Assembly: GCA_049644285.1 (NCBI GenBank) | Contig: JBARRP010000064.1 | Location: 2,469 to 34,468 of the forward strand | DNA length: 32,000 bases | Source: Candidatus Acidiferrales bacterium | GTDB lineage: Bacteria > Acidobacteriota > Terriglobia > Acidiferrales > UBA7541 | Reading direction: 5' to 3' | Part shown: piece by piece, positions 1-32,000 of the stretch | Layout: each line of letters begins with the position of its first letter | Position numbering within the stretch: the stretch's first letter is position 1 | The notes under the pieces: generated by a model | What the model was told of the DNA's origin: nothing | The model's database searches: none | The model's input: only the letters and a program-made list of their open reading frames with translations | Translations under genes and position numbers: made by a program

Positions 1-2
1 TG

Positions 3-842
3 CTGCCCATCGAGCAGGTACGGCTTTCACCCGGCCAGGCGGGCCTGCTGAACGGCTGGGGGCTCTTCACCACCATCCGCATCGTTGAAGGCATTCCCTT
101 TGCTTTCGAGCGCCACTGGAAACGCCTGGAAAAAGATGCGGCGCGCACGCATTGCCCTTTGCCGTTCGCTTCCGAGAAAGTCCGCAGCCATCTCGGCGAA
201 GTGTTGCGCGCGAACCAGGTCAAAGAGGGCTGCGCGCGAATTTATGTCGTCTACAATCAGGTTGGATTCTGGCGGAGCGACGAAGATTTTCCGAACGTCG
301 ACCTGATTATTTACTCGGCCGGGCTTCCAGCTTACCGCGAGCCGGCGCGACTCGCTCTGCGAGAGCACGGACGCCACGCTGCCTCACCCCTTGCCGGCGT
401 GAAGGTAATTTCATGGCTGAACAACGTCTGGAATCTATACGAAGCGCAGCAGGACGGATTCGACGAGGTGCTCCTTCTCAACGAGCGCGGTGAAGTCGCT
501 GAATGCACCGCCGCCAATATCTTCTGCGTACGAAATGGACGAGTGCTGACGCCGCCGCTCGATTCGGGTTGCCTCGAAGGCGTCACTCGCGGAGTCCTGC
601 TCGAAGTCGGCCACGAGGTGGGTGTTCCGGTGGAAGAAAAAACGCTGCGGCGCGAAGATCTCTTCGCCGCCGAGGAAGTTTTCATTTCTTCGACGAATCG
701 CGGCTTGCTGGCCGTCTGCGAAATCGCCGGCCATCGCTACCCCGCCGCTCCCGGCCCCGTCACGCAAAAGCTCGAGAAGGCATTCGCCGCTTACATCACG
801 AATTATGTAAGCCGCTTCGCTCCCGCTTCCGCATCCCGCTGA
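3..842 (+). CDS. Class IV (fold-type IV) aminotransferase, branched-chain aminotransferase / aminodeoxychorismate-lyase-like; 5' end cut by window edge
   Basis: The frame stays open back to base 3 (LPIEQVRLSPGQAGLLNGWGLFTTIRIVEGIPFAFERHWKRL...), so the TTG at 159 in the ORF track is not the real start. Family-typical C-terminal blocks are present: ...EVAECTAANIFCV..., GVTRGVLLEV..., EEVFISSTNRGLLAV. Confidence 0.8.
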   Translation: MPIEQVRLSPGQAGLLNGWGLFTTIRIVEGIPFAFERHWKRLEKDAARTHCPLPFASEKVRSHLGEVLRANQVKEGCARIYVVYNQVGFWRSDEDFPNVDLIIYSAGLPAYREPARLALREHGRHAASPLAGVKVISWLNNVWNLYEAQQDGFDEVLLLNERGEVAECTAANIFCVRNGRVLTPPLDSGCLEGVTRGVLLEVGHEVGVPVEEKTLRREDLFAAEEVFISSTNRGLLAVCEIAGHRYPAAPGPVTQKLEKAFAAYITNYVSRFAPASASR

Positions 843-907
843 ATTGTGTAGAATCAGGGATCCAATGTCCGGCATCTGAAGAACACGCTTCCGAGGTGAG
901 GAATCCT

Positions 908-1231
908 ATGAGTGAATTGGCGAGCAAGACTTGCGTGCCCTGCCGCGGCGGCGTTCCCCCGCTTGCGGGAAAAGAACTCGAAGAGCTGGCCAAGCAAGTG
1001 CCCAACTGGAAGGTCGTCAACGGTCACCACCTAACCCGTGCATTCACCTTCCCTGATTTCCGCCAGGCGCTGGCCTTCACCAACAAGGTCGGAGCGCTGG
1101 CCGAAGAGCAAGGCCACCATCCGGATATCCTCCTTTCGTGGGGCAAAGCGGAAGTCACCACTTGGACGCATAAGATCAACGGCCTCACCGAGAGTGACTT
1201 CATTCTCGCGGCCAAGATCGACCGCCTGTAG
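908..1231 (+). CDS. Pterin-4-alpha-carbinolamine dehydratase (PCD/DCoH family)
   Basis: 107-aa product MSELASKTCVPCRGG...GHHPDILLSWGKAEVTTWTHKINGLTESDFILAAKID. The CxxC N-terminus and the HHPD...W.TH core are typical of PCD. GAGGTGAGG Shine-Dalgarno lies 7 nt upstream of ATG 908. The longer 503-start ORF is an upstream extension with arginine-rich junk. Confidence 0.85.
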   Translation: MSELASKTCVPCRGGVPPLAGKELEELAKQVPNWKVVNGHHLTRAFTFPDFRQALAFTNKVGALAEEQGHHPDILLSWGKAEVTTWTHKINGLTESDFILAAKIDRL

Positions 1232-1384
1232 CCTTTCGGCGCCATCAATCGACTCTCGCGGCGCTCCTCAGCCGCGAGCGCACCGCCTAACAATTCGCGC
1301 AAAAAGTTACTTTCTCTGTCATCTCCGATTTCTGGAGTCCGGTGGAATCGATCGGAGTCCTGAAACCGGACCCGAGCGAAGCGA

Positions 1385-1427
1385 GGGATCTGCTTTTCGC
1401 AATATATTCACGGAAAAAGCAGATTCC
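1385..1427. other. Strong hairpin between convergent genes (possible bidirectional terminator-like structure)
   Basis: ATCTGCTTTT (1388-1397) is the perfect reverse complement of AAAAGCAGAT (1415-1424). It is extendable by GGG/TCC with one G.T pair, and the loop is 17 nt. It sits between the PCD stop (1231) and the sedolisin stop (1512). No clean U-tract follows on either strand. Confidence 0.3.
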
Positions 1428-1511
1428 TCGTGGAGCATAGGTCCCCATTATCTTCGGGACCTGCCCCTACGATTTAATTGGTATAGTCTCTGCACTCAAC
1501 CGTAACGCCAA

Positions 1512-3041
1512 TCACTTTGTCGCAGCTCTGCGCCTTGCCTGGGCCACCGGCTGACCGCTGAGGGCTGCTAAGAGCTTCGCGCCATCGGGACTACCGAGAC
1601 CCGTGCATGGATCCCAGCCCGGTGCCGCGTTATAGCCGCCGTTGTCACCCTGCGAAATATCATTCATGGCCGGTTCGACGTTCTGCGAGTACAGCAGCGG
1701 GTTGAGAAAATCAACCGGCTGCTTCAGGGATTGATTGACGAGTGCGGTTAGACCGGCCCAAAGAGGTGCCACCGCGCTCGTGCCTCCAATTACGGTCACC
1801 GCACCATCCACGACCACGTTGTAGCCGGTTGTCGGGTCGGCATCGCCGGCCACATCCGGGACGCCGCGGCCCGTTTGACCATTCGGCGCGGCGGGCACGT
1901 TTGCGCTTTGATGCCACGTCGGAGTTGGCTGGAAAAACTGGCTGACGCCGCCGCCCGTCGCTCCTTCGTTTTGAGCCAGCTCGTTCCAAGCTTCTTCATG
2001 GGTGATTGTGGTCCCTGATGCCACCAGCTTGGTCCCGCCACATCCGGTCACATGCGGGCTCGACGCCGGGAAATCGACCGTCAAGTTGCCGTTGGGATCG
2101 CCATCGGTGGCGCCGTTGTCGCCGGAAGCGGCGAAGATGGCGATGCCCATCGTCGCTGCATCCTGGCAGGCCGAGTCAAAGGCGCTCATCGCCTGCTGCG
2201 TCCACGTATTTTCCGGTCCGCCCCAACTGATGGAGATGACGCTAGGCCGCAGGTTCGTATCATGGATGGCCGTTGTCAGCGCATCCAGAAAACCTCGATC
2301 CGTGTTCGGAGCGAAGTAAACCCCGATCTGCGCCCGCGGCGCAATCGCCCCGGCAATCTCGACATCCAATTCCACTTCCCCATCGGGCCCGGAGGGATCT
2401 CCCGTGGGGGCATTGGCGGCGCCGTCCACGGAAATTGCACTGACCTTCGGATTTGGGAGCTGCAAATTCCCGAAGAACGCGTTGAGATCTGCCGACCGGT
2501 ATCCTCCGCCCAGCTCAAGAATGCCGATGGACTGCCCCGAGCCGTCGAGGCCAGCTGGAAAATCATAAGCCTGAGCGACCTGAGGTGGATCGTAGCCACC
2601 TTGCTGGACGTGGGGCTGAACCTTTCCCTTCCCGCTCTTGCGGATTCGGAAATGGGGTCGAGCCTGAGGCCGGTCGTCCAAACCGAAAACGCCTTCAATG
2701 ACTCCCGACAGTTCGGCCGGAATCGTCAACGACCCCGTCCGTCCGCGATAGGTTCCTTGCGGGTGTTCGAAACGGCTCAGCTCGACTTCGAAGGCGCGGC
2801 TGAAAGCCTCGACCGACCCCGCGAGGACGACCGAACGGCGGGCAGGATCCTCGCGAAGGACCTGCAGGCCGAATTCCGAGGCGAATTTTCGAATGCTCGC
2901 GATGTCGTCCGGATGGCCCCCATGCGTCCGCGCGAATTCTTCTCGGGTCAGGTGGTAGCGTTCCTTGGGCAGTCGAGCTCCGAGCTGGTCAACGTCGGGA
3001 TACTCGCTGGCTTTCGAGCGCCGGCGCAGCAAGATGGTCAC
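1512..3041 (-). CDS. S53 family serine peptidase (sedolisin / kumamolisin-like) with pro-kumamolisin activation domain
   Basis: The N-terminal pro-domain-like region (IEVTILLRRR...ARTHGGHPDDIASIRKFASEFGL) is followed by a catalytic domain with SGDNG and GGTSAVAPLWAG (the nucleophile Ser context of S53). The 3041 start is the first canonical start (GTG), and the true N-terminus is uncertain (see finding). Confidence 0.85.
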   Translation of the reverse strand: MTILLRRRSKASEYPDVDQLGARLPKERYHLTREEFARTHGGHPDDIASIRKFASEFGLQVLREDPARRSVVLAGSVEAFSRAFEVELSRFEHPQGTYRGRTGSLTIPAELSGVIEGVFGLDDRPQARPHFRIRKSGKGKVQPHVQQGGYDPPQVAQAYDFPAGLDGSGQSIGILELGGGYRSADLNAFFGNLQLPNPKVSAISVDGAANAPTGDPSGPDGEVELDVEIAGAIAPRAQIGVYFAPNTDRGFLDALTTAIHDTNLRPSVISISWGGPENTWTQQAMSAFDSACQDAATMGIAIFAASGDNGATDGDPNGNLTVDFPASSPHVTGCGGTKLVASGTTITHEEAWNELAQNEGATGGGVSQFFQPTPTWHQSANVPAAPNGQTGRGVPDVAGDADPTTGYNVVVDGAVTVIGGTSAVAPLWAGLTALVNQSLKQPVDFLNPLLYSQNVEPAMNDISQGDNGGYNAAPGWDPCTGLGSPDGAKLLAALSGQPVAQARRRAATK

Positions 3042-3303
3042 CTCGATTCGCTGGTTGGGATCGGCGGCGCCTCGGATTCCCTGAGAGTCAGAGACTGTGG
3101 GTTCGGGACGGACCGTTAAGGCGAATCGTGGAAACTAACCACGCTTGTTACTGGGTTTCTGTTCCCGGGTTGCCGGCTTCGAGTGAGGGAGGAGCCGGGA
3201 GAGGGCAGCCCATCGAGCGGTACGCACTTGGTCCCGAGCGACCGAGACCGTCAATCTCCGGAACTCGACTGAAGTACTGCTTCCCGGAGGCTGAGCGGTG
3301 GCG

Positions 3304-3332
3304 ATTCTACGTAACTGGATAGTGTAAGTCAA
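3304..3332 (-). promoter_or_regulatory. Sigma70-type promoter reading toward the sedolisin gene
   Basis: The minus strand reads TTGACT (3332-3327), a 17-nt spacer, then TAGAAT (3309-3304). It lies in the only AT-rich patch of the 3042-3456 divergent intergenic region. Confidence 0.55.
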
Positions 3333-3456
3333 GATTTAGTTAATGTGCCAACATCCGTAAGAAAACCGATGTGCGCATTCAAAGCCACCCGCGCCCCACT
3401 GCGGATTCTTCCCACGGATCGCGCCTCGGGATTCGGCTCAGGGGCCGTGATACGAT

Positions 3457-4860
3457 TTGGTCTTAGACACCGCAGTGGCCACACAACTCCAAACCGTGAA
3501 TTCGTACAGGGACGAGCTCAAACCAATGCTGCGCCTGGCCGGCCCCATTGTGTTCGCGGAGCTTGGCTGGATGAGCATGGGCATCGTCGACACGATGATG
3601 GTAGGCCGCTTGCCCAACAGCGCCGAAGCCATTGGTGCAGTCAGCCTCGGAAGCATTCTTTTCATTTCCGTTGGAATCTTCGGCACCGGCATCATGCTCG
3701 GTCTGGATACGCTGGTGTCGCAGTCCTTCGGAGCAGGCGAGGTCGAGGACTGCCACCACTTGCTTTTCAATGGCGTGTACTTGAGCCTCGCAATCGCGCC
3801 AATCCTGATGGGCATCGTCTGGGTGTGGCCTTTGCTCTTGCGCAACTTCGGGATTGACCCAGCCGTGCTGCGGTTAGCCTCTGCTTATCTCTACGCGCTC
3901 AACTGGAGCACCCTTCCTCTGCTGCTCTATTTCGTTTTCCGAAGATATCTGCAGGCCATGAACCAAGCGGCGCCGGTGATGTTCGCGCTCATCAGCGCGA
4001 ACCTGGTGAATCTCGCCTTCGATTGGATTCTGATCTATGGACATTCCGGCGCGCCGGCAATGGGCGCGGTAGGCTCGGGATGGGCAACCTGCATTTCGCG
4101 AATCTACATGGCGACGATGCTGCTGATCTACATCCTCTATTACGACCATCGCCATAAGACCGGACTGCGCAAGATTCCTGGCTGGCCGAACCTCGCGCGT
4201 ATCCGCCATCTGGTCAAGCTGGGATTCCCCGCCGGCGCGCAACTCGCCTTCGAAGTCGCCGTTTTTGCCGCCGCCACCGCGCTGATCGGGAAGTTGGGCG
4301 CCTTGCCGCTTGCCAGCAATCAGATCGCCCTCAACACCGCCAGCTTCACCTACATGGTTCCTCTCGGAATCGGTTCCGCGGCAGCCGTGCGTGTGGGACA
4401 GGCGCTGGGACGCGGCGATTTCCCCGCAGCAAATCGCGCCGGCTGGACCGCTCTCTCACTCGGAGCAGGTTTCATGTTGTGCATGGCCGTCGCGTTCTGG
4501 ACGATTCCGCAATCGATTGCTCGAATCTTCACACCCGATCCCGTCGTGATTCATGCCACGGTCAGATTGCTCTTCGTCGCCGCTTTCTTTCAGCTTTTCG
4601 ACGGGCTGCAAGCGGTCGCTACCGGAGCGCTTCGCGGCGGCGGCGACACGCGAACGCCCATGCTTTGCCATCTCATCGGCTACTGGGTGATCGGTTTGCC
4701 TCTCGGTTACATTCTGTGTTTCCACTTCGGCTGGGGCGCCCCAGGAATGTGGAGCGGTCTATGCGTCGCGTTAATCTTGATTGGAGTGGCCTTGCTGCTC
4801 GCATGGCGACGCGTAGCACAAGCTAGAATCGTCGCTCCCGCCAGGGCCGGGCGCGCGTGA
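3457..4860 (+). CDS. MATE family multidrug/toxic-compound efflux transporter
   Basis: 467 aa and polytopic. The N-terminal LRLAGPIVFAELGWMSMGIVDTMMVGRL and the repeated second half (FPAGAQLAFEVAVFAAATALIGKLG...) show the typical MATE 6+6 TM architecture. The TTG start is uncertain. Confidence 0.85.
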   Translation: MVLDTAVATQLQTVNSYRDELKPMLRLAGPIVFAELGWMSMGIVDTMMVGRLPNSAEAIGAVSLGSILFISVGIFGTGIMLGLDTLVSQSFGAGEVEDCHHLLFNGVYLSLAIAPILMGIVWVWPLLLRNFGIDPAVLRLASAYLYALNWSTLPLLLYFVFRRYLQAMNQAAPVMFALISANLVNLAFDWILIYGHSGAPAMGAVGSGWATCISRIYMATMLLIYILYYDHRHKTGLRKIPGWPNLARIRHLVKLGFPAGAQLAFEVAVFAAATALIGKLGALPLASNQIALNTASFTYMVPLGIGSAAAVRVGQALGRGDFPAANRAGWTALSLGAGFMLCMAVAFWTIPQSIARIFTPDPVVIHATVRLLFVAAFFQLFDGLQAVATGALRGGGDTRTPMLCHLIGYWVIGLPLGYILCFHFGWGAPGMWSGLCVALILIGVALLLAWRRVAQARIVAPARAGRA

Positions 4861-6437
4861 GCACAAATCCTTTCGACAGTCGTGGACCGAAGGGCCCTGT
4901 AAACCCCTGGATCATCGCTGGCACCGTGATCCTCGCGACGTTCATGGAGGTGCTGGATACCAGCGTCGCCAATGTTTCTCTTCCTCACATCGCCGGAAGC
5001 CTTTCGGCCGGAGTGGATGAGAGCACCTGGGTTCTGACCTCTTATCTCGTGTCGAATGCCATTGTTCTGCCGCTTACCGGTTGGTTTTCCACCCTCTTTG
5101 GCCGCAAAAATTTCTACATGGGCTGCGTTGTCGTTTTCACCGTCAGCTCACTCCTTTGTGGACTTGCAACCAGCCTTCCCCTCCTTGTCTTCTTCCGTGT
5201 CCTGCAAGGAGCGGGCGGTGGAGGACTTCAGCCGATTTCTCAGGCGATCCTCGTGGATAGCTTCCCCCGCGAGAAACAAGGGATGGCCATGGCCATCTAT
5301 GGCATGGGAGTCGTTGTCGCGCCAACCATCGGCCCCACCCTCGGCGGATGGATCACCGACAATTACACTTGGCGATGGATCTTCTTCATCAATGTCCCCG
5401 TTGGCATTCTCTCCATTCTTCTGACTTCCCTCCTCATCGCCGACCCCCCTCACGCCGCGAAGAAAGCGGGCGGTGTGCGCATTGACTATCTCGGACTTGG
5501 CCTGCTCAGCGTGGGACTCGGCTTCGCTCAAATCGTACTCGATAAAGGACAGCGGGACGATTGGTTTGGCTCGCCGTTCATCCTGTGGTCAACAGTGACT
5601 GCGGTGGTGGCGCTAGCCGGGACCATTCTGTGGGAGCTTTGGGTGAAAGATCCCGTGATCGAGTTGCGCCTGCTAAGAGAGCGGAATTTCTTCCTGTCTA
5701 CATTCATGATGTACGTGCTTGGATTCGTTCTCTACGGCACCACCGTGCTGTTGCCGATTCTCTTGCAAACGTTGATGGGCTATACAGCCCAACAAAGCGG
5801 TATTGTGCTTTTCCCCGGCGGCTTGGTCGTGTTGCTGGTCCTCCCGGCTGTGGGGTGGTTGCTCTCCAGGTTCGAGGCGAGATGGCTCGTTGTGGTCGGC
5901 TTTGCAGTGTCCGCGGTGGGTCTGCTGCAGATGTCGCATCTCACACTGGATGTTTCGATGCGAACACCCGTTTGGTATTGGGTGATCTCGCGCCTGGGCG
6001 TGGCTTTTCTATTCGTGCCCGTCAACGTGATGGCGTTCTTTTACGTCCCTCGCGAGAAGATCAACAACGCCACTGGCCTGATCAACCTGGCCCGCAACAT
6101 CGGCGGAAGTATGGGCATCTCTTTCGTTACCACGATGCTCGACCGCCGCGCCCAATACCATCAAGGCATCCTCGTCAGCAGCGTGCACGCCGGGGATTTG
6201 CACTACCAGTGGATGATTCGCCGCCTCTCACACGCTCTGATGACTCGCGGCTTGGATGCCACTCAGGCCCTTCATCAAGCCCAGGGCCTCATCTATCAAA
6301 CCGTCCAGCGCCAAGCCTCGATGCTTTCTTTCATCGACGATTTCTGGATCATGGCCATGATCTGCCTGAGCGTGATTCCGCTTCTCTTCCTGATGAAGAA
6401 GATTCGCCCCGGCAAAGCCCCCGTCGCTGCCCACTGA
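4857..6437 (+). CDS. MFS transporter, DHA2 (EmrB/QacA) drug-resistance subfamily, 14-TM type
   Basis: 526 aa with FMEVLDTSVANVSLPHIAGSL, LTGWFSTLFGRKN, and the RVLQGAGGGGLQP motif typical of EmrB/QacA. The GTG start overlaps the MATE stop (GTGA, 4857-4860). Confidence 0.85.
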   Translation: MSTNPFDSRGPKGPVNPWIIAGTVILATFMEVLDTSVANVSLPHIAGSLSAGVDESTWVLTSYLVSNAIVLPLTGWFSTLFGRKNFYMGCVVVFTVSSLLCGLATSLPLLVFFRVLQGAGGGGLQPISQAILVDSFPREKQGMAMAIYGMGVVVAPTIGPTLGGWITDNYTWRWIFFINVPVGILSILLTSLLIADPPHAAKKAGGVRIDYLGLGLLSVGLGFAQIVLDKGQRDDWFGSPFILWSTVTAVVALAGTILWELWVKDPVIELRLLRERNFFLSTFMMYVLGFVLYGTTVLLPILLQTLMGYTAQQSGIVLFPGGLVVLLVLPAVGWLLSRFEARWLVVVGFAVSAVGLLQMSHLTLDVSMRTPVWYWVISRLGVAFLFVPVNVMAFFYVPREKINNATGLINLARNIGGSMGISFVTTMLDRRAQYHQGILVSSVHAGDLHYQWMIRRLSHALMTRGLDATQALHQAQGLIYQTVQRQASMLSFIDDFWIMAMICLSVIPLLFLMKKIRPGKAPVAAH

Positions 6438-6476
6438 GAGGCACGCGCAACCCCTCTGGTCAGAACGGGTTCGTAG

Positions 6477-6502
6477 CCCGGGTCTTAAGACCCGGGGGGT
6501 TT
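6477..6502 (+). terminator. Rho-independent terminator after the MFS gene
   Basis: A perfect 20-nt palindrome CCCGGGTCTTAAGACCCGGG (6477-6496) is followed by GGTTTT. It lies between convergent genes. Confidence 0.7.
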
Positions 6503-6561
6503 TCCGCCCGGCAACCGCGTTACGCATTGCTGGCGGCAGTTTTGTGGACGATTATGCCGCT

Positions 6562-8694
6562 TCATGGTTTTTCCGACGATGTTGCGGGCTGTAAATCGGT
6601 TCTCGCCTGACGTAGGACTTCTGAATTTTTCTTGAGTTCATTCTCGAGAATTTGCTCTTGCTCGCCAGCGTGTTTCCAGTCGCCCGCTTCGGCCGCTTCG
6701 GTCAAGCCGGGCAGTTCCAAGTGCGCGTAGGTGTAACGCGCCGCATAGAGCGTGTGCTTGAACCACGGCCGTCCGGGGATGCCCTCCGGATTGCACCAGT
6801 TCCTTTCCACCTGCATCAGCGCGCGGTTGATGCGATCGGCCGCCGCCGAGTCGAACGAGCCGTTGCGCAGCGCTTGGGCAGCCGCCTCGTTCCATTCCCG
6901 TCCCTCCGTCTCGAATTCCGTAATGTGGGCGAGCAGCGGCGCCAGATCCAGGTGCGCGCTGACGTGACTCCGCCTGTCCAGCTCCTGCACGAAGGCTCGG
7001 ATATCGCGCGCATAGGCCTCAAAATCATAGGGAAGAACCTGTGAGTTCGCCAGGCGCAGCGCAATCTCGCCCCACACCTGCGTCATTAAAGCATGATAAC
7101 GATAGCCAGGATCGCCAAAATGGTTCATCCAGAAGTAGTCGTCATACATCGAGTGGTACACGCCGTAGGGACCGTCGAACTCCAGCCCCACCGTCGGAAT
7201 CCCCAGGAAATTCAGAAACACCGTGTGATCGGAGCCGCTCCCAATGTGTGTATCGGCCAGGTCGGCATCGGCGATGGCGTGCTTTTCATCCAGCTCGCGT
7301 TGTCGCGTGGTTTTCCATTCATCATAGAGCGTCTTGCCCGACGGCGCCGGGAGCGTGCGGCTCACCTCAACGAGGAGTGGCGCAAGCGAGCCGACCGCGG
7401 TGCCATGAAAATCGAAGCCGGATGCGGAGGAATCTACATTCAGATACGCGATTGCCTTCTGCTTCAGCTCCTCGGCAAACTCCTCGCCCCATTCCGTCGA
7501 GCCTGTCAGTGCATACTCCTCGCCGTCCCAACTGCAAAGGACAAGCGTGCGCCGCGGGCGTATTCCTTCCTTTAATAACTGCCCTAGATTCCGGGTCAGC
7601 TCCAGCATGGAAGCGGTGCCGCTTGAGGGATCGACACCCCCAAACACCCACGCGTCGCGGTGATTGCCGAGAATCACCCATTCATCCGGAAACCCGCCGC
7701 CGCGGATGCGCGCCTCAGTGACGTAGTACGGCTGCACGCTCGTATTCATATCCACCTTCAAATGCACCTGCACCCGCTTGCCGCCGAGCCGGTATTTGAT
7801 CGGCAAGCCACCTTGCCATGACGGAGGCGCTTCCGGGCCATCCATGTTTTGCAGCAGCGGCTTGGCGTCGTGCCAGGAAAGAGGGACGCCGATGATTTTG
7901 GGCAGCGAGATCGCTTGTTCCGGTGGAATTCGTTTTGCGCCAGGCACCGACGCCCAGCCCGGCGTGAGGGGATCGCCCGGTTCGAGAAAATCATACGTAA
8001 TCGCGCCGCGCTGGATATGCGTTTCGGGTCCCCACGGCCCCATCGGATAGACCTTTCCCTTCCTGTACCCATCTTCCGCCGGATCGGAATAGATCAGGAG
8101 CGCAGCCGCGCCCTCGCGCTGCGCAGTCAATGCCTTGAACCCGCGATAGCTGTAAGGGTTCGAATAGCGCGCCAGCACGATTTTCCCGCGAACGTCGATC
8201 CCCTCGCGCCGCAGCAGATCGTAGTCCTCCGGATTTCCACTGTGCGCGTAAACCACCGGCGCGGTCACTTCACCGGAAGCCGAGTAGCCGAGGAAAGCGC
8301 CGGTGACATTCGGGTTCTTCGTATCCGCGTCCTCGTCATAGGGCTCTTCACGCAGCAAGGCGCGATACTGCGTGGGACTCACCATTTCGAGCGATACTTC
8401 GCGCGGCGTCGAATTCAGCACGTCGTATTCGTGAATTGTGACGTCCTCGAGCCCCTGTTCCTTCCACCGATCGGCCACCCACCGGGCGAGTTCGTTGTTG
8501 CGCGCCGAGCCCGCGGGATGCGGTTCGGCCGTAAGATACCGGTGAAATTTTTCAATCTGGTCGGTCGAAGCAAGAACGCGATATTGCTCCTCGATGTTTC
8601 GTTCCGTGCGGGCCGCCTCGGGAGAAAAGCCGCTTGCGACGGCTCCATCGGGCTTGGCGCGAAAGACAAAAGCTGCCAGGAACGCTGCGGGCAC
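6562..8694 (-). CDS. M28 family metallopeptidase with PA domain and transferrin-receptor-like dimerisation domain (glutamate carboxypeptidase II / NAALADase-like)
   Basis: 710 aa. The N-terminal block IEKFHRYLTAEPHPAGSARNNELARWVADRWKEQGLEDV is followed by an M28 core (LGNHRDAWVFGGVDPSSGTA, SWDGEEYALTGSTEW, GSGSDHTVF) and a C-terminal helical TfR-like region. The start codon GTG 8694 gives a short hydrophobic N-terminus. The hydrophobic signal-like sequence continues upstream without a canonical start. Confidence 0.8.
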   Translation of the reverse strand: MPAAFLAAFVFRAKPDGAVASGFSPEAARTERNIEEQYRVLASTDQIEKFHRYLTAEPHPAGSARNNELARWVADRWKEQGLEDVTIHEYDVLNSTPREVSLEMVSPTQYRALLREEPYDEDADTKNPNVTGAFLGYSASGEVTAPVVYAHSGNPEDYDLLRREGIDVRGKIVLARYSNPYSYRGFKALTAQREGAAALLIYSDPAEDGYRKGKVYPMGPWGPETHIQRGAITYDFLEPGDPLTPGWASVPGAKRIPPEQAISLPKIIGVPLSWHDAKPLLQNMDGPEAPPSWQGGLPIKYRLGGKRVQVHLKVDMNTSVQPYYVTEARIRGGGFPDEWVILGNHRDAWVFGGVDPSSGTASMLELTRNLGQLLKEGIRPRRTLVLCSWDGEEYALTGSTEWGEEFAEELKQKAIAYLNVDSSASGFDFHGTAVGSLAPLLVEVSRTLPAPSGKTLYDEWKTTRQRELDEKHAIADADLADTHIGSGSDHTVFLNFLGIPTVGLEFDGPYGVYHSMYDDYFWMNHFGDPGYRYHALMTQVWGEIALRLANSQVLPYDFEAYARDIRAFVQELDRRSHVSAHLDLAPLLAHITEFETEGREWNEAAAQALRNGSFDSAAADRINRALMQVERNWCNPEGIPGRPWFKHTLYAARYTYAHLELPGLTEAAEAGDWKHAGEQEQILENELKKNSEVLRQARTDLQPATSSEKP

Positions 8695-8713
8695 AAGTAG
8701 AGAGAGGCTGAAT

Positions 8714-10090
8714 CTACGGAGAGGCGTGAAGGCCAGTGGCTCCTCCTCGGCCGGCGCGATGCGATCTCTCCAGGTCCGAGATCGCAGCTCCCAAGGTCCC
8801 TGCCAGCCTTTGAATCAATTCCGTAGTGATGATATACGGTGGCGCCAGAAGCAAGTGGTCGCCGCGTTCCCCATCCACGCATCCTTGGATCGGATAGGTC
8901 ACCACCCCCGCATCGAAGACATCCTGCGCCACCCGGTGGGCGATATGAGCTTCCGGGGGAAAAGGCGTGCCTGTCTTCGAGTCGCTCACCAACTCGATCC
9001 CAACCAGCAGCCCCATGCCCCGGATATCGCCGACAATCGAATACTTCTGAAGTGGCACAAGCGCCTGTTTCAACTCCCGTCCGGTCGGAATCACCCGCTC
9101 GAATAACCGGTGCTTCGCGGCGTATTCGAGCACCGCCAGGCCCGCTGCCGCCGCCACCGGATGCGCGTTGTAAGTGAAACCATGAAGGAAAGAACCGGAG
9201 CCGCGCGCGATCGCATCCGCCAGATGTCCAGCAACCAGAACGGCGCCCAGCGGCGCATAGCCGCTCGCGATTCCCTTCCCCACCAGGATCAAGTCCGGCG
9301 TCACGCCCCAGTGCTGGATCGCAAAATTCTTGCCGGTTCGGCCCATGCCCGTCATCACCTCATCGGCAATCAGCAGAATTCCGTGGCGACGGCAGATTTC
9401 CGCGATCCGTTGGACGTAGCCTTCCGGCGGCGCGACTGCGCCCAGCGTGGCGCCTGCCACCGGCTCAAAAATGAACGCAGCGACTGTTTTGGGGTCTTCT
9501 CTTTGCAGAAGCCGCTCGAGCTCGTCAGCGCAATCCACATTGCACTCCGGATAGTGCAACCCGAGCGGGCACCGGTAGCAATAGCACGGCACGATGTGGC
9601 CCCATTCGCTCAGCAAAGGAGCGAATGGTTCGCGCCGCCGCGTGTTTCCGGATACAGAAAGAGCCCCCAGCGTGCTCCCGTGATAGCTCTGCTTGCGGGA
9701 AACAATCCGGGTGCGTTTCGGCTCACCGCATTCCAGAAAATATTGCCGGCACAGCTTGATTGCAGTTTCGGTGGCTTCGGAGCCGCCGGAGGTGAAATAC
9801 ACGCGTCCCGAACCGCGCAAGCCTACCGGCGCCATCGCCAGAAGACGCTCGGCGAGTTCCTCGGCGGGCGAATTCTGAAACTGCGAAGAGTGCACGTAGG
9901 CAAGCTGCATAGCTTGATCGGCCATGGCACGCCCCACCGATTCCACGCCGTGACCGATCGTAACCACCGCAGCCCCGCCTGCCGCGTCGAGATACTGTTT
10001 CCCTTCCGCCGTGAAAATAAAGCAGCCCTCGCCGCGCACCGCGCGAGGAGACGTCTTGCGGAAATTGCGCGGAAAAACGTGCTCGCTCAC
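8714..10090 (-). CDS. Class III (fold-type I) PLP-dependent aminotransferase, omega-aminotransferase-like
   Basis: 458 aa with GGAAVVTIGHG, FTSGGSEATETAIKL, IADEVMTGMGRTGKNFA, and LVGKGIASGYAPLGAV (PLP lysine context). Confidence 0.85.
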   Translation of the reverse strand: MSEHVFPRNFRKTSPRAVRGEGCFIFTAEGKQYLDAAGGAAVVTIGHGVESVGRAMADQAMQLAYVHSSQFQNSPAEELAERLLAMAPVGLRGSGRVYFTSGGSEATETAIKLCRQYFLECGEPKRTRIVSRKQSYHGSTLGALSVSGNTRRREPFAPLLSEWGHIVPCYCYRCPLGLHYPECNVDCADELERLLQREDPKTVAAFIFEPVAGATLGAVAPPEGYVQRIAEICRRHGILLIADEVMTGMGRTGKNFAIQHWGVTPDLILVGKGIASGYAPLGAVLVAGHLADAIARGSGSFLHGFTYNAHPVAAAAGLAVLEYAAKHRLFERVIPTGRELKQALVPLQKYSIVGDIRGMGLLVGIELVSDSKTGTPFPPEAHIAHRVAQDVFDAGVVTYPIQGCVDGERGDHLLLAPPYIITTELIQRLAGTLGAAISDLERSHRAGRGGATGLHASP

Positions 10091-10189
10091 GATCCGCTCG
10101 CCTTCCCGGCCAACTCTTCCCCTCCGTGCCGCATTACGCGCTAGGCAAGACTTGCCACATTGGGAATTTCAATCCCAACAAAGACCACA

Positions 10190-10807
10190 TCACCGTCTCG
10201 CAACCTCCGCGCTGCCGCCACCGCCATAGTCTCCTATATGGTTGCGGGGCTTGTCATCAGCAGCCGCTGTTGACTGGCTCGCATTCGCACCGCCCCGCGC
10301 AGCCGTTCGAGCGCGGGCAGCCTTCTTGCAATATTCGGTCCGATCTCGAACTTTAAGCCCTTCCGACGCATGGAACGTGACCACACGCCATTTGTGACCT
10401 TCCCGGACATACACCTTAGTGAATCGCCAGTCATCGGAAACCTCTCGGCCGTTCATCGAGCGAGTTCGTTGGAGACGACCGGTGACAACCGCTGCATTGT
10501 CATACACCCGGACACGAATTTCCGAGCTCTGATAACGGAGGAACTTCATTCGACCGGAGCGCGCAAAGCTGAGCGCGCCAGCTTTCGTCATCAACGCCAT
10601 GCGGGGTACAGCTACTTCGAGATCGTCTGCCCACAATGCTTCCAGGGCGTCGGCGTCTCCGCGCTCGTGAGCCTCATTCCAGACCGTTTCCAGCCGCTCC
10701 AGCTCGCGGATGTCGGCATCGTGAGTGGAGGGCGCCGGTTCCTGCGCACTCACCGTCAATCCCGTGAGGACAAGCGCCAAAGCCGCGCCAAACCAAAGAA
10801 GTTTCAA
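10190..10807 (-). CDS. Secreted DUF4440 / SnoaL-like (NTF2-fold) protein
   Basis: The TTG start at 10807 is preceded by AAGAGGAGG with 6-nt spacing. There is a signal peptide KLLWFGAALALVLTGLTVSAQE. The DUF4440-like core is LERLETVWNEAHERGDADALEALWADDLEV...DDWRFTKVYVREGHKWRVV. The ORF-track start at 10870 is probably too far upstream. The 55-aa basic/Gly-rich C-terminal tail is unexplained. Confidence 0.7.
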   Translation of the reverse strand: MKLLWFGAALALVLTGLTVSAQEPAPSTHDADIRELERLETVWNEAHERGDADALEALWADDLEVAVPRMALMTKAGALSFARSGRMKFLRYQSSEIRVRVYDNAAVVTGRLQRTRSMNGREVSDDWRFTKVYVREGHKWRVVTFHASEGLKVRDRTEYCKKAARARTAARGGANASQSTAAADDKPRNHIGDYGGGGSAEVARR

Positions 10808-10981
10808 GCGAAACCTCCTCTTAGCCGGAACTCCCGTTTTAACTTCGCTGAGCCGGCCGGTAACGTACACCCGGCCCCGTCAGTCTGCAATGCTCCAGTC
10901 AGCTTTTTGAGTGTCGTGTTGGCAAAGACCCATCGGGTGAACGCGCCATTCAGAGAAATGGCTTAACTCCGATTCGCATTC

Positions 10982-11467
10982 GTGCCAGTGCCCCTTGCCG
11001 GGCCCCGAATCGCCTTAAAGTCTCTAATTCTGGTTCTGCGCTGTGCATCTCGCTCGATGCTCGGGTCTGCCGCGCCCCGATTCTCCTGCCTCCCTTCAGC
11101 TATTCTTCAGGAAGGACCTGCCACAATACGGGCCAAGCAGGGCTTCTCCCAAGTCAACGACAAGGCGGCGTGGGCGCGGGGCGTGATTACATCGGTCCAA
11201 GATGCGAAGGACCTTTTGAGCGGCTGGAAGGACCAATCAGCGCCGGTGTTGGTGTCCTTCACAACCGAACTCTCGGACCTGCGCTTCAAGGGTGCAGTCG
11301 TGCAAGTGAACGAAACCGGAGTGTGGCTGTCTGCAGGACCTTGGGCGCTCTGGGTCGGTTTCGAGCGGGCGAAGTTTGAATACGCAGAACCGGATTCTGG
11401 TTGCACCTTGCGTGTTCTCCTGCACACCGGTGACAAGTGTATTGTTCGCGAGCTGCTGCGCCATTGA
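10982..11467 (+). CDS. Hypothetical protein (no recognisable domain)
   Basis: Open frame of 161 aa. Only the C-terminal ~100 aa look protein-like (VITSVQDAKDLLSGWKDQSAPVLVSFTTELSDLRFKGAVVQVNETGVW...). The start is uncertain. Confidence 0.4.
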   Translation: MPVPLAGPRIALKSLILVLRCASRSMLGSAAPRFSCLPSAILQEGPATIRAKQGFSQVNDKAAWARGVITSVQDAKDLLSGWKDQSAPVLVSFTTELSDLRFKGAVVQVNETGVWLSAGPWALWVGFERAKFEYAEPDSGCTLRVLLHTGDKCIVRELLRH

Positions 11468-11670
11468 ATCCCGGAGCGTGATTCTCGCAATCTGACTTCA
11501 GTGCTATGCTCCGATCTGCCGCGGCCCGATCGGAGAGCGCATCGGCGCCGCGCTGCGGTGTCACGCTCCATTCCACCAGAACCCGCTCACGAAACCAAGC
11601 AGCCCTGAGATTTCTTCAGTTTGTTCTCTCGAATCGCAATAGCTTTGAGGGAGTCGAGGAAAAACTTCTT

Positions 11671-12015
11671 GTGAGTCATCCTCCTGACGCAGGTTCGCGC
11701 TTCGGCGAGCGCCGCTCTGTTCCGCGCTTTGCATTCATCGCTTCTCTCGAAATAGATGAGCCCCTCTCGAACACCCGTATTTCCGGCCGTGTCATCGAAA
11801 TCAGTCAAAAAGGTTGCTGCGCCGAAGTCGCAAACCCGCTCCCGGTCAATTCCTTCATTCAGCTGCGAATCAAACGCGATGAGGCTGCGTTCGAGACTTG
11901 GGCTCGAGTGATTTATGATCGCCAGGGTGTCGGGATGGGATTCCTCTTCATTCGCACCGCCGCCGACCAATCGAAAGTGCTAGACACCTGGCTCGTCGAA
12001 CTCAAGGGAAGCTGA
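11671..12015 (+). CDS. Single-domain PilZ protein (c-di-GMP receptor-like)
   Basis: GTG 11671 is preceded by GAGGAAAAA. It carries the PilZ signature RRSVPR (RxxxR) followed by GRVIEISQKG (the D/NxSxxG-like block). The longer 11506 start adds only Arg/Ser-rich sequence. Confidence 0.7.
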   Translation: MSHPPDAGSRFGERRSVPRFAFIASLEIDEPLSNTRISGRVIEISQKGCCAEVANPLPVNSFIQLRIKRDEAAFETWARVIYDRQGVGMGFLFIRTAADQSKVLDTWLVELKGS

Positions 12016-12263
12016 TCTACAAGCATGCATCGCTCGCCGCATGGCGCCACTGCCGTTCGGCACACGCCTCTCGTAGCTGAGGGATACTATCAGAGTGGTA
12101 TGATCTGGTCGCGGCGCGCTATCAGGAGCGGATTAGAACGCATCATGAAAAACCTGGGCCACCCGCCTAACGAGGTGGGCTTATGTTCAACAGGTCGTGC
12201 CAAGCATGCTCCTGATGAGAGGTGCCGACATGGTCATAAACGCTTGCGAGGGAAGATAACTTC

Positions 12264-12588
12264 TTGGGGAAGAAAAAACGGCCTCCGGAATGCCCAAACT
12301 GCGGGCTGCCCTTAGAAGTTGAAATGCTAAAACCCGTGATTCAATGCCCGTTCTGCGGCGCTGAACTGGTTTACACTCCATTGCATCGAGTTCTGTTTCT
12401 CTAGGTCGGTATAGCTCTCGCCCTGGGGCGTTCCGGCGGCGATGGGAATCCGTCTCGCCATTTTTTCCTTGCCTTTCTTTCTTTGTTTCTATCCCGCGAT
12501 TGTATTGGCCGCTTGGCTGGTTCCGAAGGTTATACGTCCTACGTATAAACGCCGCGAACCGACAATAACAACCTTGTTCCGACACTGA
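12264..12588 (+). pseudogene. Possible disrupted small zinc-ribbon + 2-TM membrane protein (or two independent micro-ORFs)
   Basis: TTG 12264 (GAGGGAAG SD, 7-nt spacing) opens a 46-aa frame, MGKKKRPPECPNCGLPLEVEMLKPVIQCPFCGAELVYTPLHRVLFL, with two CxxC pairs. It stops at TAG 12402. Hydrophobic sequence continues as VGIALALG and then, after a 1-nt shift in the G4 run at 12425-12428, as VPAAMGIRLAIFSLPFFLCFYPAIVLAAWLVPKVIRPTYKRREP to TGA 12588. Confidence 0.3.
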
Positions 12589-12641
12589 ACGGGGTCGTCG
12601 CTCGGCGGGTTGACCGACCGGAGGAGACCCGCGTCGACTAC

Positions 12642-12854
12642 GGCGGGGTGGCCCAGGCTCGTTTCAATCCTTTCACTTGCGGCCGGGCACCCCAGGGTTC
12701 GCCCACTCTCTTTGGTCCTTGATCGCTTGACAGCGCAACCCGACCGGATGATTGCATTCGGACATTCATCCTCGGAGTCCATTTCCACCGAAGGGTGCTC
12801 CACTGTTCGATCTTGTTTTCCGAGGAGTGGGGGTTTTATTTCATCGGATCGATC
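12642..12854 (+). ncRNA. R1 repeat copy A: candidate structured small RNA ending in an intrinsic terminator
   Basis: About 90% identical to 13213-13424. Conserved hairpins are CCGGATG-ATTG-CATTCGG (12744-12761) and CCTCGG...CCGAAGG (12770-12794). The terminal hairpin CCACTGTTCG/CGAGGAGTGG (12800-12830) is followed by GGGTTTTATTTCAT. No coding signal was found. Confidence 0.35.
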
Positions 12855-13078
12855 CGCACCAGGCTGAGTCCGGATTGAGCCTAGAAAGAATAGCTGCTCC
12901 AGAGCCATTTCTTTGGATGATCGACGAGGCTTCACTTCACCGGGTTGAATTGCATGGAATGGAGTTCTCATTCCTTTTCTTCCGGCTCCAGATGTTGAAG
13001 TCGTTGAAGCGAGCCTGCCAGAAGCTTCGATACCGCGCCACGGGCGCGGGGGGCTGCCAGAAACACAGTTGCGAAACA

Positions 13079-13150
13079 GGCGGGCTGGCGCAGGCTCGTT
13101 TCAATCCTTTCAGTTGCGGCGAGCGGGCGGGTGGCGCACCCTTTTCGGTT
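13079..13150 (+). repeat. R1 repeat copy C: internally deleted copy retaining the 5' core and a short hairpin + T4
   Basis: GGCGGGCTGGCGCAGGCTCGTTTCAATCCTTTCAGTTGCGGC matches the 5' core of copies A and B. It is followed by GGGTG-GCG-CACCC TTTT (13129-13145). Its 3' flank (GATTAGATAA...GACTTGGTT) resembles the flank of copy B (GATCAGATAA...GACTTGGTT). Confidence 0.4.
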
Positions 13151-13212
13151 GATTAGATAACCGCCTTTGTTCCTTCCGATCAACTCGACTTGGTTACGTG
13201 TTGATGATCACG

Positions 13213-13424
13213 GGCGGGGCGGCCCAGGCTCGTTTCATCCTTTCACTTGCGCCCAGGCAGCCCAGGGTTCGACCACTCGTTTTCGACCTTGATCGCTTGA
13301 CGGCGCAACCCAACCGGATGATTGCATTCGGACATTCCTCCTCGGAGTTCATTTCCACCGAAGGGCGACCCACTCTTCGATCTTGTGTTCCGAAGAGTGG
13401 GGGGTTTATTTCATCGGATCGATC
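13213..13424 (+). ncRNA. R1 repeat copy B: candidate structured small RNA ending in an intrinsic terminator
   Basis: The best-preserved copy. It has an 11-bp perfect terminal stem CCCACTCTTCG/CGAAGAGTGGG (13369-13401) followed by GGGTTTATTTCAT, and the same internal hairpins as copy A (13314-13331 and downstream). GGGCGGG (13212-13218) is complementary to CCCGCCC (13427-13433) just past the element. Confidence 0.35.
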
Positions 13425-13671
13425 GGCCCGCCCTGATCAGATAATGGGGGGTCGCCTCCTTGCGACCGAGTAGACTTGGTTGACCGTAAGCGCCATGGAG
13501 ACACCCCAAGATCCACTCTCTGTTTCTTTCGTTTTCTTCGCTCCACCTCTCGCCTCCAACTCCCAATTCTCTACGACATACACCCCCTTGCAACTCCCCT
13601 GTCCCGTGTTACCGTGGCGTGCGGAGGTGCTGTGTCGTGGTGGCGGTTGCTCGCCGCGAACATGTCAACCC

Positions 13672-14433
13672 ATGACAGAAACCAACGAACATCGCGCAGC
13701 GCGTCTCGTCACAGGCTCTCCCTGTCGAACCAGTCCCAAAACGGGAAGAGACTCCTTCGCTTCACAAGCTCTAATCGCAACGAAGTTCAATTTTCTGGTG
13801 GCGGCCTCACCCCTTTATGCCGCAAGCGGCGCTAGGTTCCGTATTCCGAAGGCCAGCGCTGGCATCTCACTTCCTCCAGCCTCGCGCTTCGAGCATCCAG
13901 CTTCGAGAACTGTACTCGATACACCAAGCTACACCAAATGACAGTCGCAAAATCGCAACTCACTGAAAACAAGCACGATCGTATTTCGTGCCCGCTACAG
14001 GAACGCATGTTTCTGAAGAAGGAGCGCACGCTGAAGGCTGGACGCGCCCGCCTCCGCAGCAGTGCATTCTTGCCCGCATCTCTATTGCATCTCCAACTCC
14101 GGGCGGTAAGCCCTTTATGCTGAAGCGCTTCAATCTCGGCCATCTCTGCTCCCTCCGCGCTATCTGTGGTGAAGCGCGGCTCATTCTCTACCCGTTCTGC
14201 TCGCAACTCGAAATGACAGTCGCAAAACCGCAACTCGGACAAAACACGACTCAAATGCAATTTCTACCCGCAACAAAAACGCATGTTTCTGAACAAAGAG
14301 CGAAGGGCCTGTCCCGCGCACGGCGAGGGACGCGCCAGGCTCTTCGTCCTGAGGTCGCTGCGGTGACCGAAGGACCTCTCTGTTCCTTCAACTTTCGGCT
14401 TTCAACTGTGAACTGTCGACCTTCGTCTCGAAC
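13672..14433 (+). repeat. R2: three diverged tandem units of about 270 bp (starts 13672, 13938, 14213)
   Basis: Each unit begins with ATGACAG. Units 2 and 3 share AAATGACAGTCGCAAAAYCGCAACTC (13936-13961 / 14211-14236) and AACGCATGTTTCTGAA.AA.GAGCG (14002-14026 / 14278-14302). A 1-nt spacing difference between the blocks breaks any common reading frame. Unit 1 is much more diverged but shares CCCTTTATGC.G.AAGCG with unit 2. Confidence 0.6.
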
Positions 14434-15513
14434 ATGATCAACATTCACCAAGCCACCGAAAGCTTCGAGCGATGGAAGTCCTCACACATCCCCGTCGTAA
14501 AGAAGGACCTCGAGATCAAGCACTCCGCGATGGCGGCGGGCATCTTTCCTTTTTTCCGCGCTACGTTCTATCGCTGGCTTCAGCTTTGGGAAGACGTGTG
14601 CCCTGAGGAGGCTCGCGCTCCCAAAGTTCTCGCGGTCGGTGATCTGCACGTCGAAAACTTCGGCACCTGGAGGGATTTGGAAGGCCGCCTGATCTGGGGC
14701 GTCAACGATTTCGATGAAGCGTATCGCATGCCCTACACCATCGATCTTGTGCGCCTCGCGACCAGCGTGCGTCTCGCCATGGAAGAAGAGCATCTCTCGT
14801 TGAAATCTCGAAGCGGCTGCGACTCAATTCTGGAAGGGTATTGCGAAGCGCTCGAGACGGGCTGTCGGCCCTTCGTGCTCGGCGAAAACAACAAGTGGCT
14901 GCGTCGCATTGCTCTGAGCCGGCTGCGCGATCCGGTTCGCTTCTGGGGAAGAATGGAAGCCCTGCCGGCTTATACCGGCAAGATTCCCGATGACGTTCGC
15001 CGGCTCCTCGAAGACGATTTGCCCGAGCCGGAGCTTCCGTATATCCGCAAGCGGCGCGTTGCAGGACTCGGCAGCCTCGGCCATCTGCGCGTCGTGGCCT
15101 TAGCGAAATGGCGTGGAGCCTGGATTGCCCGTGAAATCAAAGCGCTCGCTCCTTCCGCCTGCGTCTGGGCCGGCGGCGATCGCAAGAACAGCAAAATCCA
15201 CTACCAGGAAATCATCGGCGCCGCCGCCCGCGTTCCCGATCCGTTCCTTCGCATCACGGAAGGCTATCTCCTTCGGCGACTCGCGCCAGACTGCTCGCGC
15301 ATTTTGCTCGCATCGCTTCCAGAAGACCGCGACGAAACGCGGCTGGTTCGAGCCATGGGCTTCGAGACCGCCAACATTCACTTCGGCAGCCCCAAATCGT
15401 TTCGCGCCGTAATTCGAGATCTGGAAAGGCGTCCCGATGGCTGGCTTCACCGGGCTGCCAAGAGGATGGCTAAAGCTACGCGTCGCGACTGGAAGCAGTG
15501 GTGCGATGGGTAG
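14434..15513 (+). CDS. DUF2252 family protein (kinase-like GDxHxxNFG motif)
   Basis: 359 aa with FFRATFYRW and VGDLHVENFGTWRDLEGRLIWGVNDFDEA, the hallmark DUF2252 block. Confidence 0.75.
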   Translation: MINIHQATESFERWKSSHIPVVKKDLEIKHSAMAAGIFPFFRATFYRWLQLWEDVCPEEARAPKVLAVGDLHVENFGTWRDLEGRLIWGVNDFDEAYRMPYTIDLVRLATSVRLAMEEEHLSLKSRSGCDSILEGYCEALETGCRPFVLGENNKWLRRIALSRLRDPVRFWGRMEALPAYTGKIPDDVRRLLEDDLPEPELPYIRKRRVAGLGSLGHLRVVALAKWRGAWIAREIKALAPSACVWAGGDRKNSKIHYQEIIGAAARVPDPFLRITEGYLLRRLAPDCSRILLASLPEDRDETRLVRAMGFETANIHFGSPKSFRAVIRDLERRPDGWLHRAAKRMAKATRRDWKQWCDG

Positions 15514-15622
15514 CGCTGCTCGCGATCGGGAATCCGGCATTCCGGAATCCGGCTTTACGCCGCCACACCCCCGGTGTAGCATGCTGGCTCCTCTGCCGGC
15601 TCAGGCGGTCCCTGGCTTTGCT

Positions 15623-17113
15623 ATGGCTTCCGCAGCGCACGCACCGCAAACCCGCAAACACAAACAAGCCGGACTGGCTCACTGGATGGCGCGAGTGCTG
15701 AAGGAATGTCATCGTGTGGCGCAGGATTTCGACGCCGACACCGTGCACGACCTCCGCGTGGCCCTGCGCCGCTGCCGCACGATATCCGATGAATTTCAAA
15801 ATCTGGATCCAGACCCCGCTTGGCGCAAGATGAAGAAAGCGTCGAAGAAACTTTTCCGAACGCTGGGCGCCTTGCGCGATAACCAGGTGATGCAGGAATG
15901 GGTGAAGAAGCTGAGCGGGGAAGACGACGCGTTGCGTCAGAAGCTCCTCGATTCACTCGCCGCAGAAGAACAGCGAGCAAGGTCGGACGTCGAGCGGGCG
16001 CTCGACCATTTCGATCAAAAGGCCTGGCGGAAGTGGTCGCGCATCCTGCCGGAGCACACCCGCAAAGTGCCCCGCGAAGGACTGGCGTTCCAGCATCTGG
16101 CGCTGAAGCGTTGGAACGATGCCCACGAGCTCCATCGCCGCGCCCTCCGCACCCGGAGTGGAGTAGCCTGGCACCGGCTGCGCATCGGGCTGAAGCAGTT
16201 CCGCTACACCGTCGAAAACTTTCTCCCCAAGCGCTACGACAAGTGGGGCGAAGGACTGAAACGCTTCCAGGATTTGCTGGGAGAAGTCCACGACCTCGAT
16301 GTTCTTTGGGCGGGCGTGCGCAAGGCGAGTGCGGGCGGAGACGCCTCGGTCCGGGCTCGCTGGAAAGAGGCGATCGACAACGAGCGCCGCACCCGCCTCG
16401 CGGAATACACCTCGCGAACACGCGGTCCGGATTCGCTCTGGCTGGTGTGGCGCGCCGGCTTGCCGGAGGGAAAGCGCGTGGAAGCAGCCGCGATCGCCAA
16501 GCTCGCTGCGTTTGCTTCTTTTCGTGATCCAGACGTAGCTCACTCGCAGCGAGTCCGGGCTCTCGCGCTCGAGCTTTTTTCCGGATTCCAGAAGGCGGGC
16601 TTGAACAGCCTGTTCCGGGAAGCGAGAGAGAGACGCATTCTCGATTGCGCCGCCCTGTTGCACGACGTTGGCCGCTCGAAAAGAAGTTCAGGCCACCATA
16701 AACTTTCCTACCGGATCATTCGCGATCTTCCCGCGCCCCTCGGGTGGACCGGCGAAGACATGCTCTGGACGGCTTTGGTGGCTCGCTACCATCGCGGCGC
16801 CGAGCCGCGCGGCACCCACCAGGGCTTTGGCGCTCTTTCCCCGGTGGAGCAGCAAAGAATCGCGTGGCTGGCGGCAGTTCTCAGGCTCGCCGATAGCCTC
16901 GATGGCGAGCACAACGGAAGGGTGTTGCATGTGAAGGTCGAAACCACCCGCGAGGCGCTGCTGATCCGCGCTCAGGGTTACAACGAAGAGATGGCTCTCA
17001 CCGCCGAAGTCGCGGAAAAGAAGCACCTGCTCGAAACGCTCTGCGGCAAGCCCGTCATTCTTCGCCCCGACGAAATCCAACCCGAAGCCGCCTCTGCTTC
17101 GCTCGCGTCCTGA
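15623..17113 (+). CDS. CHAD domain protein fused to a C-terminal HD domain (Ppx/GppA C-terminal-like)
   Basis: CHAD blocks: VHDLRVALRRCRTISDEF, LRDNQVMQEW, WHRLRIGLKQFRYTVENF, LGEVHDLDVL. The C-terminal HD region is LLHDVGRSKRSSGHHKLSYRIIRDL...ARYHRG. The start was chosen as ATG 15623 (alternative ATG 15581). The 15437 start would overlap DUF2252 by 77 nt. Confidence 0.75.
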   Translation: MASAAHAPQTRKHKQAGLAHWMARVLKECHRVAQDFDADTVHDLRVALRRCRTISDEFQNLDPDPAWRKMKKASKKLFRTLGALRDNQVMQEWVKKLSGEDDALRQKLLDSLAAEEQRARSDVERALDHFDQKAWRKWSRILPEHTRKVPREGLAFQHLALKRWNDAHELHRRALRTRSGVAWHRLRIGLKQFRYTVENFLPKRYDKWGEGLKRFQDLLGEVHDLDVLWAGVRKASAGGDASVRARWKEAIDNERRTRLAEYTSRTRGPDSLWLVWRAGLPEGKRVEAAAIAKLAAFASFRDPDVAHSQRVRALALELFSGFQKAGLNSLFREARERRILDCAALLHDVGRSKRSSGHHKLSYRIIRDLPAPLGWTGEDMLWTALVARYHRGAEPRGTHQGFGALSPVEQQRIAWLAAVLRLADSLDGEHNGRVLHVKVETTREALLIRAQGYNEEMALTAEVAEKKHLLETLCGKPVILRPDEIQPEAASASLAS

Positions 17114-17608
17114 CTATGCAAGCCCGCGCATTACTTTCGGCGCCAACAGCCAAAGGAGCGTTCCCTTCGACGCGCTGGCCGATTCCAACTCGAAGGAGGC
17201 CACGCCTGCCTTCTTCAGCGCCGTAAAGACGTCGCGCGCGCCCGCCAAACAGGCAATCAACTGATCCATGTGCGGGGCATGGCCGAAGCACATCACTTCT
17301 TTTGCCCTCACGTGGGCCAATTCCTTCAAGAATTCTGCGGGGTTTGCTCCTGGTTTCAAGTGTTCGCTGTTTCGGATTCTTTCGCGCGGGAATCCGAACA
17401 CCTCGCAGGCGATTTCGGCGGTTTGCGCCGCGCGCAGGTAGGGCGAGGTGATCATCACATCCGGTTTTGGGCCGAGCTCGCGAAGACCGAGCATCACCTC
17501 GCGCGCCTTCTCGATCCCCTTGCGTGTCAGGGGACGTTCCGGTTCCGGAGGCGCGTGGGGATCATTGCGGTTCACCGCAATTCCGTGACGCACGATGTAG
17601 AGGATCAT
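17114..17608 (-). CDS. sixA: Phosphohistidine phosphatase SixA (histidine phosphatase superfamily)
   Basis: 164 aa with MILYIVRHGIA (RHG catalytic motif), RPLTRKG, ITSPYLRAAQTAE and FGHAPH, the canonical SixA pattern. Confidence 0.8.
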   Translation of the reverse strand: MILYIVRHGIAVNRNDPHAPPEPERPLTRKGIEKAREVMLGLRELGPKPDVMITSPYLRAAQTAEIACEVFGFPRERIRNSEHLKPGANPAEFLKELAHVRAKEVMCFGHAPHMDQLIACLAGARDVFTALKKAGVASFELESASASKGTLLWLLAPKVMRGLA

Positions 17609-17611
17609 GGA

Positions 17612-19171
17612 CTAAGCAACCTTGCTCCTGGATTGAAGTCGTTTGAAAACGGCCTCCAGTTGGAATTCCCGCTCGAACATCGCCGCCTTGCGTACCACGC
17701 CGGCCAAGTCGAGGCGTGTTCCATTTTGCGTGTGGATTCGAAAGAGAGCCGCCGCCTTGTCCACATCGACGTCCGCTCGCAAAACTCCCTGGCGATGATC
17801 GGATTCCAGCTTCTCGGCAATGCGGAGGATGGCAGTGAGCTGGCGGAGCTGCCGGCGTCGAGTGCTATCGAGGGTGGTGTAGGGCTTGTGACCCACTTGC
17901 GGCTCCGACTTCGAATTATGGTAACGCACGAGACAGGCTACCATGTCACGCCGCCAGCCCCGCAAGCCGGGGATCTCCGCGTTGCGGACCAAGTAGTCGC
18001 CATGCCGATGATGCGCCTTGTGGCTGACGAAATGACCCACGTCATGCAAGAGCGACCCCAGCTCGAGCACCAAGCGGAGATCGGGCCCCATCCGGTGAAT
18101 CGGACGCAACTGGTCGAAAAGCGAGAGTGCCAGTGCGCTCACCTGTTCGGCATGTTTCGAATCATAATCCAGGCGACGCGCGAACCACTTTACGCCCGCG
18201 CGCAGAAGCTCGGCACGCTTCTTTTCTTCGTCCGAAGCCCAAGTTGGGGAATACTGCGCGGCAACCAGCTCGAGCAAGATTCCTTCTCTGACCCCGACCG
18301 CGGGCACAACCAGGCTGCGCAGATTCAGCCATGCTCCGAGAGTATTGAGCACTAGCGCGGCGATCCCCATGACCTCGGCGCGATCCCGGCGCACGCGAAA
18401 GGCGCTCATTCGCCGGGGAACATCGAGTGGAAGAATTTGCCAGGTGCGGTCCCGCAGCAGCCGAAGGTTGATTGTAGGGATGCCCTTCATGCCCGGGCCG
18501 GGGGCGATCGTCGCAAGCGCTTCGGCGTTTCCTCCGCAGGCTACCGCGACCGCGCCGGACAGGTTTGGGGGCGAAGACAAGGCGCTGCGGAGAAGAGCCA
18601 GGACGTGAAGCCGGAGCTTTTCTGCCGCCTCCTCATCGATTGGTCCGCTCAGCCCGTAGGTTTCCATCAGCCGAACAGTGCCGAGCGGCAGCGCGATGCG
18701 CCGCTCGACGATTCCGCCGCGGAGAAAGTTCAGCTCGAGGCTGCCTCCGCCTAGGTCGAAAATGAGCCGGGGCGAAATCACTCCGCCAAGGGCGCTCTGC
18801 ACCGCGTTCGTGACCAGCCGCGCTTCGTCTTCCCCGCTGACTATCTCGAGCTGGATCCCGGACTTCCGGCGAATTCGGTCAATCAAAGCTTGGCGGTTGC
18901 GGGCCTCGCGCGCGGCGCTGGTGGCGACGGCCCGATAGACGGTGACGTGGTAGTGGTCCATGACGCGACGAAAATGGCGAAAGGCCCGCGCAGCGCGCGC
19001 GATGGTCTGATTCGAAATCAGGCGACGGGTGAAGGCCTGGTGGCCCAAACGCACCGCGGCGCGTTCGTTCTCGAGTCCCTCGAGGTGATCGGGCGAAGTG
19101 GCGCGGGCAATGACGAGGCGGAGCGCGTTCGAACCGGCGTCAATCGCGGCGAGATGGACGGGCGCGGCCAA
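17612..19171 (-). CDS. ppx: Ppx/GppA family exopolyphosphatase / pppGpp phosphohydrolase with C-terminal HD domain
   Basis: 519 aa with LAAIDAGSNALRLVIA, FDLGGGSLEL (ASKHA fold motifs) and LLHDVGHFVSHKAHHRHGDYLV (HD domain). Confidence 0.85.
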   Translation of the reverse strand: MAAPVHLAAIDAGSNALRLVIARATSPDHLEGLENERAAVRLGHQAFTRRLISNQTIARAARAFRHFRRVMDHYHVTVYRAVATSAAREARNRQALIDRIRRKSGIQLEIVSGEDEARLVTNAVQSALGGVISPRLIFDLGGGSLELNFLRGGIVERRIALPLGTVRLMETYGLSGPIDEEAAEKLRLHVLALLRSALSSPPNLSGAVAVACGGNAEALATIAPGPGMKGIPTINLRLLRDRTWQILPLDVPRRMSAFRVRRDRAEVMGIAALVLNTLGAWLNLRSLVVPAVGVREGILLELVAAQYSPTWASDEEKKRAELLRAGVKWFARRLDYDSKHAEQVSALALSLFDQLRPIHRMGPDLRLVLELGSLLHDVGHFVSHKAHHRHGDYLVRNAEIPGLRGWRRDMVACLVRYHNSKSEPQVGHKPYTTLDSTRRRQLRQLTAILRIAEKLESDHRQGVLRADVDVDKAAALFRIHTQNGTRLDLAGVVRKAAMFEREFQLEAVFKRLQSRSKVA

Positions 19172-19173
19172 AT

Positions 19174-19989
19174 CTATCGCCAGAGGTGCGCCAGGGCATG
19201 CGAAGGTTCATAGTGAGTGACGCGGATTCCCAGATGCGCCGCAATCTTCTTGCGAAGCTCGCGATTCACCGCGGAGACGCTCCCTTCGCCATCGAGCTCC
19301 ATGAAGCCGTGACGCCGCGAAAGATACTCGAACTCCTTCTTGATGAGCGATTGATATCGTATAAAGGATTGAAAAAGGTCGTTTGAAAGAGACATGTCGC
19401 GGCCCGATTCCCAGTAGCTGATGGTGTGGGATTTCTTGAACTCGCGGTCGAATGCTACCTCGGGCTTCACATTGAGCCAGAACGTCAAATCCGGCTTCAG
19501 AGCCATTTCATAAATTCCGTGCAAATAATCGCGGCCAATGCCGCGGACGGCCGCCCGGGCGATGAGCGTGTAAATATAACGGTCCGCGAGAACGATGAGC
19601 CCGGAACGCAAGGCGGGCAAAATGCGACGCTCGAGCTGATCGAAAAAATCGGTGCCATACATGAGCGCCAGCGTCAGACGCGTCACCGAATTCTCGGCGA
19701 GCAGCGCATCGATGTCGTCGGCCACCAGGAACGACCGCCGCAAGCCCATGGTCTGAACGGCGAAGCCTTCGGACTCGAGCCACTCGGTGAGCAGCGCGAT
19801 TTGAGTGGAGCGGCCCGATCCATCGGTGCCCTCAAGGACGATGAGAGTGCCGCTGAGCTCTTCGACTTTGACGCCGGGCAGCGGCGTTCCGTAAAAGCGC
19901 GATGCAGGCGCGCTCCCCGATTTTGTCTTCCGCGAAGAATTGCCGTTGGGCGAGAGTGAAAGCGCCGAATTCTTTTCGGATCGTTTCAT
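19174..19989 (-). CDS. Thymidylate-kinase-fold P-loop protein, paralog 2, Walker A lysine replaced by arginine
   Basis: IVLEGTDGSGRSTQ (canonical Tmk has GxGK[ST]T), plus LADRYIYT (the DRY block) and a lid-like YWESGRDMS. It has a 50-aa basic/Ser-rich N-terminal extension. A 4-nt overlap (19986-19989) links it to the upstream paralog. Confidence 0.7.
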   Translation of the reverse strand: MKRSEKNSALSLSPNGNSSRKTKSGSAPASRFYGTPLPGVKVEELSGTLIVLEGTDGSGRSTQIALLTEWLESEGFAVQTMGLRRSFLVADDIDALLAENSVTRLTLALMYGTDFFDQLERRILPALRSGLIVLADRYIYTLIARAAVRGIGRDYLHGIYEMALKPDLTFWLNVKPEVAFDREFKKSHTISYWESGRDMSLSNDLFQSFIRYQSLIKKEFEYLSRRHGFMELDGEGSVSAVNRELRKKIAAHLGIRVTHYEPSHALAHLWR

Positions 19990-20738
19990 GATTTCTTGGG
20001 AGCAAATTGGGTGAGGTTGATGCGCTCGCCGACGATTTCGCGCATCTGCTTTTGCAGCCTGTTGACCGGGACCGTGCCGTCCATCAGAACAAAATTGTCG
20101 GTCCCGACCATTTGATCATAATAATTCAGAATTCTTTCCTGGAAGATTCGGAAGCTTTCGGCGCGGTCAAGCGAAATGCCCAGGTCCATGCCCGCTTCGT
20201 AGTATTTCAATTTGGGGCGGCCGGCAACGATGCGGCTGACGGCCACGTCGAGCGGGGCGCGAAAATAAAAGGTGATGTCCGGAATCGGGGCGAAGCGATA
20301 CAAGTTGCGAAGCCAGTGCGGCGAGCAGCCACGGGCCACATCGCGCGCGAAAGCCGTGTAAACATAGCGGTCGGCCAGGACCAGATAGCCTCCGTGAAGG
20401 AGGGGCAAGATCTGCCGCTCGCAGCGGTCGGCAAAGTCGGCGGCATGAAGCAGGGAAAAGGTTATGGGAGTGAGGAGCCGCCGCTGTTTGCCCCGGCGCG
20501 TCGCCGATCTCACGAGCGGCGAGGAATTCCACTCGGTGAAGTGGATGCGGTAGCCGCCGATTTCAAGCCACCGCTTCAACAAATAGAGCTGGGTGCTTTT
20601 GCCCGAGCCGTCGATTCCCTCGACGACGATGAGCGCGCCGGGATAGTCGCGCTTGGGAGGGCGAGCTTTTTCAGCGGGCCGCTCGGCGATTTGGACCGTC
20701 GTTTCCGACACGGGTTCCGTCTCTTCGGCTGGTCGCAA
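19986..20738 (-). CDS. Thymidylate-kinase-fold P-loop kinase, paralog 1 (canonical Walker A, non-canonical NMP site)
   Basis: IVVEGIDGSGKSTQLYLLKRWL, HAADFADRCERQILPLLHGGYLVLADRYVYT and YYEAGMDLG. TEWNSSPLV takes the place of the TREPGGT dTMP-binding block. TTG start at 20738. Confidence 0.7.
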   Translation of the reverse strand: MRPAEETEPVSETTVQIAERPAEKARPPKRDYPGALIVVEGIDGSGKSTQLYLLKRWLEIGGYRIHFTEWNSSPLVRSATRRGKQRRLLTPITFSLLHAADFADRCERQILPLLHGGYLVLADRYVYTAFARDVARGCSPHWLRNLYRFAPIPDITFYFRAPLDVAVSRIVAGRPKLKYYEAGMDLGISLDRAESFRIFQERILNYYDQMVGTDNFVLMDGTVPVNRLQKQMREIVGERINLTQFAPKKS

Positions 20739-20864
20739 TCCCTTATAATACCCCGCGTTTCGAGCCCGGATGTAAATTTTCTGTTACAAGGGATCGGGTT
20801 TTTCAACGGAGGCAAGTTATACCAGAAGCGTCACTTACGCAACGCCTGAGAGGATGAAACGCCG

Positions 20865-21674
20865 ATGAAATTCCGGGACAAGCTGATGGCGCCACACGGG
20901 GAAAAGGTGAAGATCGAGAAGTGCGATCCCGAAGACGCGCTGGGATTCGAGAAAAATGCCAAGACGAAAAAGGTGCTGGAGAAGAACCTGAAGCGCCTCG
21001 GCGAGCTCCAGTATCTGCTCTATGCCGAAAGGAAGCACGCTCTCCTCGTCGTTTTGCAGGCGATGGATGCGGGCGGCAAGGACGGAACGATCCGCCACGT
21101 CATGTCCGGAGTGAGTCCGCTAGGCTGCAAGGTGACCGCGTTCAAGGCGCCTACCCCGGAAGAATTGAGCCATGATTTTTTGTGGCGGGTTCATAGAGCC
21201 GTGCCGGAGAAGGGCGACATCGGCATCTTCAACCGCTCTCATTACGAGGACGTCCTCATCGTGAGGGTGCACAAGCTGGCGCCGGAATCGGCCTGGTCCA
21301 AACGGTATGACGAAATCAACGCGTTCGAATCCCTTTTGGCGAACGATCGGGTTACGATCCTGAAGTTTTTCCTTCATATCAGCAAAGACGAACAGAAGAA
21401 GCGTTTCGAGGAGCGGATCGCAGATCGCAACAAGCGTTGGAAGGTTTCGCCGGCGGATTTTCACGAGCGCGAATACTGGGACGATTATATGCGGGCGTAC
21501 GAAGACGCGCTGACGCGCTGCAACATGAAGGCAGCGCCGTGGTTCATCATTCCCGCGAACAAAAAATGGTTCCGCAATCTGGCGGTGGCTCAGATCATCG
21601 TGGAGACGCTTGAAGATCTCCAAATGAAGTTCCCCCAGCCGGAAATCGACGTGACGAAAATCAAATGGAAGTGA
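20865..21674 (+). CDS. ppk2: Polyphosphate kinase 2 family protein (single-domain PPK2)
   Basis: 269 aa with LLVVLQAMDAGGKDGTIRHV (PPK2 Walker A), FNRSHYEDVL, and KRWKVSPADFHEREYWDDYM. GAGAGGA SD lies upstream of ATG 20865. Confidence 0.85.
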   Translation: MKFRDKLMAPHGEKVKIEKCDPEDALGFEKNAKTKKVLEKNLKRLGELQYLLYAERKHALLVVLQAMDAGGKDGTIRHVMSGVSPLGCKVTAFKAPTPEELSHDFLWRVHRAVPEKGDIGIFNRSHYEDVLIVRVHKLAPESAWSKRYDEINAFESLLANDRVTILKFFLHISKDEQKKRFEERIADRNKRWKVSPADFHEREYWDDYMRAYEDALTRCNMKAAPWFIIPANKKWFRNLAVAQIIVETLEDLQMKFPQPEIDVTKIKWK

Positions 21675-21716
21675 CGGCCGAGCCAGGAGATCCACTCGCC
21701 TGCGGAGAAACGATGG

Positions 21717-21757
21717 TTGCCTTCTCTGGTAGGTCATGATATTATGACCATGGTCAT
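21717..21757 (+). promoter_or_regulatory. Promoter with overlapping palindromic operators for TA pair 1
   Basis: TTGCCT (21717-21722), a 17-nt spacer, then TATTAT (21740-21745). There is an inverted repeat GGTCAT-N6-ATGACC (21732-21749) and a perfect 14-bp palindrome ATGACCATGGTCAT (21744-21757). AAGGAGAGGAG SD then precedes ATG 21770. Confidence 0.6.
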
Positions 21758-21769
21758 AAGGAGAGGAGC

Positions 21770-22000
21770 ATGAAGAAAGTGCCTGCCGGAGCCTTCAAAG
21801 CGCGCTGCCTGACCATCATGAAAGAGGTGCAGTCGACCGGGGAACCAGTCGTCGTCACCAAGCGGGGAAAGCCAGTCGTCAAGGTGATGCCGATCGCGGC
21901 AGAAACGAATAGCCTCTTCGGATTCATGAAGGGAAGAGTCACCATCGTTGGGGATATTGAGTCTCCCATTCCTGTCGAGTGGGAGGTCATGAAAAAGTGA
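21770..22000 (+). CDS. Type II antitoxin, Phd/YefM family
   Basis: 76 aa, MKKVPAGAFKARCLTIMKEVQSTGEPVVVTKRGKPVVKVMPI. This is the typical Phd/YefM N-terminal fold signature. Confidence 0.8.
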   Translation: MKKVPAGAFKARCLTIMKEVQSTGEPVVVTKRGKPVVKVMPIAAETNSLFGFMKGRVTIVGDIESPIPVEWEVMKK

Positions 22001-22386
22001 TCCTTCTCGACACGCACGTCTTAGTCTGGGTCGCTGCTGAACCCGCAAAATTGTCTAGACCGGCTACCCGCGCCATCGCTCGAGCGGCGCGGGAAGGCGG
22101 AATCGCCATTTCGGCAATTACCTTGTGGGAGCTGGCGTGGCTGGCAACTCATGGCCGTCTGGAGCTCTTTGGAACAGTCGAAGGCTACGTCGAAGAAGTT
22201 TCTTCTCGAGTCGCAATCCGGCCTATTACTGTGAAAATCGCGGTCTTGGCGAACCAGCTTCCGCCAGACTATTCCGGCGATCCATGTGACCGCCTCATCG
22301 GCGCGACGGCACTTGCCGAGGGCATCGCTTTGGTAACGAAGGACGCGAGAATAAGAAGCTGCAAAAAGTTTGCCACGATCTGGTGA
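21997..22386 (+). CDS. vapC: PIN-domain toxin, VapC family
   Basis: VILLDTHVLVWV..., ITLWEL, DPCDRLIGATA and LVTKDARI give the four acidic PIN positions. GTG 21997 overlaps the antitoxin stop (GTGA); the ORF-track start 21979 is an alternative. Confidence 0.8.
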   Translation: MILLDTHVLVWVAAEPAKLSRPATRAIARAAREGGIAISAITLWELAWLATHGRLELFGTVEGYVEEVSSRVAIRPITVKIAVLANQLPPDYSGDPCDRLIGATALAEGIALVTKDARIRSCKKFATIW

Positions 22387-22405
22387 AGAACCGTATCACG
22401 TGGAT

Positions 22406-22434
22406 TTGACTATGGTCGTTGACTATGGTATGAG
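22406..22434 (+). promoter_or_regulatory. Promoter with direct-repeat operator for TA pair 2
   Basis: TTGACT (22406-22411), a 17-nt spacer, then TATGAG (22429-22434). TTGACTATGGT is directly repeated twice (22406-22416 and 22419-22429). AAGGAGGA SD follows. Confidence 0.55.
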
Positions 22435-22463
22435 TTGTTGTGGGAAGGAGGAATGAGGCTGCC

Positions 22464-22706
22464 ATGGAGGAAATCGCCATTTCGAAGTTCAAGGCCACCT
22501 GCCTTGCGGTGCTCGAGCGCGTCCGCAAGACACGCAGGCCCATCCGGGTCACCAAATTTGGCGAGCCCATCGCCGAGGTTGTGCCCCCTTCCGCAAAGCC
22601 AACGAAGAAGCGGTGGCTTGGATCAATGGCAGGTACCGGGCGGATTTTGGGTGATATCGTCTCCCCGGCAAGCGATGAGAAAGACTGGGAAGTCCTCAAC
22701 TCGTGA
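22464..22706 (+). CDS. Type II antitoxin, Phd/YefM family (paralog of 21770..22000)
   Basis: MEEIAISKFKATCLAVLERVRKTRRPIRVTKFGEPIAEVVPP is collinear with the first antitoxin, including the C-terminal GDI.SP...WEV block. Confidence 0.8.
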   Translation: MEEIAISKFKATCLAVLERVRKTRRPIRVTKFGEPIAEVVPPSAKPTKKRWLGSMAGTGRILGDIVSPASDEKDWEVLNS

Positions 22707-23098
22707 AACTCCTTCTCGATACTCACATTTGGATTTGGAGTTTCCTCGAGCCAGAAAGAATAGCGCCCCGCGTTGCGAAGGCGCTGGAGGAGCCAGCAAA
22801 TGAGAAATGGCTCTCCCCAATCAGCATTTGGGAGCTCACGGTGCTGGTCCGCAAGCGCCGCGTGACCCTGAACACAGCAGTCGAAGAGTGGATTGGTCAA
22901 GCGATGAAAGCAACTCCGCTCCAGGAGGCTCTGCTCACGAGGGAAGTTGCCCTCGCGGCCGACAGTATTCATCTGTCCCATCGGGATCCAGCAGACGCCT
23001 TTCTGGTGGCAACTGCCAAAGTGTTCGAGCTTACACTCGTTACCGCCGATGCCCGGCTCCTTGCCGCGAAGGGAATCTCGCACCTGCCGAACCGCTGA
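22703..23098 (+). CDS. vapC: PIN-domain toxin, VapC family (second copy)
   Basis: MKLLLDTHIWIWS, ISIWEL, DPADAFLVATA and LVTADARL. The GTG start overlaps the antitoxin stop (GTGA, 22703-22706). Confidence 0.8.
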   Translation: MKLLLDTHIWIWSFLEPERIAPRVAKALEEPANEKWLSPISIWELTVLVRKRRVTLNTAVEEWIGQAMKATPLQEALLTREVALAADSIHLSHRDPADAFLVATAKVFELTLVTADARLLAAKGISHLPNR

Positions 23099-23288
23099 AA
23101 GTCGCCGATGCTGCCTTCTCTTGTGCAAGTTTGTGAACAAGGATTCACGCGAAATTCATACCAGCTCAAACGGGTCCCGGTAGACTCCCGCCTTCTGGGA
23201 CTTGCCGGGTTCCGGGTGTGCCAGCCCTCCGACAGCGTCGGCGAGGATTGCCCGCGTGCCAATTTAAACAAGAGTGAGGATGCGATCG

Positions 23289-25049
23289 ATGCGAGTGTGG
23301 CTGCGCTGTGCAGCCGCATTCATCTCCTTGATTGTGCCTTGCCGCGCGCTGGCACAAGCTGTAACGAAGGAGGCGTGCCCGCGCGAGGCGATCGGAAGCA
23401 TGGCTCCCGAGCCGGAAGATCTTCGCTGCGCGAACGGCGTGCTCAAGGTGGAGCTGACGTTCCGCAACTTCGTCGATTCGAGCGGGCAGGTGCGCTACTG
23501 CTACCTTGCCAAGGACGGCAGCCAGGCGCCCAATCTGCGCTTGCATCCAGGCGATCTGCTGATTCTCACGCTGAAAAACGAGTCAACCCTTCCCTCGACG
23601 CAACCCGCGCCGATGATGCCTGCGTCGGGGAAATCGATGGCCATGAACATGCCGTCTCCGTGCGGCGGTGGATCGATGACAGCGGCCTCGACCAACCTCC
23701 ACTTCCACGGAATCAATGTTCCGCCGGTTTGCCACCAGGACGACACGCTCAACACGCTGATTCAGCCCTCGGATGCGCCGTTTGAATACCGGTTCCGGAT
23801 TCCGAAGAGCCAGCCGCCCGGGCTGTATTGGTACCACCCTCATCCGCACGGGTGGAGCAAAGCGCAAGTCCTGGGAGGAGCTTCCGGGGCGCTGATCATC
23901 GAAGGCATCGAGCGGGCGAACCCGCAACTCGCCGGCCTGCCGGAGCGAGTGCTGATCGTTCGCGATCAGGAGCTGATGAACCCGAATGCGGAGCAGCCAC
24001 ACTCCGATAACCTGCCGGCCCTGGTGCTGCGGGACCGAAAAGGCGACATTCTCAATACGGGCACCGGCGGGGGCAAGCCGGCGAAAGATTTGTCGTTGAA
24101 TTTTGTTCCGGTGCCGTTTCCCACGTATCCCCCGGCCATCATCCGCATGAAGCCTTCGGAACGCCAATTGTGGCGCGTCCTCAATGCGTCGGCAATCACC
24201 TATCTGAATTTGCGGGTGTTGTTCGACGGCGCGCCGCAGCCGCTTGGAGTCGTCGCACTCGACGGCGTGCCCATTAACGAGGCCACCCGGGAAAGCACGG
24301 CGGCAAACAGCATACTTCCGGTGAGTCACGTCATCTTGCCGCCCGCCGGGCGAGTGGAATTTGTCCTGAAGGGGCCTCCCGCAGACGTTCCGGCAAGCCT
24401 GGTGACGCGGGGCGTTGATACAGGCCCCGCGGGTGAGAACGATCCGCTGCGCGCGCTGGCCTCGATTGAGACGTCGGCGGATGCGCCCGAACCGCGGTCG
24501 ACCCTGGCGGCGAATCCCGCGCCGCTGCCTGCCAAGGACGTGGCATGGCTCGGGAACGTACCGCCGGTGCGGCAGCGAAAATTGTACTTCTCCGAGCGGG
24601 CTCAGAACCCGAACGATCCGAACAGTCCTACCACGTTTTTCATCACCGTGGACGGCCAGACCCCAGCGGCGTTTGACCCGAAGTCGGGCGTGCCGAACAT
24701 CGTGGCACAGCAGGGTACCGTCGAGGATTGGGTCATCGAAAACCGTTCCCAGGAATTCCATGCATTTCACATCCACCAGGTGCATTTCCTCCTGAAAGAG
24801 TGGAATAAAAGGCTGGTGAACGAGCCCTTCCTGCGCGACACGGTCAACGTGGAATACTGGGACGGAAAGAACCCGCAATATCCGAGCGTCAAGCTGCGCA
24901 TGGATTTCCGCGACCCGAACATCGTGGGCACGTTCGTCTACCATTGCCACCTCCTGGAACACGAGGATGGCGGCATGATGGGAACGATCCGGGTGGAGCC
25001 GTCGACGCAACTATCGGCCGGCAATCGAACCGGTGAGGCAAAGGAATAG
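23289..25049 (+). CDS. Secreted multicopper oxidase (three-cupredoxin laccase/CopA-like)
   Basis: Signal peptide MRVWLRCAAAFISLIVPCRALAQA. Copper-site motifs: NLHFHGINV, WYHPHPHGW, HAFHIHQVHF, and HCHLLEHEDGGMMG. The start was chosen for GAGGA spacing; 23274 and 23280 are alternatives. Confidence 0.85.
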   Translation: MRVWLRCAAAFISLIVPCRALAQAVTKEACPREAIGSMAPEPEDLRCANGVLKVELTFRNFVDSSGQVRYCYLAKDGSQAPNLRLHPGDLLILTLKNESTLPSTQPAPMMPASGKSMAMNMPSPCGGGSMTAASTNLHFHGINVPPVCHQDDTLNTLIQPSDAPFEYRFRIPKSQPPGLYWYHPHPHGWSKAQVLGGASGALIIEGIERANPQLAGLPERVLIVRDQELMNPNAEQPHSDNLPALVLRDRKGDILNTGTGGGKPAKDLSLNFVPVPFPTYPPAIIRMKPSERQLWRVLNASAITYLNLRVLFDGAPQPLGVVALDGVPINEATRESTAANSILPVSHVILPPAGRVEFVLKGPPADVPASLVTRGVDTGPAGENDPLRALASIETSADAPEPRSTLAANPAPLPAKDVAWLGNVPPVRQRKLYFSERAQNPNDPNSPTTFFITVDGQTPAAFDPKSGVPNIVAQQGTVEDWVIENRSQEFHAFHIHQVHFLLKEWNKRLVNEPFLRDTVNVEYWDGKNPQYPSVKLRMDFRDPNIVGTFVYHCHLLEHEDGGMMGTIRVEPSTQLSAGNRTGEAKE

Positions 25050-25290
25050 GCCGCTGTTCTCCGATCTCTCCTCAAGAATTTTCTCTGCTCAACGCTCAGT
25101 TTTAACCATTCATTCATTCCAGACTAACAAGCGCGAGGTATTCACGCTGTGCGAGTCTCGCCGGAGAGCGAGTCCCTGGGGCCTCTGGTGCGCGTTGTCG
25201 CAGGCGAAAACGCATCACGAAACCTAGCGCGGGAGCGTCAAAGACCTAACAACCGACTCCGGACAGAGCCTTAGCTCAAGGAGAGAGTGA

Positions 25291-26943
25291 ATGATGAACA
25301 GCAAGCACCCGTGGCCTCTTCGCGCCCTGGCGATGGTCGCCGTGTTCTCGGTCGTCGTTTCAACGCCGGCGGGCGTTTGGGCGCAACATGCGCAGACAAA
25401 AAAAGAGCTGGCCAAGCTGGATCCGGAACTACCTACCGACAGTCCGATCAAGCACCTCGTCGTGATCTTCGATGAGAACATCTCCTTCGACCACTACTTC
25501 GGGACCTATCCACATGCGCAGAATCCGCCGGGCGAAACCGCCTTTCATGCGAACGCCAACACGCCCACAGTGAATAATCTGCTTTCCGCCGGACTTCTCG
25601 GCCACAATCCCAATTCCGTCAATCCATTCCGGCTCCCTCCCGCAGACGCGGTCACCTGCGACCAGGATCACAATTACGGTGACGAGCAGAAAGCCTTCGA
25701 TGCGGGCTTGATGGACAAATTTCCAGAGTCCACGGGCACCGGCAGCACCACGAGTTCCCCTTGTAACGACGTGGGAATGGGCACCGGGATCGTGATGGGC
25801 TACTACGACGGCAACACGGTAACGGCTATTTGGAACTACGCCCAATACTTCGCCATGAGCGACAATTCCTACAGCACGACCTTTGGTCCCTCCACGCCCG
25901 GCGCAATCAACCTGATTTCGGGAAACACATTTGGAGCAACGCTCGAGCCGGCCGCGAACGGCAGCAAGAGCAATCCGCTCGGCAACATCGGCAACGACGT
26001 CGACACAGGAGCTGTCATCGGCGATCCGCGGCCCTTTTTCGACGATTGCGTTGCGACGATCCCGGGCCTCAGTTCGAAGGCGCGGATCATGATGAGCGGG
26101 AAGAATATCGGAGACCTGTTGAGTACCCAGGGCATCACTTGGGGCTGGTTCCAGGGCGGCTTCCGCCCCACGTCCACCAATGCGAAGAAGCAGGCGGTCT
26201 GCGGATCCACGCACGTCGGCCTGGCTGGGACAATCGTTGACTACGTGCCCCACCATGAGCCGTTTCAGTACTACCAGCTAACAAGCAACCCGCATCACCT
26301 TCCGCCCACTTCGGTGAGCGCCATCGGAGCGAGTGACCAAGCGAATCACCAATATGACCTGGTGGATTTCTTTGCGGCTCTAAAGGCCGGCAATCTGCCT
26401 GCGGTGAGCTTCCTGAAGGCGGCGGCCTATCAGGACGGCCACCCGGGGAATTCCGATCCGCTGGACGAGCAGGTCTGGCTGGTCAGCACGATCACCAAGC
26501 TCGAGAACTCCCAGGAATGGAAGGAAACAGCGGTGGTCATCCTGTATGACGATTCGGACGGATGGTACGACCACGCCATGAGCCCGATCATCGATCAGGC
26601 CGACGTCTCCGACGATAACTTGAAAGCGCCGGGAAGCTGCGGCGTTGCCAAGCCGATCGATTTACAGGGCGACCTTCAAAACGGCCGCTGTGGCTACGGT
26701 CCGCGCCAGCCCCTGCTGCTGATCTCCCCATTCGCAAAGCAGAACTTTGTCGACCACTCCATTACTGACCAGTCTTCGGTCACCCGCTTTATTGAGGACA
26801 ACTGGGGCCTGCCGAGGCTTGGCAACGGTTCGACAGATGCTCGGGCAGGTTCGTTGCTGAACCTGTTCGACTTTAGTCAGGAAGGAACGCACAAGGTCTT
26901 CCTCGATCCCTCCACCGGACAAGTAGTCAAGACAGAGGAATAG
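25291..26943 (+). CDS. Phosphoesterase family protein (AcpA-type acid phosphatase / non-haemolytic phospholipase C family), secreted
   Basis: It has a signal peptide. IKHLVVIFDENISFDHYFGTYP is the hallmark N-terminal block of the PF04185-type phosphoesterases. AAGGAGAGAG SD is present. Confidence 0.8.
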   Translation: MMNSKHPWPLRALAMVAVFSVVVSTPAGVWAQHAQTKKELAKLDPELPTDSPIKHLVVIFDENISFDHYFGTYPHAQNPPGETAFHANANTPTVNNLLSAGLLGHNPNSVNPFRLPPADAVTCDQDHNYGDEQKAFDAGLMDKFPESTGTGSTTSSPCNDVGMGTGIVMGYYDGNTVTAIWNYAQYFAMSDNSYSTTFGPSTPGAINLISGNTFGATLEPAANGSKSNPLGNIGNDVDTGAVIGDPRPFFDDCVATIPGLSSKARIMMSGKNIGDLLSTQGITWGWFQGGFRPTSTNAKKQAVCGSTHVGLAGTIVDYVPHHEPFQYYQLTSNPHHLPPTSVSAIGASDQANHQYDLVDFFAALKAGNLPAVSFLKAAAYQDGHPGNSDPLDEQVWLVSTITKLENSQEWKETAVVILYDDSDGWYDHAMSPIIDQADVSDDNLKAPGSCGVAKPIDLQGDLQNGRCGYGPRQPLLLISPFAKQNFVDHSITDQSSVTRFIEDNWGLPRLGNGSTDARAGSLLNLFDFSQEGTHKVFLDPSTGQVVKTEE

Positions 26944-26988
26944 CGCCCCCTCTTCTTGTCCCGGTGCTCTACCCCGCCGCACGCCCCC

Positions 26989-27028
26989 GGGCCTGTTCGA
27001 ATCCCCTCGAACGGGCCCGCCCCTTTTT
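26989..27028 (+). terminator. Rho-independent terminator after the phosphoesterase gene
   Basis: GGGCCTGTTCGA (26989-27000) pairs with TCGAACGGGCCC (27007-27018) as a 12-bp stem with one G.T pair and loop ATCCCC. It is followed by GCCCCTTTTT. Confidence 0.75.
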
Positions 27029-27237
27029 CCAGAAGCTGCCGCGGTTTCCCTCTGAGCACTTGACAGCCTGCTCGGAACGCGCTACCAGAATTACATCGCC
27101 GACGGTCGCCAACTCGAGGCCTTCCTCACGGAGAAATCTGTGTGGCCGAACGCGGGGCACTCCGAGCCGTCTCGCGAATCGGCGCGCGGTCAGACTTTTT
27201 CCGCAAAGTGTGCAGCGGCGACGCACAAAAACTATTT

Positions 27238-29517
27238 ATGAGACATGTCCTGGACGGGAGGAAGAACCGCGCGCATTGGGTGAGCCTGATTCCTTACGGG
27301 CTGAACCAGCAGCACCCCAACGCGTATAAGGACATCGTCACCACGATCTGGGAAAACCGCGACAACCTCGCTTATGCCTACCGGATTCTGCGCGATGGGT
27401 GCTGCGATGGCTGCGCGCTGGGCACAACCGGGATGCACGACTGGACCATGGAGGGCATCCACCTGTGCGCCGTGCGTTTGCAGCTCCTGCGCTTGAACAC
27501 GATGCCGGCGATGGATTGGCGGCGGCTGGAGAACGTCGCTGCGTTGCGGGAAATGTCCGGCGGCGAGTTGCGCGATCTGGGGCGGCTGGTGGCGCCGATG
27601 GTTCGCCGGCGCGGGGAGAGGGGATTTCGGCGGGTCACGTGGGATGAAGCGATTTCGCAGGTTGCGCAAAGCCTTCGCGCGATCGACCCGCATCGCATCG
27701 GCTGGTATGTGACTTCGCGAGGCCTGACCAACGAAGCCTACTATGCGCATCAGAAGGTGGCGCGCTTCTTCGGCACGAATCACGTCGATACTAGCGCCCG
27801 GGTGTGCCACGCGCCCAGCACCGCGGCTCTGAGCGCGACTGTCGGCTGCGCCGCGACCACGTGCTCTTACTCCGATTGGATTGGCGCCGATCTGCTGATC
27901 TTTGTGGGCTCGAATATCGCCAACAATCAGCCGGTGGCGACGAAATATCTCTATTACGCGCGCAAAGCGGGAACGAAAGTCTTTGTCGTCAATCCCTACA
28001 TCGAGCCTGGACTCGAACGCTACTGGGTCCCTTCGGTTAGCGAGAGCGCGCTATTCGGGACGCGCTTCACGGATGACTTCTTCCAGATTCACGCGGGCGG
28101 CGACATCCCATTTTTCTACGGCGTCCTGAAGCACCTGATCGAGAGCGATTGGGTGGATCGCGAATTCATTGCCGAGCGCACTTCCGGATGGGATGAACTG
28201 GAGGCGAAGACGCGCGACTATTCCTGGGAAGAGCTGGAGCGCGGCTCGGGACTTTCGCGCGCGGAGATGTTTCGCTTCGCTGAAGCCTTCGGCCAAGCGC
28301 GCCACGCCATCATCGTCTGGAGCATGGGGATCACGCAGCACCGCTATGGCAGCGATAACGTCCGAGCGATCGTCAATCTTCAACTCGCGCGAGGGAATGT
28401 GGGCCGCCCTCACACCGGGTTGATGCCGATCCGGGGTCATAGCGGGGTGCAGGGCGGCGCCGAAATGGGGGCGATGCCTTCCGCGTATGTGATGGGGTAC
28501 CCGGTCAACAAAGAGAATGCGCGGCGCTTTGCGGCACCCGAGTGGTGGGGATTCGAGCCGCCCGCTTGGAAGGGAAAGAGCGCCACGCAGACGCTGATGG
28601 CCGCGGAGCGAGGCGAGATCGACGCGCTGTGGCAATCGGGCGGAAATTTTCTGGAAACGCTGCCGGAGCCGGGGCGCATGGCGACCGCTGTTCGCAATAT
28701 CGGGCTGCGCGTCCATCAGGACATCGTGGTCAGCTCGAACATGCTGGTGGAACCTGCCGATACCGTCGTGCTGCTGCCCACGCGCACCCGCTACGAGCAG
28801 CGCGGCGGCGGCACAGAAACCTCGACCGAACGCCGCGTCATTTATAGTCCCGAGATCCCCGGGCCTCGTCCCGGCGAGGCTCGCGACGAATGGGAGATAC
28901 CGGTTCTGGTGGCCCGGTACGCCGACCCGGAGCGCGCTGCGAAAGCCTTTCCGTGGCGCGACACTCAGGATATCCGTGACGAAATCGATCGCGTCTGCCC
29001 AACCTACAAGGGAATCGCCGCGCTGCGCAATAAGGGTGACAATTTCCAGTATGGCGGGCCTCACCTCCTCAGCGATCGCTTCCTGACCGCTGACGGCAAG
29101 GGCTGTTTCTCCGCCATCGAGCTTCCCGGCGAAGAAGTGCCACCCGGGCGCTTTTTGCTTTCGACGCGCCGCGGGAAGCAGTTCAACTCCATGGTGTACT
29201 CGGATGTCGATGCGCTGACTGGCCTGCGACGCGATGACATCCTGATGGCAGCCGAAGATGCCGAGTGGCTGGAGATCGAGGATGGCGATCCAATTCTCCT
29301 CCGCAACGATCGCGGAGAGTTTCGTGGCCGCGCGCGAATTGATCGCATCAAGCCCGGATGTCTTCAGGGTCATTGGCCGGAGCTGAATGTGCTCGTCCCG
29401 GCCGGGTGCCTCGATCCGAGCGGCGTGCCCGACTACAATGCCATCGTCGAAGTTGTGCCGCTGGGTCCCGAGGCCGCGCCGGTGCTGACGCCCGCCGCCG
29501 AAGGCGCCGCCATTTAG
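27238..29517 (+). CDS. FdhF/YdeP family molybdopterin oxidoreductase
   Basis: About 760 aa from ATG 27238. HWVSLIPYGLNQQHPNAYKD and the CDGCALG cluster typical of YdeP are followed by MopB-type catalytic and C-terminal molybdopterin dinucleotide-binding regions. It is followed by fdhD. Confidence 0.8.
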   Translation: MRHVLDGRKNRAHWVSLIPYGLNQQHPNAYKDIVTTIWENRDNLAYAYRILRDGCCDGCALGTTGMHDWTMEGIHLCAVRLQLLRLNTMPAMDWRRLENVAALREMSGGELRDLGRLVAPMVRRRGERGFRRVTWDEAISQVAQSLRAIDPHRIGWYVTSRGLTNEAYYAHQKVARFFGTNHVDTSARVCHAPSTAALSATVGCAATTCSYSDWIGADLLIFVGSNIANNQPVATKYLYYARKAGTKVFVVNPYIEPGLERYWVPSVSESALFGTRFTDDFFQIHAGGDIPFFYGVLKHLIESDWVDREFIAERTSGWDELEAKTRDYSWEELERGSGLSRAEMFRFAEAFGQARHAIIVWSMGITQHRYGSDNVRAIVNLQLARGNVGRPHTGLMPIRGHSGVQGGAEMGAMPSAYVMGYPVNKENARRFAAPEWWGFEPPAWKGKSATQTLMAAERGEIDALWQSGGNFLETLPEPGRMATAVRNIGLRVHQDIVVSSNMLVEPADTVVLLPTRTRYEQRGGGTETSTERRVIYSPEIPGPRPGEARDEWEIPVLVARYADPERAAKAFPWRDTQDIRDEIDRVCPTYKGIAALRNKGDNFQYGGPHLLSDRFLTADGKGCFSAIELPGEEVPPGRFLLSTRRGKQFNSMVYSDVDALTGLRRDDILMAAEDAEWLEIEDGDPILLRNDRGEFRGRARIDRIKPGCLQGHWPELNVLVPAGCLDPSGVPDYNAIVEVVPLGPEAAPVLTPAAEGAAI

Positions 29518-29529
29518 GAGCCGTCGACT

Positions 29530-30354
29530 TTGCCCCCAAAACCACCTCGGAGTGTTGACCTGACTCTCGTCTCCGAATGGAACGACGGCGAGATGCGCCG
29601 GCTCCAGGATTCGCTCGTCGGTGAAGAGCCGCTCGAAATCCGCGTCGGAAAACATCCGCTGAGCGTGACGATGCGAACCCCGGGGAACGACCTGGAGCTT
29701 GCTGCGGGATTCCTTTTCACTGAAGGGCTGATTCAACACCGCGAGCAGATTCTTTCTTTGGAATATGCCGCTGATACGCAACAAGGAGGCCGCGGGAATG
29801 TCGTCGAGGTCGAGCTGCGGCCCGATGTGACGCTCGACTTGGAGCGAACGCAGCGGAATTTCTTTGCGGCCTCGAGCTGCGGAATCTGTGGCAAAGCCTC
29901 GATTGACTCGGTGCGCTCACGGCTCCTGCAGCCGCCCAATGCGAATTTTCGCGTCAACCCGGATACCCTTTGCCGGATGCCCGATGCGCTGCGCTCGTCG
30001 CAGGCGATCTTTGGCCGAACGGGCGGCCTGCATGCCGCCGCGCTCTTTGATGCGCGAGGAGAATTGATCGTCCTGCGGGAAGACGTGGGGCGGCACAACG
30101 CGGTGGACAAGGTCGTGGGCTGGGCGCTTCTCGGCAATCGCTTGCCCCTCGGCGAGACGGTTCTGATGGTGAGCGGCCGCGGCGGTTTCGAAATCATTCA
30201 GAAGGCAATCGTGGCGGGAGTTCCGGTGGTGGCTTCGGTCTCCGCGCCTTCGAGTCTTGCAGTGCAGCTTGCGCGCGAGCTTGGCCTGACGCTTATTGGC
30301 TTCCTCCGGGGAAAACGATTCGTGGTTTACGCGGGCGAGTCCCGCCTCACTTAG
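29530..30354 (+). CDS. fdhD: Formate dehydrogenase accessory sulfurtransferase FdhD
   Basis: 274 aa with EEPLEIRV, MRTPGNDLELAAGFLFTEG, SSCGICGKASID, GGLHAAALF and GRHNAVDK. AGGAG SD lies 10 nt before TTG 29530. Confidence 0.85.
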   Translation: MPPKPPRSVDLTLVSEWNDGEMRRLQDSLVGEEPLEIRVGKHPLSVTMRTPGNDLELAAGFLFTEGLIQHREQILSLEYAADTQQGGRGNVVEVELRPDVTLDLERTQRNFFAASSCGICGKASIDSVRSRLLQPPNANFRVNPDTLCRMPDALRSSQAIFGRTGGLHAAALFDARGELIVLREDVGRHNAVDKVVGWALLGNRLPLGETVLMVSGRGGFEIIQKAIVAGVPVVASVSAPSSLAVQLARELGLTLIGFLRGKRFVVYAGESRLT

Positions 30355-30459
30355 CTTTCTGTTGTGCGACAATGCCTAGTTCCGTAGGCGCGGTCCGAAC
30401 GGGTTGGAGTCTTCGATCTCGATGCCACCCTACGAATCTTGGTGGTGAAAGGTTTCAGC

Positions 30460-31929
30460 ATGCCTCTGAGGACCCAAATGAAGCGATCTCTTTCTGAGGA
30501 ACTGATTCGCGAAATCGCGGCGCCGCTCAAAGAAGCGCACAAAGCATTTGCGCTGCGTTATCCCGGTCCAAACAATCAGCGCCAGCCGGTGCACACCGTT
30601 TACGGCGGCGCGCACCTGTTTCACGCCGACACCGCACGGCGTCTTGGCGACAAGGCACTGCTGGCTCTCGAGGAGTTTGCCCCGAACTTTGCCATCTTCG
30701 CGAAAGCGATCGGCTTGCCGGGCTCACAGGATTTGCCAGACTCGCCAGAAGAAGCGGAGCGCCTGGAAAAATACATCGAATCCGATCCGGAAACGTTTCG
30801 GAAGGAAAGCAAATCCGCCTGGCTGGCGCTGACAGTCTACGGCCGGGTGCGGGAAAAACTGCGGCGCGAACCGGTGGAGGACTTCCGAATCGATTTCGAA
30901 GACGGCTACGGCAACCGTCCCGACGCCGAAGAGGATGGCCATGCCGCCGCGGCTGCTGCTCAAGTTGCCGAGGGAATGCACGCGGGCTCGCTACCTCCGT
31001 TCATCGGCATGCGGATCAAGCCTTTCAACGAAGAGCTGCGCGAGAGGAGCATTCGCACTCTCGATATCTTCCTGACGGAGTTGGCGTCGCGCACCCACGA
31101 GAAGCTACCGAAGAATTTCTATGTCACGCTTCCGAAGGTGACCCTGCCGGATGAGGTCAGCGTGCTGGCCGATCTGCTCTCGCGACTCGAGCCCGAGCTC
31201 GATCAAAAACCAGGGACGCTGCGGATGGAGCTGATGATCGAGACACCGCAATCGATTTTGAACGAGCGGGGCGAATCGAACTTGCCTGCGCTGGTGGCGG
31301 CGGCGCGCGGGCGGTGCGTGGCCGCGCACTTCGGCACCTATGACTACACCGCCGGCTGTAACATCACGGCGGAGCATCAAACCATGACTCATCCGGCGTG
31401 CGATTTCGCGCGCGAGATGATGCAGGTGGCGCTGGCCGGGACCGGCGTGTGGCTGTCGGATGGAGCGACCAACATTCTGCCGGTGGCGCCGCACCGGGCG
31501 GCGAAGGGTGAAGCGCCGCTCACCACCTCGCAATTTGCGGAGAATTGCGCCGCGGTACACCGCGCCTGGAAGTTGCAGTTCGAGCATATCCGGCATTCGC
31601 TCGTCAACGCCTTCTATCAGGGCTGGGACCTGCACCCGGCGCAACTTCCCACACGGTACGCCGCGGTCTACTCCTTCTTCCTCGAGGGGCTGGAGGCTGC
31701 GTCCGAGCGTCTGAAGAACTTCATTGACAAAGCGGCGCAGGCCACTCTCGTCGGCGAAGTCTTCGACGATGCGGCGACCGGGCAGGGACTGCTGAACTAT
31801 TTTCTGCGCGCCATCAATTGCGGCGCGATCGCCGCGGAAGAGGCGCTGCCCCTCACCGGCCTCACCCTCGAAGAGCTTCGCTCCGGCTCATTCGTGAAGA
31901 TTCTCGACCACCGCTCAAAGCAAACGTAA
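30460..31929 (+). CDS. HpcH/HpaI aldolase / citrate-lyase-beta-like TIM-barrel family protein (function unknown)
   Basis: About 489 aa with RQPVHTVYGGAHLF and FRIDFEDGYG (a DxED-type metal/substrate motif like citrate-lyase beta/malyl-CoA lyase), and LMIETPQSIL. The family assignment comes from motif memory only. Confidence 0.5.
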   Translation: MPLRTQMKRSLSEELIREIAAPLKEAHKAFALRYPGPNNQRQPVHTVYGGAHLFHADTARRLGDKALLALEEFAPNFAIFAKAIGLPGSQDLPDSPEEAERLEKYIESDPETFRKESKSAWLALTVYGRVREKLRREPVEDFRIDFEDGYGNRPDAEEDGHAAAAAAQVAEGMHAGSLPPFIGMRIKPFNEELRERSIRTLDIFLTELASRTHEKLPKNFYVTLPKVTLPDEVSVLADLLSRLEPELDQKPGTLRMELMIETPQSILNERGESNLPALVAAARGRCVAAHFGTYDYTAGCNITAEHQTMTHPACDFAREMMQVALAGTGVWLSDGATNILPVAPHRAAKGEAPLTTSQFAENCAAVHRAWKLQFEHIRHSLVNAFYQGWDLHPAQLPTRYAAVYSFFLEGLEAASERLKNFIDKAAQATLVGEVFDDAATGQGLLNYFLRAINCGAIAAEEALPLTGLTLEELRSGSFVKILDHRSKQT

Positions 31930-32000
31930 GCGTCGGATGGACAAACGCGAGGCGCCTGAATTGTCGCTCGCGCATCGACGGTTTGCGCACCGAAGCAGCG

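Follow-up and report, generated by a model that had tools for sequence, protein, structure and literature searches.

A noncoding unit of approx. 215 nt, designated R1 here, occurs in two full copies (A and B) and one shortened copy (C) in the 32-kb window (i.e., the whole stretch of DNA analyzed, 32,000 nt from an uncultured soil member of the Acidobacteriota), and we tentatively read A and B as two paralogous small-RNA modules on the + strand that are restricted to one species. On the sequence evidence presented below, this is the most likely of the readings considered, with a probability that we would place somewhat short of even. In this reading, local copying of a noncoding element of approx. 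215 nt within a gene-free stretch of 2.4 kb would have given rise to A and B, as small-RNA transcription units on the + strand, and to C, as an internally deleted relic. Each unit would start at the shared GGCGGG boundary and would be released at its own intrinsic terminator, while transcription might be supplied either by a weak promoter of its own (e.g., TTGACC-N18-TCGACT before A) or by read-through from the PilZ/zinc-ribbon genes upstream. If R1 does act as a small RNA, the C/U-rich loop UCAAUCCUUUCAC of the 5' hairpin, which is the most conserved exposed segment and is found in all three copies, could pair with purine-rich ribosome-binding regions.

Copies and setting of the repeated unit

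Alignment of A and B over 216 nt showed 89.8% identity (BLAST E 1e-80), with 21 substitutions (12 transversions and 9 transitions, as read from the alignment) and one 1-nt indel, which agrees with the initial annotation of this DNA, where two full copies with approx. 90% identity and one shortened copy had been described. All three copies begin at a common 5' boundary, GGCGGG, and the similarity between A and B stops abruptly at both ends of the unit; a shared start and sharp ends of this kind fit a discrete unit better than a segmental duplication with gradual edges. The cores of the copies are separated by 437 and 134 nt, and no further copies were found in the rest of the 32-kb window on either strand. 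The coordinates of the copies and of the associated features are given in Table 1.

Table 1. Positions, within the 32-kb window, of the R1 copies and of the hairpins, flanking patches and candidate promoter elements associated with them
Feature	Position	Strand	Description
R1 copy A, full unit	12642-12857	+	approx. 216 nt; 89.8% identity to B; no Pfam match
R1 copy B, full unit	13213-13427	+	215 nt; 1-nt deletion in the loop of the 5' core
R1 copy C, 42-nt 5' core only	13079-13120	+	93% identity to A, 86% to B
3' hairpin of A	12798-12841	+	7+4 bp, one G.G mismatch, 11-nt loop; stem 12798-12832, then directly GUUUUAUUU
3' hairpin of B	13369-13412	+	11 perfect bp, 11-nt loop; stem 13369-13401, then GGGUUUAUUU
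Hairpin after C	13129-13145	+	GGGTGGCGCACCC, then TTTT; terminator-like (terminator scan and fold)
Tail after C	13146-13195	+	TGATTAGATAA ... TCCTTCCGATCAACTCGACTTGGTT; homologous to 13433-13481
Tail after B	13433-13481	+	TGATCAGATAA ... hairpin GGTCGC-CTCCTT-GCGACC ... GACTTGGTT
Patch Y downstream of A	12964-12990	+	106 nt past the unit end; resembles 13522-13545
Patch Y downstream of B	13522-13545	+	94 nt past the unit end, a collinear distance
Inverted partial 5' core	13001-13021	-	approx. 15-20 nt, 93% complementary to 13090-13104
Candidate promoter before A	12610-12639	+	TTGACC (12610-12615), 18-nt spacer, weak TCGACT (12634-12639); sub-threshold
GATGAT before B	13203-13208	+	would place a start at B; read from the sequence, below a reasonable threshold

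Copy C had been described as a remnant of the 5' core. Within the unit, only the core is indeed kept (a weak nhmmer extension reached 13148; E 2e-9), but the tail that follows C (given elsewhere as TGATTAGATAA...GACTTGGTT) also matches the tail that follows B (P = 0.001). C thus resembles a B-type unit from which the middle part was deleted. The 42-nt core contains the pattern TTTCA-N3/4-TTTCA, whose TTTCA repeats are not equally spaced in all copies (9 vs. 8 nt). The inverted core fragment upstream of C could form a long hairpin with C; the fold of 13000-13145 had a z of -1.5.

Further similarity between the surroundings of A and B was found in a pair of patches (patch Y) that aligned locally with P = 0.003, a value that calls for caution as the patches are pyrimidine-rich; the patch downstream of A overlaps a terminator-like site (12956-12984). 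Judged from the alignment, the two patches probably represent residual flank homology. Taken together, the collinear flank patches (i.e., the tail and patch Y) suggest that the duplicated segment was once longer than R1 and, if they are real homology, R1 kept 90% identity while its flanks decayed.

The same A/C/B layout was observed in an NCBI MAG contig (GCA_049273715.1, Candidatus Acidiferrales bacterium), which is 99.83% identical to the window over 12.4 kb, as well as in two independent Logan assemblies (L049 and L050). The arrangement is therefore not an assembly artefact. Zero differences between the window and the MAG contig fell inside A, B or C, where approx. one would be expected, so that this comparison is uninformative on strain-level variation.

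R1 lies within a gene-free stretch of 2.4 kb, which extends from approx. 12016 (certainly from 12405) to 14433. This stretch carries no called genes in the MAG contig and no tRNA or Rfam match, and the ORFs called for it in the Logan contigs have no recorded Pfam match. A Pfam search of all six frames of 12016-14433 gave only weak zinc-ribbon matches, for a small ORF outside R1; a pseudogene remnant, considered as another identity for R1, was rejected on this result. Upstream of R1 are a PilZ-domain gene and then the small zinc-ribbon ORF, which has an intrinsic terminator of its own (approx. 12440-12468), and downstream is a polyphosphate cluster comprising DUF2252, CHAD/Ppx, His-phosphatase, Ppx/GppA, two thymidylate-kinase-like genes and PPK2. 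All of the flanking genes are on the + strand, and R1 is co-oriented with them and with the terminator of the small upstream ORF.

Comparison with a relative (L011/L012; DUF2252 67% identical) showed that the block from DUF2252 to PPK2 is inverted there relative to its flanks, which carry FdhD/DUF6986 on one side and an aminotransferase/M28 peptidase on the other. At one junction of that inversion, i.e., exactly at a break in synteny with L011/L012, lies the gene-free stretch. Four closer relatives that were reached via PilZ (L047, L048, L051 and L052; 78-85% amino acid identity) each have other genes downstream of it, and R1 was not found in them. A contig with a DUF2252 gene of 83% amino acid identity (L058) holds the 3' part of the gene only and has no sequence upstream of it. 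Overall, the region represents a patchwork that includes the internally deleted copy C, the inverted core fragment, the Y and tail patches, and the pair of a second repeat (D).

Terminators, folds and relatives

A + strand hairpin with the shape of a terminator had been proposed at the end of each copy, and both the terminator scan and the folds confirmed it. The 3' piece of A (63 nt) folds at -20.5 kcal/mol (z -1.7). The 3' hairpin of B, with a 3-nt spacer between stem and U-tract, had a z of -3.1, with 1 of 200 shuffles being as stable. A GC-rich 3' hairpin followed by a U-tract, one of the criteria for small RNAs, was thus found for A, B and C, with loops that are long (11 nt) in A and B. 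The three substitutions between the stems of A and B (U.G to C-G, G.G to C-G, and U.G to U-A) are all compatible with pairing on the + strand; on the - strand, the same stem of copy A would have A.C, C.A and C.C mismatches. No U-tract follows the minus-strand hairpins in the folds of A and B. Because the combination of 3' hairpin and U-tract has terminator form on the + strand only, this strand would be the sense strand if R1 is transcribed. Within 2.7 kb, the terminator scan found seven sites on the + strand and one on the - strand (8 in total vs. 3.5 ± 2.0 expected for both strands), a count that is inflated because the + strand is T-rich.

The other hairpins named in the initial annotation, like the 3' stem with its U-tract, are present as described. 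The hairpin CCGGATG-ATTG-CATTCGG does not differ between A and B and is hence uninformative. In A, B and C, the conserved C/U-rich loop is closed by a 5' hairpin whose pairings differ among the copies and whose stability showed no excess over shuffles in B and C. On the other hand, the description of R1 as structured did not survive the folding tests. Whole-unit folds had z values of -1.1 (A) and -2.0 (B) on the + strand and of -1.95 (A) and -1.8 (B) on the - strand, so that the + strand folds no better than the - strand. RNAalifold of A and B found zero compensatory pairs on the + strand, and the structure-conservation index of the real A/B pair (0.70) was slightly below the null means (0.74-0.78), which came from 300 randomizations per direction and strand, with the substitution types retained and their positions drawn at random. 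Structural constraint on R1 was not detectable in these tests, which have low power with only two full copies.

A consensus scan of 11900-14600 found zero sigma-70-like sites, in keeping with the earlier observation that no convincing sigma70 promoter is present upstream of the copies; promoter rules in acidobacteria are poorly known. The 110-nt regions that precede the three copies have no motif in common. Among -35-like hexamers, only that of TTGACC-N18-TCGACT is positioned such that transcription would begin with the first bases of A. Anti-Shine-Dalgarno-like motifs, to which a role in repressing translation had been ascribed, occur at the frequency expected from composition, as TCC, TCCT and CTCC showed no enrichment over dinucleotide composition. 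GGA on the minus strand (i.e., TCC on the + strand) was counted 8 times in A (vs. 7.2 ± 1.8) and 5 times in B (vs. 6.5 ± 1.8); a CsrB/Rsm-type sponge on the minus strand was rejected on this composition-level count and on the lack of a U-tract after the minus-strand hairpins.

Searches against known RNA families gave zero matches to Rfam 15 at the gathering threshold for the whole window and nothing relevant at E <= 10 on both strands of 12400-14500, 12600-12880 and 13060-13500, where weak matches to an lncRNA model and to CRISPR-repeat models (E 4-9) were at chance level. Membership of an acidobacterial motif (Acido-1, Acido-Lenti-1 and others), which the initial annotation had singled out for checking, was not borne out, as no such motif matched even at E <= 10.

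Searches for R1 itself found it in one species only. Among 185,579 GTDB species genomes, the 5'-core pattern had 9 matches, all of them chance 19-22-mers in unrelated taxa, and all 31 matches of the 18-mer CCGGATGATTGCATTCGG (the invariant hairpin) in JGI metagenome contigs were unrelated, with 11 of them representing one unrelated conserved locus. R1 was absent from viral contigs in three scans, and plasmids and phages gave no blastn match to 12400-14440. In an nhmmer search over 57 loci (418 kb), R1 was found in contigs of the same species only; the DUF2252 relatives (67% amino acid identity; L011-L015) were without it. As pattern scans need exact words, distant homologues were possibly missed. 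With no homologue found outside the species, there is consequently no covariation evidence for R1.

Alternative explanations

In favor of the small-RNA reading are the terminator stems that were kept in the full copies, the stability of the B hairpin (z -3.1), the use of intrinsic terminators by this organism (as after the zinc-ribbon ORF), and a stretch that is unchanged in three assemblies. Further points in its favor are the one 5' boundary common to all copies, the abrupt ends of the A/B similarity, pN/pS values near 0.9 together with empty Pfam searches, the presence in the same gene-free stretch of an element (D) that is conserved across species, and, if the flank patches are homologous, a divergence of R1 lower than that of its flanks. 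Against it are the orphan status of R1 outside the species, folds that are unremarkable and alike on both strands, A/B substitutions that spare the fold no better than random ones and include more transversions than transitions, a 5' hairpin that does not exceed shuffles in B and C, and C/U motifs that are not enriched. The copies also lack a common motif upstream as well as any sigma-70-like site that reaches the scan threshold, and they are located at an inversion junction with patchy duplications, where functionless duplicates could arise.

Such a functionless local duplication, drifting and perhaps derived from the 3' UTR and terminator of a lost gene, is a close rival, which we regard as possible but on the whole somewhat unlikely. 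Slippage or unequal recombination at a rearrangement-prone junction would have produced the copies, and the terminator hairpins would represent inherited baggage. An orphan without relatives in any collection searched, changes that look neutral (pN/pS of approx. 0.9, transversions at least as frequent as transitions, and a structure-conservation index not above the null), the absence of a promoter in the scans, and a neighborhood full of partial duplications would all be consistent with this origin, as would the exact coincidence with the synteny breakpoint relative to L011/L012 and the different neighbors of PilZ in every relative. The sharp boundaries, with one 5' end common to three copies, and the terminator stem that is pairing-competent in both full copies argue against it, as does the far smaller divergence of R1 than of its flanks if the flank patches are real homology. 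Moreover, useless DNA tends to be deleted from bacterial genomes, yet the 2.4 kb are unchanged in three assemblies.

It is more doubtful that R1 works in cis, as a module of the DNA or of the transcript, instead of as a trans-acting RNA. In one version of this explanation, the copies would be terminator or insulator repeats between the PilZ/zinc-ribbon transcript and the DUF2252-CHAD polyphosphate operon, for which the excess of terminator-like sites over expectation (7 of the 8 being on the + strand) and the + direction of every flanking gene could speak. In the other version, the 42-nt core with its TTTCA-N3/4-TTTCA pattern and its inverted fragment would represent a repeated protein-binding site; all three copies have only the 5' core in common, of which that fragment is a further, partial occurrence. 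Conversely, no regulator or motif family was identified for such a module, and the spacing of the TTTCA repeats is unequal between copies.

Three insertions of a miniature mobile element, either MITE-like or another non-autonomous repeat, would be very improbable. R1 does form a discrete unit with sharp ends, and the ends of copy B show a 14-nt complementarity (13206-13220 with 13424-13437) that is seen only in this copy (terminal inverted repeat test, P = 0.01); A, on the other hand, has no terminal inverted repeats (P = 0.67), and no target-site duplications were present in the flanking 12-mers. No transposase or integrase was found in the window, the other 31 kb of the window contain no further copies, and pattern scans and translated searches, including those of Logan samples containing the organism, found none either. 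A dispersed MITE, the outcome that would have overturned the initial annotation, is thus unlikely: no terminal inverted repeat in A, no target-site duplication, and no other copies in the window or in the collections searched were found, and R1 is not a MITE as far as is visible.

Two other classes of repeats were rejected. The segment GTTTCAATCC resembles the ends of some CRISPR repeat families, but the Rfam matches (E 4-9) and the lack of periodicity do not fit a degenerate CRISPR repeat, and the gaps between cores (437 and 134 nt vs. a periodicity of approx. 60-75 nt) do not fit an array; no cas-related Pfam match was found among the window ORFs scanned in a general, rather than cas-specific, Pfam scan. 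For an integron attC site, the core sites (RYYYAAC ... GTTRRRY) are absent in A and represented by one overlapping site in B, and the window contains no integrase.

Protein coding was rejected for R1, and a duplicated small-protein gene on either strand, be it the + frame or a minus-strand peptide M(D/N)SE(D/E)ECPNAIIR..., is scarcely credible. The initial annotation had reached the same view by an argument that is wrong in detail, i.e., that the only open frame is on the minus strand and is not open in B. One minus-strand frame is in fact stop-free through both A and B, and so is a + strand frame (ORFs 12610-12867 and 13198-13473). The noncoding nature of R1 nevertheless stands, because the Nei-Gojobori pN/pS of the open plus and minus frames was 0.86 and 0.88, respectively, i.e., close to 0.9; Pfam searches were empty, and there was no homologue signal. 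The indel shifts the + frame near its 5' end, no Shine-Dalgarno sequence was read at a usable spacing, and the gene caller was silent here in the NCBI MAG. In translated searches that spanned billions of proteins, the minus-strand 160-aa ORF found only its own locus in the Logan assemblies, and the matches of the + strand 91-aa ORF were limited to FG-GAP-like repeat proteins, with which it shares an 'LTAQP..TAF' motif by chance. A type I toxin-antitoxin system was rejected as no short hydrophobic ORF is present in any frame.

Comparison with known elements

The nearest analogues of R1 in behavior are tandem arrays of paralogous small RNAs, e.g., LhrC1-5 of Listeria, PrrF1/PrrF2 of Pseudomonas and the rsmX copies of Pseudomonas syringae, which have a recognizable conserved promoter per copy, are conserved across strains and species, and have been shown to be expressed. 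R1 resembles these arrays in the head-to-tail placement of noncoding units (100-200 nt in the arrays) in one intergenic region, in the Rho-independent terminator shape of each copy, and in its lineage-restricted sequence; as in LhrC, the C/U-rich single-stranded loops could pair with ribosome-binding sites. Unlike the arrays, R1 has no shared upstream motif, no homologue beyond one species and no enrichment of C/U motifs, and it is known from sequence alone.

R1 is also like the Acido-1 and Acido-Lenti-1 motifs, being a noncoding candidate in an intergenic region of the Acidobacteriota, and unlike the acidobacterial motifs of Rfam in that no Rfam 15 model was relevant at E <= 10. With BOX, ERIC, RUP, Correia and bcr1-type MITEs, which number tens to hundreds of scattered copies and as a rule are bounded by terminal inverted repeats or palindromic overall, R1 shares a short noncoding sequence, sharp ends, a modular makeup (the core alone in copy C) and hairpin potential. 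It differs from them by its three clustered copies, the lack of terminal inverted repeats in A and of target-site duplications, and the lack of copies detected elsewhere.

As few Acidobacteriota are in culture, hardly any regulatory RNAs are known from this phylum. If verified, a small-RNA pair would provide a rare view of small-RNA birth by local duplication in this phylum, as well as a handle on regulation near the polyphosphate/PilZ gene cluster. As an element of one species without sign of expression or selection, R1 is valuable as a candidate for a metatranscriptome check, i.e., as a reasonable but ordinary candidate outside every Rfam family. It further illustrates that terminator-shaped ends and repetition are insufficient for calling a structured RNA.

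A wider extension of the small-RNA reading, rather unlikely as a whole, would treat the 2.4-kb stretch as a small "noncoding RNA island" of an uncultured Acidiferrales (UBA7541) bacterium. Here, A and B might be the founders of a very young family of trans-acting small RNAs, which would pair with ribosome-binding sites via the C/U-rich loop and, beside the older element D, would together with it regulate the adjacent PilZ or polyphosphate genes. D, the second repeat in the gap, is 83% conserved in a different species, which argues that at least part of the gap represents functional noncoding sequence.

A second noncoding repeat family

The gene-free stretch that holds the R1 repeats also contains a second noncoding repeat family, designated D, with two copies that share 76% identity and lie 275 nt apart; the DUF2252 gene starts approx. 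130 nt downstream of the end of the second copy. The conserved blocks of D (ACAGTCGCAAAAyCrCAACT and TTTCTrCCCGCAACA...GCATkTTTCTGAA) are A/C-rich and have little pairing potential, and judging from these blocks, a folded RNA is thus less likely for D than a stretch of regulatory DNA or an RNA lacking structure. A homologue with 83% identity was found in another species (JGI contig Ga0683541_0000334, L047), where it has the opposite orientation and lies upstream of PilZ. While a 185-aa ORF encloses this homologue, the ORF looks spurious, as amino acid identity is 47% compared to 83% nucleotide identity. The minus strand of D carries the word CTGTCAT, which resembles half a Pho box; polyphosphate genes are adjacent.

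Features surrounding the R1 copies and of family D
Feature	Sequence	Coordinates	Strand	Remark
Uncalled small ORF	window	12264-12404	+	CxxC...CxxC zinc-ribbon peptide
Terminator after this ORF	window	~12440-12468	+	hairpin + T6
Hairpin 3' of R1 copy B	window	13450-13467	+	perfect; GGTCGC-CTCCTT-GCGACC
C/T tract after this hairpin	window	13480-13620	+	~140 nt, strongly pyrimidine-rich
D copy 1	window	13913-14026	+	
D copy 2	window	14197-14303	+	
D homologue	L047	9612-9717	-	nhmmer E 2e-19

Sequences flanking R1

The small ORF upstream of R1 encodes the peptide LGKKKRPPECPNCGLPLEVEMLKPVIQCPFCGAELVYTPLHRVLFL, which showed weak matches to Pfam zinc ribbons (LysW-like, E 0.019). In the same-species contig L010, a SNP at 12403 changes the stop codon from TAG to TCG and extends the frame. 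ORF support was absent for the C/T tract downstream of copy B. An independent same-species contig (L050, Logan SRR28062278) corresponds to window 11977-13149 and ends a few bases past the TTTT behind the copy C hairpin; if SRR28062278 were a metatranscriptome, this end could represent a transcript 3' end.

Ten or eleven metagenome contigs containing the 18-mer CCGGATGATTGCATTCGG from the invariant R1 hairpin (JGI/other: L017, L019, L025, L026, L029, L030, L033, L036, L042, L045) have in common a conserved sequence of approx. 100 nt around this word (…GCGGATGAGCTGACGAATCACCAGCAA[18-mer]TCGCAACTCATTCTAACGAGAAAGC…), which is unrelated to R1.

Inversion of the polyphosphate block

Compared to the related Acidiferrales MAG GCA_049695335.1 (window 6562-31929 against L011/L012), the polyphosphate block is in inverted orientation with respect to the sequences on either side. 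The block consists of DUF2252, CHAD/Ppx, His-phosphatase, Ppx/GppA, two thymidylate-kinase-like genes and PPK2. Additional material is present at both junctions, comprising SnoaL, PilZ and the gene-free stretch at one and PIN, multicopper oxidase, phosphoesterase and molybdopterin oxidoreductase at the other.

Follow-up and report, generated by a model that had tools for sequence, protein, structure and literature searches.

A Tmk-like gene pair in an acidobacterial polyphosphate locus probably encodes a bacterial PPK3

What function can two adjacent genes of the thymidylate kinase (Tmk) fold have in a tight operon with a Ppx/GppA-family phosphatase and a SixA-type phosphatase, next to a CHAD gene and a PPK2 gene? 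The question was raised by an acidobacterial stretch of DNA of 32,000 nucleotides (the window), in which an earlier note had seen a seven-gene unit for polyphosphate (polyP) metabolism. The seven open reading frames and their domain assignments, assessed with Pfam and NCBIfam profiles, were as claimed, and the features are the following:

14434-15513, plus strand: DUF2252 protein-kinase-like protein with GDLHVEN and DFD motifs (PF10009, E=1.5e-30)
15437-17113, plus strand: CHAD domain fused to a Ppx-GppA domain-III/HD domain (PF05235, E=7.7e-31; PF21447, E=5.9e-17)
17114-17608, minus strand: SixA-type histidine phosphatase, 164 aa (PF00300, E=3.4e-9; TIGR00249, 70.9 bits)
17612-19171, minus strand: Ppx/GppA-family exopolyphosphatase with C-terminal domain III/HD, 519 aa (PF02541, E=4.8e-39; PF21447, E=6.8e-27)
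19174-19989, minus strand: TmkB, putative partner PPK3 subunit (rPPK3 clade), 271 aa (Thymidylate_kin, E ~1e-19)
19986-20738, minus strand: TmkA, putative catalytic-type PPK3 subunit (cPPK3 ortholog), 250 aa (Thymidylate_kin, E ~1e-19)
20739-20864, no strand: divergent intergenic region of 126 bp between the PPK3 operon and PPK2
20865-21674, plus strand: single-domain, class III-like PPK2 (PF03976, E=3e-70; TIGR03709, 391 bits)
25291-26943: AcpA/PLC-type phosphoesterase, 3.6 kb past PPK2 (PF04185, E=8e-79)

The junctions also agreed with the earlier description. Read directly from the sequence, TmkA and TmkB share an ATGA, a 4-nt overlap by which TmkB is translationally coupled to TmkA, followed by a 2-nt gap to Ppx (whose TTG start was called mechanically) and a 3-nt gap to SixA, the stop codon of which abuts that of the convergent CHAD-HD gene with a 0-nt gap. 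The promoters of both the PPK3 operon and PPK2 presumably lie within 20739-20864, a region in which no sigma-70 consensus match was found and matches were not above chance. The 5' end of the CHAD-HD reading frame is probably over-extended, with the true start at one of the in-frame Met codons at 15581, 15623 or 15686; homology to its 493-aa ortholog in the relative locus L086 runs from 15686. The overlap with the DUF2252 gene is therefore probably absent.

A comparable gene pair has been described in Sulfolobus acidocaldarius, where PPK3 is a heteromeric polyP:ADP phosphotransferase of two adjacent Tmk paralogs that catalyses polyP + ADP -> ATP, encoded in the operon saci_2017-2021 (sixA-ppx-cPPK3-rPPK3-CHAD) (Hofmann et al., J Biol Chem 2026, PMC12995831; preprint 2024, bioRxiv 10.1101/2024.08.28.610084). 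Neither Saci_2019 nor Saci_2020 has dTMP kinase activity, while Saci_2019 has PPK activity that is stimulated approximately 10-fold by Saci_2020 (PMC12995831). The minus-strand operon at 20738-17114 probably encodes a bacterial PPK3 system, which makes it an acidobacterial copy of the known system, not a new one. The earlier statement that the Tmk-fold pair and SixA have no established role in polyP metabolism is outdated: the role of the pair has been known since 2024/2026, and SixA has been recognised as accompanying polyP kinases in genomes (PMC12995831). The accompanying guess of polyP-driven nucleotide phosphorylation was a good one, this being the reaction shown for the orthologous Sulfolobus pair; the phosphohistidine relay suggested alongside it is a speculative reading.

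Judged by sequence, the gene at 19986-20738 is a cPPK3 ortholog. TmkA has the P-loop EGIDGSGKSTQ and an intact DRY motif, and it matched S. tokodaii STK_15430 (PDB 2plr/5h70) with E=6e-61 and 209 bits, approximately 150 bits ahead of canonical Tmks (at most 52.8 bits, E 1e-13). With Saci_2019 it shares 48% identity, and in a neighbour-joining (NJ) tree both fall within a monophyletic A clade of 74 sequences. At the dTMP-binding sites, Phe is replaced by His and Arg by Phe, and the score on the dTMP kinase model TIGR00041 (80.1 bits) lies below the cutoff of 83.25. The basic residues K84, R174, K178 and R233 are invariant in the A sequences and not conserved in B.

Similarly, the gene at 19174-19989 is assigned to the partner-subunit (rPPK3) clade. 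TmkB matched 2plr with E=6e-40 and canonical Tmks with approximately 1e-12, and it belongs to a B clade of 67 sequences that is sister to the A clade, the two being separate from canonical Tmks in the NJ tree. In TmkB as in TmkA, other residues stand in place of the thymine-stacking Phe and the dTMP-phosphate Arg of canonical Tmk, and the TIGR00041 score is again under the cutoff. Saci_2020 scored 145 bits on the B profile compared to 98 bits on the A profile; in the tree it was placed near the outgroup, outside the B clade, possibly through long-branch attraction. The inactivity of rPPK3 has been attributed to loss of the DRX arginine (PMC12995831), a reason that is inapplicable here since TmkB retains DRY and instead has Arg in place of the Walker-A Lys (P-loop EGTDGSGRSTQ). 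This combination is a new observation that extends beyond the window, with Arg at the Walker-A position in 67 and the DRX arginine present in all of 69 B sequences. Because TmkB is altered at a different catalytic residue than the Sulfolobus rPPK3, the subunits may divide their tasks differently than in Sulfolobus.

A tentative refinement, compatible with the PPK3 explanation and in our view somewhat unlikely, is that the partner is not a dead scaffold and TmkB provides a second ligand-binding site, as an allosteric sensor of ATP/ADP or polyP or as a site specialised for one reaction direction. The prevalence of the Walker-A Arg would fit such a role, as would a nearly complete active site, D101, D104, R124 (of DRY), R132, R136, R169, E181, G183 and D185 being near-invariant in the B clade, whereas Saci_2020 has lost R124, R132, E181 and G183. 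The median identity of B sequences, 71% among close Acidobacteria and 41% across phyla, likewise points to strong constraint. However, a Walker-A Lys-to-Arg change normally abolishes phosphotransfer in P-loop NTPases, and B evolves faster than A (median identity 41% vs 53%). The lack of conservation in B of the four A-invariant basic residues also argues against the refinement, and fits a polyP cleft conserved only in cPPK3 (PMC12995831).

The PPK3 assignment is further supported by gene order. A is directly followed by B in 72 of 76 loci, drawn from a wide range of bacterial and archaeal phyla (Acidobacteriota, Verrucomicrobiota, Chloroflexota, Nitrospirota, Planctomycetota, Bacteroidota, Nitrososphaerales, Thermoplasmata and others), and within 5 kb of the pair Ppx was found in 65%, CHAD in 49% and SixA in 44% of the full-flank loci (n=43). 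Conservation of the core across phyla places the arrangement far beyond what chance would give. The proposed joint action of Tmk-Tmk-Ppx-SixA, with CHAD, in polyP metabolism holds. The conserved block comprises six genes and not seven: in a relative with 90% identity (L086), the stretch from CHAD-HD to PPK2 is inverted as a whole, judged against the conserved anchor genes M28 and aminotransferase.

DUF2252 lies outside this block and on the strand opposite to that of the operon, and none of the 87 PPK3-related loci, L086 included, contains it. Among 80 DUF2252 relatives, the order DUF2252 -> CHAD -> <- SixA occurs only in the three closest informative ones (L088, L090 and L091; 62-69% identity), and 33 of the 34 loci of at least 9 kb (orthologs 53-59% identical) have no polyP gene nearby. 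DUF2252 is a peripheral neighbour whose linkage is confined to a very narrow clade, which makes it improbable that it is a functional member of a seven-gene module, for example by phosphorylating or regulating PPK3 or a polyP-bound substrate. The order kept in the three relatives speaks for such membership, and so does a newly observed set of fusion proteins in polyP contexts elsewhere (13 clusters, 857-1256 aa, one named as an Elusimicrobia MAG protein). Twelve of these clusters join an MFS transporter, a PPK3-A-like Tmk domain and a DUF2252/APH domain, the thirteenth (P0403) being without the Tmk domain. In P0195, P0203, P0207 and P0229 the fused Tmk domain has the P-loop EGLDGSGKST and is 45-51% identical to the window TmkA over the matched stretch. 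In L168 the fusion gene has Metallophos, MFS and CYTH genes as neighbours and in L169 PPK1, and the window DUF2252 aligns to the fused domains over the catalytic GDLHVEN...DFD region with E=1e-6 to 8e-9. The AcpA-type protein, which has a signal-peptide-like N-terminus, had also been mentioned as lying further on; it occurs in 0 of the 87 PPK3-related loci. Taken as a whole, the earlier interpretation is partly supported.

The remaining members of the block were assessed on family models. Ppx scored 212 bits on the exopolyphosphatase-only model TIGR03706, which is below the cutoff of 307 and is still its best NCBIfam match. SixA shows the RHG motif (IVRHGIA) with GH downstream (FGHAPH), its TIGR00249 score being slightly below the cutoff of 74.5, while the PPK2 gene clearly exceeds the TIGR03709 cutoff of 247. 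The closest solved structures to the latter are 5lc9 (E=5e-89) and 5o6k (2.5e-88), both deposited as polyphosphate:AMP phosphotransferase, which we take to be the Meiothermus ruber and Deinococcus class III enzymes; the likeness to these is confined to the gene 20865-21674 and does not extend to the Tmk-like pair. The adjacency of PPK2 to PPK3 is limited to close relatives within the Acidobacteria (L001, L005, L007, L086 and L087). PPK1 and PPK2 are missing from most PPK3 genomes (PMC12995831), which makes the adjacent PPK2 a point against the PPK3 assignment.

As Ppx and GppA are inseparable from sequence alone, and Ppx falls short on TIGR03706 and scores 120.7 bits on the GppA model NF008260, the operon could be read as serving mainly (p)ppGpp metabolism, with a pppGpp phosphatase and kinases acting on guanine nucleotides. 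This is very unlikely, given the best match to the exopolyphosphatase model, CHAD, PPK2 and PPK3 companions that all indicate polyP, and the preference of SaPPK3 for ADP, with reduced GDP activity (PMC12995831). That the pair are ordinary duplicated thymidylate kinases placed beside polyP genes by accident, as the Pfam matches and the 'dTMP kinase' annotation of homologs by JGI and NCBI might suggest, is hardly credible in view of the below-cutoff scores, the replaced dTMP-binding residues, the far better match to the cPPK3 structure, the pairing across phyla and the lack of dTMP kinase activity in the Sulfolobus orthologs (PMC12995831); what is shared with canonical Tmk is the fold, P-loop, DRY motif and lid arginine, in paired genes that form a separate clade.

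The nearest characterised enzyme to this PPK3 is that of a thermoacidophilic archaeon, whereas the host here is a mesophilic, 'Acidoferrales'-like acidobacterium; the catalytic subunits are 48% and the partner subunits 32% identical. The two loci have five gene families in common. In both, the partner gene comes straight after the catalytic gene, the stop codon of one overlapping the start codon of the other, neither subunit retains the dTMP site, and basic residues are conserved in the catalytic subunit only. They differ in gene order, which is c-r-ppx-sixA with a convergent CHAD gene here and sixA-ppx-c-r followed by saci_2021 in Sulfolobus, the latter being a CHAD protein according to PMC12995831 with no Pfam match on record for the ORF. 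In the partner subunit, DRY with a Walker-A Arg contrasts with Saci_2020, which has kept the Lys and has D-G-Y and further losses. Moreover, Ppx is a long form with domain III/HD (519 aa, compared to 411 aa in Sulfolobus), and unlike in the SaPPK3 operon, CHAD is fused to an HD domain and a class III-like PPK2 adjoins. An analogy has been made with the two-domain class II PPK2 (for example P. aeruginosa PA3455), likewise an oligomeric polyP-dependent nucleotide kinase with inactive and active kinase-fold modules (PMC12995831), but its modules belong to the PPK2 family instead of the Tmk superfamily and form a single chain rather than the products of two genes, and its substrate is AMP.

Orthology, loss of the dTMP site, conserved pairing and conserved neighbourhood are observed, while for catalytic activity, stoichiometry and preferred direction we infer from the archaeal enzyme, an alpha2beta2 hetero-oligomer in which ATP formation is favoured at low ATP/ADP ratio. 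By homology with SaPPK3 (Saci_2019/Saci_2020), TmkA as catalytic subunit and TmkB as obligate partner would form a hetero-oligomer that reversibly transfers the terminal phosphate, polyP(n) + ADP <-> polyP(n-1) + ATP, with the same preference for making ATP. Ppx would release the terminal phosphate of polyP as Pi, the CHAD-HD protein would bind polyP granules, and the divergent PPK2 would add polyP-driven phosphorylation of AMP to ADP and ATP, with SixA as a conserved companion of PPK3. The whole locus would in this way be a hub that turns stored polyP into nucleotides and phosphate.

The seven open reading frames that the earlier note had grouped into one polyphosphate (polyP) neighbourhood were recovered where it had placed them, and every label agreed with Pfam and NCBIfam. 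These genes, together with a phosphoesterase further along the window, are the following:

14434-15513, plus strand: DUF2252 protein
15437-17113, plus strand: CHAD plus Ppx-GppA domain III/HD protein (CHAD-HD)
17114-17608, minus strand: SixA-type His_Phos_1 protein
17612-19171, minus strand: Ppx/GppA
19174-19989, minus strand: Thymidylate_kin protein TmkB
19986-20738, minus strand: Thymidylate_kin protein TmkA
20865-21674, plus strand: PPK2
25291-26943: PF04185 phosphoesterase (AcpA), confirmed as real

The junctions read off the sequence were as previously described, with an ATGA overlap followed by gaps of 2 nt and 3 nt, and the stop codons of sixA and CHAD-HD abut. The CHAD-HD ORF is too long at its 5' end, which corrects the earlier call; homology to an ortholog runs from 15686, and Met codons are located at 15581, 15623 and 15686. 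Consensus scans of positions 14000-22400 gave no excess of either promoter-like sites (3 vs 1.7 expected from shuffled sequence) or terminator-like sites (13 vs 10), and searches of the window against Rfam and for tRNAs returned no match. The best protein matches of the window came from 'Candidatus Acidoferrales/Acidoferrum' metagenome-assembled genomes (MAGs; Acidobacteriota).

The two thymidylate kinase (Tmk)-fold proteins had been regarded as lacking an established role in polyP metabolism, a view that has been overtaken by the publication of the system in 2024/2026 as PPK3. Hofmann et al. (J Biol Chem 2026, PMC12995831; preprint 2024) described a Sulfolobus acidocaldarius operon, sixA-ppx-saci_2019-saci_2020-CHAD, which encodes PPK3, a heteromeric polyphosphate kinase made up of two exapted paralogs of Tmk. 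Catalysis resides in Saci_2019 (cPPK3), the inactive Saci_2020 (rPPK3) boosts activity approximately 10-fold via oligomerisation, dTMP kinase activity is absent from both, and the favoured direction of this enzyme (SaPPK3) is polyP + ADP to ATP (PMC12995831). The guess of a polyP-driven nucleotide phosphorylation would, by analogy, be right, having been demonstrated for the orthologous SaPPK3 (PMC12995831).

TmkA matched the crystal structure of STK_15430, the cPPK3 homolog of S. tokodaii (2plr/5h70), with E=6e-61 and 209 bits, whereas true Tmks only reached 1e-13 and at most 52.8 bits, and TmkB matched the same chain with E=6e-40. The pair shares 48% and 37% identity with the solved structure, which fixes its fold. 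When both genes of the S. acidocaldarius locus (L085) were translated, TmkA proved 48% identical to Saci_2019 and TmkB 32% identical to Saci_2020. Subunit profiles built from 76 A-type (catalytic) and 72 B-type (partner) sequences assigned Saci_2019 to A (284 vs 226 bits for B) and Saci_2020 to B (145 vs 98 bits for A). In a neighbour-joining tree, the A clade (74 sequences, including Saci_2019) was monophyletic, and A and B formed sister clades separate from canonical Tmks. Saci_2020 fell outside the B clade, pulled to the outgroup along with one MGII sequence, and its assignment to B is taken from the profile scores, with which the tree disagrees.

No other Tmk was found within the 32-kb window. 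The pair does not qualify as canonical thymidylate kinase: it scored 80.1 and 79.5 bits against the TIGR00041 equivalog, under the cutoff of 83.25, and the dTMP-binding Phe and Arg are replaced. Readings of the locus as an ordinary duplicated tmk or as a stringent-response GppA operon were rejected as well. The locus is a bacterial member of the already published system (2024/2026), orthologous to PPK3, with paired genes, a lost dTMP site and a kept neighbourhood.

Active-site residues were counted in a joint alignment of 74 A and 69 B sampled sequences. The column of the canonical thymine-stacking Phe is occupied by His in 72/74 A and by Tyr in 69/69 B sequences, and that of the canonical dTMP-phosphate Arg by Phe in 73/74 A and 64/69 B sequences; the same replacements were seen in the structure alignments of TmkA and TmkB. 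With both residues replaced in A as well as B, the dTMP site is gone. The Walker-A Lys and the DRY motif were each found in 74/74 A sequences, and four basic alignment positions (K84, R174, K178 and R233) are invariant or nearly so in A and vary in B. For cPPK3, but not for rPPK3, conservation of a positively charged cleft for polyP has been reported (PMC12995831).

The inactivity of rPPK3 was put down to its replaced DRX Arg (PMC12995831). This Arg is, however, retained in 69/69 sequences of the B clade (LADRYIYT in TmkB of the window), and D-G-Y in its place was found only in Saci_2020, which makes the loss a trait of the Sulfolobus protein rather than of the PPK3 family as sampled, and means that the published reason fails both for the family at large and for the window. 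Saci_2020 is an outlier in other respects too: it has retained the Walker-A Lys, and several B-invariant residues are missing from it. In 67 of the 69 B sequences the Walker-A Lys is replaced by Arg, a substitution that extends to the sampled B-type sequences of Nitrososphaerales, Nitrosopumilales, Thermoplasmata and Methanoliparum. The Walker-A Lys→Arg substitution is the family-wide hallmark of the partner subunit. Going by P-loop proteins in general, such a change would leave B inactive, or it may instead turn B into a ligand sensor.

Scanning a single genome for each GTDB species yielded at least 80 loci, and the 80 listed come from Acidobacteriota, Verrucomicrobiota, Chloroflexota, Nitrospirota, Planctomycetota, Bacteroidota, Armatimonadota, Sumerlaeota, Binatia, Nitrososphaerales, Thermoplasmata, MGII and Methanoliparum. 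An exhaustive search of 50%-identity representatives gave 352 clusters at E<=1e-30. This spread is wider than the 'few bacteria' given in the abstract of the PPK3 paper (PMC12995831). Among the matches listed, an A-type gene was directly followed by a B-type gene in 72/76 loci, and in the window TmkA likewise has a second Tmk paralog adjacent to it in the same operon, with the ATGA overlap between them. The conservation of the gene neighbourhood shows that the arrangement is non-random. Within 5 kb of the PPK3 pair, Ppx was present in 65%, CHAD in 49%, SixA in 44% and PPK2 in 9% of the 43 listed loci with at least 5 kb on either side; ppx, sixA and the CHAD gene all occur in the window, and DUF2252 was present only in the window. 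PPK1, which was sought in all listed PPK3 loci, was found only as a fragment in one of them (L052).

The acidobacterial relatives keep A-B-Ppx-SixA in exactly this order, and the CHAD gene converges on it. In a relative whose TmkA is 90% identical (L086), the stretch that runs from CHAD-HD through PPK2 (window 15686-21641) has been inverted, as one unit, relative to co-linear M28 peptidase and aminotransferase genes, and DUF2252 is absent. A search for inverted repeats that might account for the inversion gave only short pairs of 18-30 nt with 73-94% complementarity, none of them at the block boundaries. The conservation of the pair and of the gene order, together with the inversion as a unit, makes the functional unit one of six genes with a universal two-gene core, in place of the seven proposed. 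AcpA, which had also been drawn into the neighbourhood, was in none of the related loci among the matches listed.

The seven-gene reading would make DUF2252 a functional member of the module, which we consider quite unlikely. The order DUF2252, CHAD and convergent SixA was confined to the three closest informative loci (80 relatives, 53-69% identity), and no polyP gene was present in 33/34 long DUF2252 loci, which argues for inherited local synteny and against functional coupling. The ORFs upstream of the window DUF2252 occurred in none of the DUF2252 loci. On the other side stand fusion proteins in polyP contexts: a representative search returned proteins of 1030-1276 aa that join an MFS transporter to a PPK3-A-like Tmk domain and to a DUF2252/APH domain (for example the clusters P0195, P0203, P0207, P0229 and P0254, and the genes at L168 5390-9082 and L169 8001-11648). 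The P-loop of the fused Tmk domain, EGLDGSGKST, is PPK3-catalytic-like, and a follow-up search gave 13 related fusion clusters, 12 of which carry all three domains and one of which is named as an Elusimicrobia MAG protein. The fusion genes lie beside Metallophos, further MFS and CYTH genes, or beside PPK1, and the window DUF2252 aligns with the fused DUF2252 domains across the catalytic GDLHVEN...DFD region. No description of this architecture was found in the searched literature. In the manner of a Rosetta stone, the fusions hint that DUF2252 domains can act together with kinases of the PPK3 type.

A broader reading, possible if doubtful, is that in most of the PPK3 family, including the window, B is a module under strong conservation, whose active-site framework is intact and whose Walker-A Lys→Arg is near-invariant, and not a degenerate scaffold of the Sulfolobus type. 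It would then act as a regulatory nucleotide/polyP sensor or as a second, mechanistically distinct site. The DUF2252 kinase-like domain would, in this reading, be a module with a so far unrecognised association with polyP, which occurs joined to PPK3-like domains and MFS transporters in operons of the Elusimicrobia type that contain PPK1 or CYTH.

Other fusions were encountered as well. P0121 (Alicyclobacillaceae, 460 aa) is a natural single-chain fusion in which two Tmk-type domains are joined, presumably those of cPPK3 and rPPK3, and P0131, P0137 and P0149 (650-696 aa) were listed with it among the Tmk-Tmk fusions. In some fusions the two Tmk-type domains are accompanied by a Ppx-GppA domain III/HD, the same HD type that is fused to CHAD in the window. 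P0213 (2575 aa) is a polyvalent-type giant protein with ART-PolyVal, inorganic pyrophosphatase and PPK3-like Tmk domains, an architecture typical of mobile elements or phages. In loci of Planctomycetota and Brocadiia, ORFs of approximately 1000 aa lie directly upstream of the PPK3 genes (L029 4825-8055 and L060 4912-7992; these are longest-start calls and the true lengths may be shorter); both match the Ppx profile, and that of L029 matches the CHAD profile too.

The PPK2 protein (20865-21674) passed TIGR03709 (391 bits, cutoff 247) and scored 321 bits against NF042973, under the cutoff of 450. Its closest solved structures are 5lc9 and 5o6k (E ~1e-88), which we take to be class III PPK2 enzymes, and the gene is predicted to encode a single-domain, class III-like enzyme. 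Linkage of PPK2 to PPK3 was seen only in close Acidobacteria among the matches listed, and the close linkage of a class III-like PPK2 suggests two polyP-dependent kinases with different jobs. SixA scored 70.9 bits against TIGR00249, just under the cutoff of 74.5, and above the cutoff for PF00300, with RHG and GH motifs present. Its candidate substrates are phospho-His on NDK or on a PPK, and short polyP or pyrophosphorylated species.

By analogy with SaPPK3, TmkA and TmkB would form an A2B2 complex in which TmkA moves phosphate between polyP and ADP/ATP, toward ATP at low energy charge, and in which TmkB would be required for full activity. The data on reversible polyP:ADP activity, partner activation and alpha2beta2 assembly come from S. 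acidocaldarius only (PMC12995831). Going by established family functions, Ppx would trim polyP to Pi, CHAD-HD would tether to the granule, and PPK2 would supply AMP to ADP to ATP.

Several features flank the locus. Positions 12016-14433 form a stretch of approximately 2.4 kb with no conserved ORF, Pfam or Rfam match or tRNA, which holds two direct repeats of about 215 nt (12642-12857 and 13213-13427, 90% identical). A third copy is partial (13079-13120), and another pair of repeats lies at 13928-14026 and 14203-14302. Predicted folds were not notably stable (z = -0.7 and -1.7), and the core motif was in none of the 169 fetched loci; the region could represent either an intergenic repeat family or a mobile element that has decayed. 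PilZ and GGDEF (c-di-GMP-related) genes lie next to the polyP block, at its CHAD end, in the window (11506-12015) as well as in a diverged acidobacterial lineage (L001 14678-16473 and 20056-20394), which may be coincidence. A molybdopterin oxidoreductase and FdhD are encoded upstream of a 496-aa DUF6986 protein (30439-31929, E=1.7e-183) with a weak malate-synthase TIM-barrel match, which has no connection with the PPK3 locus.

The additions to what is known of PPK3 are modest, namely Lys→Arg as a hallmark of the partner subunit, and the fusions with DUF2252 and HD domains. The conserved signature provides a simple way to tell the PPK3 subunits apart, and the published explanation of regulatory-subunit inactivity does not generalise. 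PPK3, the recently defined third polyphosphate kinase family, is not mainly an archaeal curiosity, being common among soil Acidobacteria and in many further uncultured bacterial phyla of importance to phosphorus cycling. Thousands of metagenome genes annotated 'dTMP kinase' are probably PPK3 subunits.
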